From the IMG/VR virus record IMGVR_UViG_3300027734_000039: 64,000 bases of DNA. The stretch is one strand, 5' to 3'. This DNA is from a virus. Position 1 is the first letter of the stretch. Every line of letters begins with the position of its first letter. The notes beneath the pieces are model-generated. The model was not told the origin of the DNA, made no database searches, and saw nothing but the letters and a program-made list of their open reading frames with translations. Below, in pieces: positions 1-64,000 of the stretch. The position numbers were made by a program, and so were the translations under genes.

Positions 1-1124
1 TTCAACAGGCTAAAAATATCTTAACTGGTGTTATGGCAAAGAACAGCGAGTTCGGTCATAGTATTAATGGTGAAGCTACTGGACCAGAAGGTGCAGTTGC
101 TGTTGATAAAAACGGTAACATGTCTAAGTTTGTTGACCGTAATGAGTTTTCAAGACAAAACCTATTAGGCGCTGGTCGTTTTCAAAAGCAGCCAGTAACT
201 GAAGGTTATCTATTAGAAGCTATTATGCCAAACCACGTTACAACTTTCATGCGTGCTAATCCGCCAACTGCTGGCCACGCAAAGGTTGTTGACAAAGTTT
301 TAGATATTGCTAAAGACACTGGCGGTTCGCACAGCGTAGTTTTATCTCACTCGCAAGATCCTTCTAAAAATCCATTATCACCAACTCAAAAGCTAAAGCA
401 TGCTCGCAATGCATTTCCTAATGCAAATGTACAAACTTCTTCTGAAGAAGCACCGAGCCTATTACATCATGCAGTTAGTTTGCACAATCAAGGTGTTAAA
501 AACTTACATCTTGTTGTCGGTCAAGATAGAGTTGGACAGTTTGAAAAGTTATTAAACAATTATAACGGAAAAGAAAGCAAGCACGGATACTATAATTTCG
601 ATAGTATTAACGTTCATTCGGCTGGCGATAGAGACCCAGATGCTGAAGGTGTAGAGGGCGTTTCTGGAACTATGATGCGTAAAGCTGCTAAGTCAGGCGA
701 TAGAAATACTTTCCATTCAGGCTCTTCTGCTGCTATGTCAGAAAAACATAAAGACGACATGATGAGAGATGTCGTAAAAGGAATGAGTATTAAAGAAGAA
801 GCTTATGTTCCTAACGAAGGTAATGCTCCATCGGCTGCTTCTCTTTCTGCTAGTGGCGCTCCACAAGAAAGTGGTCCATTAAAGAAAAAGAAAACAATTA
901 AAGAAAACACTACTGGTTCAGTTGGCGGTCTTGGTTTCAATACGGGCAACCCAGCACCAAACGACAATCATATTGCTAATTACGTTGAGGCTAGTACTTC
1001 TGATGCTGATACAAGAGATAATGTATTGAAGGGTATGATAAATAAAAGTACTTCGCCAAAAACTCATGAAAAAATTGGGTTTAAAGCGTTTGATCCTTCA
1101 AAAGATTTAAAAGCTAAAAAATGA
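1..1124 (+). CDS. 5'-truncated fusion protein: DUF6267-like C-terminus, cytidylyltransferase-like (HIGH-class) domain and low-complexity tail
   Basis: Frame is open from the window start; PEGAVAVD..FVDRNEFSRQN; RANPPTAGH, HLVVGQDRV and SAGDRDPDAEGVEGVSGT motifs as in T4-like phage cytidyltransferases. Confidence 0.7.
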   Translation, partial: QQAKNILTGVMAKNSEFGHSINGEATGPEGAVAVDKNGNMSKFVDRNEFSRQNLLGAGRFQKQPVTEGYLLEAIMPNHVTTFMRANPPTAGHAKVVDKVLDIAKDTGGSHSVVLSHSQDPSKNPLSPTQKLKHARNAFPNANVQTSSEEAPSLLHHAVSLHNQGVKNLHLVVGQDRVGQFEKLLNNYNGKESKHGYYNFDSINVHSAGDRDPDAEGVEGVSGTMMRKAAKSGDRNTFHSGSSAAMSEKHKDDMMRDVVKGMSIKEEAYVPNEGNAPSAASLSASGAPQESGPLKKKKTIKENTTGSVGGLGFNTGNPAPNDNHIANYVEASTSDADTRDNVLKGMINKSTSPKTHEKIGFKAFDPSKDLKAKK

Positions 1125-1966
1125 TAAATGAAAACCAATTTTTGGAAAATTTGGCTAAGTCTCTTGGCGTTGAAAATGTTTTAGTTGACATAAAAGAGAA
1201 AAAAGTCAAAGAAGAAAAGATGCTGAAGAGCTTCGCCAAGGGTCTTGGCGTTGAAAATGTTCTTGAAGAAATAGAAAATAAAAAAGCTAAAGAAAAACAG
1301 TTACTTGAAAACTTAAACAAAACATTAAATAAAATAGCAGAACCAGAACCAATTTTAAAACACGAACCCGAGCCAGTGGTTGAGGGAGTATTTGCCGAAC
1401 CAGAACCAATTATAGAAATTGTAGAAGAGCAACTACTAGAGCAACCAGAGTTAATCGCCGAAATCGGTCGTCAACCAGAACCAGAAATAGCCAAAAACGA
1501 TATTGTAACAAAGTCCGTTATTGCTCTTTCTAAAACTAGCCAGCAAGATGGCGACATTCAAGACGTTGCTGATAAACTACCTCCTAGTGTTCAAAAAGAA
1601 CTAGACATTATCCGTAAGTCAATTGCTGATTTTCACCGTTTTGCACAGCGCCATTCGCAACTTGGTGGTGGTGGTGCTGGTGATGTTGTCAATTTAGACC
1701 ACCCAGCCAAAACAGTTTACGAAAATTATACATTTACACACAAAGATTATTATATCGGCGCTGGTGTTACGCCAATTACAATTACTCTACCAGCTATTGC
1801 TAAAAATGGTAGAGTAATTGTAGTTAAAGATGAAGTTGGTAACTGTTCTCAAAACCCTATTACTGTTCAAGGTTTGGTTGACAGCGATTCAGGTGGGTTC
1901 ATTTTAGCAGAAAATAACGGTGGCATTCAAATGATATATAACAACGGAAGTTGGAGAATTATATGA
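1121..1966 (+). CDS. hypothetical, likely virion-associated protein
   Basis: 281 aa ORF; duplicated AKxLGVENVL; GGGGAG linker followed by a beta-rich ITITLP..IVVKDE..WRII domain. Confidence 0.6.
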   Translation: MINENQFLENLAKSLGVENVLVDIKEKKVKEEKMLKSFAKGLGVENVLEEIENKKAKEKQLLENLNKTLNKIAEPEPILKHEPEPVVEGVFAEPEPIIEIVEEQLLEQPELIAEIGRQPEPEIAKNDIVTKSVIALSKTSQQDGDIQDVADKLPPSVQKELDIIRKSIADFHRFAQRHSQLGGGGAGDVVNLDHPAKTVYENYTFTHKDYYIGAGVTPITITLPAIAKNGRVIVVKDEVGNCSQNPITVQGLVDSDSGGFILAENNGGIQMIYNNGSWRII

Positions 1967-3084
1967 CTTATCTTTTTAGCAATACAATTTCTGGTAATGT
2001 TAATATCTTTAATAGTAATGGTGTTGCCATTGCTGCCAATACTCGTTTGCCTGTTGATATAGGTAATTCTACTATTAATATTTCTGGTAATGTTAATATT
2101 CTTGATATTGTTCAAGTAAACAGTACACCAGAAAATCCAGTTCATAATCATATAACTGAAGTTGGTAATAGTGGTATTCTTACTGTACCTTATATGCCAG
2201 TTAGCGGTAATGTTGCAATCTATAACAGCAACGGATCGTCTATCAGCTTATCTAATCCAATCTCAATGCAAATAACTAAGAATGGATTAGCCGTTAGCGA
2301 TACAGTAGGTTTACCAACTCGTGTTATCAACGATGAAGCATTGATATCTTATGCTCGTGGTAAACCTATAACAGAATCCGATGTGCTGAATGCTTTCTTG
2401 ATTGACAAAAGTGGTGCTACAGAAACACTAGGCACAACTCCTGCTACTATGTCCACGGTTTGGGAAGGTACTGGACTATATCCATGGAACACCTACACAG
2501 GCACAGGTGACAAACTCTACATCAAATCTGTTGCCAACGATGCCAAGATACAAGGCAAAAGCATAACCATTAATGGATTAGACAGTAACTATGATATCAT
2601 TGAAGAAACTGTAACCTTACACCCGACTAATACTGCCATCGCAGTAAGCACCTCTCAAAACTTTTATAGAATCAATAGACTATATTTGTCGGGTAACAAT
2701 ACCAATAGTCTACCGCACGACCATGACTTGGAAGTTAGATATGGTAGTAGCAGTGGAACTTTGTTGAGCCTATTTGTTGCTCCTTGGGGTCGTGGACAAA
2801 ACTGTATCTATACTGTGCCACGTGGCTATGAAGCATTTGTATTGAGTATCAACGGTAACAGTGGACACAACGATGAAATTACCAGTTCATTGTGGTTTCA
2901 TCCCTATGGTAACACTTGGACGCTACAGAAAAGTTTCAAGTTTATTTCTGGTTCATTTGACCACAACTTTAGAACACCATTGCGTATTACAGAAAAATCA
3001 GATATTGAGATTCGTGCGTATGCTCTGGTCGAGTCCAGTCGTATTGGAACCGAGTTCCAGATATTAGTCCTACCAAAGGCGTAA
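1963..3084 (+). CDS. putative virion structural protein
   Basis: N/S/T/G-rich, repeated ISGNVNI; ATG at 1963 follows a GGAG RBS. Confidence 0.55.
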   Translation: MTYLFSNTISGNVNIFNSNGVAIAANTRLPVDIGNSTINISGNVNILDIVQVNSTPENPVHNHITEVGNSGILTVPYMPVSGNVAIYNSNGSSISLSNPISMQITKNGLAVSDTVGLPTRVINDEALISYARGKPITESDVLNAFLIDKSGATETLGTTPATMSTVWEGTGLYPWNTYTGTGDKLYIKSVANDAKIQGKSITINGLDSNYDIIEETVTLHPTNTAIAVSTSQNFYRINRLYLSGNNTNSLPHDHDLEVRYGSSSGTLLSLFVAPWGRGQNCIYTVPRGYEAFVLSINGNSGHNDEITSSLWFHPYGNTWTLQKSFKFISGSFDHNFRTPLRITEKSDIEIRAYALVESSRIGTEFQILVLPKA

Positions 3085-3087
3085 GAT

Positions 3088-3732
3088 ATGGCACAGTTTA
3101 ATAAAGACTCACAAACATACGTCGACGGACGCAGAGTCCTACACGATGTTCACATGATCGCTAACAAGAATGGCGATATTGTTACTACAGCTAATCCTTT
3201 TCCAGTAACAGGAACACTGACATCAATATCAGGAGAAGCTGCTGGGGACAAATATTCGTTTAACAATCACTCTACAAACGCCAACCGTGGATGGACTATG
3301 GATAACACCATGCGTCCAGTTATAAGTTTTCAAAATGGTAGCGCGAGTGCCACAGATATAATTCAGATTATCGAATATGAAATTGGTAATAACAATGCTG
3401 CTTCAAGCACCATTATCTACGAGTGGTATGAAGGTCCGTTGACCATTTCTGGAGCTGCCATACCTTCTTGGACCACATTTGGTGTGCATAGTCAATATCG
3501 TGTGTATCAGGATCAATACTCAAGTAATCAGGGCAACACATTTACAGTTCCTGGCGGCACATATTTGCGACATAGCGGTATTATCATTGGTAAGAACACT
3601 GGTGGCGATGGTGGTATAGCAAATCTTATTGGTGGAGGCGGTAGAAACATGCTCACACTTTGCATGCGACGAGTAGATAACGCCACCAAACTGGATATAT
3701 GGTTTGCCTTCGATGTTAAAGAATTAGCATAA
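3088..3732 (+). CDS. putative virion structural protein
   Basis: 214 aa, beta-rich, NPFPV motif, tightly coupled to the upstream gene. Confidence 0.55.
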   Translation: MAQFNKDSQTYVDGRRVLHDVHMIANKNGDIVTTANPFPVTGTLTSISGEAAGDKYSFNNHSTNANRGWTMDNTMRPVISFQNGSASATDIIQIIEYEIGNNNAASSTIIYEWYEGPLTISGAAIPSWTTFGVHSQYRVYQDQYSSNQGNTFTVPGGTYLRHSGIIIGKNTGGDGGIANLIGGGGRNMLTLCMRRVDNATKLDIWFAFDVKELA

Positions 3733-3748
3733 TTAAACAATAGTATTT

Positions 3749-3756
3749 TATAAATA
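3749..3756 (+). promoter_or_regulatory. T4-type late promoter
   Basis: Exact intergenic TATAAATA; gp55 is encoded in the window. Confidence 0.8.
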
Positions 3757-3762
3757 GGTTTG

Positions 3763-3827
3763 TTAGTGCAGTAAGGCTACGGCAGACCTGCTAATTGTTC
3801 TTGGATAAGCCTAAAGGGAAACTCCAA
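3763..3827 (+). promoter_or_regulatory. candidate structured 5' leader (two hairpins with complementary loops)
   Basis: TTAGTGCAG/CTGCTAA and TTGGA/TCCAA stems; loops carry AGGCT and AGCCT. Confidence 0.4.
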
Positions 3828-5044
3828 TGGTAAAGAAATTTAAATCTTTCGGTCCTCAGCTAGTTTTTGCAGAGCAAACTGCAGGATCTGTCGTAGTTCT
3901 CACTAACGAACAAAAACTCTCCCTATACAAAAAATCACAAAAATCAGGTATATCGACCGATATTCTCGAAGAAGTATATCGCCGTGGGTATTCTATTTGG
4001 AACGAATCATTCGGTCAAACTGCTGATCAATTCGCGTTTGATCGTGTCAACTCATTTATCGCTGGCGGTTTCGCAGCAGACTTGGACGAGGATCTTATGA
4101 TCGAAGAAGGCAAAAGAGGCTTGTGGGATAACATTTGGGCAAAGCGTAGACGTATTGCCCGTGGGTCTGGCGAACGTATGCGCAAGCCAGGAGAAAAAGG
4201 TGCACCGACACCAGAAGCTCTTAAGGCTTCTCAAAACGAATCATTCGAAACTTTTGAAAAGCAATCAAAAAATCCAAACGATCCAGCTTCTAGATTCGAT
4301 GGAACTTATTCTGCTTCTAAAGTATATGCTGACGAAACTCCTGGCCAAAAATTAGCTCATAAACAAAAGAGCTCTTTACAAACAATTAAAAAGGTTGTTA
4401 AAGAAGCTTTGAATGAAGATGACGATGAAAGAAACAAAAAGATAGATGCTCTTTTAAAAACTTCAACCGAAGCTAAAACTCAAGCTGATATTAAGAGCAG
4501 AGAACCAAAAGTTTCAACTGGGGAAGCTTCCGAAAAGAGAACTTTTGATTCAGCAAATATGATCACCCCAAGAACTAAAACTACAGCACCTGCAACTAAA
4601 ACATCAAAAGCTGTAGTTAAAGAAGATTGGTCGGATTCAAAATATAAAAATAAAAATGGTGGAATGACTCAGGCTGGTGTAGACGCATACCGCCGCGAGA
4701 ATCCAGGTAGCAAGTTAAAAACTGCTGTTACAACGGAACCATCAAAACTAAAGCCTGGATCAAAGGCAGCTAATCGTCGCAAGTCATTCTGTGCTCGTAT
4801 GGGCGGTATGAAGAAACGTTTGACTTCGGCTAAAACAGCTCGCGACCCCGATTCAAGAATAAATAAAGCGTTACGCAAGTGGCATTGTGAAGAAACAATA
4901 AACGAATTATCTGTACCACTCGGTTCTACTGGCAAAAGAACATCAGTTCCTACACCAATGATGTCCATTAGAATGGCAAGCGGTAAGATAGAAAAGCACC
5001 CACCAGGAAAAAGCGGAAACTCAAGCGGTGGCGATGAAGAGTGA
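3827..5044 (+). CDS. multi-module T4-like late protein (DUF5824-like and DUF6321-like modules), probable internal head protein
   Basis: KKSQKSGISTDILEEVYRRG; GLWDNIWAKR; YRRENPGSKLKTAVT..RRKSFCARM..SRINKALRKWHC. Confidence 0.65.
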   Translation: MVKKFKSFGPQLVFAEQTAGSVVVLTNEQKLSLYKKSQKSGISTDILEEVYRRGYSIWNESFGQTADQFAFDRVNSFIAGGFAADLDEDLMIEEGKRGLWDNIWAKRRRIARGSGERMRKPGEKGAPTPEALKASQNESFETFEKQSKNPNDPASRFDGTYSASKVYADETPGQKLAHKQKSSLQTIKKVVKEALNEDDDERNKKIDALLKTSTEAKTQADIKSREPKVSTGEASEKRTFDSANMITPRTKTTAPATKTSKAVVKEDWSDSKYKNKNGGMTQAGVDAYRRENPGSKLKTAVTTEPSKLKPGSKAANRRKSFCARMGGMKKRLTSAKTARDPDSRINKALRKWHCEETINELSVPLGSTGKRTSVPTPMMSIRMASGKIEKHPPGKSGNSSGGDEE

Positions 5045-5062
5045 AACTAAAGGAGAAATGAA

Positions 5063-5290
5063 ATGATTGAGACAATTATCGGATTAGTAATTATCGGCGG
5101 CGTTGGTTATGCTCTTTATAAGATGGTGACCAAAAAAGAAACAGCAGAAGAAGCTGTTAATGAAGTTATCGCCGAAGCAAAGGCAGAAGTAACTAAGGTT
5201 GCTGACGTAAACAAAGACGGCAAGGTCGACGTTTCAGACGTTGTCGAAGTAGTTAAGAAAACTCGCGGTAGAAAGAAAAAGGCTCAGTAA
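5063..5290 (+). CDS. small membrane-anchored protein with EF-hand/dockerin-like loop
   Basis: N-terminal TM segment; DVNKDGKVDVSD; AAGGAG RBS. Confidence 0.65.
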   Translation: MIETIIGLVIIGGVGYALYKMVTKKETAEEAVNEVIAEAKAEVTKVADVNKDGKVDVSDVVEVVKKTRGRKKKAQ

Positions 5291-5291
5291 A

Positions 5292-5723
5292 ATGGCATTA
5301 GCAGATACAGCAAAGGTAGCACTCGCGGATACATTCGCGTTTTATCTTAAGACTCACAATTTCCACTGGAATATCGAAGGTCCGAACTTTGCCCAGTATC
5401 ACTCGTTCCTTGATGGTTTGTACAATGAAGTTTGGGGAGCAGTTGATGCTATTGCCGAACACATTCGTACGCTCGATTCATATGTTCCTGGTTCTTTTTC
5501 TCGTTATAAAGAACTTGCTACTATTGAAGACGAGACTAAAATTCCAACTGCGATTAATATGCTAAACAAACTAGAGGCTGATAATCAAAAGGTTATCGCC
5601 TCTTTAACTGCTGCTTTTCAGGCTGCAGAAAAAGAAAAGAAAGTTGGTTTTGCTAACTTCCTTCAAGACAGAATCGATATCCATGAAAAGCATGGATGGA
5701 TGCTAAGGGCATTAACCAAATGA
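5292..5723 (+). CDS. dps: Dps ferritin-like DNA protection protein
   Basis: KTHNFHWNIEGPNF..H..LY..DAIAEHIR..HEKHGWML. Confidence 0.92.
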   Translation: MALADTAKVALADTFAFYLKTHNFHWNIEGPNFAQYHSFLDGLYNEVWGAVDAIAEHIRTLDSYVPGSFSRYKELATIEDETKIPTAINMLNKLEADNQKVIASLTAAFQAAEKEKKVGFANFLQDRIDIHEKHGWMLRALTK

Positions 5724-8224
5724 CAAAAAAGTTTATCAGCTTAGAAAACTCTATAAAAAAAGTAATAGCCGAAGCATCACAAGACACTCACCGTCTTTCA
5801 TCTATGGCTAACATTCTTTCGGACAGAAACGCAAGTACTGATTCTGCTCCTAAGAATGTTCATCTAAATCGTCCTGCTCCTGCAGGAACGGAACGTAGAG
5901 CAGCTGATGATCAAAATAAACAAACATTAGGTAACGTTGTAAACACTCTTGCTAAAAATACTAGCACCGAACCTCGTGGACCAGAATACGAAAGCGGTCC
6001 TAAGAAAAAAAAGATAAACTTAGAACATACTATAAGAAATACTGTTAGAGAACAAAACTACAAAAAGAAAAATGTAGTTAGAGAAGACTATGAGTATGAA
6101 ATGGCTCGTAACGAACTTCGTACAGCTATTGATGCGGCGAAACGTTTAATTGCCAGCCTTGATGGCGAAGGTGAGCTCGAAGCTTGGGTACAGTCAAAAA
6201 TTACAAAAGGCGCTGATTATCTAGATACAGTTGCTGATTACATGGACTCGCGCGATACAAAGAAGCTAAAAGAACATACTGAAGAAGTTATGGAAACTAT
6301 TGGTATCGTTGGCGATAAGTTCAAGGGCGGTCAGTTTGATTCGCTTAGATCAAATTTCGTTCCTAAAATTGGTCCTGGTCACGAGAGATCATCTGAAAGA
6401 GTTTCTAATCAGAGAAAATTTGCTAAAGAAAAATCAAGTGCGACACTTCAGGGTAAAATTACTGAAGATACTCTAAACGAATTTAAAGATACGAGCATTT
6501 CAAAAACTATAAAAGATAATGCAAAATTAATAGGTGCTGGTTCTGCAATAGGCGCTGGATTGGGTACAATATCTGATAAAACAGATAAAGCGATCGCAAC
6601 TGTTGCTGATCCTATAGCAAAAGCTATTCCCAATTCTGTAAAAGAACCTATTAGTAAAGCAGCTAAAGGCGTAAGAGACTTTTTCAACACTCCTTTACCT
6701 TCTTCTTCTGAAGTTGCTAGTAACTTAGCACAGAAAAAAGAAAACTTCGCTAAACTTACACCAGAACAACAAAGAATGGTTCCTTCTTCAGTTAAAAGAA
6801 GTTTACAAAACGCAACACCAGAAAATACAGAAGCTAGAATGAAAGGCGCTGCAACTGTTGCTGATTTAGGGTCTTATGCTATTCCACCCGTTGCCGCGAC
6901 TCGTTTTGCTTCTGATGCATATGGACATGCTGAAAAGGGGCAATATACTGCAGCTACTTTAGACGCTGCAGCATCTTTACCAAAAAAAATAGGAATTGTT
7001 GCAACTGGTGCAAGCGTAGCAAAAAATATCGTAAAACCAGAAAGTCCAGATAAAGAACCTTCTAAGCAACCAGATGAAACTAGAGCTACTGAAAATGACA
7101 GAGAAGAGTTCAAAAAAAGAACTACACCTCCAGCTTCTCAATCATCTGGTTATACAAATCAAGATGCCATTGAAAAAGAATCTGGACCTAAGAAAAAATC
7201 TCTTAAGGAAACTATATTATTAGTTAGAAAACAAAAATTAGAAGAAAAAAGTGGACGTGCTGAAGCTATAGAAAAAATGGGCGGTACAATAGTAAAAGAT
7301 ATAGAAGATTTTTTAAAGCGTGGAAAATCTCCTGCACCACCTGTTATCGAGCCACCAGTTAAAACTCCAGAGCCAGTTAAAACTCCGGAAGAACCTATAA
7401 AAATACCAGATAAACCAGAACCTGCTAAACCTTTTGAAGAACCGTTTAAGCCAGGAGGGCCAGTATTGCCACCTGATGCTCCTAGACCTACAATTCCAGA
7501 TTTGCCTTATAAGACTCCTCCAAATTATAAGCCACCAACTCCTGCGAATCCAAACGTCTTACCTCCTGGTAAAAAACCAGATTTCGAACCATACAAGATT
7601 CCTAAACCAGATACTCCAAAAATACCAGATGAAGTTCCTACACCAAAGCCAGTTGAAAAGCCAAAGACAGAGCCAAAAACTGAACCAAAAACTGAACCAA
7701 AGACAGAGCCAAAGACAGAGCCAAAAACTGAACCAAAGACAGAGCCAAAAACTGAACCAAAGACAGAGCCAAAAACTGAACCAAAGGCGTTGCCTGTTAA
7801 ATCTGCTATAAAAGAACCTGTTGGTAAAACACGTCCAGGTAAAACTCCCATTCCTATACCTTTGCCTAGTTTTGGTAGCAGATTTAATTACGATACGAAT
7901 CCATATCACTGGACTCATTTCGTTCAACCAAAATTACACTTAGGACGTGCAGATATGCATAGAAGCTTCAAAGAAGATAAAGACAGTTCAGAAAAACGTA
8001 AGGAAATTGAATACGTTGCTCGTCCTAATTCCCCTGGACCAAAGAGTTCAAAGTCAACTCTTGGTAGAACTGGTTCTGTGAAAACTAAAATTATTGATGA
8101 AGAAAAAAAAGTAGCACTAATTAAATCTATTTTCAAAAAGAAAAAAGAAGAAAAAGAAAACGGTGCTAATCCTATGGTGGATTTTGAACCAAAGCTAAAC
8201 CATAAATACGATAATGAAACTTAA
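5720..8224 (+). CDS. large low-complexity, Pro/Lys/Glu-rich late protein, probable internal head protein
   Basis: EYEMARNEL..LEAWVQSKITKGADYL module; PKTE repeats; ATG at 5720 overlaps the dps stop. Confidence 0.65.
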   Translation: MTKKFISLENSIKKVIAEASQDTHRLSSMANILSDRNASTDSAPKNVHLNRPAPAGTERRAADDQNKQTLGNVVNTLAKNTSTEPRGPEYESGPKKKKINLEHTIRNTVREQNYKKKNVVREDYEYEMARNELRTAIDAAKRLIASLDGEGELEAWVQSKITKGADYLDTVADYMDSRDTKKLKEHTEEVMETIGIVGDKFKGGQFDSLRSNFVPKIGPGHERSSERVSNQRKFAKEKSSATLQGKITEDTLNEFKDTSISKTIKDNAKLIGAGSAIGAGLGTISDKTDKAIATVADPIAKAIPNSVKEPISKAAKGVRDFFNTPLPSSSEVASNLAQKKENFAKLTPEQQRMVPSSVKRSLQNATPENTEARMKGAATVADLGSYAIPPVAATRFASDAYGHAEKGQYTAATLDAAASLPKKIGIVATGASVAKNIVKPESPDKEPSKQPDETRATENDREEFKKRTTPPASQSSGYTNQDAIEKESGPKKKSLKETILLVRKQKLEEKSGRAEAIEKMGGTIVKDIEDFLKRGKSPAPPVIEPPVKTPEPVKTPEEPIKIPDKPEPAKPFEEPFKPGGPVLPPDAPRPTIPDLPYKTPPNYKPPTPANPNVLPPGKKPDFEPYKIPKPDTPKIPDEVPTPKPVEKPKTEPKTEPKTEPKTEPKTEPKTEPKTEPKTEPKTEPKTEPKALPVKSAIKEPVGKTRPGKTPIPIPLPSFGSRFNYDTNPYHWTHFVQPKLHLGRADMHRSFKEDKDSSEKRKEIEYVARPNSPGPKSSKSTLGRTGSVKTKIIDEEKKVALIKSIFKKKKEEKENGANPMVDFEPKLNHKYDNET
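7661..7780 (+). repeat. 10 x 12-bp coding tandem repeat (PKTE)
   Basis: Units CCAAAGACAGAG (A) and CCAAAAACTGAA (B) in the order ABBAABABAB. Confidence 0.95.
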
Positions 8225-8241
8225 TTCTAAGGGATACCACA

Positions 8242-9882
8242 ATGACCGATAAATCTATTAGAGATGCGATTTCTAAAGTTTACAAAAAAGTAATTTCAGA
8301 AGCAGTTGCTGTAGCTCCAGTTCCCCCTGTTGGTGCTCGCCCACGTCCTGCAGCTCCTAGACCTGCCGCTCCCGCTGCTCCCGCTCCAGCTCAATCGTCA
8401 GCAAGAAACGACGACGATTCAGCAGCTTCGTATTGGAATAAAGAAGCTGAAAGAAACCGTGCGCAAGGCGGTAAGCCTATTTCAAACGAATTTAATATTT
8501 TCGGCAGCAAGCCAGCAGCACCAGCTCCTGCTGCACCAAAGCCAGTTGCGCCTAAACCTGCTGCACCAAAAGCTCAAACTCCTCAGCAAAAGTCACCAGC
8601 TCAGGACTATGGCAGCGAAAAACCTTTACCGAATGCTGCAGCTATTCGTTCCCCAGCTCAAGATTACGGTTCAGAAAGACGTTTACCAAATGCTGATGCT
8701 ATTTTGGGTAATCGTTCAGAAACACCAGCTCCTGCTCAACGCGAGAGATTTACACAACCACCAGAAACTGTAGCCACTCCAGAAGATCGTGCTCGTTTCC
8801 AAGGTAGAGCAGCTCAACCGCCAGAAACTAGAGCGTCTGAAGCTGATAGAGAAGCATTTAGAGCCAGAGTAGCTGGCGGAACTTATTCAAATCCAGATGC
8901 CGTAGAAAAAGAATCAGGTCCAGCAAAGAAGAAAAAAATGTCAGAATCAACACTTATCAACTCTTTCTTAAATCTCCAAACTTCGGGCGCTTCTAATATG
9001 TTTGAAGCCGCTAAGAAATTAAAAGGCGATCAGCACAAACTCGATAAGAACCAAAACGGCAAGTTAGATTCGCAAGACTTTAAAATGCTTCGTGGCGAAA
9101 AGATGGAAGAAGCCAAAAAGGCTGATAAAGATTATGACGGCGACGGTAAGATCGAATCATCAAAAGATGAAGTTTGGGGTTCGCGTTTCAAAGCTGCTAA
9201 GAAAGCTGGAAAGATGGACGAAGCTTCTTCATCAGATCCAGATTTCGCTGCTCCAAGACCAGATGGAACTAAAAAGCCAACTGATATCGAGTTCAAACCT
9301 AAGCCAGAAGAAAAGAAACCAGAAGATAAGGTTCCGCTTCCTCCTAAGCGTCCTGATAGTATGAAAGAAGAAGTTTCTTTCTCTGAAACTGAACTTGCTC
9401 ACTTCGAAGCTGTAATCGCTCGTAAAGATCAAAAGGGTAAAGAACGTGGTATCGGTGATACTGTTGACTCTGCTGATCTAACTGATGAATACATGTACGA
9501 GATGGCACAGCGTGGTGTTAAGGCTGGTACTAAGCGTGGTTCCTATAAGAAAAAGGCTACTGACCTGTCAGGTAAAAGAGTAGCTGGTGCTGATGCAGGA
9601 ACTGATGAATCCGATAAGGGTATTCCTCACGTTCTTGATCAAATTCGTGATAATAAAGAAAACGAACGTGGTTTCAAAACTATCACTAATCCTAATTCAA
9701 AGCCAGAAGCTCCTGTAACTAAGCAGATCCATCGTTCAGAACTTCACAGCTTCTACGATGACTACCACAATACAGAAAAGCCAGCTGATAAGGAAAAGAA
9801 ATATTCTAATTTCTTAGGAAAACATTTCGGCAATGAAGAGCCAGTTAGAAAAACTGGAATTTCATTAGGATCAATGAAGTAA
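8242..9882 (+). CDS. low-complexity late protein with EF-hand-like loops, probable internal head protein
   Basis: Pro/Ala-rich; LDKNQNGKLDSQDF and DKDYDGDGKIESSKDE. Confidence 0.65.
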   Translation: MTDKSIRDAISKVYKKVISEAVAVAPVPPVGARPRPAAPRPAAPAAPAPAQSSARNDDDSAASYWNKEAERNRAQGGKPISNEFNIFGSKPAAPAPAAPKPVAPKPAAPKAQTPQQKSPAQDYGSEKPLPNAAAIRSPAQDYGSERRLPNADAILGNRSETPAPAQRERFTQPPETVATPEDRARFQGRAAQPPETRASEADREAFRARVAGGTYSNPDAVEKESGPAKKKKMSESTLINSFLNLQTSGASNMFEAAKKLKGDQHKLDKNQNGKLDSQDFKMLRGEKMEEAKKADKDYDGDGKIESSKDEVWGSRFKAAKKAGKMDEASSSDPDFAAPRPDGTKKPTDIEFKPKPEEKKPEDKVPLPPKRPDSMKEEVSFSETELAHFEAVIARKDQKGKERGIGDTVDSADLTDEYMYEMAQRGVKAGTKRGSYKKKATDLSGKRVAGADAGTDESDKGIPHVLDQIRDNKENERGFKTITNPNSKPEAPVTKQIHRSELHSFYDDYHNTEKPADKEKKYSNFLGKHFGNEEPVRKTGISLGSMK

Positions 9883-10115
9883 TGCCTTTATTCGTTACGA
9901 ATATGATTATTAAGTCGGAGGAGATTCAGTCTCCTTCGCCAATAGTCAACAGAGTTCCTTTGAGTCGAAGCGTTTCTGCACCAATACCTTCTAAAAATAT
10001 CGAAAAAGAAGATAAGGTTGATTTTTATCATAGGGTTCAGGACGAGAAATTAGAAAAACTTTATAATAAAAAATCGCCTTACCTTGTTGATATGGTAGCG
10101 ATAGATTCAGAATAA
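9882..10115 (+). CDS. hypothetical protein
   Basis: 77 aa, TAATG coupling to the upstream gene. Confidence 0.55.
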   Translation: MPLFVTNMIIKSEEIQSPSPIVNRVPLSRSVSAPIPSKNIEKEDKVDFYHRVQDEKLEKLYNKKSPYLVDMVAIDSE

Positions 10116-10123
10116 TATAAATA
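10116..10123 (+). promoter_or_regulatory. T4-type late promoter
   Basis: TATAAATA upstream of a gene with an AGGAGG RBS. Confidence 0.8.
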
Positions 10124-10151
10124 TTAAAAAATCTCTAGGAGGATTACAAAA

Positions 10152-11156
10152 ATGGCACAATGGGGTAGAAACGATCAGTCAGTAACTGCTAATAGCACTA
10201 CTACTGTAGAATCATCAAACGGCGCACCAATCGGCACTTACGCACTTGTAAAGGCTGGTGGTGGCAACACATCAGTTCGTGTTGATGCTGCAAACGCTCA
10301 CTACGGAAACACATCAGCTGGTTCGCGTGCAAACGTTGACGTTGGTATGTTCGAAAATACTACAATCAGTGCATACATCCCAGGAGTGGCTGTTGGCGTT
10401 TATGGCGTTGACACTACTGAAATGGGGTTAACGACTGGTTCGTCAAATGGTCTTTATCGTGTAACATCTGGCGGTACTGGTTATGGCGCAAACGCTGTTG
10501 TAACTCTTACTTTTGCTAACGGCGTTTCAAATGTTTCAGCTGCCAACTCAACTGTTGGTACTACTGGTACTAACGCTGGTCGTGTTACTGCTTTCACTTC
10601 GAATGTTTCAATCACTGGAATCACTGGCGCTAACCCAACATTGACTGTTGCTGCTCCTGGTGCAATCAATATCACTGCTAACTCAACTGGTTTCAGTAAC
10701 ACAACTGAAACTATTGTTGTTGCAACTGCTAACTCTAAGTGGCAGGTTGGTGATCGTCTTTACTACGGCGTTCCAGCTGGCAATACAGCAATCGCCCCAC
10801 TTACTGGTAATACATACTACTACGTGTCGTTTGCAAACACTACAACTATTGCTCTTTCGGCAACAGCTGGCGGTGCTAACATTAACATCACTGATGCTCG
10901 TACTACTGCTTCTGGCGAAACTCATACTATTCAGGGCGACACTGCTACTGGCGTATTGATTTTAACTGGCGCTAAACGTCAAGGTGCTGCTCACGCTGGT
11001 TGGGTTCTCCGTACTGAAGGTACTGGCGGTCGCGCTGGTCGTGTTCAGATGGAAACGCTTGTAGCTATGGGTTCACTCGGCGCTCAGACTGCTGCTTATG
11101 GTACAGCTGCTCTAGTTCCAGACGGATCTGACGATAACGTACTACACGACTCTTGA
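10152..11156 (+). CDS. virion structural protein
   Basis: MAQWG start, T/G/A-rich, HAGWV..GGRAGRVQMETLVAM C-terminal motif; late promoter upstream. Confidence 0.7.
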   Translation: MAQWGRNDQSVTANSTTTVESSNGAPIGTYALVKAGGGNTSVRVDAANAHYGNTSAGSRANVDVGMFENTTISAYIPGVAVGVYGVDTTEMGLTTGSSNGLYRVTSGGTGYGANAVVTLTFANGVSNVSAANSTVGTTGTNAGRVTAFTSNVSITGITGANPTLTVAAPGAINITANSTGFSNTTETIVVATANSKWQVGDRLYYGVPAGNTAIAPLTGNTYYYVSFANTTTIALSATAGGANINITDARTTASGETHTIQGDTATGVLILTGAKRQGAAHAGWVLRTEGTGGRAGRVQMETLVAMGSLGAQTAAYGTAALVPDGSDDNVLHDS

Positions 11157-11171
11157 TAAAGGGGTCGTGTA

Positions 11172-12377
11172 ATGGCTGACAACAGTAAGAAGTTATCAGA
11201 ACTTCCTGTAGCAACGAATGCTGCGAGCACAGATAGGGTATTAATCCTCCGAGATCCTGCTGGCTCGCCTTCTACAAGAACTATTGCTGTCAGCAATTTA
11301 GTTTCAAGTATCGCTTATGCAAATACAACAGTAGCAGGTACGGTTAAGGTTGGTAACAATCTTTCCGTTAATGCTACTGGTTTCTTAAATAGTGTTGGCA
11401 CTGGTAATATATTTTTCACAAACAATGCCATTTCATCAAATAGTAGTGGTGTTATTGTAAGAGGTCAACCTGGATATACTGTTAATATTATATCCAACAC
11501 TTACTCTCGAATTATGTATAACCCAAATGTATCTGTTTCAGATAGTTTTACTAATGGAACTTCATGGGTTTATGCTGGTCCTGGTGGCGTAGGTGTTGAA
11601 GTTTATAATGGCGGAAATGTTCTTTCTGCTGTTTATGCATCAAATACTGGTGTTGTAACTTTATTTGGCAACAGCACATATATTCCAAATAAATTACAAA
11701 TTGGCACAGCTAGCGGATACGATTTCGGTAATCTTGCTCTCATTCAAATTGATTCTTCTGCAAATACATATCAGCAAATTGTAATTCAAAATGCTAATTC
11801 CGGTACACAAGCTTCTGGTGATTTAGTTATAACAGCTGATAACGGCAATGACTCTTTCGGATATGTAGATTTAGGCATCAATAGCTCGAATTATTCTAAT
11901 GCCACATATGGTATTTCTGGCGCTGGTGATGCTTATCTTTATTCAGCTAATAGCCAATTAGTAATTGGTACTGCAACTGTTAAAGATATAGTGTTTCACG
12001 CTGGTGGTACTACTGCTACTAATAGAGTATTAACAGTTAATACAAGTGCGGTGACTGTTAATAGTGCTGCTAATCTTACTGTTACTTCAAATACATTAAA
12101 CCTTGGTACATCTACTATTTCTGCCAATGGTTATACATATTTACCAAACGGTATGAAAATGAACTGGGGTAAACTAGTTTGTAACACAGTAAGTCAAATT
12201 ACATTTTCTAGTGCATTTTCTACAGCTCTTGTTTCCTTAACGGTTACTCCAGCAAGCAATATATATGTTGGTGCTAACACTCCTTATGTATTTGCTTCTA
12301 ATACAACAACAGCAAATGTATATTCGGGATCCACTACAACAACTAACAATGTCTATTTTGTTGCGATAGGTTACTGA
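11172..12377 (+). CDS. tail fibre-like protein with gp53-like C-terminal domain
   Basis: KKLSELP N-terminus; NGYTYLPNGMKMNWG..YFVAIGY C-terminus. Confidence 0.7.
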   Translation: MADNSKKLSELPVATNAASTDRVLILRDPAGSPSTRTIAVSNLVSSIAYANTTVAGTVKVGNNLSVNATGFLNSVGTGNIFFTNNAISSNSSGVIVRGQPGYTVNIISNTYSRIMYNPNVSVSDSFTNGTSWVYAGPGGVGVEVYNGGNVLSAVYASNTGVVTLFGNSTYIPNKLQIGTASGYDFGNLALIQIDSSANTYQQIVIQNANSGTQASGDLVITADNGNDSFGYVDLGINSSNYSNATYGISGAGDAYLYSANSQLVIGTATVKDIVFHAGGTTATNRVLTVNTSAVTVNSAANLTVTSNTLNLGTSTISANGYTYLPNGMKMNWGKLVCNTVSQITFSSAFSTALVSLTVTPASNIYVGANTPYVFASNTTTANVYSGSTTTTNNVYFVAIGY

Positions 12378-12397
12378 TAATTACAAAAGAATAATTA

Positions 12398-12787
12398 ATG
12401 AATGAAAAATTGACTGATAAGAACTTTTTATTATTTTGTGCAACACATTATGACAATGCTCAATATGCTTCTACAGAAGATTTTATTGAGGATATGAATA
12501 GGGTAAAGTACATCAAAAAATTAATAACTCGTTATATTGAGAACGGTGAATTGAAAGAGAGATTAATCCTCAATCATATCATAGTTCTCAATAATTGTTT
12601 TGGCCCTGAAGCTTTATGTAAAATACTATATCTTAAATTAAAACCACAGATGAAGTATATAAAGCCTTTTTTAATAATGTTAAATATATTACCAAATAAA
12701 ATTATGAATGTCGGTGAAGAACTTTTTATTGACACCGACCTGATTGAAATGGATGAATACATTGTTGAAAAACTTAGGAAAGTATAA
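12398..12787 (+). CDS. conserved T4-like hypothetical protein
   Basis: LTDKNFLLF..KYIKKL..LKERLILNHII. Confidence 0.7.
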   Translation: MNEKLTDKNFLLFCATHYDNAQYASTEDFIEDMNRVKYIKKLITRYIENGELKERLILNHIIVLNNCFGPEALCKILYLKLKPQMKYIKPFLIMLNILPNKIMNVGEELFIDTDLIEMDEYIVEKLRKV

Positions 12788-13314
12788 TGCACGAATTAGA
12801 GCATATAAAACAGTTTGTTTCCTTTGCGGCTAAAGAGTTAAAATTAGCATCGGTTCCGCACATCAATTTTGTTGGAAACGAAGAAAATAAGAAACAAACT
12901 TTCGGGCACACTAAGGACAATGTAATAACTGTTCGTGTAACGGGTCGTCACCCTGTAGATGTAATGAGAACTGTTGCTCATGAATTGATTCATTTCAAAC
13001 AGGGAAATAAAAGATCTTCCGAACAGGCTAGAGAAGACGAAGCTAATGCTATTGCTGGTCGCGTGATGCGTGCCTATGCAACAAAATATCCAAATGCATT
13101 TAAACATAGATCAATTCGCGAAGATACAGTTTCTGCAACTCCTGTGAACGCTATGGGCGCTTCCGCTGCTGACCCAACTACTGGCAACATTCAAGGCTAC
13201 TCGCCTATTATGATGCAAAAGAATATGTTAAAAAGACCAAAGCCTCTTTCAGATATCATTGGAAAACGTGCTATGTTAAAAGATTTGAAAAAGGATAAAA
13301 AAAATGGCGTCTGA
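12787..13314 (+). CDS. HExxH zinc metallopeptidase-like protein
   Basis: RTVAHELIHFKQ..EDEANAIAG. Confidence 0.65.
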   Translation: MHELEHIKQFVSFAAKELKLASVPHINFVGNEENKKQTFGHTKDNVITVRVTGRHPVDVMRTVAHELIHFKQGNKRSSEQAREDEANAIAGRVMRAYATKYPNAFKHRSIREDTVSATPVNAMGASAADPTTGNIQGYSPIMMQKNMLKRPKPLSDIIGKRAMLKDLKKDKKNGV

Positions 13315-13705
13315 GGTAACTATCCTAGAAAAACGTCAAGATCGTATGGAAGCTGTTATCGAAAGATTATCAGTAATTCAAACAGACTTAAATAAAATGT
13401 TAGCTGTACATGAAGAACGTATTAATAGCAATCAAAAGAACGTTACCTATCTAGAAGAAGTAGTTGAGAAGCGTAGAGAAGAATCCGATATCAAATTGAA
13501 AGATGTGTACGAAACAATGCGTTCAGAAGATAATAAGATCCTAACAGAATTAAATAATATCCGCAAAGAATCTACAGAACAGCATAATATACTCACTGCT
13601 AAGATAAATGAAATTGAAAAAAGATTGTGGATGTATATCGGCGGCGTTTCGGTAATTGTTTTTGTTCTAACTCACACAGACACTATTCTCAAAATCCTAA
13701 AATAA
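13304..13705 (+). CDS. coiled-coil protein with C-terminal TM helix
   Basis: MLAVHEERI; C-terminal WMYIGGVSVIVFVL. Confidence 0.65.
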   Translation: MASEVTILEKRQDRMEAVIERLSVIQTDLNKMLAVHEERINSNQKNVTYLEEVVEKRREESDIKLKDVYETMRSEDNKILTELNNIRKESTEQHNILTAKINEIEKRLWMYIGGVSVIVFVLTHTDTILKILK

Positions 13706-13710
13706 ACTGT

Positions 13711-13739
13711 TTGACTTTTAACCGACCATACAGTATAAT
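13711..13739 (+). promoter_or_regulatory. sigma70-type promoter
   Basis: TTGACT-17 bp-TATAAT. Confidence 0.85.
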
Positions 13740-13771
13740 TACTTTGTGGCTTTGATGATTAAAGGTTGAAC

Positions 13772-14794
13772 ATGGATTGGTTGCAGCACAAGTATATTGG
13801 TATTGTATCGAACAGACTTGATAAGTTTAAGCGTAAAGGACCGAATCTTTGGAACTTTCGTTGTCCTATCTGTGGCGATTCCGAAACCAATAGAAACAAA
13901 GCCCGAGCTTATATTTACGAAAAACAAGGTAAGAGTATGTTCCACTGTCATAACTGTGGGGCTACCTCTTCTGTATCTAATTTTATTAAATCTATTGATC
14001 AAAGTGCGTATAACGAGATGCAGCTGGAAAAGCTGCAGGGTAATAAAACTCCTGAACAAACAGATTATGAAAACTTTGTAAATAAGATGAAGAAGCCAGT
14101 CTTTATGAAGTCTGGTCCCTTGAAAGGTTTGAAGAAAGTATCTCAGCTTTCTCCTGACCATAGAACAAAGAAGTTTGTTGATGCAAGACGGATTCCAACT
14201 ATATATCACGCCAAACTATTTAATTGTCCTAATTTTAAGCAATTTACTAACTCTTTGCTTCCTGATAAATTTGATAGTGCTAGCATTGAAAGAGATGAGT
14301 GTCGCCTTCTTATACCATTCTTGGACGCTAATAAAAATGTTCATGCGTACCAAGGTCGTGCGTTGGGTGCTTCGGCTGTTAAGTACATCACCATCGTTCT
14401 TGATGAAACAGTTCCAAAAGTTTATGGACTGGATACAGTTAACTTTAATCGAAAAACATACGTATTCGAAGGACCCATCGACTCTATGTTTGTTCCTAAT
14501 TCGATTGCAACTGCAGGTGGTGATCTTGTATCTGCAATCGGGTCTTTTGATAAAGAGAATCTCGTCATTGTTTACGATAACGAGCCGAGAAACAAAGAAA
14601 CTGTGAAAAAACTTGACAAAGCTATCCTTCAGGGTTATAATGTATGTATCTGGCCAGATAACCTAGAACATAAAGACGTTAACGATATGATCCTTGCAGG
14701 ACTGACGAGCGACTTCATTAAACATATTATCGATACCAATACGCATAAAGATCTCGCAGCGAAACTGGCTCTTACTAAATGGGGTAAAGTATGA
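13772..14794 (+). CDS. gp61: DNA primase (T4 gp61-like)
   Basis: NFRCPICGDS..FHCHNCG zinc finger; VFEGPIDSMF TOPRIM; KDVNDMIL. Confidence 0.95.
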   Translation: MDWLQHKYIGIVSNRLDKFKRKGPNLWNFRCPICGDSETNRNKARAYIYEKQGKSMFHCHNCGATSSVSNFIKSIDQSAYNEMQLEKLQGNKTPEQTDYENFVNKMKKPVFMKSGPLKGLKKVSQLSPDHRTKKFVDARRIPTIYHAKLFNCPNFKQFTNSLLPDKFDSASIERDECRLLIPFLDANKNVHAYQGRALGASAVKYITIVLDETVPKVYGLDTVNFNRKTYVFEGPIDSMFVPNSIATAGGDLVSAIGSFDKENLVIVYDNEPRNKETVKKLDKAILQGYNVCIWPDNLEHKDVNDMILAGLTSDFIKHIIDTNTHKDLAAKLALTKWGKV

Positions 14795-15033
14795 AAAACA
14801 ACCTATTCGAAAATCTTAGACATCTTAAAGATTTCAAAGAGATTATCGGTAAAAACAAACACGATGTTTGGCGTGTTCATTGGAAAGATGGCGGAGAAGT
14901 TGAAATTAAGCGAGCAGGTGATCTTGTTTGCAAAGTCCCCAATCATGATGTTCAATTAGCTACATACATTTGCTCCCTACATAATATGTCAAATCGAATG
15001 ATTAAAGAAGTGGATGAAAAATATGCTAGTTAA
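14791..15033 (+). CDS. hypothetical protein
   Basis: 80 aa, ATGA overlap with primase. Confidence 0.6.
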   Translation: MKNNLFENLRHLKDFKEIIGKNKHDVWRVHWKDGGEVEIKRAGDLVCKVPNHDVQLATYICSLHNMSNRMIKEVDEKYAS

Positions 15034-15247
15034 GTTTACAAATTCATCTGATCTTCTTAAAGGTAATCCGCTTTATATTAATTCAGAATATGTTGTTTCT
15101 GTTTTCGAAAGTCCAACTGATGGTGGTTCCCTTAAAACTATTATCTGGGGCGGACCAACAGGTATTGGTTGGGAAGTTGAAGAAAGTTTAAATCAAGCTG
15201 TCAAACTAATCAATTCCGCTAACGCTAAAACTTGTGGGTGTAAGTGA
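15023..15247 (+). CDS. FlbD-like small protein
   Basis: MLVKFTN..PLYINSEYVVSVFE..WEVEESLNQAVKLI resembles the FlbD/SwrD pattern. Confidence 0.5.
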   Translation: MLVKFTNSSDLLKGNPLYINSEYVVSVFESPTDGGSLKTIIWGGPTGIGWEVEESLNQAVKLINSANAKTCGCK

Positions 15248-15510
15248 TGACGACATATAGAACTTTTTATGCTGAAGCTGAAATCGACGTTGATCTTAAC
15301 GAGTGGGACGATGATGAACTTATCAAAGAACTCGAGTCTCGAGAATATCAAATTACACCAAGCGGCGGTCATCCTCAATACGAAGAAATGAAGGACGATA
15401 TTTTCGCGCTATATAAAGAATGGATGGATGATCAAGGCGACCGTGATAATCGTTTCGAAAAAGCCATGCGTAAATTTTTTGAAAAACATTTGGATAAGGT
15501 GAGTGCATAA
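15247..15510 (+). CDS. hypothetical acidic protein
   Basis: ORF in a coupled gene run. Confidence 0.6.
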   Translation: MTTYRTFYAEAEIDVDLNEWDDDELIKELESREYQITPSGGHPQYEEMKDDIFALYKEWMDDQGDRDNRFEKAMRKFFEKHLDKVSA

Positions 15511-16163
15511 TGAACAACGCTAAAATTATTGCTGTTTCTCAACCGACTGACGGTTCGTCTGTTGATGAGTTTGTTGCCTACGTAGCTCGAGTTTCTAATC
15601 CTTCTAATCAAAACAATAAAGAAACAGCTCCCAAGTTGCTTCGGTATCTTGCAAAACATAAGCACTGGTCGCCATTTGAGATGGTAAACATTTGTATGGA
15701 AATTGAAACGACTCGAGATATTGCTCGTCAGATTCTTCGCCATCGTTCGTTCAGCTTTCAAGAGTTCTCTCAACGTTATGCTGATCCTACTAATGATCTT
15801 GGATTTGTTGAACGTGAAGCTCGATTGCAAGACCAAAAGAACCGTCAGAATAGTATTGAAACAGATGATACTGCACTACAGCAACAATGGGAATCATATC
15901 AGCGTGATGTTATCCGTAAGGTTACTGGTGCATATCAATGGGCTGCAGAAAATGGTATTGCTAAGGAACAAGCTCGTGCAGTTCTTCCAGAAGGTCTTAC
16001 CGTCAGCCGTATGTATATGAATGGCACTCTTCGTTCATGGATTCATTACTGCCAGCTTCGTATGGGTGTAGAAACTCAAAAAGAACACCGTGAAGTTGCA
16101 ACAGACGCTTGGTATCAAATTACAGCAAAGTTCCCAAGCTTGAAAGACGCACTAGATATTTAA
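15510..16163 (+). CDS. thyX: flavin-dependent thymidylate synthase
   Basis: HWSPFE; RQILRHRSFSFQEFSQRY; AKEQARAVLP; TQKEHR. Confidence 0.97.
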   Translation: MNNAKIIAVSQPTDGSSVDEFVAYVARVSNPSNQNNKETAPKLLRYLAKHKHWSPFEMVNICMEIETTRDIARQILRHRSFSFQEFSQRYADPTNDLGFVEREARLQDQKNRQNSIETDDTALQQQWESYQRDVIRKVTGAYQWAAENGIAKEQARAVLPEGLTVSRMYMNGTLRSWIHYCQLRMGVETQKEHREVATDAWYQITAKFPSLKDALDI

Positions 16164-16187
16164 TAAAAATAATAAAGAGGTAACGAT

Positions 16188-18473
16188 ATGTCACAAATTC
16201 AAGTAACGAAGCGTAACGGTAGTAGAGAAAACATAGATCTTAATAAATTTCATAAAGTTGTCGCTTGGGCTTGTGAGGGAATTAACAACGTATCAGAATC
16301 TGAGATAGAAATTAAGTCTCGCATTCAGTTTTATGATGGAATCAAAACAACTGATATCCAAGAAACTCTAATCAAAGCTTCGGCTGATTTGATTTCAGAG
16401 GATAATCCTGGTTATCAATATGTTGCTGGTCGTTTGATTAATTATCATCTAAGGAAAGAAGTTTATGGCGCTTTCGATACTCCTGATCTTCTCACTCATA
16501 TTCGTAACGTTGTGGATGCTGGGTACTATGATAAGAGTATTCTTGATTGGTATTCTGGAGCTGACATTAATGCTCTTAATCGCTATATTGATCACTCACG
16601 CGATTTTAACATTGCCTATGTAGGCATGGAGCAATTCCGCGGAAAATATTTAATTAAGAATAGATCAAATGGCAAGATCTTTGAGACGCCTCAGATGGCG
16701 TACATGCTTATCGCTATGGTGTTGTTCAGAAACTATGGCGCCGATCGCACTAAGTGGGTAAAGGAACTCTACGATGCAACAAGTAATTTTGAAATTTCGC
16801 TACCTACTCCTATCATGGCAGGTTTACGCTCTCCTCAAAAGCAGTTCAGCTCGTGTGTTCTTATCGAAACAGACGACAGCCTTGACTCAATCAATTCGAC
16901 AGCTTCTGCGATTGTTAAGTACGTTAGTCAAAAGGCTGGTATTGGCATTGGTGCTGGTAGTATTCGTGCTCTCGGCTCTCCTATTCGCGCTGGCGATACT
17001 ACACATACTGGCGTTATTCCCTTTTGGAAACACTTCCAAAGTGCGGTTAAATCTTGCTCACAGGGAGGTGTCCGTGGCGGTGCAGCAACTTTATATTACC
17101 CTATCTGGCACTTGGAAGTCGAGGACTTACTAGTTCTAAAAAATAATAAAGGTACAGAAGATAACCGTATTAGAGGGTTGGACTATGGGGTTCAGTTTAA
17201 CAAAGTTATGTACGAAAGACTTTTGTCTGGCGGTAATATCACTCTTTTTAGCCCTCGTGATGTTCCTGATCTTTATAACAGTTTTTATATTGATACCGAT
17301 CGCTTTAGAAAGATCTATGAACAAGCAGAACGAAACAACAAAATTCGAAAAAAATCTATTCCAGCGATAGAACTATTCTCTGCTTTTATGCAAGAGCGTA
17401 AAGATACTGGTCGTATCTATCTTATGAATGTTGATCATGCTAACGATCATGGTTCGTTTGTTAAGGAACTTGCGCCTATCCGTCAGTCAAATCTTTGCTG
17501 TGAAATTAACTTACCTACAAAGCCACTTAATGATATTAATGATCCAAATGGAGAAATCTCACTATGCACATTAGCAGCTATCAACTGGGGGAAGATTCGT
17601 GATCCTGCTGACTTTGAACGTCCTTGCACTCTTGCTGTTCGCGCTCTCGATGAGTTACTCGACTATCAAGATTATCCAGTCTTGGCAGCAAGGAACTCTA
17701 CAATGGCTAGACGACCCCTTGGTGTCGGCATTATTAATCTCGCTTATTGGCTTGCCCGTAACGATTTATCTTATCAGCATATCGATGCAGATGGATTAAA
17801 TAAACTACATTCTTTTACAGAAGCATGGTCTTATTATTTGATTAAGGCATCCATTGATCTCGCTAAAGAGAAGGGTGCATGCCCTAAGAGTGGAGAAACA
17901 AAATATGGTCAAGGTATCTTCCCTATTGATACGTATAAAAGAGATGTTGACGAATTAGCCACGCCTCAGTACCGTTTTCCGTGGGGAGAACTGTCTTCCG
18001 CAGCGAGAGAGTTCGGAATTAGAAACTCAACGCTCATGGCGCTTATGCCATCTGAAACGTCAGCACAAATTAGCAACGCTACAAATGGAATCGAACCGCC
18101 ACGCTCACTTGTTTCAGTAAAACAGTCAAAGGACGGTGTGCTTAAACAAGTTGTACCTGAAGTACGCAAGCTCAAGAAAAAGTATGACTTACTTTGGGAT
18201 CAAAAGTCGCCAGAGGGGTATCTTAAGATCGTAGCTGTTTTACAAAAGTTTATCGACCAAGGGATATCGGTCAACACATCATATAACCCGAAGTTCTATG
18301 AAGACGAAAAGATCCCGATGTCGGAAATGATTGGTCACCTCCTCATGTTTTATAAATACGGCGGCAAACAACTCTATTACTTCAACACCAATGATGGCGC
18401 TGGCGAGTATGAAATGCCTGTTCTCCCTGCTGGTGAAGTTAACGACGAGGATTGTGAATCGTGCAAAATCTAA
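16188..18473 (+). CDS. nrdA: class Ia ribonucleotide reductase alpha subunit with ATP cone
   Basis: VTKRNG ATP cone; FSSCVL; SQGGVRGG; SNLCCEI; C-terminal CESC. Confidence 0.98.
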   Translation: MSQIQVTKRNGSRENIDLNKFHKVVAWACEGINNVSESEIEIKSRIQFYDGIKTTDIQETLIKASADLISEDNPGYQYVAGRLINYHLRKEVYGAFDTPDLLTHIRNVVDAGYYDKSILDWYSGADINALNRYIDHSRDFNIAYVGMEQFRGKYLIKNRSNGKIFETPQMAYMLIAMVLFRNYGADRTKWVKELYDATSNFEISLPTPIMAGLRSPQKQFSSCVLIETDDSLDSINSTASAIVKYVSQKAGIGIGAGSIRALGSPIRAGDTTHTGVIPFWKHFQSAVKSCSQGGVRGGAATLYYPIWHLEVEDLLVLKNNKGTEDNRIRGLDYGVQFNKVMYERLLSGGNITLFSPRDVPDLYNSFYIDTDRFRKIYEQAERNNKIRKKSIPAIELFSAFMQERKDTGRIYLMNVDHANDHGSFVKELAPIRQSNLCCEINLPTKPLNDINDPNGEISLCTLAAINWGKIRDPADFERPCTLAVRALDELLDYQDYPVLAARNSTMARRPLGVGIINLAYWLARNDLSYQHIDADGLNKLHSFTEAWSYYLIKASIDLAKEKGACPKSGETKYGQGIFPIDTYKRDVDELATPQYRFPWGELSSAAREFGIRNSTLMALMPSETSAQISNATNGIEPPRSLVSVKQSKDGVLKQVVPEVRKLKKKYDLLWDQKSPEGYLKIVAVLQKFIDQGISVNTSYNPKFYEDEKIPMSEMIGHLLMFYKYGGKQLYYFNTNDGAGEYEMPVLPAGEVNDEDCESCKI

Positions 18474-18646
18474 ATGAAAAAAAGTTTGCAGAAATTTTTA
18501 ATAAAATTTACCTTGGGAACTTGACTATTGTACATATTAAAAGTACAATGGAACCTAAGTTGTATGACAACGATAACAAACTTATTATTGATATTCCAGA
18601 AGGTTATCTTGAATACGATAAAAAGAAATATAGTAGGAACATATGA
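18461..18646 (+). CDS. hypothetical protein
   Basis: Fills the gap between nrdA and the next gene; GAGG upstream of GTG. Confidence 0.4.
   Translation: MQNLNEKKFAEIFNKIYLGNLTIVHIKSTMEPKLYDNDNKLIIDIPEGYLEYDKKKYSRNI
18521..18549 (+). promoter_or_regulatory. sigma70-type promoter (intragenic)
   Basis: TTGACT-17 bp-TACAAT. Confidence 0.5.
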
Positions 18647-18870
18647 GCAATCCAATCACACAACTAAATCCACCTATCCCTTTAATGACTCCTAATGGTA
18701 GAGCTTTAGCGCATTTTCTATTAGACTATGGTCCAGAACATGATCTTATGTGGGTTTGCTTTCAAGACGATACTGGTGAATGTTGGACTTGGGAAAATGC
18801 CTATATACGAGCCCGCATTAACGCTACCATGGGTAGAACAAAAATGAGTAAGATAAAGAAAGTAGAATAA
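18643..18870 (+). CDS. conserved phage hypothetical protein
   Basis: QLNPPIPLMTPNG.A.AHFLLDYGPEHDLMWVCF..TGECWTW. Confidence 0.7.
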   Translation: MSNPITQLNPPIPLMTPNGRALAHFLLDYGPEHDLMWVCFQDDTGECWTWENAYIRARINATMGRTKMSKIKKVE

Positions 18871-19034
18871 TGTTTGAAGTAACAAAAGAAAACTACCATC
18901 AGTATCTAACTTTTCATGGCCATGATCCAGAAGTGGCTGAGTGGGTTATTGAAACCTACGATGCAAACTCGCCACTTATGTCAGTTCGTTTGTGGGTTGA
19001 AGCTTCGAAGTTCGTATTAGGAATAAACAAATGA
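18870..19034 (+). CDS. small hypothetical protein (54 aa, not in ORF track)
   Basis: MFEVTKENYHQYLTFHGHDP...; TAATG and ATGA coupling on both sides. Confidence 0.55.
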   Translation: MFEVTKENYHQYLTFHGHDPEVAEWVIETYDANSPLMSVRLWVEASKFVLGINK

Positions 19035-20128
19035 GTTACTCAGTTTTCGATTCAAATAATAAAAAAGATGCAACTCAGGTTAGAGCGTTTTTTGATGACG
19101 CTCCAACTATTGCACGTTACGACAAGCAAAAGTATCCATGGATTGAAAAGCTCACTGATAAGCAACTTGGTTTCTTTTGGCGTCCAGAAGAAGTTGACAT
19201 CTATAAGGATGCTAAAGACTTTAAGGAACTTACTCCGCATGAGCAACATATTTTTACTTCCAATCTCAAGCGTCAGATTTTACTCGACTCCGTACAGGGA
19301 CGAGCGCCGACAGCGGCATTTGGACCAATATGCTCACTACCAGAACTTGAAACGTGGATCCAAACGTGGACCTTCTCGGAAACAATCCACTCCCGCAGTT
19401 ATACTCACATTATCAGAAATATCTATCCAAATCCATCGAAGGTCTTTGATGAGATAATGGACATTGGCGAAATTGTTGATTGCGCTAAAGATATCAGCAA
19501 GTATTATGACGAACTAATTCAGCTGAACAATATGCGTCAAGAAGGTGCTTTGACTAATCTTGCTTATGAACATAAGAAAGCTCTCTGGCTTGCATTGATG
19601 TCTGTTAATATTCTTGAAGGGGTTAGATTTTATGTATCGTTTGCATGCTCATGGGCTTTCGCTGAAGTCAAAAAGATGGAAGGTAATGCAAAAATTATCA
19701 AGTTCATCGCAAGAGACGAAAACCTGCATCTCGCGGGAACACAGCAGCTACTTAAAGCGCTCGTTAAAGAAGATGAAGACTTCGCGAGGATATCGGAAGA
19801 AACACGACAGGTTTGCATCGATCTGTTCGTTGACGCTGTCAACCAAGAGAAGCGTTGGGCTAATTATCTATTCCGTGACGGGTCGATGGTTGGTCTTAAC
19901 GAGGCGCTCCTGAGCGAATATATAGAGTGGATTGCTAATAAACGTATGACCGCTGTTGGTCTTCCTTCACTATACAAAGGTGGCAGCAATCCGCTTCCTT
20001 GGACACAAAAGTGGATCAGCGGTTCTGAAGTTCAGGTCGCTCCACAGGAAACCGAAATTACAAGTTACATTAATGGTGGTGTGAAAAAAGACGTAACAAC
20101 AGAAACATTTAAAGGATTCAGTCTATGA
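19031..20128 (+). CDS. nrdB: class Ia ribonucleotide reductase beta subunit
   Basis: FFWRPEEVD; ETIHSRSYTH; LEGVRFYVSF; RDENLH; VAPQETEITSY. Confidence 0.98.
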   Translation: MSYSVFDSNNKKDATQVRAFFDDAPTIARYDKQKYPWIEKLTDKQLGFFWRPEEVDIYKDAKDFKELTPHEQHIFTSNLKRQILLDSVQGRAPTAAFGPICSLPELETWIQTWTFSETIHSRSYTHIIRNIYPNPSKVFDEIMDIGEIVDCAKDISKYYDELIQLNNMRQEGALTNLAYEHKKALWLALMSVNILEGVRFYVSFACSWAFAEVKKMEGNAKIIKFIARDENLHLAGTQQLLKALVKEDEDFARISEETRQVCIDLFVDAVNQEKRWANYLFRDGSMVGLNEALLSEYIEWIANKRMTAVGLPSLYKGGSNPLPWTQKWISGSEVQVAPQETEITSYINGGVKKDVTTETFKGFSL

Positions 20129-20268
20129 TCACATGTCAAGAATGCGAAGCAGAGTTTGAAATAACTCACGATAATATCAGCGAACCAGAGTTTTGCCCGT
20201 TTTGTGCAGCTAAACTTCGCTACGAAGATAACGAAAATTTAGACGACGATTGGTATCCTGATCCGTAA
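20125..20268 (+). CDS. small zinc-ribbon protein (47 aa)
   Basis: MITCQECEAEF..EFCPFCAAKL; ATGA overlap with nrdB. Confidence 0.65.
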   Translation: MITCQECEAEFEITHDNISEPEFCPFCAAKLRYEDNENLDDDWYPDP

Positions 20269-20269
20269 C

Positions 20270-20300
20270 CATAAATATGGGGGAAAAAGGAGTACCCCAT
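20270..20300 (+). promoter_or_regulatory. late promoter variant plus start-codon-masking hairpin
   Basis: CATAAATA followed by an ATGGGG/CCCCAT stem enclosing AAGGAG. Confidence 0.45.
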
Positions 20301-20697
20301 GTGGTTTTATAATAATGTCGAATTTACTGACATTGGTGAGTATGTAGGATTTGTATATCTAATTACTAACCTCACCAATGATCGGAAATACATTGGCAAG
20401 AAAAATTTTTACTTTAGTAAGACAAGAACTATCAAAGGTAAGCGAAAGCGAACCAAAGTTGAGTCTGATTGGAAAACTTATTACGGCTCTAATAAAGAGC
20501 TTCAAGAAGATGTTGAAGCTTTAGGAGCAAACAATTTTAAGAGAGAAATCTTAAAATTATGTAAGAGTAAAGGTGAGTTTGGTTACTTCGAAGCCAAGTA
20601 TCAATTCGAAAATAATGTCCTAGAAACCGATGAATACTACAATTCATGGATATCTTGTAAAATTCACAAGAAGCACTTGACTTTTATAAAGGTTTAG
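20299..20697 (+). CDS. GIY-YIG (Seg-like) endonuclease-domain protein
   Basis: GFVYLITN..RKYIGKK..ESDWKTYYGS..FKREIL..YYN. Confidence 0.85.
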   Translation: MWFYNNVEFTDIGEYVGFVYLITNLTNDRKYIGKKNFYFSKTRTIKGKRKRTKVESDWKTYYGSNKELQEDVEALGANNFKREILKLCKSKGEFGYFEAKYQFENNVLETDEYYNSWISCKIHKKHLTFIKV

Positions 20698-20705
20698 GGT
20701 ATTAT
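20677..20705 (+). promoter_or_regulatory. sigma70-type promoter for tRNA-Leu
   Basis: TTGACT-17 bp-TATTAT. Confidence 0.7.
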
Positions 20706-20713
20706 AATAATAT

Positions 20714-20796
20714 GGGCACGTGGAGAAATTGGTAAACTCAGGAGACTTAAAATCTCCCGCTTCGGCTTGTCGGTTCGAGTCCGACCGTGCCCACCA
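20714..20796 (+). tRNA. tRNA-Leu(TAA)
   Basis: Cloverleaf, GGAGA-CTTAAAA-TCTCC, long V arm, CCA. Confidence 0.95.
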
Positions 20797-20814
20797 ATTT
20801 AACAGGAGTATAGT

Positions 20815-20901
20815 ATGGCACATCCTCATAAGAATCGCCCTCGTAAGGGACGTCGCAAGATTGGTTCGAAGAAGCGCAAGGCTCGTAACAAGCGTAAGTA
20901 A
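20815..20901 (+). CDS. 28-aa highly basic peptide
   Basis: AGGAG RBS; MAHPHKNRPRKGRRKIGSKKRKARNKRK. Confidence 0.7.
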   Translation: MAHPHKNRPRKGRRKIGSKKRKARNKRK

Positions 20902-20908
20902 TAAAATC

Positions 20909-20983
20909 GCGGGTGTGGTATAAGGGTTGTGCCCTAGCCTTCCAAGCTAGTGAAGACCAGTTCGAGTCTGGCCATCCGCTCCA
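20909..20983 (+). tRNA. tRNA-Gly(TCC)
   Basis: CTAGC-CTTCCAA-GCTAG, U73, CCA. Confidence 0.93.
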
Positions 20984-20998
20984 AAATCAAGGTGCATA

Positions 20999-21475
20999 AT
21001 GTCTAGGGAATTTAACATTGAAGAAGTTAGAGAATTTATTCGTAATTCTTCAGGATCGTCCAATATTTACATCGGAGCCGATAGCGAGCGGTATCGTGGT
21101 AGGGATGACCAGTGGTATGCTGACTACACAGTTGCTATCGTTATTCATCTTGATGGCTCACGTGGATGTAAAGTTTTCGGACAAGTAACTTCAGAACGTG
21201 ACTATGACAAACGTCATGATCGTCCTTCATATCGACTGATGAATGAAGTTTACAAAGCATCACAAATGTATATGGATTTGTTCGAAGCTATTGGCGACCG
21301 TCATTGTGAAGTTCACCTAGACATTAATCCAGACGAAATGCATGGTTCGTCTTGCGTAATTCAACAAGCTACTGGTTATATCCGTGGCATGTGTGGTTTT
21401 GCACCAAAGGTAAAGCCACAAGCATTCGCTGCTTCTTATGCAGCAGATCGTTTGAAAGAAATTTTGGCAGATTAA
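20999..21475 (+). CDS. RNase H-like YkuK family protein
   Basis: IYIGADSE..RLMNEVYK..EVHLDIN..AFAASYAAD. Confidence 0.85.
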   Translation: MSREFNIEEVREFIRNSSGSSNIYIGADSERYRGRDDQWYADYTVAIVIHLDGSRGCKVFGQVTSERDYDKRHDRPSYRLMNEVYKASQMYMDLFEAIGDRHCEVHLDINPDEMHGSSCVIQQATGYIRGMCGFAPKVKPQAFAASYAADRLKEILAD

Positions 21476-21487
21476 TAGGAGATATAA

Positions 21488-22186
21488 ATGTTTTATACAG
21501 ATACAAATACAGTAACAAGAGAACAGTATGATCTTGGTTTGCGCCAGTTTATGCTTGGTGTCTATAATAACATGACGCTTGCTTTGGCTATTAGTGGTCT
21601 CGTTTCAGTTGGCATTTATATGAGCCCAACACTCATGGCTGCTATTTGGGGAACGCCTCTCAAGTGGGTTGTTATTTTTCTTCCGCTTGCTATGTCTTTC
21701 GGCTTTGCTTTTCTTTTCGAAAAGATGAATGCTCGACAAGCTCAATTGGCATTGTATGTTTTTGCAGCAGCAATGGGTCTTAGTTTGAGTTCTATCTTTG
21801 CTATCTATAAACTCGGTAGCATCGGTCAAGTGTTCTTTATCTCGGCTGCTACATTCGGCGCTGCTTCGCTTTATGGATATACGACAAAAGCAGATCTTAC
21901 TAAACTCGGTTCATTCCTCATTATGGGTGCACTTGGTTTGGTCATCGCTGGTCTTATTAATATTTTCCTTCAGAGCTCGGTATTCGCTTTTGTAATCAGC
22001 TGTATTGCTGTTCTAATCTTCACTGGTTTGACTGCATATGATACTCAGCAATTGAAGTCAATCTATGACTTTACAGTTGAAGAAGAGCAAGAAAAGCTAG
22101 GCATCTATGGCGCACTTCAGCTCTACATGGACTTCATCAATATCTTCGTCAATCTTCTTCAGCTTATCGGCGAAAAGAAAGATTGA
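21488..22186 (+). CDS. Bax inhibitor-1/YccA family membrane protein
   Basis: About 7 TM segments; GLTAYDTQ..GALQLYMDFINIF. Confidence 0.92.
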   Translation: MFYTDTNTVTREQYDLGLRQFMLGVYNNMTLALAISGLVSVGIYMSPTLMAAIWGTPLKWVVIFLPLAMSFGFAFLFEKMNARQAQLALYVFAAAMGLSLSSIFAIYKLGSIGQVFFISAATFGAASLYGYTTKADLTKLGSFLIMGALGLVIAGLINIFLQSSVFAFVISCIAVLIFTGLTAYDTQQLKSIYDFTVEEEQEKLGIYGALQLYMDFINIFVNLLQLIGEKKD

Positions 22187-22193
22187 GGAGTAA

Positions 22194-22269
22194 GCCCGAG
22201 TAGCTCAATGGTTAGAGCCATTCGCTCATAACGGATTGGTTGCAGGTTCGAGTCCTGCCTCGGGCACCA
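22194..22269 (+). tRNA. tRNA CAT anticodon (probably Ile2, else Met)
   Basis: Cloverleaf, CTCATAA loop; body resembles alphaproteobacterial tRNA-Ile2; not an initiator (paired 1:72). Confidence 0.85.
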
Positions 22270-22277
22270 CTTTTATC

Positions 22278-22631
22278 ATGAAAAAAACACTCTTAATATT
22301 CCTTCTCCCTGCATTAACGGCGTGTCAATCTACAGCAGATTCGGCAAACCTAAATAACCTTACCACTTCGTCTTGGTATAGTAGTGGTCGTTTGACCGCA
22401 TCAGGTCAGCGTTTCGATCCAAACGGGCATACTGTCGCTCATAGAACCCTCCCGTTTGGAACTAAAATCAAACTGACCAATCCAGATAATGGTAGGTCTA
22501 TAGTTGCTACGGTAAACGACAGGGGACCATTTATACGTGGTGTCGGGTTAGACGTTTCTAGAGGCGTAGCTCAACACCTCAATTTTATTAAAAAAGGCAA
22601 AACCAAACTTAATATAGAGGTGTTGAATTAA
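22278..22631 (+). CDS. rlpA: RlpA-like (DPBB) lytic transglycosylase lipoprotein
   Basis: Lipobox LTAC; SWY..TASGQRFD..AHRTLPFGT..VNDRGPF..DVS. Confidence 0.88.
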   Translation: MKKTLLIFLLPALTACQSTADSANLNNLTTSSWYSSGRLTASGQRFDPNGHTVAHRTLPFGTKIKLTNPDNGRSIVATVNDRGPFIRGVGLDVSRGVAQHLNFIKKGKTKLNIEVLN

Positions 22632-22674
22632 ATTATATTACTCTTCGTAGCAAAAAAATAAAAAGGAAAGAGTA

Positions 22675-23280
22675 ATGAAAAAACTTATATTTTTACTAGT
22701 AGCAATGCTAGTTGGTTTTGGTAGTATAACTACTGCCGAAGCTAGACCAAAAGATAAGCAATATCATTATAGTAAAGTGCAAAAAAAGAGTAAACCTGTG
22801 AAAGTTGTCCAAAAACAAAATAACGTTATTAGACAACCAGTATATGATGAAGATACAGTAGCTGGTTATTGGAATGCGGAATATAATAGAAAAAAACCGC
22901 CATTAGAAGGACCAGTTGAAAAGGCAGCGAGAAAGTTCGTGGCTTCTAGCCAGGATTTAACAGAAAAAGCTTCTCGCCATATGGGTGCATCTGCAAACCA
23001 ACTTGGATTACCAAGAAGTTTATGGTGCGCTGATTTTATGAATATGCTCGTCGGAGGTACTGACCGTAGAGCTATTTCTTATGCTAAACGTGGAACTAAA
23101 GCTTATCATGGTTGTGTTAACTGTATTGCAGTCACAACTCGTGAAGGTGGTGCTCACGTAGGTGTAGTATCTGGCTACGACGAAAAAGGCAACCCTATTA
23201 TTGTTTCTGGTAATCATAACAGAAAAGTTGGGGTAGCCACTTATGATAAGCGTAGAGTTATAGCTTATCGTTATATCTAA
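22675..23280 (+). CDS. secreted CHAP/NlpC-P60-like cell wall hydrolase
   Basis: Signal peptide; WCADFMN..HVGVV..SGNH. Confidence 0.75.
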   Translation: MKKLIFLLVAMLVGFGSITTAEARPKDKQYHYSKVQKKSKPVKVVQKQNNVIRQPVYDEDTVAGYWNAEYNRKKPPLEGPVEKAARKFVASSQDLTEKASRHMGASANQLGLPRSLWCADFMNMLVGGTDRRAISYAKRGTKAYHGCVNCIAVTTREGGAHVGVVSGYDEKGNPIIVSGNHNRKVGVATYDKRRVIAYRYI

Positions 23281-23284
23281 AAAA

Positions 23285-23314
23285 AAATGGGGAGGATTAA
23301 TTTTCTCCCCATTT
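23285..23314 (+). terminator. intrinsic terminator-like hairpin
   Basis: AAATGGGGAG/CTCCCCATTT inverted repeat right after the stop codon. Confidence 0.6.
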
Positions 23315-23329
23315 ACCTTGGAGATGAAA

Positions 23330-23488
23330 ATGAATGAAACTATTATCAAAACTTCCGACCTTAATTGGTGTGTAGATATCCTCAAACGTATCGATGAAAT
23401 CCTTAGAAAGCCAAACGTAAGCGAGGCTGATCTTGCGCAGGTTCATTGGTTAGTCAAACAGGGTTTGAAAGTGGAGCGTGAAGAATGA
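23330..23488 (+). CDS. small hypothetical protein
   Basis: GGAG RBS; MNETIIKTSDLNWCVDILKRI..; ATGA overlap with clpP. Confidence 0.55.
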   Translation: MNETIIKTSDLNWCVDILKRIDEILRKPNVSEADLAQVHWLVKQGLKVEREE

Positions 23489-24048
23489 GCGATAAAGAAG
23501 ATAAGATTTCAAATGTTCCGTCTTTGTGCGATCATCACATGATGATGTTTTTCAAAGACTTCGATTCTAGTGCAGCTTCTGATGGTATTGAATTCATCAT
23601 AGCTAGAAATCTTATGAAAAAAGATAAACCTAAAATGATTAAGATGTTGATCAACTCTCCAGGAGGGGAAGTTGCTTCGGCATTTGCTCTTATTGATACT
23701 ATGAAGGGGTCAAGGATTCCTATATATACTTACGGTCTTGGTGAAATCGCTAGCTGTGGTCTTATGACTTTTATTGCTGGTGAAAAAGGACATCGTTACA
23801 TTACTCGTAACACTGCTATCCTTTCACACCAATATAGCTGGGGCTCTTGGGGTAAAGAACACGAACTAATGGCTCGTGTTAAAGAATTTAATAATACACA
23901 AACGAGAATCGTAGAGCATTATAAGAAGTGCACTGGTCTTAATGAAAAAGACATTAAGAAGTATTTGCTTCCACCTGAAGACGTTTGGCTTACTGCCAAG
24001 GAAGCTGTGAAGTATGGTATTGCTGATGAAATCGTTGACTTTTACTAA
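23485..24048 (+). CDS. clpP: ClpP-like protease subunit
   Basis: INSPGG; GEIASCG; LSHQ; WLTAKEAVKYGIADEI. Confidence 0.9.
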   Translation: MSDKEDKISNVPSLCDHHMMMFFKDFDSSAASDGIEFIIARNLMKKDKPKMIKMLINSPGGEVASAFALIDTMKGSRIPIYTYGLGEIASCGLMTFIAGEKGHRYITRNTAILSHQYSWGSWGKEHELMARVKEFNNTQTRIVEHYKKCTGLNEKDIKKYLLPPEDVWLTAKEAVKYGIADEIVDFY

Positions 24049-24057
24049 GGTGAAGTG

Positions 24058-24294
24058 ATGTTTGAAAAAACTTGGGAATGGCTTGCTACTTTTGTTCTTA
24101 TCGTTGGCGTTTATCTAACTGCTGTTAATAATTACCCGATGAACATTTACTTTAGTTTAGCGGGTAACTTTATGTGGATGTTTCTTGGTATTATGTGGAG
24201 AAAACCTTCTCTCATTACAATTCAATTAGTCGTTACCGTAATTTATTTTTACGGAATTGGCTTGCCTTTTCTCAAAGAATATGGTATACTATAA
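24058..24294 (+). CDS. small 3-TM membrane protein
   Basis: WLATFVLIVG..YPMNIY..W.KPSLI. Confidence 0.65.
   Translation: MFEKTWEWLATFVLIVGVYLTAVNNYPMNIYFSLAGNFMWMFLGIMWRKPSLITIQLVVTVIYFYGIGLPFLKEYGIL
24262..24290 (+). promoter_or_regulatory. sigma70-type promoter
   Basis: TTGCCT-17 bp-TATACT with extended TG. Confidence 0.6.
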
Positions 24295-24305
24295 TGGAGT
24301 TAAAT

Positions 24306-24413
24306 ATGAAGAGCGATTTAGAACAACTTGTCGAGTATGATATGTATTGCCGTGGTTTCGACGCAAACCTTAAAGAAGATATCGAAGCTTACTGGAGGCT
24401 AGTATTAAAATGA
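24306..24413 (+). CDS. small hypothetical protein (35 aa)
   Basis: GGAG RBS; MKSDLEQLVEYDMYCRGF..; ATGA overlap with the next gene. Confidence 0.55.
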   Translation: MKSDLEQLVEYDMYCRGFDANLKEDIEAYWRLVLK

Positions 24414-24685
24414 AAGTAACAATTTATAGCAAAGACAGCTGCGTTCATTGTAACAATGCAAAGATGCTTCTCGCATCAAGAAACATTCCTTATCAAGAAT
24501 TGAAATTGAATGAAGACTTTACAAGAGAAAACCTTTTAGAGCTTTTTCCTAATTCCCGTTCCTTTCCAATCATTGTTGTTGATGGTTTTAATATTGGCGG
24601 GTATACTGAATTATCTAAAATGATTCTTGAAGAAACTAGTGACAATAGAAAGCTACTTACTGAAGGAGAGTGGAATGGTCGTTAA
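24410..24685 (+). CDS. glutaredoxin
   Basis: IYSKDSCVHC; SFP..IGGYTEL. Confidence 0.92.
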   Translation: MKVTIYSKDSCVHCNNAKMLLASRNIPYQELKLNEDFTRENLLELFPNSRSFPIIVVDGFNIGGYTELSKMILEETSDNRKLLTEGEWNGR

Positions 24686-24956
24686 TCGTGATGATATTTT
24701 GAAGGAACTTCGTAAATACGTTATGGAAGTAACCTTCAATAAAGTTGATGGTAATGAGCGTATTATGCGTTGCACTCTTAGAGCAGATTTGCTTCCGCCA
24801 AGCTACAGAGAACAACTCAGCGAGCAGAAGCAGGAAGAAGATTTTCATCAAACTAATCCTGAAGTGATTGCTGCTTGGGATGTTCAAAAGGGTGGCTGGC
24901 GCTCTTTCCGTATTGATTCCGTGACATATGTACAGAGCGTAGACGAGAACTATTGA
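24675..24956 (+). CDS. SH3/WYL-like beta-barrel phage protein
   Basis: VTFNKVDGNERIMRCTL..WDVQKGGWRSFRIDSV. Confidence 0.75.
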   Translation: MVVNRDDILKELRKYVMEVTFNKVDGNERIMRCTLRADLLPPSYREQLSEQKQEEDFHQTNPEVIAAWDVQKGGWRSFRIDSVTYVQSVDENY

Positions 24957-25237
24957 TGGCTAAATTAGTTATGGTGGAGACGTTGTCTCAGTTTCGTCAT
25001 CGTTATGTAGTCGAAGTTTCTGATGAGGCTTTTAATTTTGAAGCTTCAAATCATGTACTATATAATGATGACGCAAAAGAAATGAGTCAGTATCATCTAG
25101 GTGAAATAGTACTTTCAACTAGAGAAATTACAAAAGAAGAATATATAAAATTATTCAATCAAGATAATGATTATCTTGTTGGGTGGTTAGAAGAATCTAA
25201 ACTTAAAATGATCAACAAAACACAGGAGACTGAATGA
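24956..25237 (+). CDS. conserved phage hypothetical protein
   Basis: VETLSQFRHRYVVEV..EMSQYHLGE. Confidence 0.65.
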   Translation: MAKLVMVETLSQFRHRYVVEVSDEAFNFEASNHVLYNDDAKEMSQYHLGEIVLSTREITKEEYIKLFNQDNDYLVGWLEESKLKMINKTQETE

Positions 25238-25238
25238 C

Positions 25239-25604
25239 ATGGCATATTGGGGTTATCATCTAATTCTTGACTGCGCTGATTGTGATGTAAATGCGATCAA
25301 CGATCATGATACTATCTATAATTTCACAAAGCAGCTCGTCAAGGATATTGACATGGTTGCATACGGCGAGCCACAGATCGTTAGCTTCGGCAGCGGAAAC
25401 AAGGCTGGCTACTCTCTCGTGCAGCTAATTGAAACTTCAAACATCTGTGGCCATTTCGTTCCTGATGACCTTGCTGGTGGAAACGCTGTTTACCTCGACG
25501 TATTCTCTTGTAAGCCATACGATAATCAAATCGTTATTGATCTCGTTGCTAAGTACTTCGGTGCAAAAAGCATCCGTCCTAACTTCCTAACACGTCAGGC
25601 TTGA
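25239..25604 (+). CDS. speD: S-adenosylmethionine decarboxylase proenzyme
   Basis: WGYHLILDC; QLIETSNICGHF; YLDVFSCK. Confidence 0.85.
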   Translation: MAYWGYHLILDCADCDVNAINDHDTIYNFTKQLVKDIDMVAYGEPQIVSFGSGNKAGYSLVQLIETSNICGHFVPDDLAGGNAVYLDVFSCKPYDNQIVIDLVAKYFGAKSIRPNFLTRQA

Positions 25605-25617
25605 TTGGAAATTTGTT

Positions 25618-26229
25618 ATGATTTTTGATGATGATGCGTGGGAAACGAGTTATCGTGAAAAGCTTTCGAAAAAAAGGATTGGGTCTGTTGTTCCAGCAGT
25701 TACTTTCAAAACACGTGTTCGTGATGAAAGTGTTGGAGGATCCAATCCTTATCGTTGGCAGGATGTAAACAGCTACGATTATTTCGGAGGCAAACGTGTA
25801 ATTTTATTTTCGCTTCCTGGCGCCTTTACACCTACATGCGATACCTACCAGCTTCCTGGCTTTGAAAATAGCTATGAAGCATTTAAGGATATTGGTATTG
25901 ACGAGATCTATTGTATGTCAGTAAACGATTCGTTTGTTATGAATTGTTGGGCAACACAACAGAAAATTAAAAAAGTCAAAGTTATTCCCGATGGTAGCGG
26001 CGAGTTCACTAGCAAGATAAATATGCTTGTTAAAAAGGATAACCTTGGATTCGGCGAACGTTCATGGCGTTATGCTATGATTGTTAATAACGGTGTCGTA
26101 GAAGCTTGGTTTGAAGAACCTGGGTATACTCACGATGCTGAAACAGATCCATATGGCGAAACATCACCAGAAAATATTCTTTCATATCTTCGTGTGAAAG
26201 CTGTTGAAAAAGAACGTGGTAAATTTTAA
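25618..26229 (+). CDS. peroxiredoxin (Prx5-like)
   Basis: FSLPGAFTPTC; SVNDSFVM; GFGERSWRYAM. Confidence 0.93.
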   Translation: MIFDDDAWETSYREKLSKKRIGSVVPAVTFKTRVRDESVGGSNPYRWQDVNSYDYFGGKRVILFSLPGAFTPTCDTYQLPGFENSYEAFKDIGIDEIYCMSVNDSFVMNCWATQQKIKKVKVIPDGSGEFTSKINMLVKKDNLGFGERSWRYAMIVNNGVVEAWFEEPGYTHDAETDPYGETSPENILSYLRVKAVEKERGKF

Positions 26230-26245
26230 CTAAAGGAAATATAAT

Positions 26246-27073
26246 ATGAATTGGATTTGGTCTGACTTTGATCCTAACTCTGAAAACTCGCAAAAGTTGA
26301 TTAAAGCAAAACAAGAAAACGGTCCTGACTTTTGGAAAGAAATGCGGGAAGTTCTTGATTATGATTTGAAAACTTTGCCGATGGCAAGATTCAGATTTTG
26401 GGCATATATGCATATTATCCCTCTCGTAACTACATCTCGTTCAGCAAGGTTCATTGGCGCTGCTTTTACTGCAGCTTACAAGGATCCTATTGTTCATGAT
26501 GCTCTTATTGAAAATTGGGTTGGCGCTCCTTCTGGTACAGAAGCGCCGTTTAGAGTAGTTGATGACTTTAGCACATCAGCACAGCGTTGTCAGGACGTTG
26601 CTCACCTTACACTCAATGATTTTTGGCCAACCGATCTAAAGAAGTACAAGAGAATTCTTGAAATCGGTGGTGGTTATGGTAATATGTGTTCTGTAGTTCA
26701 TGACATGGGATTTGAAGGGGAGTATACACTTTTCGACTTTCCTGAAGTTCATAAGGTTCAAGAATACTATTTGACTAAAAATGGTTTGAATAACATTAAG
26801 TATGTTTCAGATTGGCAAGATTTGGAAACATATGATTTGGTTATCGCGACTTGGTCGTTGTCTGAAATTCCTTTGGAGTTGAGAGAAAACGTAATGTCAA
26901 AGATCAACGATTCTAAGGATTGGTTGGTCACTTATCAGGAAAACGCATTCAGCGGAACTCTTGATAATAGCAAATGGTTCCGTGATAAGTTCGAGGGTCG
27001 TAATCCTGAGTTCACGTTCATTCGCGATGTTCCTTATGATGGTAAAAATTTCTATATGAAAATTAAATCATGA
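26246..27073 (+). CDS. putative sugar O-methyltransferase
   Basis: ILEIGGGYG; FDFPEV..QEYYL; ATWSLSE. Confidence 0.75.
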   Translation: MNWIWSDFDPNSENSQKLIKAKQENGPDFWKEMREVLDYDLKTLPMARFRFWAYMHIIPLVTTSRSARFIGAAFTAAYKDPIVHDALIENWVGAPSGTEAPFRVVDDFSTSAQRCQDVAHLTLNDFWPTDLKKYKRILEIGGGYGNMCSVVHDMGFEGEYTLFDFPEVHKVQEYYLTKNGLNNIKYVSDWQDLETYDLVIATWSLSEIPLELRENVMSKINDSKDWLVTYQENAFSGTLDNSKWFRDKFEGRNPEFTFIRDVPYDGKNFYMKIKS

Positions 27074-27489
27074 TAGTAGGGTTTACCTGCGGAACGTTTG
27101 ACTTGTTACATCCAGGTCATGTTTCGATGCTTAGAGAATGTAGTTCTCGATGCGACGTTTTGGTAGTGGGGTTACATACAGACCCCACTATCGAACGCCC
27201 AAATAAAAACAAACCAATACAATCGACCTTCGAAAGATACCTTCAACTCGAAGCAGTAAAATGGGTTGATAAAATTATCCCTTACGATACAGAAAGGGAT
27301 TTAGAAAATCTTTTCGCAACTTTGAATATAAATAAAAGGTTCGTTGGTTCGGATCATTTAAACGACGCAACGTGTTTAGATATTTGTAACGATCGAAATA
27401 TAGAAATTGTATATACTAATAGAGACCATGACTGGAGCTCTACTGAATTGAGAGATAAAATTGGAAAAGCGAAAAGCAGTATTCTTTGA
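27070..27489 (+). CDS. HIGH-class cytidylyl/adenylyltransferase (TagD/RfaE-II-like)
   Basis: GTFDLLHPGH; LVVGLHTD; SSTELR. Confidence 0.88.
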   Translation: MIVGFTCGTFDLLHPGHVSMLRECSSRCDVLVVGLHTDPTIERPNKNKPIQSTFERYLQLEAVKWVDKIIPYDTERDLENLFATLNINKRFVGSDHLNDATCLDICNDRNIEIVYTNRDHDWSSTELRDKIGKAKSSIL

Positions 27490-28009
27490 TCGCGACGGCG
27501 TAATTAACGAGCTCGTTGAAAGAGCAGATGGTAATTACACTTCTCCTTGGACCGTTGACGAGTTCAGATTCCTCCCTTACGTTAAAGAAGCAGTCAAGAC
27601 CGTAAAGGATCTTGGGTTTATGACTTTTGTAGTCACAAACCAACCTGGAGTTCATGACGGTGATATGGACCGTTCTCAGTTAGATCTTATGAATAAGATG
27701 ATTAAAAACTGGCTCGGTGTTGATGATATCCTTTACGCTCTTGATAAAACCTCTGATTATTACAAGCCAGGAAATGGTATGATCGAGGCATTAATTGAAA
27801 AGTATAATATCGATAGAGACGGAAGCTATATCATAGGCGATCGTTGGAAAGATATAGTTCCTGGATATAGAAGTAAACTGACTACAATGTTCCTTGGTGA
27901 CTTGTATGTTTACCCACACGACTTAAAAGAAATTCAACCTGATTATATGTGCATTGACGTTTTGGATGCATGCTGCACAATTATGGAGTTAGAAAATGAA
28001 GGGTTTTGA
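27461..28009 (+). CDS. gmhB: D,D-heptose 1,7-bisphosphate phosphatase (HAD-IIIA)
   Basis: AVFFDRDGVIN; VVTNQP; KPGNGM; IGDRWKD. Confidence 0.85.
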   Translation: MEKRKAVFFDRDGVINELVERADGNYTSPWTVDEFRFLPYVKEAVKTVKDLGFMTFVVTNQPGVHDGDMDRSQLDLMNKMIKNWLGVDDILYALDKTSDYYKPGNGMIEALIEKYNIDRDGSYIIGDRWKDIVPGYRSKLTTMFLGDLYVYPHDLKEIQPDYMCIDVLDACCTIMELENEGF

Positions 28010-28988
28010 AGAGAACGAGATTTCTAAGAACGCACATGGCGGAACGGAAATAACAAAGCGTAAACTTGCTAGTCTCGTTCCAGAAAAGTTGGCTAATGAG
28101 TTTCAAATTATTCCTTCTCGTTTTAGAGACCTTAACGAAGAAAAAATTCGCGTTTACTGGATGCACGACCTTGCTGAAGATCCAGAACTCAGTCATTTGA
28201 AATCTAAGGAAAGTAGAAACCGCTTTCATAAGTTCGTTTTCAACTGTAACTGGCAGCTAAACGATTTTAATACAAAGCTTGGGTTTCCTCTAGACGATAA
28301 AGTTCAAATTATCGAAACTCCAGTTGATCCTATTCCTCTTCTTGCAAAGGAAAAGGAAAAGGTAAATTTGATTTACTTTTCGACACCTCAGCGTGGTCTT
28401 GAGTTGCTCGTTCCTATTTTTGAAGAGATTGCAAAGAACAGACCGAATGTTCATTTGAATGTTTTTTCTAGCTTTAAGATCTATGGTTGGGAAGATTCCG
28501 ATAAGGCTTACAGTGGCATTTATGATCGTATTCGTAATCACCCACAGATGACATATCATGGCTTTGCCGATCAAGCTACTCTTCGCGAGCATGTACAAAA
28601 GTCTCATATCCTAGCCTATCCTTGTATTTGGAAAGAAACTGCATGTAGAGTTCTTATTGAATCTATGTCAGCAGGTTTGCTTTGCGTTCATCCTAACCTA
28701 GCAGCTTTGTCTGATACAGCAGGACAGCTAACTTCGATGTATCAGTTTAATGAAAATATTAACAGCCATGCCGAAACTTTTTATAAGCATTTGAGTCATG
28801 CTATTGATATTGTAAACGAAGATCAGGTTCAAAACTATTTGAAGTTTGTTAAAGCTTATGCAGATAGAAGATTCGATTCTAACATGATCGCTCATCAGTG
28901 GCAAAATATGATGATCGATCTTAAGGAAGCTTATCCTACAATCGAGTCGCGTAAAGCTCCTGCTAGAACTTTTACATATAAAACATGA
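27996..28988 (+). CDS. GT-B (family 4-like) glycosyltransferase
   Basis: GGTE; STPQRGL; YPCIWKETAC..ESMSAG. Confidence 0.85.
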   Translation: MKGFEENEISKNAHGGTEITKRKLASLVPEKLANEFQIIPSRFRDLNEEKIRVYWMHDLAEDPELSHLKSKESRNRFHKFVFNCNWQLNDFNTKLGFPLDDKVQIIETPVDPIPLLAKEKEKVNLIYFSTPQRGLELLVPIFEEIAKNRPNVHLNVFSSFKIYGWEDSDKAYSGIYDRIRNHPQMTYHGFADQATLREHVQKSHILAYPCIWKETACRVLIESMSAGLLCVHPNLAALSDTAGQLTSMYQFNENINSHAETFYKHLSHAIDIVNEDQVQNYLKFVKAYADRRFDSNMIAHQWQNMMIDLKEAYPTIESRKAPARTFTYKT

Positions 28989-29974
28989 TAGTAACAAAAA
29001 CTCCACTGCGTATTAGCTTCTTCGGTGGAGGGAGCGACATACCTCAGTTTTATAACGACCATCCTGGGCTTGTTATATCAACAGCGATTAACAAACACAT
29101 TTACATTGCTGCCAATCATTGTGTTGCTAATCATATCAAGCTTGTTTATTCAGAGATGGAATATCCTAAAAACATAGCAGACATTAAACACGATAGAATT
29201 CGTGAAGTGCTTCGTTATATGGGCATTACAAATAATATTGAAATTGCTAGTTTCTCCGACGTTCCTACGAAGGGAACAGGATTAGGTTCTTCATCTACAT
29301 TTACTGTTGGCATATTGGCAGCTCTTGCTAAAGAATATGGGTTTCCTTATAACAAGAGGGATCTAGCAGAACTTGCTTGTCATATCGAAATTGATAAGTG
29401 TAATGAACCTATCGGAAAACAAGATCAGTATGCTGCTGCCTACGGTGGCTTTAATGTTATTCGTTTTGATAAAGATAAAGTATCTGTAACTCCAGTTCCG
29501 ATTGGGATTGAAGTTTTGGACAAATTACAGTATAATTTATTTGCATACAATACTGGTATTAATCGTCAGGCGTCTTCTATCTTATCATCTCAAGTAGATA
29601 ATTTAAAGAGTGGCGGGGATACTATAGAAAATACAAAGGTAATGGTAGATCTAGCCGAAGAAGCATTAGGTTATTTGATTAATTCTAATTTAAATTCTTT
29701 TGGCGAGTTGCTCGATAAATCTTGGACTTATAAGAAAAAACTATCAGAAAATATCAGTAACATTCATATTGATAAAATGTACGAAACTGCTATGTCTGGT
29801 GGCGCTCTTGGTGGTAAGTTACTAGGAGCTGGTGGCGGTGGTTATATGTTATTTTATGTTCCTGAAGATAAACACTACACCTTTACTAAGAAAATGAATA
29901 ACTACGAAAGATTTAAATTTAAATTTGTAGAATACGGTTCTACCGTGGAGATGTTTAATAATGATAAAGAGTAA
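28985..29974 (+). CDS. hddA: D-glycero-alpha-D-manno-heptose-7-phosphate kinase (GHMP)
   Basis: TPLRISFFGGGSD; GTGLGSSS; GKQDQYAAAYGG; GKLLGAGGGG. Confidence 0.9.
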   Translation: MIVTKTPLRISFFGGGSDIPQFYNDHPGLVISTAINKHIYIAANHCVANHIKLVYSEMEYPKNIADIKHDRIREVLRYMGITNNIEIASFSDVPTKGTGLGSSSTFTVGILAALAKEYGFPYNKRDLAELACHIEIDKCNEPIGKQDQYAAAYGGFNVIRFDKDKVSVTPVPIGIEVLDKLQYNLFAYNTGINRQASSILSSQVDNLKSGGDTIENTKVMVDLAEEALGYLINSNLNSFGELLDKSWTYKKKLSENISNIHIDKMYETAMSGGALGGKLLGAGGGGYMLFYVPEDKHYTFTKKMNNYERFKFKFVEYGSTVEMFNNDKE

Positions 29975-30560
29975 ATTTTTTTGCGATTATGCTAATATGA
30001 TCAAGGAAGCTTCTGTTAAAGTTGACGAGAAAGAAGTCGCAGAAGTTTGTGATATACTAAGAAATGCTTACCTCAATAACACCCCAGTTTATGCAATCGG
30101 TAACGGTGGCTCTGCTGCAATTTCTCAGCATTTTTCATGTGACCATTCTAAAGGTGTTTGTCACGATACTATGTTAAAGGGTAACGTAATTAGCCTTGCG
30201 ACAAACGTTTCTCTTATGACCGCCATAGCTAATGATTACAACTATGACGAAGTATTTTCAAAACAAATAGAATATGTTAATTCGAAGTTTGTAAGTTCTA
30301 TCTTAATCGCGATATCTTCTAGCGGTAACTCTAATAACATCCTAGAGGGGTTGAAAACTGCAAGGAGATTAGGATGGGCTACTATCGCTTTCGTTGGTTT
30401 CGATGGCGGTAAGGTTTACTCGGAAAAGCTTGCAGATAATATCATACTCGTTCCTAGTAATAATTATGGGGTTGTCGAAGATATACATCAAATGCTAATG
30501 CATTCTATCTCCCAGGAAATACGTAAAGAACACTGCTCTAATCCTTCTATGAAGTTGTAA
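29961..30560 (+). CDS. gmhA: phosphoheptose isomerase (SIS)
   Basis: GNGGSAA; TAIANDY..FSKQ; ISSSGNS; VEDIH. Confidence 0.88.
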   Translation: MIKSKFFCDYANMIKEASVKVDEKEVAEVCDILRNAYLNNTPVYAIGNGGSAAISQHFSCDHSKGVCHDTMLKGNVISLATNVSLMTAIANDYNYDEVFSKQIEYVNSKFVSSILIAISSSGNSNNILEGLKTARRLGWATIAFVGFDGGKVYSEKLADNIILVPSNNYGVVEDIHQMLMHSISQEIRKEHCSNPSMKL

Positions 30561-30578
30561 AAACCTAAATAATAGCAG

Positions 30579-30607
30579 TTGACTTTAAACCGAATATACG
30601 GTATTAT
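30579..30607 (+). promoter_or_regulatory. sigma70-type promoter
   Basis: TTGACT-17 bp-TATTAT. Confidence 0.75.
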
Positions 30608-30629
30608 ATTATTAGAAATGGAAAGATAG

Positions 30630-31013
30630 ATGCATAGTAGTAATAACGTTATTCTATTTCCTAAACAGAGTGCTATTAAAAGTGAAGAGTTGGTGATAGA
30701 GGATATCGCTAACAAAGTAGAAATGATGAAATTATACCATATCCAAGAAACCATTGCAAACCTAGCTCCTATTATCTTCAATCAATTAGAAGTTGCTGGG
30801 TTTACTCTATCGGATGATGAAGTCGACGAAGATATTAAAGACGGCGCATTTATCATAGAAGCTTTGAGATCGTATATGTGTAAATACTATGATATCTACC
30901 ACCCGTTCCAGCAAATATCAGAGAACGTGTTTTCCCCAGATAACGAAGAAGTTGGCGCACTTAGAATTGCTGACTCTCTTTGTTTAGAATTGAAAAAAAG
31001 CGAAACCAACTAA
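30630..31013 (+). CDS. conserved T4-like hypothetical protein upstream of rnh
   Basis: NNVILFP..HPFQQI. Confidence 0.65.
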   Translation: MHSSNNVILFPKQSAIKSEELVIEDIANKVEMMKLYHIQETIANLAPIIFNQLEVAGFTLSDDEVDEDIKDGAFIIEALRSYMCKYYDIYHPFQQISENVFSPDNEEVGALRIADSLCLELKKSETN

Positions 31014-31023
31014 CAGGTGAAAT

Positions 31024-31881
31024 GTGATTATCGTTGATTTGAATCAGGTTATGCTTTCGAATTTGCTTATGCAATTAGGCAACCATACGAATGCGCAACT
31101 TGAAGAAAATATGGTTCGCCATATGATTTTAAATTCTATCCGTTCGTATAAGACCAAGTTTGGCGTCGACTACGGTGAAATTGTTATTGCTTGCGATAAC
31201 ACGAATTATTGGCGCAAGCAAGCCTTCCCTTACTATAAAGCTAATCGTAAAAAGAGTCAAGAAAAATCAGAACTTGACTGGAAGCAAATTTTCGAATGCT
31301 TGAATAAGATTCGCGCAGAGCTTAAAGAATATTTTCCATACCGTATTATTGATATTGAAGCCGCCGAAGCCGACGATATTATCGGAACCCTTGTAAAAGA
31401 GTTCGGGTCTGATCTCGGTAACGATCCTATTCTTATTCTTTCTGGCGATAAAGATTTCATTCAGCTACATACATATGCAAATGTGAAACAGTATGACCCG
31501 ACTCGTAAGAAGTGGATTACTCATAATGATCCAGAGCGTTACCTACAAGAACATGTTCTAAAGGGAGATAGCGGAGATGGCGTACCTAACGTACTTTCTA
31601 CTGATAATTGTTTTGTTGTTGGGGACCGCCAAAAGCCATTGACACAAAAGAAAATCGATGCATTGATTGAGCTTGGTCTTGATGATAAGTCAGATCATAC
31701 TTTGTTCAAAAACTATATGCGTAATAAAACGCTAATCGATCTCGAATATATACCTAAACAAATTCACCACAAGGTGATGGAATCATATAATGCACAGGGC
31801 GGCAAGGATCGTTCTAAATTGATGAACTACTTTATTTCAAATCGTTTGAAAAACTTAATGGAAAATATCGCGGAGTTTTAA
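31024..31881 (+). CDS. rnh: T4-like RNase H / 5'-3' exonuclease
   Basis: YWRK..YYKANR; EADDIIG; SGDKDFIQL; GDSGDGVPN. Confidence 0.95.
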   Translation: MIIVDLNQVMLSNLLMQLGNHTNAQLEENMVRHMILNSIRSYKTKFGVDYGEIVIACDNTNYWRKQAFPYYKANRKKSQEKSELDWKQIFECLNKIRAELKEYFPYRIIDIEAAEADDIIGTLVKEFGSDLGNDPILILSGDKDFIQLHTYANVKQYDPTRKKWITHNDPERYLQEHVLKGDSGDGVPNVLSTDNCFVVGDRQKPLTQKKIDALIELGLDDKSDHTLFKNYMRNKTLIDLEYIPKQIHHKVMESYNAQGGKDRSKLMNYFISNRLKNLMENIAEF

Positions 31882-32295
31882 ATGCAAATCGGAATGGCAG
31901 AATTTTTAGAAAAAGTAGCAAAGCTAAAGAGAACACAAGAAAAGGTTGATGCGTTGAAGTTCAACGATAGCTATCCTCTTCGCGTTATCCTTCAGGCTTG
32001 TTATGACCCAAAGGTCGAATGGGCACTCCCTCCTGGAGTTCCTCCTTATAAGCCAAATGAATTGGTTGATCAGGAAAACGTTCTTATTAGAGAATGTCAA
32101 AAGCTAACATATTACATCAAGGGGTTTCACCCCGATCTTCCGCAACTCAAGCGCGAAACTATGTTCGTTAATTTGCTTGAAAACGTTGCTCCAAAAGATG
32201 CAGAACTTCTTTGCCATATCAAAGACAAAAAGCCAATTAAAGGCATTACCCTTCAACATGTAACAGAGGCGCTACCAGGGCTTATTCAAGAATGA
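31882..32295 (+). CDS. conserved T4-like hypothetical protein
   Basis: LPPGVPPY..KRETMFVNLLE. Confidence 0.7.
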   Translation: MQIGMAEFLEKVAKLKRTQEKVDALKFNDSYPLRVILQACYDPKVEWALPPGVPPYKPNELVDQENVLIRECQKLTYYIKGFHPDLPQLKRETMFVNLLENVAPKDAELLCHIKDKKPIKGITLQHVTEALPGLIQE

Positions 32296-32498
32296 GTAAA
32301 CAACAAATTAAAAAGTTTCGTAAAAATGATTATTCGTATGATGATGAAGAGGCAGAATCATACAATCCTAAAAATTTTGTAAATAAGCATAAAGAGCGTA
32401 GAGTCGAGCGAGCCCTCCGCACCAAGGATATCTCGGCTCTAACTGAAGATGAAGATGATGATTGGGATGATGATCATATGTTCGAGGTTAGACAATAA
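32292..32498 (+). CDS. hypothetical protein
   Basis: 68 aa, coupled to neighbours. Confidence 0.6.
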   Translation: MSKQQIKKFRKNDYSYDDEEAESYNPKNFVNKHKERRVERALRTKDISALTEDEDDDWDDDHMFEVRQ

Positions 32499-32740
32499 TG
32501 CCCACATATAAATTTCTTAATAATGAAACTGGCGAAGAGTTCGAGGACTTTATGACTATCTCGGCTCTAGATGATTACTTGAAGTTAAATCCACATTTAG
32601 TTCAACTTGTAAATGGTGCACCAATGATCTCTTCTGGTCGCGGTATGGGCAAACCTGATCAGGGGTTCAGAGATATCTTGAAAAATATTAAAGATAAAAA
32701 TTCAGGAGGTCTTACGAAGAGCACCATTAATACTTTTTAA
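32498..32740 (+). CDS. FmdB-like small protein
   Basis: MPTYKFLNNETGEEFE..KPDQGFRDIL. Confidence 0.65.
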   Translation: MPTYKFLNNETGEEFEDFMTISALDDYLKLNPHLVQLVNGAPMISSGRGMGKPDQGFRDILKNIKDKNSGGLTKSTINTF

Positions 32741-32749
32741 AGGGTAATA

Positions 32750-33493
32750 ATGGAACACGTTAAGAGACTAACAAGAAAAGAAAAACGTATTCTTAGGCAA
32801 AATAACGAGAAGGTAGATAATCAAGAAAAATTAAATTTTAAACTCAAAAATGTAGAACCTTTAACGCAAAACCAAAAGCTATCTTTTGAAGCATATCATA
32901 ATGGTAAAAATTTGATGCTTCATGGAATCGCTGGTACTGGTAAAAGTTTTATTTCTATGTATTTGGGATTGAATCAAATACTTGGTGAAAATAGTCAGTA
33001 TAAAAAACTTGTTATTGTTAGAAGTGTTGTTCCAACTAGAGATATGGGATTCCTTCCAGGTAACTCTAAAGAAAAGGCAAAAGTGTATGAAGCACCCTAC
33101 TACGCAATCTGTACAGAGCTCTTTGGTCGCTCGGATTCTTACGAGTATCTTAAATCCAGGAATGTGGTTGAATTTATCTCCACATCTTTCATACGCGGCA
33201 TTACTCTTAATGATTGTATCATTGTGGTGGATGAAATTGCCAACATGACATTACACGAGCTAGACTCGGTAATTACTCGCGTTGGTAAAAATTGTAGAAT
33301 TATTTTCTCTGGGGATTTCCGTCAATCAGACTTCACCAAAGAACATGAAAAAAATGGGTTGATTGATTTTATGCGAATTATTGAACGTATGAAGTCCTTT
33401 ACCTTTATTGATTTTAATGAACATGATATTGTCCGAAGCTCCATGGTGAAAGACTATATTATTCAAAAGGACAAATTGAGAATTGTCGCGTAA
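32750..33493 (+). CDS. phoH: PhoH-like ATPase
   Basis: GIAGTGKS; RDMGFLPG; FIRGITL; GDFRQSD; DIVRS. Confidence 0.93.
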   Translation: MEHVKRLTRKEKRILRQNNEKVDNQEKLNFKLKNVEPLTQNQKLSFEAYHNGKNLMLHGIAGTGKSFISMYLGLNQILGENSQYKKLVIVRSVVPTRDMGFLPGNSKEKAKVYEAPYYAICTELFGRSDSYEYLKSRNVVEFISTSFIRGITLNDCIIVVDEIANMTLHELDSVITRVGKNCRIIFSGDFRQSDFTKEHEKNGLIDFMRIIERMKSFTFIDFNEHDIVRSSMVKDYIIQKDKLRIVA

Positions 33494-34148
33494 AACATTT
33501 ATTCATAAGTTCGTTCCAACTGTTGAGCTGGCCACTGAAAATATCGGTGGCCAGCGTTATTACGTTTTGCCTGATGGCTTAACAAAGCTAAAGTCCGTCA
33601 CAACTATTCTTGGCGAGCGTACTGATAAAACTGCTTTATTAGAATGGAGAGCAAGGGTTGGCGAAGCTGAAGCTCAAAAGATATCCGTGCAGGCTGCTCG
33701 TCGTGGGACAGCTATTCATTCTATTGCTGAACGATATATTTTGAATGAAGAAAAGTATTACAGCGATAAAGAGATGCCCATTAACATAGAATCTTTTAAA
33801 CCTATTAAAGAGATTTTAGATGAACATGTTAATACTGTTCTTGGCGTTGAGATACCCCTTTATTCAAAAGCTCTTGGTTGCGCTGGTAGAACCGATCTAG
33901 TTGCTGAATATGATGGCGTTGTATCTATTATCGACTTTAAAACTTCAAAGAGAATGAAAAAAGCTGAATGGATCGAAAACTACTTTATACAAGCTACTTG
34001 CTATGCTATGATGTTTGAATGGATTTATAAAATTGCAGTTCCTCAAATCGTTATCATCATAACAGTTGACGACGAAAAAACGCCCCAGGTATTTAAGCTG
34101 GAGCGTTCTCAGTATGTTAATCGTGTGTTGGAAATTTTTAGAACTTAA
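33483..34148 (+). CDS. PD-(D/E)XK exonuclease (T4-like)
   Basis: SVTTIL; RGTAIH; AGRTD..IIDFKTS..YFIQATCY. Confidence 0.88.
   Translation: MSRKTFIHKFVPTVELATENIGGQRYYVLPDGLTKLKSVTTILGERTDKTALLEWRARVGEAEAQKISVQAARRGTAIHSIAERYILNEEKYYSDKEMPINIESFKPIKEILDEHVNTVLGVEIPLYSKALGCAGRTDLVAEYDGVVSIIDFKTSKRMKKAEWIENYFIQATCYAMMFEWIYKIAVPQIVIIITVDDEKTPQVFKLERSQYVNRVLEIFRT
34075..34107 (-). terminator. intrinsic terminator for the converging - strand gene
   Basis: CGCTCCAG/CTGGGGCG stem followed by T6 on the - strand. Confidence 0.6.
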
Positions 34149-36006
34149 AGTTTAATCCTACCATAGCAGAAACACCTTTATAACCATTGCCGCCATAATC
34201 GCCCCCTAACGATACAAAGGCAGAGGTAGTTTCATTTATTTTCTTATCATACTTTACACGAACTTGACCAACTGTTTTGAAATCTTTAGATTGAGTAACT
34301 CTAGTTTCAACAGAAAAATCTTGGTCAAGTTGATAACGCACACCTGCATATGGACGAACTTCTGTTCTATCTTTCTTTTCAGGGAGAGTAGATAACAAAG
34401 GAGAACCAAATTCTTTTGATGAATATATATCGCTATAGTTTAACGTCGCGCCGAATAAAGGTCTAAACCCGAAATAGTCTTTTCCGGAATAAACAGTAAT
34501 ATCCGTATATGCGGTATTTTGACTTACCTTATTTGAATTGCTTAAATTGAAACCAGTGAGGTTTACTGCTGAGTTATAATTTGTATTACTATAACCAACA
34601 GAAGTTTTTACCAAAGCAAGATCTTGTTTAGTTAACCAATAAGCAGTTCCGGAACCAGTTTTGAATAATGAATTTGAATTATTATATACATAAGATTCTA
34701 CTTCTTCATAAGCACCAGCAATACCATAAGTGTTTTTACCGATAGTATTTTGATAACCGAAGCTTAAACCAGATGATCTTAAACCACCATTTATTCTAGT
34801 AAATCCTAAAATTGGCTGTGCCCACTGACCGTCTTTGATAGATAAAGCGTCGACGATAAATGGATTAAAGTTTCTATAATCTAAAGAATTTTTCAAAGCA
34901 ACAGCTGAAGCAGTTTTGTTTGCTGAAGTTGAATCACCAAACTGATAAGCAGTTCCAGTTTGTGTTGTTGTAGTTGCAGGATTGTTTGGATCAGCAACGG
35001 TTGTGGTTGTATTGTTACTCCATGTCTGAATCACCTTCGGTGTTGTAACCGTTGTGACTGTATATGGCGTAGCAGTTACAGGAGTTGTTGTCTGAGTTAC
35101 ATTAAACTTAGATCCTGTATTCGTGCTAGATGTTGTAACCAACGTTGGTGCTGCTGTTGGTGTCCCTAAAGTCGTTGTCGAAGTAACAGTTGGTGTTGTT
35201 GGTGTTGTGCTTACAACTGTTGGGTTCGATGGAGCTGGTGTAGGATCAACCGTTGGCATGTTTGGATTGTTAGGAGCAACAGCACCGAACGTCTGACCGT
35301 TCTTAGTTACAGATCCAAGACCATCGTTCACATACAGAACTGGCGAAAGAGCAGTATCACCCTGATTGAATGAAGCGAAACCAAGACGATACGTTCCAGC
35401 ATCTACAGTTTCGTAGTTGACGATCTGCCAACCAGTTGAACCGTATGAACCAGTCGAATAGTTACCTGTTCCTGGATTTGTAGCACCGAGCAGAATGTAT
35501 TGTGTAAGAACGTTATTGATCTTACCAAGAGCAGCTGCGTTGCCTGTGTTCACGAATGTTGTGATAGAACCGTCATTGAACGGAACGTAGTCAGTCGATG
35601 TGTAAACCCAATACATCGAGAACTTAGTAGCAGCTGCAAGTGGGAAATCTTTATAGACCCATGCTGCGTTGGTAATGTTACCACCACCTTGTGGATTTTG
35701 TGCAGCGATTTCACCAGAAAGAGCAGATACAGAAGCGGCACTCATACCGAGCGCATTTGTCATATTGGTATATGTTGCTGTTGGATTAGTTGGTGTGAGA
35801 CCAACCATCGTCGATCCCGTGTATGGGCTGATTGCCCATGCATTCATGCCAGCTTGAATTGTTTGTGTGCCAGTCTTTGTAGCTGTCCCAGCAGGACCAT
35901 TTGTCCATCCACTGGCGCTTAGTGAGTAATCTTGTGAAAACGCTACCGATGTAAATGCAAATAGGGCGATTGTCGCCGCTAGAATCTTTTTCATTTTTGG
36001 CTCCAT
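34138..36006 (-). CDS. autotransporter-like outer membrane protein
   Basis: Signal peptide, beta-rich passenger, Thr/Pro linker, amphipathic barrel ending GLNFKF. Confidence 0.7.
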   Translation of the reverse strand: MEPKMKKILAATIALFAFTSVAFSQDYSLSASGWTNGPAGTATKTGTQTIQAGMNAWAISPYTGSTMVGLTPTNPTATYTNMTNALGMSAASVSALSGEIAAQNPQGGGNITNAAWVYKDFPLAAATKFSMYWVYTSTDYVPFNDGSITTFVNTGNAAALGKINNVLTQYILLGATNPGTGNYSTGSYGSTGWQIVNYETVDAGTYRLGFASFNQGDTALSPVLYVNDGLGSVTKNGQTFGAVAPNNPNMPTVDPTPAPSNPTVVSTTPTTPTVTSTTTLGTPTAAPTLVTTSSTNTGSKFNVTQTTTPVTATPYTVTTVTTPKVIQTWSNNTTTTVADPNNPATTTTQTGTAYQFGDSTSANKTASAVALKNSLDYRNFNPFIVDALSIKDGQWAQPILGFTRINGGLRSSGLSFGYQNTIGKNTYGIAGAYEEVESYVYNNSNSLFKTGSGTAYWLTKQDLALVKTSVGYSNTNYNSAVNLTGFNLSNSNKVSQNTAYTDITVYSGKDYFGFRPLFGATLNYSDIYSSKEFGSPLLSTLPEKKDRTEVRPYAGVRYQLDQDFSVETRVTQSKDFKTVGQVRVKYDKKINETTSAFVSLGGDYGGNGYKGVSAMVGLNFKF

Positions 36007-36062
36007 TATGGTTTGATAATTTCATCAATCATCAGACACATAACGAAACAACATCTCTACTC

Positions 36063-36074
36063 TATTTATAAATA
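36063..36074. promoter_or_regulatory. bidirectional late promoter
   Basis: Palindrome TATTTATAAATA gives TATAAATA on both strands, between divergent genes. Confidence 0.7.
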
Positions 36075-36095
36075 ATAAAAAAGGTGGAGGTTTTT

Positions 36096-36377
36096 ATGGA
36101 TACTTGGTTTAAATTAATCGCCGATGTCGGCTTTCCTATCGCTGCTGCATGCGCAATGGGATACTTTATTTTCTTAACGATTAAATTCATCCTTGCTGGT
36201 GTTATGAGTAGCGTCCAAGGACTCAGTGGAATCATTACTGCTCTCGATAACAGAGTTAAGACGATGAACCACGACGTCATAAGAATCGACACTCTCGTCT
36301 CCAACGCCATGGGTGTTAAACCTGACATTGACCGTATCGCCCGTGCGGACGGCAAAAACGATGCAAGAAGGGACTGA
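36096..36377 (+). CDS. YvrJ-like small membrane protein
   Basis: LIADVGFPIAAA TM segment plus coiled coil; GGAGG RBS. Confidence 0.7.
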   Translation: MDTWFKLIADVGFPIAAACAMGYFIFLTIKFILAGVMSSVQGLSGIITALDNRVKTMNHDVIRIDTLVSNAMGVKPDIDRIARADGKNDARRD

Positions 36378-36379
36378 CC

Positions 36380-36733
36380 ATGGGTGATATTGCTCAATTA
36401 ATTTCAAAGTATGGGTTTCCTATTGTCGCTGCGGCAGGTATGGGTTATATGATTTTTTATGTGTGGACTTGGGCTACACAGGAAGTTAAGCCAGTACTCT
36501 CAGAGGCTAATAAAGTTTTGATTGCGCTTATTGATCGTATTCGCATGTTAGATAATGACCTTATTCGTTTAAATCAAAAAGTTAATATTGTTCTTCAACT
36601 ACGTAAAATGGAACATGACGAGTTAACAAAGCAAGCTCATCAGTTTTTGATCGAAGAAAATAACAGGTCCGTATCTGTACCAGAGCAAAAGACCGAGGAA
36701 AAGCCAGACGAATCCAATAAGAAAGTAAAGTAA
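36380..36733 (+). CDS. YvrJ-like small membrane protein (paralogue)
   Basis: LISKYGFPIVAA..LIDRIRMLDNDLIRL. Confidence 0.7.
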   Translation: MGDIAQLISKYGFPIVAAAGMGYMIFYVWTWATQEVKPVLSEANKVLIALIDRIRMLDNDLIRLNQKVNIVLQLRKMEHDELTKQAHQFLIEENNRSVSVPEQKTEEKPDESNKKVK

Positions 36734-36735
36734 TA

Positions 36736-37707
36736 TTACTTCCTTAGATTGTCTATGAACATTTTCGCTGTTTTCTTCCAATCGTAATTTTCCTTAATAA
36801 AGTTAGAGCAGTCAGACGATTTAAGTTTGACTGCTTTTTCGCAAGCAACTTTAAGATCCCAATTCATAGCCCCAACTTTTTTATTGAGGATATCGATTGG
36901 ACCAGTTACTGGATAAGCAGCAACTGGTGTTCCGCAAGCAAGAGCTTCAATAATAACTATACCGAATGTATCTGCCTTTGATGGGAATACAAACACATCA
37001 GCATTTTGATAAACAAATGCTAAATTATTACCTGTTAATTTGCCCATAAAATTTACATACGGATATTTTTTTCTTAATCTTTCAAGTTCTGGACCATCGC
37101 CAACAACAACCTTTGTTGATTTAATATCTAAATCAAGAAAAGCTTCGATGTTTTTTTCTACCGAAACTCTACCAACATAAAGAAGCATTGGTATCTGCCC
37201 CTTTAATCTTTTCGGCTTCGGTGGTTTAAATAGATTAGTATCTACACCACGAGTCCATTTAACAAGATTAACAAACCCACGTCTTTCAAGATCTAATTTC
37301 AAACTATCAGTCGTCACCATCACAGCTGAACTTTTAGAATGAAACCACTTCATATATTTGTATGTAAACTTAGCTGGAAACTTAATCATTGCTTCTAAAA
37401 ATTCAGGAAACTTTGTGTGATAGCTCGTTGTAAAGTTTCTTTTGTTTTTTACACACCAGTTTCTTACAGCTAACCCGATCGGTCCTTCTGTAGCGATATG
37501 AATATACTTTGGATTTAGTTTCTTTATCTTTTCATCTATGCCAAAAGGTATGGCTAAACTAATCTCATTATATAATGGACATGGAAATGATTTGAAATCG
37601 TTCGGTGTGATGAAAATAACATCATCACACTCTTCTTGTATTTTCTTTAAGGTCATAACAACGCCGTTAACTTGTGGTTCCCAAGCGTCAGTTGCGATAA
37701 GAATCAT
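36736..37707 (-). CDS. GT4 glycosyltransferase
   Basis: TDAWEPQVNGVV; HIATEGPIG; FPSKADTFG..EALACGTPV. Confidence 0.92.
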   Translation of the reverse strand: MILIATDAWEPQVNGVVMTLKKIQEECDDVIFITPNDFKSFPCPLYNEISLAIPFGIDEKIKKLNPKYIHIATEGPIGLAVRNWCVKNKRNFTTSYHTKFPEFLEAMIKFPAKFTYKYMKWFHSKSSAVMVTTDSLKLDLERRGFVNLVKWTRGVDTNLFKPPKPKRLKGQIPMLLYVGRVSVEKNIEAFLDLDIKSTKVVVGDGPELERLRKKYPYVNFMGKLTGNNLAFVYQNADVFVFPSKADTFGIVIIEALACGTPVAAYPVTGPIDILNKKVGAMNWDLKVACEKAVKLKSSDCSNFIKENYDWKKTAKMFIDNLRK

Positions 37708-37835
37708 TTTACAGCTTGTGTTTTCTTATTTTTCAAAGACTTCTTAAGAATTTTAAACCAAACTTTCTTTTCTTTATCCTTATTTTTTTCAAGGATAGCT
37801 TTGTAAAGTTTAGAAACTAACTTATTTACTTTCAT
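37704..37835 (-). CDS. small Lys-rich protein (43 aa, not in ORF track)
   Basis: MKVNKLVSKLYKAILEKNKDKEKKVWFKIL..; ATGA overlap with GT4. Confidence 0.5.
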   Translation of the reverse strand: MKVNKLVSKLYKAILEKNKDKEKKVWFKILKKSLKNKKTQAVK

Positions 37836-38583
37836 CGTTCCACCTTATTAGTTCGAATTTACCATCATAGTGTTCAACAATAGCAGTACAAGATTCTACC
37901 CAGTCACCACAGTTATAGTATTTAATACCGTTGAAATCGCCAATGTTAGCGTGATGGATATGACCACAAACAACACCGCTAACTTCTTGTGTTTTAGCAA
38001 AAGAAGAAAGGGTCTCTTCATAATTGCCAATAAAGTTTACAGCTTCTTTTACTTTGTACTTAGCCCATGCACTCAATGACCAATATGGCAACCCAAACCA
38101 GTTTCTAACTTTAGTAACAAGAGTGTTAAGCGCCATCGCTACATCATACGCCCAAGAACCTAGATGAGCTAACCACTTTGCATTTCTAATTACAGCATCA
38201 AACTGGTCGCCGTGTATGACAAGTATAGGTTTACCATCAACTGTAATATGAACGAAACGTTCTAATACGTGAATGTTACCAAAGAACTGATCACCAAACG
38301 TTCTTAGTATTTCGTCGTGATTGCCTGACACATATATGATATCAGTACCTTTACGACCTTTTCTTAATATCTTTTGTACAACGTCATTGTGACTTTGTGT
38401 CCAATACATATTTTTTGACATAGCCCAGCAGTCAATAATATCGCCTACCAAATAAAACTTTTCACATTCAAACGTTTTCATAAACTCTAATAGAGCATCA
38501 GCCTGTGACGCTTTTGTCCCAAGGTGAACATCTGATATGAATACAGAACGATACTTATTTACTATTGGTTCTGAAGACGCCAT
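37822..38583 (-). CDS. LpxH-like metallophosphoesterase (UDP-2,3-diacylglucosamine diphosphatase family)
   Basis: ISDVHLG; VGDIID; GNHDE; HGDQFD; CGHIH; GDWVES. Confidence 0.88.
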   Translation of the reverse strand: MASSEPIVNKYRSVFISDVHLGTKASQADALLEFMKTFECEKFYLVGDIIDCWAMSKNMYWTQSHNDVVQKILRKGRKGTDIIYVSGNHDEILRTFGDQFFGNIHVLERFVHITVDGKPILVIHGDQFDAVIRNAKWLAHLGSWAYDVAMALNTLVTKVRNWFGLPYWSLSAWAKYKVKEAVNFIGNYEETLSSFAKTQEVSGVVCGHIHHANIGDFNGIKYYNCGDWVESCTAIVEHYDGKFELIRWNDESK

Positions 38584-40618
38584 CCCAATTTTCTCCTGGT
38601 GGGTTTATTTTATATTCTTTTACTCTTTCCATCATCATATCATAATATTCTTTCATTTCACCATCAAATGCATTTTGAAGCGTTTTATAATAATCTTTTA
38701 GCTTATCCCACTTTTGACCTCTATAAAACTTTATAAAGTCCGCATGAGTACGAGAATAAGCAATGTTGATGCTATTCCTATCAACAATCGTGTAAATGTT
38801 AACACCTTCAGTTTTTCCTTTCACAGCAAGACAATCAAGCTCCAAGCATAGATATTCATCTTTAACTAACTCGTAAGTACGTTGACCTATAATCAGTTTT
38901 ACATGATACGGTTTTGATTGACCTTCTAGTCTAGAGGCCAAGTTAACAGAATCACCGAGGCAAGTATAATCGAAACGCTGAGAGCTACCCATATTTCCGA
39001 CAACAACAGAACCAGTATTGATACCAAGACCCATACCGAAAGCAGGAATACCTTCGTTGGCGATTTCAGCATTGAAGCGATCCAAGTCGCCAAGCATTTC
39101 AAGAGCTGTTTTAACTGCATGTTTAGCGTGATCCTTATCGTCTAGTGGTGCGTTCCAAAAAGCCATTTGAGCATCACCAATATATTTATCAAGCGTTCCT
39201 TCATTTTCAAGTATTTTCGCAGTCATCGCTGTCATGTAGCGATTCATAATCTCAGTAAGACCTTGAACGTTAGATCCATAATGCTCACTAATAGTAGTGA
39301 AACCCCTAACATCAGTAAACATAATTGAAAGTTCTCTGGTTTCTCCGCCAAGGCGTAATAACTCCGGATTCTTTTGTAGTTTTTCTACAAGAGCTGGTGA
39401 AAGATAAGTTCCAAACTGCTTTTTAATTTGTTGTTTTAATCTGAATTCACGAGCGAAATTATTAAACGTCAATTGAAAAAATATTGCGATGCAACTAAGT
39501 AATATGTAGCTCGGATCCCACAGCTGCATATAATTTAAAAACATATAATACGAACCGCCGACAATGGAAACGACAAATGTTATCAAAACAGGTATGGTCC
39601 AAAAGACCGAAGTACGAGGTATTAGAATTAGCAATGTGCCTAATAGCAATACTAGCAGCGCTGTCTCTAGTAGCTTACTCTCTGGTAAACGGCTTATAGA
39701 AGTTCCGTCAATTAAAGTTTGAAGTGCTTGACCTTGCACTTCATGTGCCCACTTCTCCCCGATAGGTGTTGCAACTATACCACCAACACCTTCGATGGTC
39801 AATCCTAAGATAACAATTTTCCCTTCGACGGTTTCTTTTGTAATTTCAGTTGCTTCAATCTTGCTGAAGTTGTTGTTCCATCCGAGCCAGATGCGACCGT
39901 TTTTATCTGTAGAGATGGCGGGGAACTGTGGGATGCGGACGGCTTCGACACCCGCTTCACCTGTTTTGATTTGGTAAGAGGGATCGCCAGCAGCTGTTCG
40001 TAAGGTTTCCAATACAAAAGAAGGATACAGTGTATCGCCAATCCGAGCCAACATAGGCATACGACGGACAACGCCATCGCGCTCGGGAGCAACTGCCAAA
40101 AGCCCAACACCATCCGCATTTCCTGCCAATGTTGGTAAAGGAGCCACAGCCCCCCTCCAAGTATACAACCATGGATCAGGAGCATTACCGATACTAGCAA
40201 ACCCTCTGCGAGCAGCATCTGCTGGTCTTGATTGAGATGTAGGAGTTTGAGAAATGACAACGCTACCACCTCCTAAACTTTTTGCGAGCTCTTGGTCGCC
40301 ACCAGCTCTATCTTTTTCAGAAAATAAAATAGGAACTGAAATAACTGCTGCACCTGAATCGCGGAGCGTATCAATCGTTTGAGCAATATCCCTTCGGTCA
40401 AATGGCCATTGACCAAATTTTTGAACTGACTTTTCGCCAAACTCAACGAAAACAACTTCATCCGACTGTTTCTTTTCTAGTGTTCCTATCAGATAGTCAA
40501 AGGTTTTCAGCTGTAGTGTTTCGATAGGACTTGGATTGATAACATACAATGTCAACAGGAGAAAGGCGCTGATAGCAGCTGCCCACGTACTTGTAAGATA
40601 TTTGCCCAGATTTTCCAT
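38555..40618 (-). CDS. CHASE2-domain class III adenylate cyclase
   Basis: GQWPFDR CHASE2, 3 TM, MFTDVRGFT, DKYIGDA, FDYTCLGDSVNLASRLEG. Confidence 0.93.
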   Translation of the reverse strand: MENLGKYLTSTWAAAISAFLLLTLYVINPSPIETLQLKTFDYLIGTLEKKQSDEVVFVEFGEKSVQKFGQWPFDRRDIAQTIDTLRDSGAAVISVPILFSEKDRAGGDQELAKSLGGGSVVISQTPTSQSRPADAARRGFASIGNAPDPWLYTWRGAVAPLPTLAGNADGVGLLAVAPERDGVVRRMPMLARIGDTLYPSFVLETLRTAAGDPSYQIKTGEAGVEAVRIPQFPAISTDKNGRIWLGWNNNFSKIEATEITKETVEGKIVILGLTIEGVGGIVATPIGEKWAHEVQGQALQTLIDGTSISRLPESKLLETALLVLLLGTLLILIPRTSVFWTIPVLITFVVSIVGGSYYMFLNYMQLWDPSYILLSCIAIFFQLTFNNFAREFRLKQQIKKQFGTYLSPALVEKLQKNPELLRLGGETRELSIMFTDVRGFTTISEHYGSNVQGLTEIMNRYMTAMTAKILENEGTLDKYIGDAQMAFWNAPLDDKDHAKHAVKTALEMLGDLDRFNAEIANEGIPAFGMGLGINTGSVVVGNMGSSQRFDYTCLGDSVNLASRLEGQSKPYHVKLIIGQRTYELVKDEYLCLELDCLAVKGKTEGVNIYTIVDRNSINIAYSRTHADFIKFYRGQKWDKLKDYYKTLQNAFDGEMKEYYDMMMERVKEYKINPPGENWDGVFRTNSK

Positions 40619-40620
40619 TT

Positions 40621-40884
40621 TCAGTACTGGTTGATGATATATGGACTATTAGGGCAGCTGCTACCACATACAACGCTAAGGCTAAAAGACTGTGCATTAA
40701 TTCCAGACTGAGTGACTGAAACGCTAATCCCGTCGCCTGAAAGTTGCAAATTAGCAGAATGACCAGAAGCAGACTGAGTAATAATAACATTTTGATTTGC
40801 TCCTTGAATGTTCACGATTGCATTATTAATATTCTGCGAATAAGCAGCAGTAGTCATAAAAAGTAAAGCTAAAAGTGTTTTCAT
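40621..40884 (-). CDS. small secreted curlin-like protein
   Basis: Signal peptide; N/Q/S-rich IQG.NQNV.ITQ repeats. Confidence 0.6.
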   Translation of the reverse strand: MKTLLALLFMTTAAYSQNINNAIVNIQGANQNVIITQSASGHSANLQLSGDGISVSVTQSGINAQSFSLSVVCGSSCPNSPYIINQY

Positions 40885-41996
40885 CAGTTACCCTGCTTTA
40901 TATTGATAGTTGTTGTTCCTCTACTATTTACAATTTGAGAAATAGTAATGTTTTCTTGGGTAATGTTTACGGTTAAACTGTTATTAGTAGATACCGTTAC
41001 TTCTGCATATGCACCACTTACTTCGCGATATAATGTAACATAGTCATTTTCAACGAAATACTTCAATCCAGTTGCAGCATTATACTTAGGCAATAGAGCA
41101 TTATATTCAGTTAATTCGTTACCTAGTAATTGAGAAGATGCTATATCCAAAAGGTTCATAAGGTAATCTGAATCGAGATAATTTCTATCTAACTTATTAT
41201 ACTCTGATAGGTAATTTTTACTTAACTCGGTATATATTAATAGGTCTTTTCCAAGTAGATCTTCATCAAGAAAATTGTAAGCTTTAGTTACTATATTTTC
41301 TTGAACTGCCACCTGTTTCGGTGGGGTAACAATAATTAGGTTATTGATTTGATCTAAATTGAGATTAAGGATAGCTGACTTCGGTGTAGTCATTCTACTA
41401 CCAACTGCAACTGATTCGAATGGCTTTGTTAACCAAACCGTACCCATATCAGTCGTTACGGATATAGATCCTGTGATACAATCGCGTTCAACATTTCTCC
41501 ACCCAACAGGGCAAGAAGGTAAAAGAATAACAGTACTGCGACCGATCTCGTCAACAGTTCCAGAAAAGTCAGTTCCTCTGACACCGATTGTAGCTGTGGG
41601 CGTCTCAACAACAACCTGTTGCGGATCAGATTTAGCGATTTGACCTGATGCATATTTAATAGTTCCCAAAGCCATCTTGATTCCAAGCTTACCAGTTTTC
41701 TTAGAATCATCGTAAACAAAGTTATCAATTACAAGTTTAGAATGCTCGGTTATTTGAACCTTAGTATCATCCTGAAATGTAATGCCAGCTTTACCATTAG
41801 CAGTTGTGATTGTATCTCTCATCTCAATGCCACTTTGAATGGCGCTTGAAATCACAGCTGTATTACGTTTAATTTCAGTTGGACCTGTTTGCTCTGTTAC
41901 TTTACCAACGTCAGCTTTAGTTGTGGTTGGATCTAATAGTAAGAGTGTTGCCAGAACCAGTGATTGTAGAAATGACCTTTGAATCAACGCCGCCAC
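40884..41996 (-). CDS. FecR-domain protein
   Basis: ITFQDDTKVQITEHSKLVID; TPTATIGVRGTDF (start uncertain). Confidence 0.85.
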   Translation of the reverse strand: MAALIQRSFLQSLVLATLLLLDPTTTKADVGKVTEQTGPTEIKRNTAVISSAIQSGIEMRDTITTANGKAGITFQDDTKVQITEHSKLVIDNFVYDDSKKTGKLGIKMALGTIKYASGQIAKSDPQQVVVETPTATIGVRGTDFSGTVDEIGRSTVILLPSCPVGWRNVERDCITGSISVTTDMGTVWLTKPFESVAVGSRMTTPKSAILNLNLDQINNLIIVTPPKQVAVQENIVTKAYNFLDEDLLGKDLLIYTELSKNYLSEYNKLDRNYLDSDYLMNLLDIASSQLLGNELTEYNALLPKYNAATGLKYFVENDYVTLYREVSGAYAEVTVSTNNSLTVNITQENITISQIVNSRGTTTINIKQGN

Positions 41997-42600
41997 CTTG
42001 CTTAATATCTACCGTATTAGTAGCGCCCAGGATATTCACGTCTGCTTCATGTCCATTTATACCTGCTACACCAGTTTGTTTAATTGCTACTTCATTACCG
42101 CCGCCGCCATCGATAAGCACAGTGCTTTTTGCACCAGCAACTGATGATGAATCGTTCTGAATGTTTACTGTGTTATTATCTGTATTGATTGTAACTGTTG
42201 AAAGTGTAAAACCTTCGGCATTTTGAGTAACAGTATTGTTATCGCCTGTAATTGTATTAACTAGAGACGAACCTGAACAAGATCCGCCAGAACCACAGGA
42301 AATACCTACTGCGTTGTTATCGCCAGTTACCAAAGAGTTTATAGTAACGCCATCACCAAAAACAACTACGTTGGCAACGTTAGTGTTACCTATTTGGTCG
42401 ATTGTTACGATATTGTTTTGTCCGTTAAAAGTCGCTTTATTCGTTGCATTACCAATAGAATTAGTGTTACCAGTTTGGGTCATACTGATCGTAGAACCAT
42501 CGCCTATCTGATCAACGTATACACTATTTCCTGCTGCGTTTGCATAATTTACCATAACCAAGAATGACAATAACGCCATCATTCTTGTTAATAGTTGCAT
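41917..42600 (-). CDS. curlin-repeat protein (CsgA/CsgB-like)
   Basis: Signal peptide; repeated N.v.i.Q.G..N pattern. Confidence 0.75.
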   Translation of the reverse strand: MQLLTRMMALLSFLVMVNYANAAGNSVYVDQIGDGSTISMTQTGNTNSIGNATNKATFNGQNNIVTIDQIGNTNVANVVVFGDGVTINSLVTGDNNAVGISCGSGGSCSGSSLVNTITGDNNTVTQNAEGFTLSTVTINTDNNTVNIQNDSSSVAGAKSTVLIDGGGGNEVAIKQTGVAGINGHEADVNILGATNTVDIKQGGGVDSKVISTITGSGNTLTIRSNHN

Positions 42601-43425
42601 TTATTTTCCCTTCTTAAAGCTCCATAAGTTTTTCTTAGCGCCTTCTTTAATCATCTCTGTAACTGCCGCCTCAATCGCGATTCTAACGGCATACGTTGTC
42701 GGTTCGTTGACAGAAGAACCAGCTTCGAACTCTACTGATTTAGTTCCAGCATCAACAAACTTAAATACGTTAGCATTAACACCTGTACTGAATACGGTTT
42801 TAGTAACGCCAGTAGATAAAAGTATCTCACCTGTATTTATAGAAATTAACCTTAACATTATAGTAACTTCGTCTTTTCTATACTCCTGAGTAGCTCCTAC
42901 GCCAAGGAATCTAGCACCGATACCGCCAGTACCGATGTTAGAGTCATACCCGACGATACCACCATCAATCATAATACCAGCAACGATGAGAGGCGTCAAA
43001 GGCTTTGCCTGATCCTTCTCATAAAGCTCTCTCTGTGAACGAATAAGCTGTCTTTCTTTTACAAGGTTTTCAAGAGCAACACGTTCAACGGGCATAAACC
43101 ATTGACCCTTGCCAGCATCCTGTAAAGCTTTAATTAAAAGAACTTCGCCGCCCTGCGTTACTGCAGAACTGAACGAAGCATAGTTTTGCGATGGTTTTCT
43201 TTGGCCAGTTAAGTCAGCAAACTTATAAACAGCAATAGGAACCTTTGGCCCATCTACAGGAGCAAGGTTCGCTAATTCATTAAATCTCTTAGAAGTTTTA
43301 ATTACTTCTGGGGAATCAACTTGCGGCTCTACATGCCTTGCGCTTGTTATTTCTTTACCTGTGCAACTTGCAACAAGTAAGCCAGCAAATATAGCAATCC
43401 ATAATTTTTTTATCGTTTTTACCAT
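42601..43425 (-). CDS. csgG: curli secretion channel CsgG
   Basis: Lipobox VASC; VYKFADLTGQRKP; AVTQG; VERVALENLVKERQLIRS; GGIVGYDSN. Confidence 0.93.
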   Translation of the reverse strand: MVKTIKKLWIAIFAGLLVASCTGKEITSARHVEPQVDSPEVIKTSKRFNELANLAPVDGPKVPIAVYKFADLTGQRKPSQNYASFSSAVTQGGEVLLIKALQDAGKGQWFMPVERVALENLVKERQLIRSQRELYEKDQAKPLTPLIVAGIMIDGGIVGYDSNIGTGGIGARFLGVGATQEYRKDEVTIMLRLISINTGEILLSTGVTKTVFSTGVNANVFKFVDAGTKSVEFEAGSSVNEPTTYAVRIAIEAAVTEMIKEGAKKNLWSFKKGK

Positions 43426-43856
43426 GCTAAACTCCCATACGGAACTACCACTTCAGTAACGCTACCAGCAGCATCTGTTATTCTTAATGTTATATTAGAA
43501 CCATCAGATGACCAAGCAACGTTATTAGATGCAATATCAAAAGACCCAGAAGTTTTGCCGTCGTCGCTAAAAAGCTGTTCGGCTATCTTCTGGGATAAGG
43601 TCGCATAGACGCGACTTTCTAAATTGTTTAGAAACTTGGCTAGGTTTGTATTTTTAGCATCCGAAGCTGCTTTAGCTGCCTCGGCTTTTTTATCATCTAA
43701 TAACTTTTGTTTTCTTGTTTGTTCTAAATTTTCTATCGTAAGAACATGAGAAGAAAACCCTACGCCGTTAAAAGCAGGACTTCTAAACTGAAATTGAATT
43801 TCATTAGCATATGAAACAGAAGAAAATAAACAAAATAATGCGACTAACTTTTTCAT
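43419..43856 (-). CDS. csgF: curli assembly protein CsgF
   Basis: Signal peptide; FQFRSPAFNG; FLNNLESRVYATLS; directly upstream of csgG. Confidence 0.85.
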   Translation of the reverse strand: MKKLVALFCLFSSVSYANEIQFQFRSPAFNGVGFSSHVLTIENLEQTRKQKLLDDKKAEAAKAASDAKNTNLAKFLNNLESRVYATLSQKIAEQLFSDDGKTSGSFDIASNNVAWSSDGSNITLRITDAAGSVTEVVVPYGSLAW

Positions 43857-43878
43857 TACTTATTTTTCCCTATCTAAA

Positions 43879-43952
43879 TGGCACCAGTGGAAGGAGTCGA
43901 ACCCTCGCCTAGATTTTTGGAGAATCCCGTGCTACCGTAACACTTCACTGAT
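43879..43952 (-). tRNA. tRNA-Trp(CCA)
   Basis: CTCCAAA loop, CCA end. Confidence 0.9.
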
Positions 43953-43968
43953 ATATAACTATTTAGGG

Positions 43969-44058
43969 TGGTGGAGAGTGTGAGATTCGAACTCACGGAA
44001 CCTGTTAGGGTTCGAGCATTTAGCAAACGCTTGCCTTAAGCCTCTCGGCCAACTCTCC
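43969..44058 (-). tRNA. tRNA-Ser(GCT)
   Basis: TTGCTAA loop, long V arm. Confidence 0.93.
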
Positions 44059-44062
44059 GTAA

Positions 44063-44147
44063 TGGTGGAAGAGGATGGATTCGAACCAACTCACCGTACA
44101 GAATCGATTTACAGTCGACCGCGACTCTCCAACTTCGCCGCTCTTCC
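44063..44147 (-). tRNA. tRNA-Tyr(GTA)
   Basis: CTGTAAA loop, long V arm. Confidence 0.9.
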
Positions 44148-44153
44148 AATTCT

Positions 44154-44227
44154 TGGTACCATCTACTGGTTACGATCCAGTGCTAAGAGTGCCACAAACT
44201 CTTGTGCTACCATTACACTAAGATGGC
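44154..44227 (-). tRNA. tRNA-His(GTG), no G-1, A73
   Basis: AGAGT-TTGTGGC-ACTCT. Confidence 0.88.
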
Positions 44228-44228
44228 A

Positions 44229-44304
44229 TGGTGCTGCCTGAGAGGTTCGAACTCCCGACATCTCGATTACTAATCGAGTGCTCTACCAACTGAGCTAAGG
44301 CAGC
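44229..44304 (-). tRNA. tRNA-Thr(AGT)
   Basis: CTCGA-TTAGTAA-TCGAG, canonical body. Confidence 0.92.
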
Positions 44305-44309
44305 ATATT

Positions 44310-44386
44310 TGGTGCGCTTGGAGGGAGTCGAACCCCCAAAACTTGGTTTCTAAGACCAATACGTATACCAATTCCGTCACAAGCGC
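44310..44386 (-). tRNA. tRNA-Leu(TAG), short variable arm
   Basis: TTGGT-CTTAGAA-ACCAA, 77 nt. Confidence 0.88.
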
Positions 44387-44392
44387 ATTTAT

Positions 44393-44467
44393 TGGAGCGG
44401 ACGATGAGATTCGAACTCACGACAACTTGCTTGGCAAGCAAGGACTCTACCACTGAGCTACATCCGC
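44393..44467 (-). tRNA. tRNA-Gly(GCC)
   Basis: TTGCCAA loop, U73. Confidence 0.93.
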
Positions 44468-44472
44468 ATTAA

Positions 44473-44547
44473 TGGAGTTGCCTCCCAGAATCGAACTGGG
44501 TTCTCAAGGATTTGCAGTCCCGTATATTACCATCCTACTCAGGCAAC
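44473..44547 (-). tRNA. tRNA-Cys(GCA)
   Basis: CTGCAAA loop, U73. Confidence 0.9.
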
Positions 44548-44550
44548 AAT

Positions 44551-44624
44551 TGGCGATCCTGAAGGGACTCAAACCCTCCTTTTCCCGTAGACAGCGGGAA
44601 GCCTTCTCTGACGGCAACAGGATC
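44551..44624 (-). tRNA. tRNA-Asp(GTC), atypical
   Basis: TCCCG-CTGTCTA-CGGGA, G73, CCA; U37 and odd D/T loops. Confidence 0.75.
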
Positions 44625-44626
44625 AG

Positions 44627-44704
44627 AACTCGTGATAGGACTTGAACCTATATGCTCCCGAATACTGCCGTAGACAAGAGAACTTACGCTTAGTTGACAC
44701 GAGT
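44627..44704 (-). ncRNA. tRNA-like RNA with 14-nt anticodon loop
   Basis: Acceptor ACTCGTG/CACGAGT, T arm ATAGG-TTCAAGT-CCTAT, D arm; no encoded CCA. Confidence 0.6.
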
Positions 44705-44710
44705 ATAAAC

Positions 44711-44786
44711 TGGTGCTGTTGGAGAGAATCGAACTCCCGACCTGATGATTACAAATCAACTGTTCTACCAATTGAACTACAACAGC
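44711..44786 (-). tRNA. tRNA-Thr(TGT)
   Basis: TTTGTAA loop. Confidence 0.92.
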
Positions 44787-44789
44787 GAA

Positions 44790-44880
44790 TAAGTGGGAGC
44801 TAACCTTGGCTCCCGTCGGATCTATTTGTCGCGATCAACCGTTTGAGGGTTCCATGCATAAACGCTGTCTACCCACACCC
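44790..44880 (-). ncRNA. unknown structured RNA in tRNA array
   Basis: Three hairpins incl. GGGAGC-CAAGGTTA-GCTCCC; possible AACC/GGTT loop-loop pairing. Confidence 0.4.
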
Positions 44881-44884
44881 ATTT

Positions 44885-44960
44885 TGGTGGAGACATGCGG
44901 GATCGAACCGCAGACCTGAAGCTTGCAAAGCTACCGCTCTCCCAACTGAGCTATGTCCCC
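44885..44960 (-). tRNA. tRNA-Ala(TGC)
   Basis: TTTGCAA loop; G3:U70. Confidence 0.93.
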
Positions 44961-45060
44961 AAATTCATCCGCGTCTTTTATAGTGGCTAAGTTATCGCAG
45001 CCCCACTACTGGTACGCACATCATCAGATCTAGAAACCGATGAATAGTAATCCAGCGACT

Positions 45061-45135
<75 letters not shown>

Positions 45136-45141
45136 ATATAA

Positions 45142-45220
45142 TGGCTCCCAGTGCCGGAATCGAACCGACCTAACCATTGCTTAACAGGCAAGTCCATGCA
45201 CCATGCTCGGATTTCTGGGA
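45142..45220 (-). tRNA. tRNA-Asn(GTT)
   Basis: CTGTTAA loop, G73. Confidence 0.85.
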
Positions 45221-45348
45221 ATAGAATTACTTTCCTCGTCTTTTACCGTTTTGCGGTTTAAATTCTGGAAGTAATTTTTTAAATCTTTGAACTAAATTTG
45301 GCTTAGATTTATCATAACCTGTTTGTTATAATTAACAGTATATAAACT

Positions 45349-45624
45349 TTAGTTACAAACTCGTTCTTGACGAATGCCGTAAGGAGTGCGGCGATCGACG
45401 ATATAGCAATGAGGACGACGAGGATAAACAGGAACATAACGTTCCTGATAAACTACTGGACGTCGCTCAACGTATACTGGACGGGGCTGAGACGCTTCAT
45501 TAGCTACAACTGCACCAGCAGCAGCACCAACAACACCAGCAGCTACAAGTTGCTGTTCGCGTGCTGTACAGCCAGCCAATCCGAGAGCAATAAGTGGAAC
45601 TAATAGAATCTTACGCATTGTCAT
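45349..45624 (-). CDS. small lipoprotein with glycine-zipper segment
   Basis: Lipobox LAGC; AAGVVGAAAGAVVA. Confidence 0.75.
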   Translation of the reverse strand: MTMRKILLVPLIALGLAGCTAREQQLVAAGVVGAAAGAVVANEASQPRPVYVERRPVVYQERYVPVYPRRPHCYIVDRRTPYGIRQERVCN

Positions 45625-45632
45625 TCCCCAAA

Positions 45633-46160
45633 TTAGAACTTATAATTTAAGCCAAGCGTGACAACGTTCTCATCGCGATCACGCTTACGGTCAGTGATAT
45701 AACGGTAACGAACATCTGCTTCAATATCGCTTGTGATGTCATAACGGACACCAGCACCAGCAACGTAGATAGGCTCGCGCTTAAGATCAGACCAACGATA
45801 ACCAACGCCAGCAAGAGCATAAGGAACAACAGGAACGAAACCAATCTTATACTGACCGATTACGTTTGTAGTTGCTGTATGTGAACGAAGCTTTGATGAT
45901 TCATTCCAAGCATAATCATAATCAGCTTCTACACGAGCAAACTCTGAAAATTCCCAACCAGCGCGAGCATTAACGCGAAGAGCGTCGTACCAAGGATTGA
46001 TATTTGTTACAGCCTTCGAACCCAAAGAACCGCCAACATAAAATTCAGCCGACTCTTGTGTAGGAGCAGGAGGTGCTGCTGGGGTCTTAGCAGGAATATC
46101 GCTAGCCGAAGCAGCGGTAGCAAAAATCAAACCAACAAATGTTACAACATACTTATTCAT
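45633..46160 (-). CDS. Omp25/RopB-like 8-stranded outer membrane beta-barrel
   Basis: Signal peptide; ASDIPAKTPAAPP; FYVGG; PYALAGVG; GAGVRY; C-terminal GLNYKF. Confidence 0.85.
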   Translation of the reverse strand: MNKYVVTFVGLIFATAASASDIPAKTPAAPPAPTQESAEFYVGGSLGSKAVTNINPWYDALRVNARAGWEFSEFARVEADYDYAWNESSKLRSHTATTNVIGQYKIGFVPVVPYALAGVGYRWSDLKREPIYVAGAGVRYDITSDIEADVRYRYITDRKRDRDENVVTLGLNYKF

Positions 46161-46190
46161 ACTTTTTACTCCATTTCAAGTTATACACCT

Positions 46191-46219
46191 ATTATATAGG
46201 TGATAGGTTTAAAAGTCAA
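46191..46219 (-). promoter_or_regulatory. sigma70-type promoter
   Basis: TTGACT-17 bp-TATAAT on the - strand. Confidence 0.85.
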
Positions 46220-46220
46220 G

Positions 46221-46310
46221 TGGAGGAAGCGGTGGGATTCGAACCCACGGGAGACTTTCGCCCCCGCTAGTTTTCAAGACTAGAACCTTAAACCACTCGG
46301 TCACACTTCC
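46221..46310 (-). tRNA. tRNA-Ser(TGA)
   Basis: CTTGAAA loop, long V arm. Confidence 0.93.
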
Positions 46311-46316
46311 ATTAAT

Positions 46317-46393
46317 TGGTCGGAGTGGCAAGACTCGAACTTGCGACCTCTGGTACCCAAAACCAGCGCACTACCAGGCTGTGCTACACTCCG
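46317..46393 (-). tRNA. tRNA-Pro(TGG)
   Basis: TTTGGGT loop; C1:G72. Confidence 0.93.
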
Positions 46394-46404
46394 TTATTCT
46401 TATT

Positions 46405-46480
46405 TGGTGATCTCTGTGGGATTCGAACCCACGACAATTCGATTAAAAGTCGAATGCTCTACCAACTGAGCTAAGAGATC
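46405..46480 (-). tRNA. tRNA-Lys(TTT)
   Basis: CTTTTAA loop. Confidence 0.93.
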
Positions 46481-46483
46481 TAA

Positions 46484-46558
46484 TGGTTGGCACAGGTGGT
46501 TACGATCCACCGACCCCTGTCTTATCAGGACAGTGCTCTACCGCTGAGCTATGCGCCA
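46484..46558 (-). tRNA. tRNA-Ile(GAT)
   Basis: CTGATAA loop; T loop ATCGTAA. Confidence 0.9.
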
Positions 46559-46613
46559 ATATTAAAAAAGTCCCCATCCTAGATCGCCAGTTATTCCCCT
46601 GCTAGGGCGATTC

Positions 46614-46662
46614 CACGCGACACCGAAGTGTTTCATGCCATTACAGGCAATCATCAGGCGTA
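46614..46662 (-). ncRNA. type I hammerhead ribozyme
   Basis: UACGC-CUGAUGA-U-UGCC(UGUAAU)GGCA-U-GAAA-CAC(UUCG)GUG-UC/GCGUG: full core with stems I-III. Confidence 0.8.
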
Positions 46663-46722
46663 TAAGTGCAGGGCTAGATGTCCACAAGTTCGATGGGGTG
46701 GTGGACCACACGCCTCTTATAA

Positions 46723-46874
46723 TTGTCTCTTCAAGGATGCACCAGCTATCTAACTTCTGTCACCACCGTCGATTACAGCTGATTATACGGACTGAGAAGG
46801 CTACCTCTGCGTTAAATATTCTGCAGACGCTTCGGGCTCTGATGCACCCATGAAGAGACAACCGAAGTTGCCTC
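46723..46874 (-). ncRNA. unknown multibranch structured RNA
   Basis: Roughly 23-bp imperfect closing stem TTGTCTCTTCA.GGGTGCATCAG/CTGGTGCATCC.TGAAGAGACAA with internal hairpins. Confidence 0.5.
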
Positions 46875-46904
46875 AACAAGTTTCTAACAATTTCAAACAA
46901 CAAT

Positions 46905-46931
46905 AAAAAAGGCGGGATTTTAGTCCCGCCT
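46905..46931 (-). terminator. intrinsic terminator
   Basis: AGGCGGGA/TCCCGCCT stem plus T-tract on the - strand. Confidence 0.8.
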
Positions 46932-46953
46932 CTTGAATCTTATATTAAGACTC

Positions 46954-47205
46954 TTAGACGAGACCAAGCTGCATGGCTTTGTAACCTGCAGCAATATGCT
47001 TGCGTGTTGGAGTACCCATACGGTACTTAGCAACAACTGTACCCTTCGAGTTACGCTTCTCGTTGAGATAGATGCAGTAACCCTGTTCACGAAGATAATG
47101 AACTACGCGATGCGGGTTGCCAGCACCGAAACGTGCAGCAATCTGCTTTGCAGTAAGTTCTTCGCCATTCTTAAATGCTTCCAAAACGCGATTAGTCATA
47201 GTCAT
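46954..47205 (-). CDS. small winged-helix DNA-binding protein
   Basis: VLEAF..GEELTAKQIAARFG..LREQGY.IY. Confidence 0.75.
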   Translation of the reverse strand: MTMTNRVLEAFKNGEELTAKQIAARFGAGNPHRVVHYLREQGYCIYLNEKRNSKGTVVAKYRMGTPTRKHIAAGYKAMQLGLV

Positions 47206-47236
47206 TAATGTTCTCCTAGATTCACTTTATTTAGTC

Positions 47237-47265
47237 ATTATACCGTAGTTTGGATTTAAAGTCAA
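47237..47265 (-). promoter_or_regulatory. sigma70-type promoter
   Basis: TTGACT-17 bp-TATAAT. Confidence 0.85.
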
Positions 47266-47273
47266 CGCTTTTT

Positions 47274-47447
47274 TTAAAGAATGTCAACAATTCGTCCAAC
47301 CATATCCACAGCTCTTACTCTTTGTTCAGGAAAGCGAGAAGAGAGCAGTTTCATCTCAGAAAGGATCATCTGAGAATTGTTTAGAGTAATTTGGTATGTG
47401 CGCCAATTACCCGTAATATCTTGAAGTTGAATTTCAACTTGGTTCAT
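47274..47447 (-). CDS. small hypothetical protein (57 aa, not in ORF track)
   Basis: MNQVEIQLQDITGNWRTY..RVRAVD..GRIVDIL; TAATG coupling. Confidence 0.65.
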   Translation of the reverse strand: MNQVEIQLQDITGNWRTYQITLNNSQMILSEMKLLSSRFPEQRVRAVDMVGRIVDIL

Positions 47448-47644
47448 TATCGTTTCTCGATACCGTCGAGTTCTTTTATGAAGGAAGTCAAGTCTTTAAG
47501 ATCAGTGAAAACGATCTTAGAGCTAATCCAATCATCGTTAGAATCATTGCCGCTAATGTCAGCGACATAACCATTTTCACAAAGAGTGATTGTCAAGTTA
47601 TCATTGATCTTTGTAAATCGAGCAAGATGCTTATTATCAGCCAT
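47447..47644 (-). CDS. hypothetical protein
   Basis: 65 aa with GAGG RBS. Confidence 0.65.
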   Translation of the reverse strand: MADNKHLARFTKINDNLTITLCENGYVADISGNDSNDDWISSKIVFTDLKDLTSFIKELDGIEKR

Positions 47645-47645
47645 A

Positions 47646-48017
47646 TTAACCTCTCCTCATGCGAGCGATATCTTCAGCGTCGCTCTTAGCAAAAACAGGA
47701 ACCATATTAGATTTATGCATAGTAGCGATACCAAGAAGTTTACGTTCGCCGCTATACACTTTTTCTGCAGGTTTAGAAGTAGAACCGTTACCGAACCCTG
47801 CGGAAACATAATCGCTTCGATCAACCTTTATATCATCATTATACCGCGATTTCCATTTAAAGTCAAGTGCTTTTTTATCGGCTTTTTTACCGCCAGTCAT
47901 AGACTTAACCCAAGCTTCGTGTTCGGCTTGAGATTTAGCTAACCGCTTGTTGCTACTTGCTTTACGTTTACGGGTAGAAGTTGTAGTGTAGAATACTGGA
48001 AGAAGATGCATCGTCAT
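47646..48017 (-). CDS. conserved T4-like hypothetical protein
   Basis: LLGIATMHKSNMVPVF..A.DIARMRR. Confidence 0.7.
   Translation of the reverse strand: MTMHLLPVFYTTTSTRKRKASSNKRLAKSQAEHEAWVKSMTGGKKADKKALDFKWKSRYNDDIKVDRSDYVSAGFGNGSTSKPAEKVYSGERKLLGIATMHKSNMVPVFAKSDAEDIARMRRG
47838..47866 (-). promoter_or_regulatory. intragenic sigma70-type promoter
   Basis: TTGACT-17 bp-TATAAT. Confidence 0.7.
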
Positions 48018-48060
48018 TGGCTACTCCCCTATTATTACAATAGTATACTATACTATCGTT

Positions 48061-48282
48061 TTAAAACCAAGGAGTTTCGTCTATATCTTTCGAGAGGGTT
48101 TCTTCTATTACTCTCTTTAAACAAGAACGAACTAGTTCTTTAGCTGGAAGATATCTTTCTTCTTCTATCTTCATTTGCTTCTTATAATTATGATGCTGCT
48201 CTTCTTCCCACATATCATCGCGAGCATCTATCATCTCTTCGAGAGCTTCGATAAACTTATCAATCGTCTGCTGCTGTGACAT
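48061..48282 (-). CDS. hypothetical protein
   Basis: MSQQQTIDKF.. Confidence 0.6.
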   Translation of the reverse strand: MSQQQTIDKFIEALEEMIDARDDMWEEEQHHNYKKQMKIEEERYLPAKELVRSCLKRVIEETLSKDIDETPWF

Positions 48283-48616
48283 CTTTATCGCGCTCCATAT
48301 TATCGACAATTATATATTTTGCCTCGTCGTCGATTTGAGCATATGCTTCCAACATACGACGAACATTATTCAATCTTTCAATAACATTATTAATCGTCTT
48401 ATGGGCTACTTCGTCGTTATGACCTTCTTGAAGGTCGATCAAAGCAGCGTCTAGATTAGAATCAGCAGAATAATCGATGTGATACTTCATCACGGAACCA
48501 TCTTTTGCCAACTCTTGTTCTAACTTAAGAGGAGGGAAAAGCATAGCCTTGATTTGTTCAATCTTTTCTTCGGCTGGGGTATTAATTTTCTTTTGAACTG
48601 TCCACGGGAATTTCAT
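48260..48616 (-). CDS. hypothetical protein
   Basis: 118 aa with AGGA RBS. Confidence 0.6.
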   Translation of the reverse strand: MKFPWTVQKKINTPAEEKIEQIKAMLFPPLKLEQELAKDGSVMKYHIDYSADSNLDAALIDLQEGHNDEVAHKTINNVIERLNNVRRMLEAYAQIDDEAKYIIVDNMERDKDVTAADD

Positions 48617-48632
48617 TACAAATAATCCTTAG

Positions 48633-49034
48633 TTACTTCTTTTTACGACCCATATTATACTTAGCCTCAAGAGTCCACTCGTGCTTTTCTTTATGATTGA
48701 TGATCTTAATTTGACTCATCGAAGCTAGAGGGTCTTTTATCTTTTCGGATTCTACGACCTTTAGTAGACCCCAATCCTGAAGAAGCTCAATTATCTTATT
48801 ACGGCGACCCATGTCTTCGTCGGAAAAGTTAGAAGGTTTGCCGTCGATTGTAAACATTTCTTTGAAATGAACGATATAATACTTACCCTGTTTATGAAAG
48901 ATATGGCAAGATTGATAGAGTTTTTTTTCTTTGCGGGAGGCGACACCGATTCGGGTAAGGGTTTCTTTAATCTTTAGAAAGTCCTCTTCTTCCGCTATTC
49001 TCACCTCAATTAGCGTATCTAATAAATCATTCAT
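48633..49034 (-). CDS. regA: translational repressor RegA
   Basis: FLKIKETLTRIGVAS..LYQSCHIFHKQGKYYIVHFKE. Confidence 0.97.
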   Translation of the reverse strand: MNDLLDTLIEVRIAEEEDFLKIKETLTRIGVASRKEKKLYQSCHIFHKQGKYYIVHFKEMFTIDGKPSNFSDEDMGRRNKIIELLQDWGLLKVVESEKIKDPLASMSQIKIINHKEKHEWTLEAKYNMGRKKK

Positions 49035-49504
49035 TTACTTCCACCTTTTTCTTGTTTTTTTCTTATAATATCAAGTTGCTCCTTGGATAGGAGCTTAAGC
49101 GCCTCTTTTGCTCGTACAACATTATATTTATAATATTCTTGAACTAAGGCGATAAGCTCCTGTTCCTTCTTAAGCTCCCTTTCCATCTTCTTTTCTTGTT
49201 CGGTTTTTTTCTTTCCATAACGATTTATCTTACGGACCGAATAGAAAAGGTAATGATAATGAAGCTTATCGGGCAGGTGGTAGTTTAGGTTCATATCCTG
49301 AACATTAGAAAGCGTATCGGTATGATTCGATAACGAAAGGTTAGTTCTCCACTGGCTATACTTGAACTCCTGTGGATTGTCCAAGTCGATTAACTGTTTT
49401 CCGGAATTAATGTTATTTTCAAACCTCCAATCGTATTGGGGCTTGACTACTTCTTGTTCTTTCTTTTCTTCCTTTCGTGGCTTTAGCGTAACGTCGAGAA
49501 ACAT
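49031..49504 (-). CDS. gp62: clamp loader small subunit (gp62-like)
   Basis: Synteny gp44-gp62-regA; LVQEYYKYN..AKEAL.LL..KGG. Confidence 0.8.
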   Translation of the reverse strand: MFLDVTLKPRKEEKKEQEVVKPQYDWRFENNINSGKQLIDLDNPQEFKYSQWRTNLSLSNHTDTLSNVQDMNLNYHLPDKLHYHYLFYSVRKINRYGKKKTEQEKKMERELKKEQELIALVQEYYKYNVVRAKEALKLLSKEQLDIIRKKQEKGGSK

Positions 49505-50442
49505 TACGCGAACTCCAAAGTCAACATTGCTTCTACTAGAAAAGCTACAAAGTTGATTTCGGCATTAGCAGCGAAAGCGTTTTGATATTGATAACGGGCA
49601 ACCAGAAGCACCAGTTCCGGAATACTTTTCTTATCAAAGAAGTCAGAAGCAGTTTCATAAAACTGGGTGTAGAGTGAATTAACATCTGTGTCGATATTAT
49701 TCTTTGCCCACTTACGAACTTCAGTAAAGTTTTTATCTTTCATAAAGGCAATAAGTTCGCGAATACTAGTTTCCTGAATGTTAGCTAGGATACCAGAATC
49801 GATCTTACCTGTAGCTGAATAACGCTGAAGCTCATTAAGAACACGACGCCAGTCAGGGAAATGCTTTTGAATAACTTCGGCAATTACAGCTTTGTCATAC
49901 TCAACGTTTTCAGTTTCAAGAATTACACCAATCCGCTTCATAAACTGCATAGCGAGCTTGGCCATATCCTTCTTGCTGATCTTAAAGTCAACTACGGAAC
50001 AACGACTATGTAACGGCTCAATGATTCTGTTTTTGAAGTTACAAGTGAGAATGAAGCCACAGTTCCGCGAGAACTCTTCCATAAAGTTTCTGAGTGCGGG
50101 TTGTGTAGAGTTAGCATTAAGGTAGTCTGCCTCATCAAGGATGACGTACTTTCGTCCACCTGATAGGGAAACAGAGCTAGCGAAGTTTAGGATTTCATTT
50201 CGGAGTGTGTCAATGTTGCCATTCATAGATCCGTTGATGACGATGTAGTCTGCTTTGACTTCTTCCAGCATGGCCATAGCCACTGTAGTTTTACCAACAC
50301 CAGCACTACCACTGAGAATAAGATTTGGAATATTACCATTTTTAACAAACTCCTGAAAAGTTGTTTTCAATTCTACAGGAAGGATAGTTTCTTCAATAGT
50401 TTTCGGGCGATACTTTTCTACCCAGAGAAATTCTTCATTCAT
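49504..50442 (-). CDS. gp44: clamp loader large subunit
   Basis: LWVEKYRP; GSAGVGKT; ILDEADY; PLHSRC. Confidence 0.97.
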   Translation of the reverse strand: MNEEFLWVEKYRPKTIEETILPVELKTTFQEFVKNGNIPNLILSGSAGVGKTTVAMAMLEEVKADYIVINGSMNGNIDTLRNEILNFASSVSLSGGRKYVILDEADYLNANSTQPALRNFMEEFSRNCGFILTCNFKNRIIEPLHSRCSVVDFKISKKDMAKLAMQFMKRIGVILETENVEYDKAVIAEVIQKHFPDWRRVLNELQRYSATGKIDSGILANIQETSIRELIAFMKDKNFTEVRKWAKNNIDTDVNSLYTQFYETASDFFDKKSIPELVLLVARYQYQNAFAANAEINFVAFLVEAMLTLEFA

Positions 50443-50782
50443 TTACAGTTACCTCGTCAGTAAGAAACTTTTCAATAGTATTAGAGTTTTGTTTTTCTAA
50501 AACTTCTCTATCCGTCAACCAACCAAATCCATTACGTTGATTTTTGGTCATCTGATCCCATATCTCGATACAAACATTTCTAAAATCTGATTCTTTTAGA
50601 TGTTCTCTTTTGATATGTTGACGGTCGCTTCTTACATAAAAATTTACAATAGGCTCGAACGCTTGATGATAATCACACCACTTTACTCTTGGAGCCGATG
50701 TACCGAAAACTGTATTAGAAAATGCATCTCCGATGTGCCTAGAAACAACAGGAATTACATCTTCCCTCTTCACTTGTTCCAT
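50435..50782 (-). CDS. hypothetical protein inserted between gp45 and gp44
   Basis: 115 aa, GGAG RBS, own promoter. Confidence 0.65.
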   Translation of the reverse strand: MEQVKREDVIPVVSRHIGDAFSNTVFGTSAPRVKWCDYHQAFEPIVNFYVRSDRQHIKREHLKESDFRNVCIEIWDQMTKNQRNGFGWLTDREVLEKQNSNTIEKFLTDEVTVNE

Positions 50783-50801
50783 AATATATACTCCATAATA
50801 T

Positions 50802-50846
50802 AAAAGTGGGAGGAACCATTATAGCTCCTCCCGAGTCAAAAGTCAA
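50802..50846 (-). promoter_or_regulatory. promoter overlapping a terminator hairpin
   Basis: TTGACT-17 bp-TATAAT; the -10 lies inside the GGGAGGA/TCCTCCC hairpin. Confidence 0.7.
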
Positions 50847-50847
50847 C

Positions 50848-51501
50848 TTAGAAAGTTGAGCTGGATTCAACAGCAATCCAGTATTCAGCCTCACTTCCCT
50901 TGAAGTGAGAGATACCACGCGAACAAATGCTTACATCGTAATCGCCTGGAATGATCTTAATATTTTCAGACTTAAAGATTGCCTTGAAGGTCTTATCAGT
51001 TTCGCCGATAGCGATAGAATAGATATCGCCAGAAGGATTCTTTGTATCAGCAGCCTGAAGATAAACCTTGCTACCGTCACCAGAAACAACGATCTCAGGA
51101 AGCTGAAGAACGCCAGAAGCCTTTTCGACATCCTTAAGATTTTCGTTGGTGAGACGGAAAGAAACGTCAACCGAAGGAAGTGTGATTTCCTTTTCGGGAA
51201 CCTTAGTAATAGTAGACTCATCAGCATAGGTGTAATGAGTGCTCTTATTATTGTCACCGATATCAACAAACTTTTCGCTGAACTTCAACTCAGGCTCATT
51301 GAAAAGGCTAAGAGTTGAAATGAAACGATCAAGGTTGTAGATAGCGAAACGCTGACCAAACTGAGTTGGGACGTTTGCCTTTGCCATGATTGTCTTTGAA
51401 GGAGAAATGGTCTTCAAAGTATTACCTTCCTGGATAACGATGGAAGGATTAATCTTAGCGAAGTTCTTAAGAACACTAATTGTATTCGCATCAATTTTCA
51501 T
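50848..51501 (-). CDS. gp45: sliding clamp
   Basis: LKNFAKINPSI; FAIYNLDRF; KIIPGDYDV; YWIAVE. Confidence 0.95.
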   Translation of the reverse strand: MKIDANTISVLKNFAKINPSIVIQEGNTLKTISPSKTIMAKANVPTQFGQRFAIYNLDRFISTLSLFNEPELKFSEKFVDIGDNNKSTHYTYADESTITKVPEKEITLPSVDVSFRLTNENLKDVEKASGVLQLPEIVVSGDGSKVYLQAADTKNPSGDIYSIAIGETDKTFKAIFKSENIKIIPGDYDVSICSRGISHFKGSEAEYWIAVESSSTF

Positions 51502-51740
51502 TATACATTTCCTTTCGCAGTATTCATAATTTTAGATACAAGGTCCATAATTTGAGTAGGGGTTTCCTTGCAAGACATAATTTTACCAGACTTAAGAACC
51601 AATGCAGTAACATCGGGACGATCATCACTAGCTGTAATGATAATAGACTTTGGCTTAGTATATCTTTCCATAACAATAATTTCAGATGGATCGACCCAAA
51701 AATCGTAGTTTGGTTCTGGATGTGTCAGCGGAATCATCAT
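51501..51740 (-). CDS. FlbD-like small protein
   Basis: MIPLT..FWVDPSEI..T.LVLKSGK...KETPTQI. Confidence 0.5.
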   Translation of the reverse strand: MMIPLTHPEPNYDFWVDPSEIIVMERYTKPKSIIITASDDRPDVTALVLKSGKIMSCKETPTQIMDLVSKIMNTAKGNV

Positions 51741-51751
51741 AATATATTACC

Positions 51752-52603
51752 TCACTTCTTTTTCTTAAGAGCACCAGGATCGGCAGTTGCTGCTGCTCCG
51801 ATAGCGGCCAAGTCAGCAAGCGAGCCACCAAAGATATAGCTACCGACATGCTGAAGCTTCATCCATGGGCAAAACCAAGTTTTGATTTGAGCAGCCTGTG
51901 CCTTCTGACAGAACCAATAATCTTCCGAAAGATAACGCTTTGACTCTGGATCAACTTCAGCCTGGAAGAACATCATAATTTCACGTGTACCATCGAAATG
52001 TTCTGTACGAACGTGATCAGGCTTGTACATATACTGATCCTTGTAGTGTTCGTAGAACTTTTGCATTGCCTTCTTTGTAACCATCATGAAGCCAGTTCCA
52101 ATTTCAAGAACTTCACAAGGCTCGCTGATAGCGATGCTCTGCTGGCCACCCTTTGGATTGAAAACGTAATCGCCAACAAACTTTTCAAGGACGTTAGGAT
52201 TTTCATCAGCAAGACCCTTATCAACGGCAAGCTTAATCTTTTCCCAAGAGATACACTTCTTAGGATAAGGACCGCCAATGATCTCGTACTTTTCTTCTTC
52301 CTGTGCCTGAAGCGCCATCATTGCGATAACGTCCTGAGGATTAAATCCAATATCAGAGTCAATGAAAATCATATGACTTGCATCTGAACGCATAAACTCG
52401 TCGCAGCAATAGTTACGAGCACGAGTAATCAACGATTCGTTGAAAAGAAAATACATTTGAAGAGGAATGCCATACTGAGTGCAAAGAGCAGACAAATCTG
52501 CAACAGACTTAGCAAACATACCTGCGCACTGACCGCCATACATTGGGGTAGCGATAAAAAGCTTACGCTGACGTAGTTCTTCGATTGGGATATTAATTTC
52601 CAT
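51752..52603 (-). CDS. GT-A fold glycosyltransferase-like protein
   Basis: IATPMYGG; ESLITRARN; FIDSDI (DxD); GTGFM; LSEDYWFC. Confidence 0.75.
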   Translation of the reverse strand: MEINIPIEELRQRKLFIATPMYGGQCAGMFAKSVADLSALCTQYGIPLQMYFLFNESLITRARNYCCDEFMRSDASHMIFIDSDIGFNPQDVIAMMALQAQEEEKYEIIGGPYPKKCISWEKIKLAVDKGLADENPNVLEKFVGDYVFNPKGGQQSIAISEPCEVLEIGTGFMMVTKKAMQKFYEHYKDQYMYKPDHVRTEHFDGTREIMMFFQAEVDPESKRYLSEDYWFCQKAQAAQIKTWFCPWMKLQHVGSYIFGGSLADLAAIGAAATADPGALKKKK

Positions 52604-52908
52604 TATTTACCATCCTTATAGTGATCGTTATACAGACACATTATTGTGTAATGCAAGACCTTCATCAAGTCATCTTTGTTATTGCCATTCTTTTTACCAT
52701 AACGCCATAGATACTTTATAGCGGTGTTACGGAAAGTAGGAGTGGCATCATCGAGAGCAATCCAAGCATCAAAACATTGAACGTTATTTTCTGTTTGGTA
52801 ATGCTGCCCGTATGTCTTATCTATATAGGCATGAAAGTCAGCGATAATTCGACCTTCGGCATATTTATACTTAATTTCTTTTTCCTTATCAACTTTAGGA
52901 AGCCCCAT
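52603..52908 (-). CDS. DUF3310-like protein
   Basis: TYGQHY..AIKYLWRYGKKNG..DL.K..HY. Confidence 0.7.
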   Translation of the reverse strand: MGLPKVDKEKEIKYKYAEGRIIADFHAYIDKTYGQHYQTENNVQCFDAWIALDDATPTFRNTAIKYLWRYGKKNGNNKDDLMKVLHYTIMCLYNDHYKDGK

Positions 52909-53437
52909 CAACCAACTCCTTAATCTTATCAAATACTTTCTGCTGTTCGCAGAGGGCATTGTTGTCATATTTTTCTATGTTAAACATTAAAGAAAAATTA
53001 GTTAGAATGTTAGCGATCTTAGTTTCACGACCCTGTAACCAAGTTTCGTTTTGTTCGCTACCACGTTCTTTATAGCGTTCTTTTCTCACCTCTTGTTTTG
53101 TTCCTAGATATATGATCTGGGTGTCGAACTTTTCAACACAGTTTTCTAGGAAAGAAGAGGTAAACAAACGATCACCCTCAAATAATAGTATACTATCATT
53201 TGGCAAAGAGTCAAGGAATTTTATTGCCTCTGGCTGAACCGCCATAGACATTCTATCAGTTCCTGAAAAGACCTCGCCTTCTTCATACTTACCAAGAACA
53301 TAAACATTGTTCTTTTGCATATAAGGAACGAGCTTAACTTCGTTATACTTCGGTTCAAGTTCGTAAAAAGAGATAATACGTTTCATAAGTGTGGTTTTAC
53401 CGCTTCCAGGTTCACCACCAATCGCAATAACTTTCAT
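52895..53437 (-). CDS. P-loop nucleotide kinase (DNA-modification associated type)
   Basis: GGEPGSGKTT; LGKY..FSGTDRMS; FEGDRL; R.ERGS.Q. Confidence 0.8.
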   Translation of the reverse strand: MKVIAIGGEPGSGKTTLMKRIISFYELEPKYNEVKLVPYMQKNNVYVLGKYEEGEVFSGTDRMSMAVQPEAIKFLDSLPNDSILLFEGDRLFTSSFLENCVEKFDTQIIYLGTKQEVRKERYKERGSEQNETWLQGRETKIANILTNFSLMFNIEKYDNNALCEQQKVFDKIKELVDGAS

Positions 53438-53439
53438 AA

Positions 53440-54591
53440 TTACTCCATAAAGCTTTCAATGCCTTTCGGCTTATTAAAGTCGTTAGTAAAACAATCCCAC
53501 TCTTTATCCATCATTATAACTTGACCTGTATGAAGATAGTGGTTTTGCTTTTCTTTCGTAAGTCCTGGATCTCCTGGCGTATCTTCTTGTCGTAGATGAA
53601 CGGGTAAACAGTCTTTTCGCATTTGCCAGAATAGATCAAAGTTCGAACCCCATTCCGACTCTGCATATCTAATACGATCATGAAACATATCCATATAAAC
53701 GTTTGGGTAACGGCGGTTGGGTCTGTGCCACGACTTGTAGCAACAGAATGTTGATTCTAGTGTAAAGAAACTTACATCTTCATGCTTAATGCGAGCTTTA
53801 GCTTCTTCAAAAAGAATATCTGCTTCTCGTTCAAGCCATTGAATTGTTTCTGGCTTATACTTTAGTTCTTGCTTCCACCAGTCTAAGTCGTCTCTTCCTA
53901 GGACTTTACAAAGACCATTTCTATGACTACGAGAGCCATCAATATCCCCAAGAAAGAGACTATTGCAATCGAGATCGAGTCCTTGGATACGAAGATATTC
54001 CAAATATGAAAAAGTAGAAAGGCGACCGAAGCTAAGAAAATTAGTTCTGACATAATCCCAAGTCCTTTCGAAATTTTTGTATTTATCTCCAGTGTTTTGA
54101 AGATGTTCAAACAAAGCAGCTTGGGAGCCGAACTTATCAACTTGATTCTTATAAGCTTGAACGCATGCAGGGAAACCTGTTTTGCCAATCTTAAAGTATT
54201 TACGATCTGTATCCCAACCAGAACCAGCTTTAAACTTCTGATGATTATCATTCCACCAAGAGTCTAGTTTATCAATATCAAGATCTTTGATAGTCGGAAA
54301 CTTTTGTAGGATCATATAAGTCGTAACGATGTTTTGCGAACAACCATTAACGAAAGCGGTCCAAAGTTTCTGCTCTTTATCCATATTAAAATGTTTAGCG
54401 AGCCAAGGCATAGCAAAATACACAGCACCTGGATGCGACTTATTTTTCAAATGAAATTCATAAAAACGAAGGAAAACTTCGCGACGATAAATCGGTCGGC
54501 GAAAATCCATTCCTTTTTCTAAATTAGATATTTCTGGTTGATTGTTTAGTTCGGACCAACGTCCAATAATTTGATCAGAAGAAGTTGTCAA
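53440..54591 (-). CDS. amino acid:DNA transferase-like protein (aGPT-Pplase2/ADDT, HhH glycosylase fold)
   Basis: DTDRKY; FGRLSTFSYLEYL; SHRNGL; TLESTFCCYKSW..RYP; TTG start inferred. Confidence 0.7.
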   Translation of the reverse strand: MTTSSDQIIGRWSELNNQPEISNLEKGMDFRRPIYRREVFLRFYEFHLKNKSHPGAVYFAMPWLAKHFNMDKEQKLWTAFVNGCSQNIVTTYMILQKFPTIKDLDIDKLDSWWNDNHQKFKAGSGWDTDRKYFKIGKTGFPACVQAYKNQVDKFGSQAALFEHLQNTGDKYKNFERTWDYVRTNFLSFGRLSTFSYLEYLRIQGLDLDCNSLFLGDIDGSRSHRNGLCKVLGRDDLDWWKQELKYKPETIQWLEREADILFEEAKARIKHEDVSFFTLESTFCCYKSWHRPNRRYPNVYMDMFHDRIRYAESEWGSNFDLFWQMRKDCLPVHLRQEDTPGDPGLTKEKQNHYLHTGQVIMMDKEWDCFTNDFNKPKGIESFME

Positions 54592-55354
54592 GAGTACTCT
54601 TTTCCTCGCCCATGAAATAAAACCCATCTAGATTATCAGCAACAGGAAACTCTTTTGTTTCAGTTTCGTGCTTACCAGGAATAGCAGCAAAGTAAACAGC
54701 ATTCCTAGCTCTAAATGCAGCTCTAATTATACTATAACCAAAACGATTATACAACCAGTTTGAATAAGCACTTACATAATCATACTTATCATTAACTTGA
54801 GCCGAGAGAATTTCACCATACTTTTTGCCATGAATAGTCATAGGATAAGTTACTGATGTATCTGTCCAAACAACAAGCTTAGGATTAGATTCGAACATTT
54901 TATCGAAACCATTTTTCCACTTAGTTGTTATTTGAAGAATACTCGAGTTAGGCAAATCAAGAAACTTTAAATCGCTTTCGTCGTTTTTCTCAAGAGCCTT
55001 TTGAGCATCTTCAAGATCAACTGTAATAGGGCAATCCCATCTTGTGCTAAGAAGATGTTCTACGCACCCAGCATCAAGTTCGCCAACATTATGCTTAGAA
55101 ATTTTAAACAGTTTTTGAATTAAAAGAGTTTGAACTCCGATACCAGCCATATATTCTCTAACAGAATAATTTTCATCTGGCTGTATAACATTTTGCAAAA
55201 GCCACTTTGTAGCCCAGCACTTGGCGGCTACTAGATCCGTGTGCTGGGCTGCATAGTGAATATACGAACGATTGTGGAGGCTTACGCTATCTTCTGACTT
55301 AACATCAATGTTAAACGGAAGGTCCCACTCATTACAAATTTTAGCAATTTTCAC
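54575..55354 (-). CDS. SAM-dependent methyltransferase-like protein
   Basis: REYMAGIGV motif-I-like; GELD; FLDLP. Confidence 0.5.
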   Translation of the reverse strand: MKIAKICNEWDLPFNIDVKSEDSVSLHNRSYIHYAAQHTDLVAAKCWATKWLLQNVIQPDENYSVREYMAGIGVQTLLIQKLFKISKHNVGELDAGCVEHLLSTRWDCPITVDLEDAQKALEKNDESDLKFLDLPNSSILQITTKWKNGFDKMFESNPKLVVWTDTSVTYPMTIHGKKYGEILSAQVNDKYDYVSAYSNWLYNRFGYSIIRAAFRARNAVYFAAIPGKHETETKEFPVADNLDGFYFMGEEKSTLDNFF

Positions 55355-56673
55355 GCAAAGAAATCCTCAAGAGTAGATGTTTCATCCTTACCATAAGGAT
55401 CCTTCATATCATGCTTATGAAGGTAATCATACCACTCTTGATCTTCCCACATTCCTGGGGAAACGCCATTCCAAAGAGGACGCCAAAACTTATGTTCCTT
55501 ATTCATGCGACGTTCGTCAACGTACTGCTTACGAAGCATTTCATAATCATATGACTTAAGTTCGAGCATCTTTTCGCGGAAATAACAAACCAACGAAATA
55601 CGTTCTGCCTTATCGTGGTTTAAAACGATAGGAGTGTTACCGTGAATAATTTCATGATTGTTAACAAGAAGCAGATCGCCTGGACGAACGTTCACAGCAA
55701 CGCGAACTTCTGGAAATACAAGATAGCCACCAGTATACTCGCCATCCCCAAGAACAAGAAGATTAGAAAGACCTTCATTCAAGTCACCAGCATCTCGGTG
55801 ACAAGCAGTACGGAATGACTTATTAACTGTGATTGTAGTAAACACAGTTTCAGGAACAAGGAAACGAGGATCAATTTTATCGGCAGCTGCCTTCTGATTG
55901 CTCCAACGCCAGTTGAGAAGCTCCTTGAAACCTTTATTCAAAGTTTGCATGAAAGGATAGCAACCCTTGAACTTTTCAAAGTTCTTTTCAGTATAAGAAG
56001 TTGCGCGACCATAAGGGATACGAGGATAACGATCGTACCAACCAGCAACGCCAGACATAACAGACTTCGCATAGTTAGTTGTTGATGCCCACTTTTCAGC
56101 AACCATCTTCGCTTCATCACGAACTGTTTCTTGTGGCTTGTTTGCGAGACCATCAACCCACTTATCGAACCAACCATGATACTCAGGATAAACCTTTTCA
56201 ACTTCTGAACGAAGCCAAACTGTTCCGCGAGTTTCGTCGCTATCCTTAGGATTGCCGTTCTTATACTTCTCACGAATGCTTTCGATTGAAACGTCATCAA
56301 TCAAACGTGCGCCATCATCCATAAGGAAGTCAAGCACTTCATGCTGATAAGCAGTTACCCAATCACGACCACCACGACCTTCAACAGCTAGCATATCCCC
56401 ACGAGGACCAGCGGCGATACCACGGTTTTGAGATTCAGTTGCTGCTTCGCGCAGAGCTTCATAAGCTGAATTTTGTTCTTCTTTACTAAAGTAATTTTTA
56501 CGGAACTTAAAAGCAATACGAAGTTCTTCGTTATCAGAATCGTCTAAGCTTGATGCAGCTAGAAAACAATCAGTATCTTCTTCAACCAGAATATCATAAT
56601 GCGACTCGTCAGGAAACTGACCGAGCATATCTTCTCTGTTAAACTTTTCTTTAGCTACAATTACCTTAACCAT
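55351..56673 (-). CDS. TET/JBP family 2OG-Fe(II) dioxygenase
   Basis: FTTITVN..TACHRDAGD (HxD); IHGNT (distal His); RISLVCYFRE. Confidence 0.85.
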   Translation of the reverse strand: MVKVIVAKEKFNREDMLGQFPDESHYDILVEEDTDCFLAASSLDDSDNEELRIAFKFRKNYFSKEEQNSAYEALREAATESQNRGIAAGPRGDMLAVEGRGGRDWVTAYQHEVLDFLMDDGARLIDDVSIESIREKYKNGNPKDSDETRGTVWLRSEVEKVYPEYHGWFDKWVDGLANKPQETVRDEAKMVAEKWASTTNYAKSVMSGVAGWYDRYPRIPYGRATSYTEKNFEKFKGCYPFMQTLNKGFKELLNWRWSNQKAAADKIDPRFLVPETVFTTITVNKSFRTACHRDAGDLNEGLSNLLVLGDGEYTGGYLVFPEVRVAVNVRPGDLLLVNNHEIIHGNTPIVLNHDKAERISLVCYFREKMLELKSYDYEMLRKQYVDERRMNKEHKFWRPLWNGVSPGMWEDQEWYDYLHKHDMKDPYGKDETSTLEDFFA

Positions 56674-56749
56674 TTCACTTCTCCTGTACTAGAATCGTCT
56701 TATTATATATACGACAATTATAGCTCGATTCATACATAATGTAAATATA

Positions 56750-57130
56750 TTATTCTTGTGACTTTTTTAATACGCCTTCGATATCAGGCGGTGTCCAGCT
56801 AGCTGGTTTTTGAATTTTACCATCTTCACGAAGAAGAACTTTACCGTCAACTAGCTTGGCCATGTTGCTGCGATGAACTTCTTCGAATACTTTATCAAGA
56901 GGAATACCATATGACACAGCAGTACCACATGCAATGTAGATAATATCAGCCAAGGCATCTGCGATTTCAATAAGATCATTTTCGTTTTCCGCAATAGTAT
57001 ATTCATACATTTCTTCAGAAAGAAGTCTCATCCTTAGTGTTCGTTCGGCAGTATCAGGAATCTCTGGCTTTTCGCCGATGCGCTGACCGAAAGCCTTATG
57101 AAATTCTTTTACGTCTGTAAACATTGTCAT
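56750..57130 (-). CDS. MazG-like all-alpha NTP pyrophosphohydrolase
   Basis: VKEFHKAFG; EEMYE; ADALADIIY; EVHRSNMAK; DGKIQKP. Confidence 0.88.
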   Translation of the reverse strand: MTMFTDVKEFHKAFGQRIGEKPEIPDTAERTLRMRLLSEEMYEYTIAENENDLIEIADALADIIYIACGTAVSYGIPLDKVFEEVHRSNMAKLVDGKVLLREDGKIQKPASWTPPDIEGVLKKSQE

Positions 57131-57681
57131 TGTGTAATCCATTCTGGTGGTTGGCGTTTTTTCCAATTATGCATCCTAGCTTTACCAATCTTATAATAAT
57201 TTCGGTAATTAGTCAAGGGGTCGTCTGAAATAATATATTCCTCTGCCATGCAAGAAGGCATGGGAGTCCAATCATACTCTTGAAGATTCTTAGGAGGAGA
57301 CTGCAGCATATAAGAAAGCTCGCCATTACACTTATGAACTTTTTCGTATCTGTGGATATACTCGTTCATAAGTGCAAAAAAATGTTCTACGAGCCAATTA
57401 TAGTTTTCAACAGAAGTTCGACACCAAACAGCCGAAGGATGATTGACATGAGTTGCCGAATACATTACTGAATCGCGAGCATCGGGAAGGATATATGCTT
57501 TTGTTTTACGAGTTTTGCCCGTTTCAAAATTTACTTTAACAGCATCAACAAGCTCGCCATCTAGAACACGGTGAGCGGTCGAGAGCAACTGTGCGCTCTC
57601 GAGAATCATTTTTACAACATGTTTATCGACCATCCATTCAGCAGCTTGAACAGGGTCATGACTGATGTAGAAGATATTCAT
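57127..57681 (-). CDS. pyrimidine dimer DNA glycosylase/endonuclease V-like protein
   Basis: MNIFY..DKHVVKMILESAQLLSTAH; HVNHPSAVW; YRNYY. Confidence 0.75.
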   Translation of the reverse strand: MNIFYISHDPVQAAEWMVDKHVVKMILESAQLLSTAHRVLDGELVDAVKVNFETGKTRKTKAYILPDARDSVMYSATHVNHPSAVWCRTSVENYNWLVEHFFALMNEYIHRYEKVHKCNGELSYMLQSPPKNLQEYDWTPMPSCMAEEYIISDDPLTNYRNYYKIGKARMHNWKKRQPPEWITQ

Positions 57682-58198
57682 AGGAACCTAGATCTACCTT
57701 TGTTTTGTTAACAGTTTTGACGCCTTTGCGCCATTTTTCCAAAGCACGATCTCGATGAACACGATTAGCTTTGTTATAAAAAACAATACCGTTTAGATGA
57801 TCTACTTGTTGTTGAAAGACACGAGCAGTCATACCAGTGAACTGTTTAGTAACAGTTTCGCCGTTCGGGTTTGTAAAACGAACACGAACATGTTGAGGTC
57901 TTTTTATTTTAACCGCTAACCCTATAAAAGTCAAGGAGGTTTCTTCAAGAGTAACTTCTTGTTCTGATGGTTGAATTACCTTGGGATTAAAGCATACGAA
58001 GTTTTCAGGAGACCCGCGCATAGCAAATACCCGATAAGGAAGTCCCAGTTGATTGGCAGCAAGGCCAATCCCGTTCCTATCATACATGAATTTAACCATT
58101 TCTTTGGCGAGTTCAATAGGGTCGCAAGGAGGATTGAGAAAGTCAAAATTTGGACATACGCTACTAAGAATTGGATCATTTGGTTTCACTAGTTCCAT
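57656..58198 (-). CDS. def: peptide deformylase homologue with degenerate metal-binding motifs
   Basis: GIGLAANQLG intact; EGCLS replaced by ETSLT; QHExDHL replaced by QQQVDHL. Confidence 0.8.
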   Translation of the reverse strand: MELVKPNDPILSSVCPNFDFLNPPCDPIELAKEMVKFMYDRNGIGLAANQLGLPYRVFAMRGSPENFVCFNPKVIQPSEQEVTLEETSLTFIGLAVKIKRPQHVRVRFTNPNGETVTKQFTGMTARVFQQQVDHLNGIVFYNKANRVHRDRALEKWRKGVKTVNKTKVDLGSYEYLLHQS

Positions 58199-58364
58199 TT
58201 TCTTTTTCCTTTATACTAAAAGTTCCATTTTCATTATCGACCCAAAACAATTCTGTTCCCTCAGCCCACCCCATCTGAGAAAGAAGGTCAGGAGGAAAAG
58301 GAAGGAGAAGTTCTCCAGTTTCTAGATCTTGTTCTAATTGCACTGCCCAAGTATTTGCTACCAA
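58176..58364 (-). CDS. AbrB/MazE-like small protein
   Basis: GELLLPFPPDLLSQMGWAEGTEL.W. Confidence 0.7.
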   Translation of the reverse strand: MVANTWAVQLEQDLETGELLLPFPPDLLSQMGWAEGTELFWVDNENGTFSIKEKENGTSETK

Positions 58365-58507
58365 TGTCTTATAACTCCCGCTACGATAAAGAAGTTAGTT
58401 ATGATATAGCATAGGACAATCGCTGTTCTAATCAAAGCAACTCTGTCTGCTTCTTCATTAGTTTTACCATTTTTTTCACCGAGTGCTTTTGCCCAAAGAC
58501 GCCACAT
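58358..58507 (-). CDS. small membrane protein (49 aa, not in ORF track)
   Basis: MWRLWAKALGEK..ADRVALIRT..IVAGVIRHW; TAATG coupling to gp46. Confidence 0.7.
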   Translation of the reverse strand: MWRLWAKALGEKNGKTNEEADRVALIRTAIVLCYIITNFFIVAGVIRHW

Positions 58508-60213
58508 TAAACAACTCTACTGAAATTTTTATGTTTCTCGAACTTGATTACTTTGTTAAACTTATCATAAAGCTGATCTGTCTTATGACTTATTATAAAC
58601 GTATTTGTATCTAAAGTCAAATTATTTAAAATCTTAAGGAACTCTTCTGTTCCATTAGCATCTAGAGAAGAGTCAAAGACTTCGTCCATAATGAGTAGAT
58701 TAGTACTAATTGAATTACGGAGTTTAGCAATAGCACGCCAAGTAAAAAGGATCGCAAGGTTAATACGCATCTTTTCCCCTTCCGAGAAGGAAGCGTAAGA
58801 AAACTCATCGCGGAATCTAGACTTAATTGTTTCGTTGAATTCCTCATCAAGCTCGAACTGGACAAAGAAATCCATAGCACTAAGATACTTATTAATGAGC
58901 TTATTGATAACAGGAACATACTGTTTAATAATCCTTGATTTGATACCGCCGTCTTTCAAAAGAGAAGAAGCTGCAGTAAGAACAACTCTATCTTCGTTCA
59001 ATTCATTATATTTTGTTTTGAGCTCATCTAGCTCTTTTTCAATATCACCAATCTTAGTATCATCTTCAACAAAAGACTTTTTGCTTATGTTTGTTATTTC
59101 ACTTTCAAGCGAATCGCGATATTCAATCAAAGAAGTAATCTTAGTTTTTACTCTATGAATTTCCATACGCTGATCGTTAATAGAAGTTTGAATATCTAAA
59201 ATTTCACTCAAACGAGAGTTAGCTTCTTCGTACTGCTTAATGAGTTCAGAAAGACCGTTTTCAATTTCATCAATTTCACCTTTTTTATTTGAAAGAGTTG
59301 TTTCTTTGAAATCTTCATTAATTTCTTGTTTACATGTTGGGCAGTTATCGTGCTTTTTGAAAAACTCAACATCATTTTCAATCAAAGCTTTCTTAGCTTC
59401 GATTTGATGCCTCAACTTTTGAAGAGTATTAACACGTTTCGAAGTAGCCTCTTCATCTTCAATAGATTCAACTAAACTCTTACGCTTATTTTCAAACTTC
59501 CAAAACTCTTCATTCAAATCGCTGATTTGTTTATTAGTGTCTTCAATACGGGACTTCTTATCAATAACGAGCTGGTCGTTATTGTTTTGCATCTCTTGAA
59601 GATGCTCTTTAATTAACTTGATTTTTTCTTCGGCAATTTTTCGGTTGTTTGTTGACTGAACGATATGCTCGTTGTTAATCATAATCTTTTCTTTTAACAA
59701 CGTATTCATAGTCGTAAAAATTTGAAGGTCCAAAAGGTCTTCAATAATTTCTCTTCTATTTGAAGTACTAAGTTGCATAAAAGGCATGAACGTGGCAGAG
59801 CCAAGAACAACTACTTGAGAAAACGATTTATGATTTACTTTAATAATTTGCTTTTCAAGAACTTCTTGATAGTCTTTCATTTCAGCAGATTGATTTAACA
59901 AGTCACCGTTTTGATAAACTTCAAAAACAGTTGGCTTCACACCACGAACGATTTTATAATTATTAGGTCCGATAGAAAATTCAACTTCTACAACAAGGTT
60001 CTTTTGAGTTATTGAGTTAAGGAGTTGTGGCTTATTGATCTTTCTAAACGCCTTACCGAAAAGAGCGAATGAAAGAGCATCAAGCATAGTTGATTTACCC
60101 GCACCGTTACCGCCAACGATGAGAGTGGTGTTATGCTCGTTTAGAACTATTTCTGTGAAAATATTACCTGTGGAAAGAAAGTTTTTCCAGCGTAGCTTTT
60201 TAAATAAAATCAA
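58507..60213 (-). CDS. gp46: recombination endonuclease ATPase subunit (Rad50/SbcC-like)
   Basis: KNFLSTGN; GGNGAGKST; CPTC hook; SFSEGEK; IMDEVFD. Confidence 0.97.
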   Translation of the reverse strand: MILFKKLRWKNFLSTGNIFTEIVLNEHNTTLIVGGNGAGKSTMLDALSFALFGKAFRKINKPQLLNSITQKNLVVEVEFSIGPNNYKIVRGVKPTVFEVYQNGDLLNQSAEMKDYQEVLEKQIIKVNHKSFSQVVVLGSATFMPFMQLSTSNRREIIEDLLDLQIFTTMNTLLKEKIMINNEHIVQSTNNRKIAEEKIKLIKEHLQEMQNNNDQLVIDKKSRIEDTNKQISDLNEEFWKFENKRKSLVESIEDEEATSKRVNTLQKLRHQIEAKKALIENDVEFFKKHDNCPTCKQEINEDFKETTLSNKKGEIDEIENGLSELIKQYEEANSRLSEILDIQTSINDQRMEIHRVKTKITSLIEYRDSLESEITNISKKSFVEDDTKIGDIEKELDELKTKYNELNEDRVVLTAASSLLKDGGIKSRIIKQYVPVINKLINKYLSAMDFFVQFELDEEFNETIKSRFRDEFSYASFSEGEKMRINLAILFTWRAIAKLRNSISTNLLIMDEVFDSSLDANGTEEFLKILNNLTLDTNTFIISHKTDQLYDKFNKVIKFEKHKNFSRVV

Positions 60214-60215
60214 AG

Positions 60216-60479
60216 TTATTCACCTGTCAATTCTATGATGTCGATTCTTTTAACCCCAATTAATTCTACATCAGCATATGTTTCAATCCAAAGTTTAGCA
60301 CCACAGGGTCTTGGTTTCTCTGGTCTGTAAATCATATGCGATGGACCATTAATTTGAACTTCCATACAATACTTAACCTTACCATCTTTTTCAACACGAC
60401 ACACTGGTTCATCTTTACCATGTTTTGCGTTTTGCTGAATGATGTTACGATTGATATGTATGATAGTTGGTTTAGTCAA
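60216..60479 (-). CDS. conserved hypothetical protein
   Basis: IIHINRN..EVQINGPS..P.KPRPCGAKLWIET. Confidence 0.7.
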   Translation of the reverse strand: MTKPTIIHINRNIIQQNAKHGKDEPVCRVEKDGKVKYCMEVQINGPSHMIYRPEKPRPCGAKLWIETYADVELIGVKRIDIIELTGE

Positions 60480-61536
60480 CGGTCAAAGCCTCGTTATAAA
60501 TCTCAACGATTTTCTTTTCAAGTTTAACCTTATTAACGGTCTTTTCATCAAACCCATTAATATACTTTTTGAAAATATCAATGGTCGATTCCGCTTCATT
60601 AACGATATCAGAATCTTCTTCAAGATTAAGATTCAAATGATCTTCTACGATTTGAATATCAACTGGGTTTTCTGATTCGATATTTTCAATAAATTTATCG
60701 AACCAAAATACGTTACTCTTTTCCTGAACGATAACTTTCAATAGCGTTCCCTTAAACTGAGAGTAATCTATTTCCATATTCAAGAAGTCATCGCTAGAAT
60801 CGTTATACCAAACTTTCTTGAACATCTTATAAGGATTTTCAATGAAGGTTAGTTCCCTCGTTTCCGTATCCAAGATATGAAAGCCTCTGGGATCGTCATA
60901 ATCAGACCAAGTAAACTCACCATGGCTACCCAAATAAAAGATAGTACCATCGCTGGAACGGTGATGATAATGCCCACTAAGAACCATATCGAAACGATCA
61001 AAAGTAGACCGATCGTCACCATGTGATACAATAGATCCTCTATACATTTCGAAACCTTGGATCTCAAGATGACCTGCAGCAATCGACGTGCCGCTGCTCC
61101 TGATTCGCTCGATGCTCTCTTTTCTGTTTTCATCACATATCCATGGAATTAGTGTTATAGGAAGGTTATCAAATTTTACAACTTCTGGAGCCTTATCAAA
61201 AATTTTCATATAAGGATACATAGCAACGAGTTCTCTCAATGAGTTTACTTCATTGGTGTTCTTATAATAAGTATCATGGTTTCCAGCGACCATGTATACG
61301 TCGAGAGACTTTGCTGTGAGTGGTTCGAGAAAATTTTCTCTTAAACGCCGAGCAGTATGTATATTGATATATTTACGACGATCCACAAGATCGCCAAGAT
61401 GAAGAACAGTATCAATACCATTTTTCTCAATATACGGAAAAAAGATCGTGTCCAAAAACTTCTTAGAATTGTCCAAGAACGCAATGTTGTCATTACGAAC
61501 CCCCCAATGTGTATCAGTTATGATAGCAATTTTCAT
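60472..61536 (-). CDS. gp47: recombination endonuclease nuclease subunit (Mre11/SbcD-like)
   Basis: ITDTHWG; LGDLVDRRK; GNHD; SGHYH. Confidence 0.96.
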   Translation of the reverse strand: MKIAIITDTHWGVRNDNIAFLDNSKKFLDTIFFPYIEKNGIDTVLHLGDLVDRRKYINIHTARRLRENFLEPLTAKSLDVYMVAGNHDTYYKNTNEVNSLRELVAMYPYMKIFDKAPEVVKFDNLPITLIPWICDENRKESIERIRSSGTSIAAGHLEIQGFEMYRGSIVSHGDDRSTFDRFDMVLSGHYHHRSSDGTIFYLGSHGEFTWSDYDDPRGFHILDTETRELTFIENPYKMFKKVWYNDSSDDFLNMEIDYSQFKGTLLKVIVQEKSNVFWFDKFIENIESENPVDIQIVEDHLNLNLEEDSDIVNEAESTIDIFKKYINGFDEKTVNKVKLEKKIVEIYNEALTVD

Positions 61537-61724
61537 CGAAAATTGTTTTTCTTTCTAGTGGAAGGAAATACGACTGGCTTGGTCTTTAGAGCTTGATCTA
61601 CGTAATCTCTAATCGTTTCCAAACGAAGCTGATAGCTCATACGCTCATTTTCCCTAAGATTAGGTTGTCGGTATTTTTCAACCAAATCAATTATATTGAC
61701 TGGTAATAGATGTTCATTCTTCAT
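61533..61724 (-). CDS. hypothetical protein
   Basis: MKNEHLLPVNI..RLETIRDY; GGAG RBS. Confidence 0.65.
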   Translation of the reverse strand: MKNEHLLPVNIIDLVEKYRQPNLRENERMSYQLRLETIRDYVDQALKTKPVVFPSTRKKNNFR

Positions 61725-62261
61725 TGTTACTCTCCGAGAATTTTTCAACTCCACTTAGTTTACTACTTTTTTTAGGTTTAGTCAACTTATTTTCATAGCT
61801 GCGAACAACTTCCGAAGAATACTCGTTAGCCTTAAGATGCATATTTTCCGAATCGCTCCAAAGTTCATTCATAAGAAAGCTGTTTTCGAAATTCTTATGC
61901 TTGATATATGTTTGTTTCTTTTCTTTTTGAATACGTCTAATAAAAGCGTTCCAAGCGATCTGAGTAAAGTAAGCAAAGGATTATTGGTTTTATCAGGATC
62001 AAAGTTATCTACGGCTGCAATACAGTCGATAATACCGTCAGATATCATATCCTGCTTATATGTATAGCCAGAGAAATTAGGCTTCTTTGCCAAATTATTA
62101 CAAATCAAAAGAATAGATTGCCCGATGTAATTCGAAACTTGTGGCTTCGGTCTATCGTTTTTCAACGCTTCATTTAATTTCGTTTTATACTCGATCATTG
62201 AAGTATAAAGCGTTTTATTGTTGATATAATTTTTTGGCTTGCGTGGCTTTGATTCTGACAT
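61714..62261 (-). CDS. gp55: late sigma factor gp55, frameshifted (1-nt deletion near 61976)
   Basis: YINNK; KPNFSGYTY; MISDGI; NFDP..NP, continuing in the -1 frame as AYFTQIAWNAFIRRIQKEKKQ. Confidence 0.9.
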
Positions 62262-62313
62262 TTTTTCCCTTTACTTTTTTCTAGAGCACATTATAATCAC
62301 GTTGTGGTTTTGA

Positions 62314-63765
62314 TCAAACATTTAAAGAGACTTTATAGAGCTTGTATGGAAACTTCTCTTCATTGTACATCTTAATACGCTCCATGAAGTGGAGCAATGT
62401 AAAGTTCTTCTTTTGTTTCCAACTCATGTCATCTGCAATGTCATATAACGTAGCGCTATCCTTAGTGTCTGATTTACGTAGTCCGCGACCAATTGACTGT
62501 AAATTTCTAACTTTGGACTTTGAAGGACTTGAAAATATAACGTTATGCAAATTACGAATGTTAACACCTGTGGAGAAAGTTCCGAAAGAAGCAACGATAA
62601 TTGCGTTCGATTCTGTTTCAACAATTTTACGAATTGCTTCACGTTCTTCTCCGTCGACTGAACCAGCAACATAATAAACATTACGATCTCCAGCTTCTTG
62701 TTTCAATTTATCATAAAGCACCTTTCCATGTTTATCGACAAACTGGAAAAGGAGCAAAGTATTACCTTCTAGGGATAATGTTAAATTTCTTATGAATTTA
62801 TTTCTTTCTTCAAGCCGAACGATATAATCCATTTCAGCTTGGTAATCAGCAGCACGTGCAATCATTTTACGAACTTCGTCGGGATATGAAAGAACGATGC
62901 ATTTAATTTTAAATGAAGCTAGATGTTTTTGCTCGATTAGCTCGGCAGTTGTAGTTACTTTTCTAACTGGTCCAAAAAGTCCTTCAAGTACCAGTTTGTG
63001 AGTTTGGGTGCCATCCAAGGTTCCAGTAAACCCAAAACGATACTTACAATTATCCAGCTTAGTAAGAATAGAAGTTAGTGACTTAGCTTTGAAAAGATGC
63101 GCTTCATCGCCTATGACCAAGTCAAATTGGTCGAAATACGTTTTATCCAATTTATAAATCGACTGCCATGTGCTGATTGTAACTTGCTTATCTGATTGTT
63201 TATCTTGACCTGCAAAGATACGGTGTACTCCATTATCAACATTAAAACCGTAATCACCAAAGTCAGAGGCAAGTTGACTAACCAGAGAAGTAGTTGGCAC
63301 AATAATAAGAGTACGGGCATTATAGTATCTCGTAATTAGATAGATGATAAACGATTTACCAGAAGCTGTTGGGGATAGTAATAATGCTCTACGCTCTCTA
63401 ACTGCATGAACAAAAGCCTCAAGCTGGTAATCTCGAGGTTGCATAGTTGGCTTTAATTTTAAAACGAATTCTTTTGCTTCTTTTACTGAAAACTCAGTTG
63501 CTGAAAAATCCGTAATATATTCTACTTCATAGTTTCTAGATTTACAAAACTCTTCGACATATCTATTTAACCCGCTATAGAGAGTGCAGGTCATAGCGTT
63601 GAATAGACGAATCTTACCGTCCCAAAACTTGTTACGGTAAGCTGGCATAAACTTAGCGCCTGGAACATCAAACGTGAAGTAATCGTTTAGTTCGTAAGCA
63701 ACGCTTGGTTCGCAATGTATTTTGTTATAAACTTCGTCAAGTTTTTCAATTTGAATTTTATCCAT
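62314..63765 (-). CDS. uvsW: UvsW DNA helicase
   Basis: WDGKIRLF; SPTASGKS; GDEAH; GFTGT; QSIGRGLR. Confidence 0.96.
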   Translation of the reverse strand: MDKIQIEKLDEVYNKIHCEPSVAYELNDYFTFDVPGAKFMPAYRNKFWDGKIRLFNAMTCTLYSGLNRYVEEFCKSRNYEVEYITDFSATEFSVKEAKEFVLKLKPTMQPRDYQLEAFVHAVRERRALLLSPTASGKSFIIYLITRYYNARTLIIVPTTSLVSQLASDFGDYGFNVDNGVHRIFAGQDKQSDKQVTISTWQSIYKLDKTYFDQFDLVIGDEAHLFKAKSLTSILTKLDNCKYRFGFTGTLDGTQTHKLVLEGLFGPVRKVTTTAELIEQKHLASFKIKCIVLSYPDEVRKMIARAADYQAEMDYIVRLEERNKFIRNLTLSLEGNTLLLFQFVDKHGKVLYDKLKQEAGDRNVYYVAGSVDGEEREAIRKIVETESNAIIVASFGTFSTGVNIRNLHNVIFSSPSKSKVRNLQSIGRGLRKSDTKDSATLYDIADDMSWKQKKNFTLLHFMERIKMYNEEKFPYKLYKVSLNV

Positions 63766-64000
63766 TATGCCCCATTAGTAAATCTAAACCAATCGATAGC
63801 AGCTTTAATGTTATAACCTCTGTTATTTAAAGACTTAATGATTGATTCTAAAAATTCAACTTTCTCTTGAGCCAAACCAATTTTAAGAGAAAGCTTTATG
63901 ATGTCTTTATCAGCTTCCATATACAATGGCATATCAGCTTTAAGAATAAGACCTTTAGCTGGAAGCTCCCATCCTCTTTCGCGACTTTCTTCGTTCGGAC
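63765..64000 (-). CDS. uvsY: UvsY recombination mediator (5'-truncated)
   Basis: Read on - strand: ..LKADMPLYMEADKDI..EFLESIIKSLNNRGYNIKAAIDWFRFTNGA; synteny with uvsW. Confidence 0.88.
   Translation of the reverse strand, partial: PNEESRERGWELPAKGLILKADMPLYMEADKDIIKLSLKIGLAQEKVEFLESIIKSLNNRGYNIKAAIDWFRFTNGA

Follow-up and report, generated by a model that had tools for sequence, protein, structure and literature searches.

A predicted type I hammerhead ribozyme lodged in a conserved double-pseudoknot RNA cassette of phages

Introduction

The purpose of bacterial and phage hammerhead ribozymes has been an open question since their discovery in thousands of genomes in 2011. The locus described here gives that question a concrete form: on the minus strand of a 64,000-nucleotide stretch of viral DNA (IMG/VR record IMGVR_UViG_3300027734_000039; the whole stretch is hereafter called the window), an initial annotation made from the sequence had read a complete hammerhead at the 5' end of a tRNA array, and it had proposed either a regulated self-cleaving leader for processing of the tRNA polycistron or an RNA in two pieces that remain paired once cleaved. 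The window belonged to a freshwater T4-like phage, as indicated by regA upstream and by freshwater metagenome runs. The questions raised are whether this hammerhead is genuine, what it is embedded in, and which of the two proposals fits better.

Materials and methods

Homologues were collected in three ways: (i) a sensitive BLAST search of deposited phages with a 171-nt stretch as the query; (ii) an IMG/VR pattern scan anchored in the ribozyme; and (iii) a second IMG/VR pattern scan anchored in the downstream motif GGAR-N11-GGGGAAUAACUG only, and thus blind to the hammerhead. The two IMG/VR scans together yielded well over 100 loci. Alignment A3 was composed of 54 distinct hammerhead-bearing members from unrelated phages, and covariance model R1 was built from it; a further set of 99 scaffold members was found with a hammerhead-blind anchor confined to the 3' domain. 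The raw counts of a pattern scan across a genome collection were not usable, with 22 real matches among the first 120 and about 550 chance matches estimated (15.5 specified bases, 596-Gb collection). The MAFFT alignment of hammerhead-less members, from which row L248 was excluded, had the loop strand of PK1 out of register, which gave 59% paired for that helix. Literature searches covered both the conserved string and reports of hammerheads in mycobacteriophages or in the tRNA arrays of phages.

Results

The hammerhead in the window

All positions of the conserved hammerhead core (C3 U4 G5 A6 N7 G8 A9, G12 A13 A14, A15.1-U16.1, and H17) were present on the minus strand (Table 1), and the cut was predicted between C17 (46619) and G1.1 (46618). 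Position 10.1/11.1 was U46650.U46635, not the G10.1-C11.1 pair that usually closes stem II. The predicted minimum-energy fold of a 53-nt minimal construct (46664-46612) was exactly the hammerhead secondary structure, with -12.4 kcal/mol.

Table 1. Features of the cassette and of the adjacent tRNA gene (window coordinates).
Feature	Position	Strand	Remarks
Cassette as a whole	about 46723-46561	-	conserved unit plus flank helix
P0, 5' strand, AUUAUAAGAG	46714..46723	-	weak AU-rich closing helix with 46570-46561
Leader 1: N (G46713), then CGUGUG	46707..46713	-	CGUG invariant in A3; family form N-CGUG(K)G
Hairpin H1	46680..46706 (46706-46701 with 46685-46680)	-	97% paired; double changes at 5/6 pairs
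PK1: CCCCAUC (H1 loop) with GAUGGGG	46698-46692 with 46578-46572	-	92% paired; compensatory changes at 7/7
Helix c: CUAG (in CAUCUAG)	46677-46674 with 46582-46579	-	84% paired, little covariation; weakest helix
Helix a/a': CCCUGC with GCAGGG	46673-46668 with 46602-46597	-	100% paired; 3/6 covary, 3 invariant C-G
Type I hammerhead: stems I-III plus core	46614..46662	-	sequence, A3 conservation, covariation, predicted fold
Stem I: UACGC/GCGUG	46662-46658 with 46618-46614	-	open stem; 5' and 3' ends leave here
Core C3-A9: CUGAUGA	46657-46651	-
Stem II	46650-46646 with 46639-46635	-	four standard pairs, U.U at 10.1/11.1, loop UGUAAU
G12-A14 (GAA)	46634-46632	-
Stem III: ACAC/GUGU, UUCG cap	46631-46628 with 46623-46620 (46631-46620 including cap)	-
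Leader 2: GCGUGGA	46612..46618	-	CG.GGA invariant; family form N-CGYGGA; 3' strand of stem I
Hairpin b/b'	46583..46611 (46611-46606 with 46588-46583)	-	99.7% paired; double changes at 5/6
Loop of b/b'	CUA, a' (46602-46597), GAAUAACU (46596-46589)	-	GAAUAACU near-invariant
Tail: AC, U6 tract, and AAU	46561..46571	-	3' strand of P0
tRNA-Ile(GAU)	46484..46558	-	first tRNA of the array; ARAGORN and Rfam

The window taken by itself gave no statistical signal: the bare core pattern without stems had seven matches against 4.5 expected, which is chance level, and the folding energy was no better than that of shuffles (z = 0.55 for the whole element, and -0.11), as is expected of a pseudoknotted RNA. 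The significance of the element thus rests on comparison. The Rfam hammerhead-model search suggested in the initial annotation turned out to be uninformative: Rfam 15 made no hammerhead call in the window at the gathering threshold and none on 14 member loci, but the same scan also missed the textbook type I hammerheads of two control loci, L034 and L043. The best Rfam score was an 11.3-bit partial match of a 67-nt query to RF00008 (the type III model; threshold 48.5), and no usable match was obtained up to E = 10 with 301-nt and 67-nt window queries. These control loci each harbored several canonical type I hammerheads (CUGAUGAGUCCC...GGGACGAAAC) flanking short genes, namely four copies at about 356-1972 from the minus end in L043 and those within L034:9603-10387.

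Conservation and covariation among homologues

The BLAST search gave same-strand matches in (i) Arthrobacter phages Constance and Karkharias (73% identity over 110 nt), (ii) Mycobacterium phage Gaia, and (iii) four Mycobacterium abscessus prophages, and in several of the matched phages the match lay among tRNA genes. In N4-like Klebsiella and Escherichia phages, the match covered the ribozyme alone (85% identity), and the surrounding pseudoknot differed in sequence but had the same topology as that of the window. The hammerheads of these coliphages were unannotated (L002:1507-1552 in Klebsiella phage vB_KoxiM_BaqKoxi and L005:1507-1552 in Escherichia phage vB_EcoM_PD205); they were located downstream of tRNA genes and displayed U.U at 10.1/11.1 and loop II as in the window.

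Across A3, C3 (replaced by U in Gaia only), U4, G5, A6, G8, A9, G12-A14, A15.1, U16.1, and C1.2-G1.3 were kept, and position 17 was C, A, or U and never G. All three hammerhead stems covaried: stem I was 96% paired, with GC, CG, and AU at 1.1/2.1 in 29, 23, and two members, respectively, and stems II and III displayed many double changes. The U3 of Gaia came together with A8, a double change of the tertiary C3-G8 pair (the window has C3 and G8), and U3-A8 is a natural covariation of this pair in active hammerheads (Perreault 2011, PMC3088659). The proposed structure as a whole had 92.1% of its pair cells paired in A3, compared to 67.9% after shuffling and at most 42.7% with partners slid; its covariation score was 0.609 versus 0.17 and was matched by none of 500 shuffles.

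These data also dispose of a functionless chance match to the hammerhead consensus, for which the unenriched core pattern, an Rfam score never above 11.3 bits, and the shuffle-like folding energy might be cited: it is refuted by the 54 distinct sequences, drawn from unrelated phages, in which the element is conserved and covaries, and since clear type I hammerheads are likewise missed by Rfam, the low score counts for little; the probability left to it is close to nil. The segment 46662-46614 is thus, on comparative grounds, almost certainly a genuine type I hammerhead under selection, with the GUC site, UUCG cap, and cleavage position that had first been read there, and the covariation check in related phages that had been called for came out in its favor. 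Self-cleavage in vivo is likely.

The U.U at 10.1/11.1, already noticed in the initial annotation, is a family trait: A3 had G-C at this position in 41% of its members and A.A or U.U homo-pairs in 48%, with a mutual information of 1.29. The deviation appears from the alignment to be conserved in the family, and G10.1-C11.1 to be a usual rather than a strictly defining hammerhead feature; with U.U, the A9/G10.1 metal site would lack its N7, which may slow catalysis. A loop II of the form UGNRAU was kept in the subfamily of the window and in the N4-like phages with other flanks, and GNRA-type loops were found in other subfamilies; no partner for loop II was identified in the stem I region. One further member (L157:542-701, minus strand) had C for G at core position 5 (CUCAAGA), and its hammerhead may be inactive or a variant.

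A double-pseudoknot scaffold with the hammerhead as an optional insert

The alignments place the hammerhead within loop 1 of a double-pseudoknot scaffold of about 105 nt that is autonomous of the ribozyme. The scaffold was organized, from 5' to 3', as leader 1, H1, CAUCUAG, helix a, a variable insert, leader 2, and the b/b' hairpin; a/a' crosses b/b' to form an H-type pseudoknot, and PK1 crosses H1. The same helices were the top signals of an unsupervised mutual-information scan, and R1 found a single copy in the window (117.6 bits). The scaffold appears to be built of two halves that resemble each other and pair crosswise; each contains a leader, a hairpin whose loop engages in pairing, a linker, and a target. 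The pairings across the cut site proposed at the outset, CCCCAUC with GAUGGGG and CCCUGC with GCAGGG, are PK1 and helix a, both real covarying helices; the idea of a hammerhead embedded in a larger conserved fold thus held, and the independent scaffold made up by b/b', H1, and P0 had been missed.

P0 was general in the family and closed the unit in most members, with a mean flank duplex of -18.6 kcal/mol compared to -10.9 kcal/mol for mismatched flanks (p = 6e-16), and the P0 duplex of the window itself was weak (-6.9 kcal/mol). No terminator-like site was called at the U6 tract (46569-46564), which is probably not a terminator but the 3' strand of the weak P0 helix. The tract lay 5 nt upstream of tRNA-Ile and not about 60 nt, as had been stated; it is the cleavage site that lies 60 nt upstream, and the tRNA starts 3 nt after the end of the cassette.

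The 99 members found with the hammerhead-blind anchor fell into three groups: (i) 76 (about 77%) with a hammerhead; (ii) 10 with no insert and only 6-7 nt at this place (for example, L145, L050, L058, and L076); and (iii) 13 with another insert, mostly a short hairpin, a few being probably variant hammerheads. A recognizable hammerhead was thus missing in about one-fifth (~20%) of the members, and the scaffold was kept: H1, a, and b were 99-100% paired with covariation, and the hammerhead-less members carried long P0 helices. No Rfam match was found up to E = 10 for hammerhead-less L145.

Two mutually exclusive pairings of stem I

The initial annotation had suggested that an upstream GGCGUGU competes with stem I, and the comparative data support such a switch. 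The base preceding the 5' CGUG (G46713) was identical to position 1.1 (G46618) in 80 of the 83 parsed members, and the same base was Watson-Crick complementary to position 2.1 in 98% of the 54 members of A3; the 5' strand of stem I can thus pair with either leader 1 or leader 2. Where stem I has Y, leader 1 had an invariant U, which can pair with A as well as with G. The alternative helix of the window spanned 7 bp, included C3, and by nearest-neighbor rules exceeded stem I in stability by about 3 kcal/mol. The reading preferred here is an ordered folding, in which leader 1 would give way to leader 2. The identity between the 5' base and position 1.1 also held in members without a hammerhead, so the switch cannot be its whole reason, and it may reflect the pseudo-symmetry of the scaffold halves.

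Genomic context and distribution

Among 79 distinct members, 31 had tRNA genes within a few kilobases and 48 had none there; 217 of 220 nearby tRNAs were on the strand of the element, a tRNA lay within 200 nt in 23 members and within 15 nt in eight, and in L076, L057, L152, and L158 the element filled a slot of a tRNA array with gaps of 0-4 nt on both sides. Other members were located in operons of head and packaging genes, on the coding strand: (i) in L060 and L130, with the element between terminase and portal, (ii) upstream of terminase in L019 and L096, and (iii) upstream of a capsid gene in L012. The cassette is thus not tRNA-specific, and the dedicated leader of a tRNA polycistron envisaged at first does not agree with its presence at terminase, portal, and capsid genes or with the 48 members lacking nearby tRNAs.

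The scaffold was found in phages of Proteobacteria, Actinobacteria, Firmicutes, Chloroflexi, and Spirochaetes, and verified copies in prophage-like DNA came from Burkholderia, Bordetella, Lysobacter, Ochrobactrum, Asticcacaulis, Mycobacterium, Clostridia, Bacilli, Spirochaetes, and Thermomicrobiales. In L021, the closest relative, the element was almost identical and showed compensatory changes in H1 and b, but its flanks were unrelated. A 129-nt contig from freshwater DNA run X4 joined 46722 directly to 46560, that is, without the cassette and near the P0 borders; this hints, from a join whose shorter side is only 32 nt, that a related phage population lacks the whole cassette. Taken with the flanks of L021, the contig indicates that the unit can be swapped as a cassette. 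The single metatranscriptome run, X24, yielded no contig across 46570-46920.

Directly upstream of the cassette in the window, a strong terminator-like hairpin (46934-46907, minus strand) was followed by about 190 nt without a convincing open reading frame; BLAST of the stretch 46717-46910 against deposited phages gave no match, and the sequence at the corresponding place in L021 was unrelated. Two arrays with hammerhead-less scaffolds contained further structured RNA genes: (i) a complete bacterial class A RNase P RNA (L057:2968-3382, minus strand; IMG/VR 3300045837_000152; 266 bits) within a phage array of about 27 tRNAs and (ii) a tmRNA gene (L145:3523-3882, plus strand; 116 bits) heading a phage array of about 22 tRNAs, where the scaffold lay 19 nt after tRNA-Gly and a few hundred bases beyond the tmRNA gene.

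Discussion

Comparison with known RNAs

The ribozyme itself is of a known class and one known in phages. It shared with type I hammerheads (PMC3088659; Rfam clan with RF00163) the core, the three-stem junction, the open stem I, H17, and the U3-A8 covariation, and type I hammerheads are also found between genes of phage operons, with pseudoknots near stems I and II. Unlike them, the family described here has the strands of stem I entering a conserved double pseudoknot that also exists without a hammerhead, frequent A.A or U.U at 10.1/11.1, an upstream duplicate of stem I's 3' strand that covaries with position 2.1, and a habitat in tRNA slots; it is also not scored by the Rfam models.

Theta (minimal HDV-like) ribozymes (Kienbeck 2024, PMC10879173) are likewise phage-encoded, pseudoknotted, and adjacent to same-strand tRNAs, and a part in processing the tRNA transcripts of viruses has been proposed for them. 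Theta and other HDV-like ribozymes cut at their own 5' ends, whereas the element described here belongs to a different class, with an internal cut, and is not confined to tRNA contexts. An HDV-like or theta identity of the scaffold was considered and rejected: manual threading with H1 as P1 and PK1 as P2 fitted the topology, yet only 6 nt remained at the place of P3/L3, and a J4/2 with the catalytic C was absent because c' abuts the 3' strand of PK1. The Rfam HDV clan gave no match on members with or without the hammerhead, and twister, twister-sister, pistol, hatchet, and other Rfam families gave none up to E = 10 for the window element and L145, and none at the gathering threshold on 14 member loci.

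Species 1 and 2 of T4 (rnaC and rnaD) are likewise small non-tRNA RNAs that are co-transcribed in a tRNA cluster, fill slots in it, and are released by tRNA processing, but a hammerhead is absent from both, and the end of rnaC is a tRNA-like T arm. They were rejected as relatives, since R1 had no match in the T4 tRNA region (L159) and their sequences are unlike the element. Catalytic RNAs nested in or fused with a second structured domain, where alternative pairings gate catalysis, include the glmS ribozyme and the c-di-GMP-II riboswitch combined with a group I ribozyme. The cassette differs from these composites in that no ligand is known for it, its second domain also occurs alone, and its ribozyme is a hammerhead. 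To our knowledge, no natural allosteric form of the hammerhead has been established.

No description of the scaffold was found in Rfam 15 or the searchable literature, an absence that is not proof of novelty, and it was also absent from PMC10085705 (permuted hammerheads) and PMC8782182 (cyPhyRNA-seq). The scaffold thus seems to be undescribed. It might represent a new, widespread class of functional phage RNA, acting as a protein decoy or cofactor or as a second catalytic or ligand-binding RNA, with the hammerhead recruited to nick it after folding, though the chances of this are put slightly below even.

Proposed mechanism and its alternatives

The reading preferred here, with somewhat better than even chances, is that the cassette is an autonomously folding, self-nicking, two-piece stable RNA. 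During transcription, the 5' strand of stem I (46662-46658) would pair first with the identical leader 1 (46713-46709), so that the ribozyme is held off; as soon as the 3' half has been transcribed and the pseudoknots have formed, the same strand would swap to leader 2 (46618-46614), and the hammerhead would then nick loop 1 between C46619 and G46618. The pieces would be held together by about 17 bp outside stem I (a/a', c/c', and PK1), or about 22 bp if stem I stays paired. The outer ends would be set by tRNA processing or by P0, with RNase P at tRNA-Ile presumably trimming the 3' side, and the resulting 3' piece would be 46618-46559, 60 nt with a 5'-OH and with leader 2 at its start. The mature nicked RNA would be a discrete stable RNA, as suggested by the 0-4 nt gaps to tRNAs, the same-strand tRNAs, and the generality of P0; it would have a partner, probably a protein, and be more than a cut site. 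The motif, the helices, their conservation, the optional nature of the hammerhead, and the genomic contexts are shown here, whereas cleavage in vivo, this order of folding, persistence of the two pieces, and a role in trans are inferred. The two-piece RNA staying paired after cleavage is the better fitting of the two options raised at the outset; that it has a function of its own is a tentative proposal, not quite an even bet.

The weak P0 of the window itself speaks against the two-piece stable RNA, as do the many members in mRNA operons, where processing in cis is equally natural. A cis-acting processing or stability module, in which the scaffold positions stem I and the cut severs a leader or mRNA from downstream tRNAs or genes, leaving structured, exonuclease-resistant ends with a 2',3'-cyclic phosphate upstream and a 5'-OH downstream, would be consistent with a family found on the coding strand inside long operons (L060, L130, L019, L096, and L012) and with the hammerhead in about 77% of members, and operon processing has been proposed for prophage hammerheads (Perreault 2011, PMC3088659). 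Yet hammerhead-less members keep the whole scaffold under covariation, tRNA processing already sets both ends within 0-4 nt in the arrays, which makes protection of neighbors moot, and the products remain base-paired, so that cleavage alone leaves upstream and downstream RNA joined; such a module is considered unlikely as the main explanation. The unpaired nucleotides around the H-type pseudoknot are highly conserved, as they are around pseudoknots of small pseudoknot aptamers, and two mutually exclusive pairings are supported by covariation; both would suit a natural aptazyme whose pseudoknot core (CCC/GGG, GAAUAACU, and CG.GGA) controls cleavage by binding a metabolite or protein and thereby tipping the choice between the two leaders. 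This is improbable, as no ligand and no consistent gene association are seen, hammerhead-less scaffolds have nothing to regulate, and ordered co-transcriptional folding explains the switch equally well.

A little more improbable still is a selfish mobile cassette, which would cleave and religate to 5'-OH RNA starting with NCGYG (leader 1 included) and so give circles or transposition at the RNA level. Since the type I arrangement keeps the catalytic core with the 2',3'-cyclic phosphate, religation could occur, and type I architecture suits cis cleavage and trans ligation (Perreault 2011, PMC3088659). The presence/absence polymorphism at the cassette borders, the near-identical elements in different flanks, the 73% identity shared by the elements of a freshwater T4-like phage and of Arthrobacter phages, the occurrence in prophages from six or more bacterial phyla or major lineages, and the direct repeat NCGYGG bordering the first half on both sides would all fit it, but no route to a 5'-OH at leader 1 is known, no reverse transcriptase or endonuclease is consistently near, and many unpaired bases are under strong purifying selection, which suggests that the element serves its carrier.

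Implications

The ribozyme described here has a fixed address in a second conserved RNA to which it is dispensable, and an on/off pairing with covariation support. The scaffold would be a new abundant class of structured RNA missing from Rfam 15. If it is functional in its own right and the hammerhead was recruited to nick it after folding, bacterial and phage hammerheads would gain a defined, testable job, and the element would be the first natural hammerhead gated by a conserved conformational switch. These proposals are testable in culturable carriers, namely Mycobacterium phage Gaia, Arthrobacter phage Constance, and prophages of M. abscessus, Burkholderia, and Bordetella, and the hammerhead of the N4-like coliphages could serve as a convenient Escherichia coli system. 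In two of these carriers, coding sequences annotated as "hypothetical protein" overlapped the RNA element, Gaia gene 147 (L003:1609-1902) and Constance gene 68 (L001:1435-1545), and both are probably mis-called open reading frames.

Follow-up and report, generated by a model that had tools for sequence, protein, structure and literature searches.

A putative four-gene cassette for post-replicative thymine hypermodification, with polymerase-like C-terminal tails, in the replication module of a T4-like phage

A putative thymine-modifying cassette

Four adjacent genes in the 64,000-nucleotide DNA stretch of an uncultured phage that we analysed (the window; IMG/VR record IMGVR_UViG_3300027734_000039) most likely serve to modify thymines in finished DNA, judging from the families they belong to and from their context. 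They encode a TET/JBP dioxygenase (TET), a SAM-dependent enzyme (c15), an amino acid:DNA transferase (AADT) and a P-loop kinase. TET would oxidise thymine of the phage DNA to 5-hydroxymethyluracil (5hmU) without ParB, and the kinase would phosphorylate the hydroxymethyl group. AADT, through Cys295 and Glu291, would then replace the phosphate with an amino acid or an amine, and c15 would methylate the appended group on DNA or add another SAM-derived group. TET, c15 and AADT would be held on the gp45 sliding clamp at newly made DNA via their C-terminal tails. We consider this whole explanation, a clamp-tethered cassette acting after replication with the MazG, DUF3310 and GT-A genes as neighbours, to be fairly probable.

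The seven genes that an earlier note had described next to gp45 are present as claimed, all on the minus strand, and their ends overlap or nearly abut. Six of the seven domain calls made there stand, while the DUF3310 match falls slightly below the Pfam cut-off (8.3e-5; 23.0 bits vs 24). The methyltransferase-like and GT-A calls were borne out at the fold level by structure prediction, and matches to Pfam and PHROG models agree with the gp45 call. The features are as follows:

56750-57166, minus strand: MazG/PRA-PH-type NTP pyrophosphohydrolase, 138 aa (Pfam PRA-PH, 7.6e-23)
56717-56745, minus strand: predicted sigma-70-type promoter, read from the sequence, in the 76-nt gap before TET
55351-56673, minus strand: TET/JBP-family Fe(II)/2OG dioxygenase, 440 aa, ending STLEDFFA (Pfam Tet_JBP, 9.6e-25)
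54575-55354, minus strand: c15, class I SAM-dependent enzyme by AF2 fold, 259 aa, ending STLDNFF
53440-54627, minus strand: AADT, 395 aa, ending GIESFME (phrog_3271, 6.5e-73)
52895-53437, minus strand: P-loop kinase, predicted 5-hydroxymethyluracil DNA kinase, 180 aa (Pfam Ploopntkinase3, 2.1e-12)
52603-52968, minus strand: DUF3310-like small protein, 121 aa (phrog_480, 2.5e-21)
51752-52603, minus strand: GT-A fold DxD glycosyltransferase, 283 aa (AF2 model, Foldseek)
50848-51501, minus strand: gp45 sliding clamp, 217 aa (Pfam gp45-slide_C, 2.9e-16; phrog_223, 2.1e-73)
15510-16163: thyX, identified by its RHRSFS motif alone

Upstream of TET, TTTACA and TATAAT are separated by 17 nt and followed by AGGAG and ATG, so a dedicated promoter of the sigma-70 type probably drives transcription of the four-gene cassette. 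The same gene order is repeated in many independent metagenome contigs, showing that it is not due to chance. We compared about 150 related IMG/VR loci, and this comparison split the cluster into a TET-dependent cassette (TET, c15, AADT, kinase) and backbone genes (MazG, DUF3310, GT-A). The slot between MazG and DUF3310 was found to be a hotspot: at least nine alternative cassettes occupy it across these loci. These include TET-TAGT in sister phages, TET-GATase-c6-GNAT-c9-AADT-kinase, TET-AADT-inositol-1-phosphate synthase-kinase, TET-N6/N4 MTase-AADT-kinase, and one built on a thymidylate-synthase homologue. The predicted functional unit is TET-c15-AADT-kinase, inserted in a T4-like replication module, at a hotspot flanked by MazG on one side and DUF3310-GT-A-gp45 on the other.

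A divergent AADT and its kinase

By sequence comparison, the 395-aa protein is a divergent AADT subtype. No Pfam AADT model was reached by the window protein itself at E <= 0.1. It matches a relative by BLASTP at 5e-38 and that relative matches Pfam ADDT at 8e-27. Of ten aligned homologues, seven match Pfam ADDT. A tblastn search gave matches in 376 phage records. The protein is 39.5% identical to the gene 3 product of mycobacteriophage cluster B3 type, and 26-30% identical to Ackermannviridae aGPT-Pplase clade 2, aGPT-Pplase being the former name of the AADT family. E291 and C295 do not vary among ten homologues, one of them a ViI-type protein, in agreement with the Glu and Cys that are essential in clade 2 AADTs (PMC8989533). 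The true start codon may lie a few codons further in.

The kinase has a Walker A motif (GGEPGSGKT) and is 31% identical to the mycobacteriophage gene 4 product. It sits after AADT in nearly every AADT-bearing cassette, and across the related loci the two genes co-occur solely behind TET.

A SAM-dependent enzyme paired with the AADT

No match to c15 was found in Pfam, PHROG or NCBIfam, and its 63 metagenome homologues lack Pfam domains. Its AF2 model (pLDDT 91.1), made of one Rossmann domain and a small N-terminal sheet, matched exclusively class I SAM methyltransferases, with Trm1, RsmD/YhhF, TYW2 and Trm5 on top (Foldseek, VIA; Z 14-15). E67, G71, G73, D133 and P135 are invariant. On the basis of this model, c15 belongs to an unnamed family of class I SAM-dependent enzymes and is paired with the divergent AADT subtype, next to which it lies in T4-like contigs as well as in a phage backbone unrelated to them.

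Could c15 be an independent N6-adenine or N4-cytosine DNA methyltransferase, providing a separate second protection and not tailoring the adduct? Loci L054-L059 and L151 carry a true N6_N4 DNA methylase (Pfam 5.9e-16) at the same post-TET position, the motif IV-like D133-L-P135 of c15 resembles that of amino-methyltransferases, and M.BseCI is among its fold matches. However, all contigs checked, the unrelated backbone included, have c15 adjoining this AADT subtype, its closest structures are RNA-base enzymes and not DNA methyltransferases, and it has no target-recognition domain. We therefore regard such an independent role as rather unlikely, and keep adduct tailoring as the favoured role of c15.

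C-terminal tails point to the gp45 sliding clamp

Tails resembling [ST]L[DE]xFF were found in only three of the 92 ORFs of the window, those of TET, c15 and AADT. Across relatives, such a tail is present in TET (77/80), TAGT (19/19), AADT (37/47), GNAT (19/20), c15 (4/4) and GT-B (3/3), and absent from the kinase (0/46), GATase (0/27), inositol-1-phosphate synthase (0/9), DUF3310 (0/53) and GT-A (0/59). The gp43 polymerases of two relatives end in NLEDFFND and TLEDFFS, and in a 98%-complete relative a strict match was limited, among 233 ORFs, to gp43, TET and AADT. In T4, gp43, gp55 and gp33 bind gp45 via similar hydrophobic-acidic C-termini (PMC2988020). The polymerase-like tails thus suggest that TET, c15 and AADT ride on newly made DNA with gp45, the sliding clamp, as their proposed docking platform. 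Such a polymerase-type tail on the DNA-acting enzymes sets this cassette apart from the published pathway type.

The predicted complex of gp45 and c15 scored 0.59 (runs 0.59, 0.64 and 0.59; best of three controls 0.00), to be read against a mark passed by 58 of 80 solved complexes and 2 of 110 mismatched pairs, with 7 of the 80 solved complexes and both passing mismatches lying at 0.60 or below. The runs share at least 80% of contacts with a partner pLDDT of at least 82, no interface being given. This prediction lends weak support to a gp45-c15 complex.

In a non-T4 backbone, c15 and AADT occur without the tail, which favours the clamp reading. A mycobacteriophage AADT ends in GLRRFK although this phage is not T4-like, so the AADT tail may partly be a family trait. 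In relative L163, c15 and AADT are tail-less, yet another cassette protein is tailed, a pattern that counts against the clamp reading. The same holds for the kinase, which acts on DNA in characterised systems and yet is tail-less.

A likely protective role

The modification likely protects the phage DNA from host nucleases. It might instead be a sparse, sequence-specific regulatory or packaging mark and not a bulk anti-restriction shield, which we consider unlikely. Characterised phage T-dioxygenases convert only 1-35% of T with sequence preferences, an epigenetic-like role has been raised by O'Toole et al. (both PMC13229309), and clamp tethering would link marking to replication or late transcription. 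Against this reading, phages that are otherwise syntenic rapidly exchange the cassettes in a single slot, a hallmark of an arms race against host nucleases, and characterised AADT products guard against restriction (PMC8989533, PMC5889632).

MazG, DUF3310 and GT-A are conserved neighbours

The earlier note had also counted MazG, DUF3310 and GT-A as pathway members. These genes are conserved neighbours and not demonstrable members: the three are contiguous, with nothing intervening, in the TET-less relatives L104 and L157, and GT-A is kept without TET in phiM12, where it again lies between gp46 and gp45, as well as in Ochrobactrum phage OC, where neither TET nor a ThyA-family gene was found. 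All three, MazG included, are also devoid of the C-terminal tail of the DNA-acting enzymes. The AF2 model of GT-A (pLDDT 94.6) has invariant D82-x-D84 and H252, and Foldseek matched it first to STIV A197 (1.3e-8), then to the glycosyltransferase domains of LH3, ColGalT1 and GalNAc-T.

A place for GT-A in the pathway (perhaps also for DUF3310 and MazG), in which it would add a sugar to 5hmU, as in base J, or to the appended group, is improbable to us. Every TET-bearing relative has GT-A directly downstream of the cassette, the protein combines a GT-A fold with a DxD motif, and its homologues show enough conservation to harbour inteins. Moreover, as the slot can hold the ThyA-homologue cassette, the enzyme could serve whichever hydroxylated pyrimidine is available. 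Against such a role, besides its persistence in the TET-less phages, GT-A lacks the tail, unlike the TET-associated glycosyltransferases TAGT and GT-B, and the acceptors of its nearest structures are proteins or are not known.

Thymine as the likely TET substrate

TET matches Pfam Tet_JBP with 87 bits (cut-off 34.9) and phrog_24024 at 4.4e-149, and its translation contains CHRDAGD (HxD), HEIIHGN and RISLVCYF (RxS). It has 199 relatives in IMG/VR and belongs to the DLP6/Cr30 group, to which it is 45-49% identical. We searched four relatives, 82-98% complete, and found no ThyA-family hydroxymethylase (PF00303), which could have supplied the AADT substrate at the nucleotide level, no C5-methyltransferase (PF00145) and no ParB (PF02195). 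By analogy, these genes are presumably absent from the rest of this phage, and thymine is the likely substrate of TET, a predicted ParB-independent dioxygenase. Thymine oxidation was demonstrated for other phage T-dioxygenases in 2021 and 2026 (PMC8256090, PMC13229309). O'Toole et al. also reported that some ParB-less clade C1 enzymes, when assayed in E. coli, acted on neither T nor 5mC (PMC13229309), which counts against the proposed ParB-free oxidation.

That TET acts on 5-methylcytosine, the cassette then modifying cytosine via 5hmC, is very improbable. In its favour, clade A and clade B phage TETs act so, P-loop kinases and aGPT-Pplase-like genes have been discussed next to C5-MT/TET pairs (Burke et al., PMC8256090) and T-dioxygenases are able to oxidise 5mC as well in vitro (PMC13229309), but no C5-methyltransferase was found in the four relatives, no PCQ motif occurs among the ORFs of the window, c15 is without C5-MT catalytic motifs, the substrates of characterised AADTs are 5hmU-derived (PMC8989533), and C5-MT co-occurs in just 6% of 5mYOX clusters (PMC13229309).

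Comparison with known systems

The core of the earlier proposal, a hydroxymethyl base made on DNA by TET/JBP, activated by the kinase and substituted by AADT, is retained, and tailoring by a SAM enzyme may follow. The product may be a new base, as that proposal considered. Its view that no such route had been characterised is overtaken by the literature. The pathway type was already published from metaviromes in 2021 by Lee et al. (PMC8989533), in whose contigs the kinase and AADT are accompanied by Tet/JBP in place of dUMP hydroxymethylase. Phage T-dioxygenase activity has been demonstrated, AADT, P-loop kinase and GATase are the usual neighbours of these enzymes (Burke et al., PMC8256090; O'Toole et al., PMC13229309), and mycobacteriophage records annotate the trio.

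The clusters of Lee et al. (PMC8989533, Fig. 2, sequences 22-25) share with the window a Tet/JBP source of 5hmU, a P-loop kinase and an AADT of the aGPT-Pplase2 type, and led to the same idea of fully post-replicative thymidine hypermodification from a modular gene pool. Those clusters are gene maps only. In the window cassette, a SAM enzyme of an unnamed family is an extra member, paired with AADT. Unlike those clusters, the cassette lies in a T4-like replication module and encodes enzymes with polymerase-like C-terminal tails.

The ParB-dependent clade C1 clusters (PMC13229309) and the mycobacteriophage Prince-type cassette, which comprises ParB-like, thymidine hydroxylase, AADT homologue and kinase genes, combine 5mYOX, AADT and P-loop kinase as the window does. 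In contrast, the window cassette and the four near-complete relatives are without ParB, and the window TET has 440 aa vs about 300 in those systems.

In Salmonella phage ViI (5-NeOmdU) and Pseudomonas phage M6 (5-NedU), kinase-activated 5hmU is substituted by an AADT via essential Cys and Glu, and the invariant pair of the window AADT aligns with that of a ViI-type homologue. There, 5hmU is made before replication by dUMP hydroxymethylase and tailored by PLP, radical SAM or flavin enzymes, whereas here thyX would supply dTMP, TET would act on DNA and the tailoring enzyme would be SAM-dependent.

As in kinetoplastid base J (JBP1/2 and JGT) and phage TET-TAGT systems, T would be converted to 5hmU on DNA by TET/JBP. 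Unlike these, the window has the kinase and AADT and no TET-associated glycosyltransferase, its GT-A being of another, TET-independent family.

Finally, T4/RB69 gp43, gp55 and gp33 share a short hydrophobic-acidic C-terminal motif (PMC2988020), and the gp43 tail of the relatives is of the same type. The gp45 clients in the searchable literature are replication and transcription proteins, with DNA base-modifying enzymes not among them, whereas the candidate clients in the window, by the predicted binding, are base-modifying enzymes.

Gene content upstream of the sliding clamp gene

We looked at the gene content of the window, from a T4-like phage, upstream of gp45, the sliding clamp gene. On the minus strand, a close-packed gene run extends from 57166 to 50848. 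An earlier note, made from the sequence alone, had described these genes, their order and the presence of thyX, and this description was borne out by ORF calls, profile matches and motifs.

Features of the gene run, and thyX
56750-57166, minus strand: MazG/PRA-PH protein (Pfam 7.6e-23)
55351-56673, minus strand: TET/JBP dioxygenase (Pfam 9.6e-25; HxD, H and RxS motifs)
54575-55354, minus strand: 259-aa protein, family c15 (without Pfam, PHROG or NCBIfam match)
53440-54627, minus strand: 395-aa protein, predicted amino acid:DNA transferase (AADT; sole family match phrog_3271)
52895-53437, minus strand: P-loop kinase (Ploopntkinase3 2.1e-12)
52603-52968, minus strand: DUF3310-like protein (8.3e-5, slightly below the cut-off)
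51752-52603, minus strand: 283-aa protein, GT-A (sole family match phrog_1574)
50848-51501, minus strand: gp45 sliding clamp (profile matches)
15510-16163: thyX (ThyX motif RHRSFS)

None of the eight proteins of the run gained an annotation from an NCBIfam search. Megablast found no match to the region among 50,697 phage records, and the best gp46 match was at 51%; the phage has no close cultured relative.

PF12851 confirmed the TET/JBP assignment, scoring 87.2 bits over residues 223-367 (cut-off 34.9; E 9.6e-25). The iron-binding HxD...H triad and the Arg that binds 2OG can be read in the translation (CHRDAGD, HEIIHGN, RISLVCYF). The P-loop kinase likewise matched its family, PF18751, with 47.4 bits (cut-off 27) and the Walker A motif GGEPGSGKT, and it adjoins the AADT gene in the window and in relatives. 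From its Pfam family, its Walker A motif and this adjacency, the 180-aa kinase is a predicted 5-hmdU DNA kinase. A 184-aa Pyr_excise-like gene (57127-57681) was considered as a pathway glycosylase and rejected, being a backbone gene with a marginal Pfam match that is kept in TET-less relatives.

The window AADT gave no match to the Pfam AADT models (ADDT, aGPT-Pplase) at E <= 0.1. It is 31% identical (BLASTP, E 5e-38) to a relative that matches Pfam ADDT at 8e-27. The gene 3 product of mycobacteriophages, for example Prince, shares 39.5% identity with it, and clade 2 of the Ackermannviridae aGPT-Pplases 26-30%. PF18724 was matched by 7 of 10 aligned AADT homologues (best 1.3e-57), and a 387-aa AADT at the equivalent context in L163, a c15-bearing relative, carries it. 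Clade 2 AADTs need an active-site Cys with a neighbouring Glu (PMC8989533). E291 and C295 (LESTFCC) were invariant in the ten-sequence alignment, Kuttervirus aGPT-Pplase2 included, and from their position and invariance we infer that they are the published essential residues.

A TET-fed pathway of a published type

In four relatives that are 82-98% complete, no ThyA-family gene, C5-cytosine methyltransferase (PF00145) or ParB (PF02195) was found, which points to thymine as the probable TET substrate and to a TET that works without ParB. The PCQ motif was absent from the window ORFs, and no ParB-like activator gene was present among the cassette genes. With no ParB-like gene co-located, the window TET falls outside the ParB-dependent subclass (clade C1 with ParB) of the 5mYOX, or TET/JBP, dioxygenases.

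The earlier note had proposed that a hydroxymethyl base made on DNA by TET/JBP would feed the kinase and the AADT, and had known of no biochemical characterisation of this hybrid route. The route itself is not new. Kinase and AADT were shown to turn 5hmU in DNA into amino-acid adducts, and metavirome contigs without a dUMP hydroxymethylase were reported to encode Tet/JBP beside kinase and AADT genes (Lee et al., PMC8989533). One phage TET oxidises T (Burke et al., PMC8256090). O'Toole et al. reconstituted both ParB-independent and ParB-dependent phage T-dioxygenases, and state that the ParB-linked clade is consistently tied to GATases, P-loop kinases and AADTs (PMC13229309). GenBank records of mycobacteriophages also name a thymidine hydroxylase, a DNA glycosylase (the AADT homologue) and a kinase beside a ParB-like gene. 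The hybrid route is therefore of a kind already described; its class has been published, and the locus opens no new category. Overall, the earlier interpretation is partly supported.

The cassette occupies a variable slot in a conserved backbone

The window TET has 199 IMG/VR relatives at 60-80% identity. Among cultured phages, Stenotrophomonas phage DLP6 and Caulobacter phage Cr30 encode a TET of this group. We clustered the ORFs lying between TET and gp45 across the loci of TET and GT-A relatives, and annotated the representatives. The loci share a backbone, gp46 - pdf - 184-aa protein - MazG - [slot] - DUF3310 - GT-A - (DsbA-like) - gp45, and the content of the slot varies.

Slot contents in related loci (c6, c9, c12, c18 and c20 are further ORF clusters; TAGT, TET-associated glycosyltransferase)
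TET-TAGT
TET-GATase-c6-GNAT-c9-AADT-kinase
TET-GATase-c20-AADT-kinase
TET-AADT-inositol-1-phosphate synthase-c12-kinase
TET-AADT-kinase
TET-N6/N4 MTase-AADT-kinase
TET-c18-GT-B, with a dGTP_diPhyd_N protein replacing DUF3310
TET-kinase
TET-c15-AADT-kinase, the window's form, rarer (L016, L044, L045, L138, L163)

In two loci (L104, L157) the slot is empty, with MazG, DUF3310 and GT-A contiguous, and in three others it is filled by about 8 kb without TET (L140; L107 and L141, by tblastn only). These inserts lie between the 184-aa gene and DUF3310-GT-A. The products of the L140 insert (L140:1621-9681) are a dCMP deaminase, a divergent homologue of thymidylate synthase (2.7e-13) and a protein resembling C5 DNA methylases, besides four unknown proteins; here the hotspot holds a cassette built around pyrimidine enzymes that act at nucleotide level.

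From this comparison of gene orders, we concluded that TET, c15, AADT and kinase form a mobile, TET-dependent unit. The seven-gene cluster of the earlier note is thus retained for these four genes; MazG, DUF3310 and GT-A are resident in TET-less relatives, and for this reason their link to the pathway is unsupported. Cassette swapping in one slot parts the TET-dependent genes from bystanders, and an expression construct reduces to four genes.

The 283-aa protein is indeed a glycosyltransferase with a DxD motif, as had been claimed: its AF2 model (pLDDT 94.6) has a GT-A fold, in which D82-x-D84 and H252 are invariant. The best Foldseek match was the viral GT-A STIV A197 (1.3e-8), followed by LH3, ColGalT1 and GalNAc-Ts; a phmmer search against PDB sequences gave nothing useful, and no Pfam TAGT match was obtained. 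Searched with the window's single protein as query, GT-A has at least 592 IMG/VR relatives. As a TET-dependent DNA glycosyltransferase it failed the co-occurrence test: Sinorhizobium phage phiM12 carries it between gp46 and gp45 in a genome without TET, Ochrobactrum phage OC has it with neither TET nor any ThyA-family gene, and the empty-slot loci L104 and L157 also lack TET. A separate region of the window (26246-30560) may encode a putative NDP-heptose pathway, together with a methyltransferase and a glycosyltransferase, that could supply a sugar donor to one of the phage glycosyltransferases.

The GT-A family comprises 5428 representative clusters at E <= 0.001. Many of its metagenome homologues (P0064, P0067, P0068, P0069, P0087) reach 640-1180 aa owing to one or two inteins, which bear LAGLIDADG homing endonucleases (Pfam Intein_splicing, LAGLIDADG_2). 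This intein hosting suggests that GT-A is a highly conserved, important phage protein. In L066-L070 and L073 (e.g. L068:6269-6655), a dGTP_diPhyd_N protein (Pfam 1e-34) stands in the DUF3310 position, a hint that these two small proteins are functional alternatives.

The 259-aa protein belongs to an unnamed family of SAM enzymes

None of the 63 metagenome homologues of c15 has a Pfam domain. The AF2 model of the window protein (pLDDT 91.1) shows the Rossmann fold of class I SAM-dependent enzymes, and every top Foldseek match is a SAM enzyme, in agreement with the methyltransferase-like assignment made earlier. The closest structures are Trm1 (VIA Z 14.9), RsmD/YhhF (14.1), TYW2 (14.0) and Trm5 (13.9), all nucleic-acid base-modifying enzymes. 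Conserved positions are the SAM motif E67-x3-G71-x-G73, D94, and D133-x-P135 after strand 4. The idea that c15 is a C5-cytosine methyltransferase which supplies TET was rejected, given D-L-P after strand 4, no PCQ/ENV, and an invariant Cys97 after strand 2.

The c15 and AADT genes are neighbours in T4-like contigs (L163) and also in an unrelated backbone that encodes a beta clamp and a DnaB-like helicase along with ERCC4 and Rad52 (L164, L165), where no TET or kinase was found within 6 kb of the pair. On this evidence c15 belongs with AADT; a stand-alone DNA methyltransferase is not expected to keep such a partner. With at least 63 metagenome clusters and no Pfam model, the c15 family is a candidate new tailoring step.

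Behind the c15-AADT pair of L164 (6001-10618) and L165 (NCBI GCA_033813855.1 contig) come a radical SAM + TAGT fusion of 894 aa and, after it, the gene for a clamp of DNA pol III beta type. In L016, a relative with the window's cassette type, an extra 380-aa gene (L016:2778-3920) lies between c15 and AADT; the N-terminus of its product (KREDK...GGINGSKLRQ) resembles a fold-type II PLP enzyme, with no Pfam match at E <= 0.01.

Three cassette enzymes end in a polymerase-like C-terminal tail

A short hydrophobic-acidic C-terminus, [ST]L[DE]xFF-like, ends only 3 of the 92 non-overlapping window ORFs, and these are the adjacent TET (STLEDFFA), c15 (STLDNFF) and AADT (GIESFME). By arithmetic, random placement of three tails among 92 genes would make them consecutive about 7 times in 10,000.

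Tails in relatives (proteins with tail / proteins compared)
Present: TET 77/80; TAGT 19/19; AADT 37/47; GNAT 19/20; c15 4/4; GT-B 3/3
Absent: kinase 0/46; GATase 0/27; inositol-1-phosphate synthase 0/9; N6/N4 MTase 0/6; DUF3310 0/53; GT-A 0/59

The DNA polymerase, gp43, ends in NLEDFFND and TLEDFFS in two relatives, and among the 233 ORFs of a 98%-complete relative the strict pattern was found only in gp43, TET and AADT. On the non-T4 backbone, c15 and AADT are without the tail, and it is therefore not a family trait of these proteins. Three caveats apply: in L163, c15 and AADT have no tail though another cassette protein has one, the mycobacteriophage AADT ends GLRRFK, and the kinase is never tailed. 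In the 98%-complete genome (G001 127745-128458, within L174), a 237-aa ORF ends SSLNDFFTWR and may be a further clamp client.

A complex prediction of gp45 with c15 returned "weak support", with a score of 0.59 (runs 0.59, 0.64, 0.59) and a best of three controls of 0.00. Among 80 solved complexes 58 attain the mark, and among 110 mismatched pairs 2 do; only 7 of the 80, and both passing mismatches, attain it at scores <= 0.60. Contact agreement between runs was at least 80% and partner pLDDT at least 82, with no interface reported.

Proposed mechanism and comparison with known systems

MazG and TET are separated by 76 nt, and this gap holds a near-consensus sigma-70 promoter (56745-56717, minus strand: TTTACA, 17 nt, TATAAT) accompanied by a strong Shine-Dalgarno. 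This predicted promoter suggests that host RNA polymerase transcribes the cassette early. Late-promoter motifs (TATAAATA) were not enriched, with 9 found against 5.8 expected.

We infer every step of the following mechanism. The sigma-70-type promoter would drive the cassette; TET would convert T to 5hmU on DNA; the kinase would phosphorylate the hydroxymethyl group; AADT, using Cys295 and Glu291, would swap the phosphate for an amino acid or amine; c15 would add a methyl or other SAM-derived group; and gp45 would hold TET, c15 and AADT on the DNA. The c15 product could be a new modified base, relevant to restriction evasion and enzymatic DNA labelling.

Altogether, we tentatively propose that in T4-like phages hypermodification enzymes are clients of gp45 through a C-terminal tail copied from the polymerase, so that decoration is coupled to the fork, and that c15 and AADT make a thymidine adduct not yet described; we regard this joint reading as plausible and somewhat short of probable. 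The clients would be TET and AADT plus, according to the cassette, the SAM enzyme, a GNAT or a TET-associated glycosyltransferase. No paper linking DNA hypermodification enzymes to sliding-clamp binding was found in the searchable literature. What merits a bench test here is the hypothesis of a clamp tether, the SAM-enzyme family without a name and the slot with its exchangeable cassettes.

Some ParB-less, AADT-linked phage TETs are inactive when expressed alone in E. coli (PMC13229309). Tethering to gp45, if true, would account for this, and published E. coli screens of ParB-less T-dioxygenases would have lacked their activator. DNA hypermodification would also take a place on the clamp "toolbelt" beside replication and late transcription. 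In T4, gp43, gp55 and gp33 bind gp45 via highly similar hydrophobic-acidic C-termini (PMC2988020), and the tails of the window TET, c15 and AADT are of this same kind. Bound in this way, gp45 would fill the role that the ParB CTP-clamp has for the ParB-dependent T-dioxygenases.
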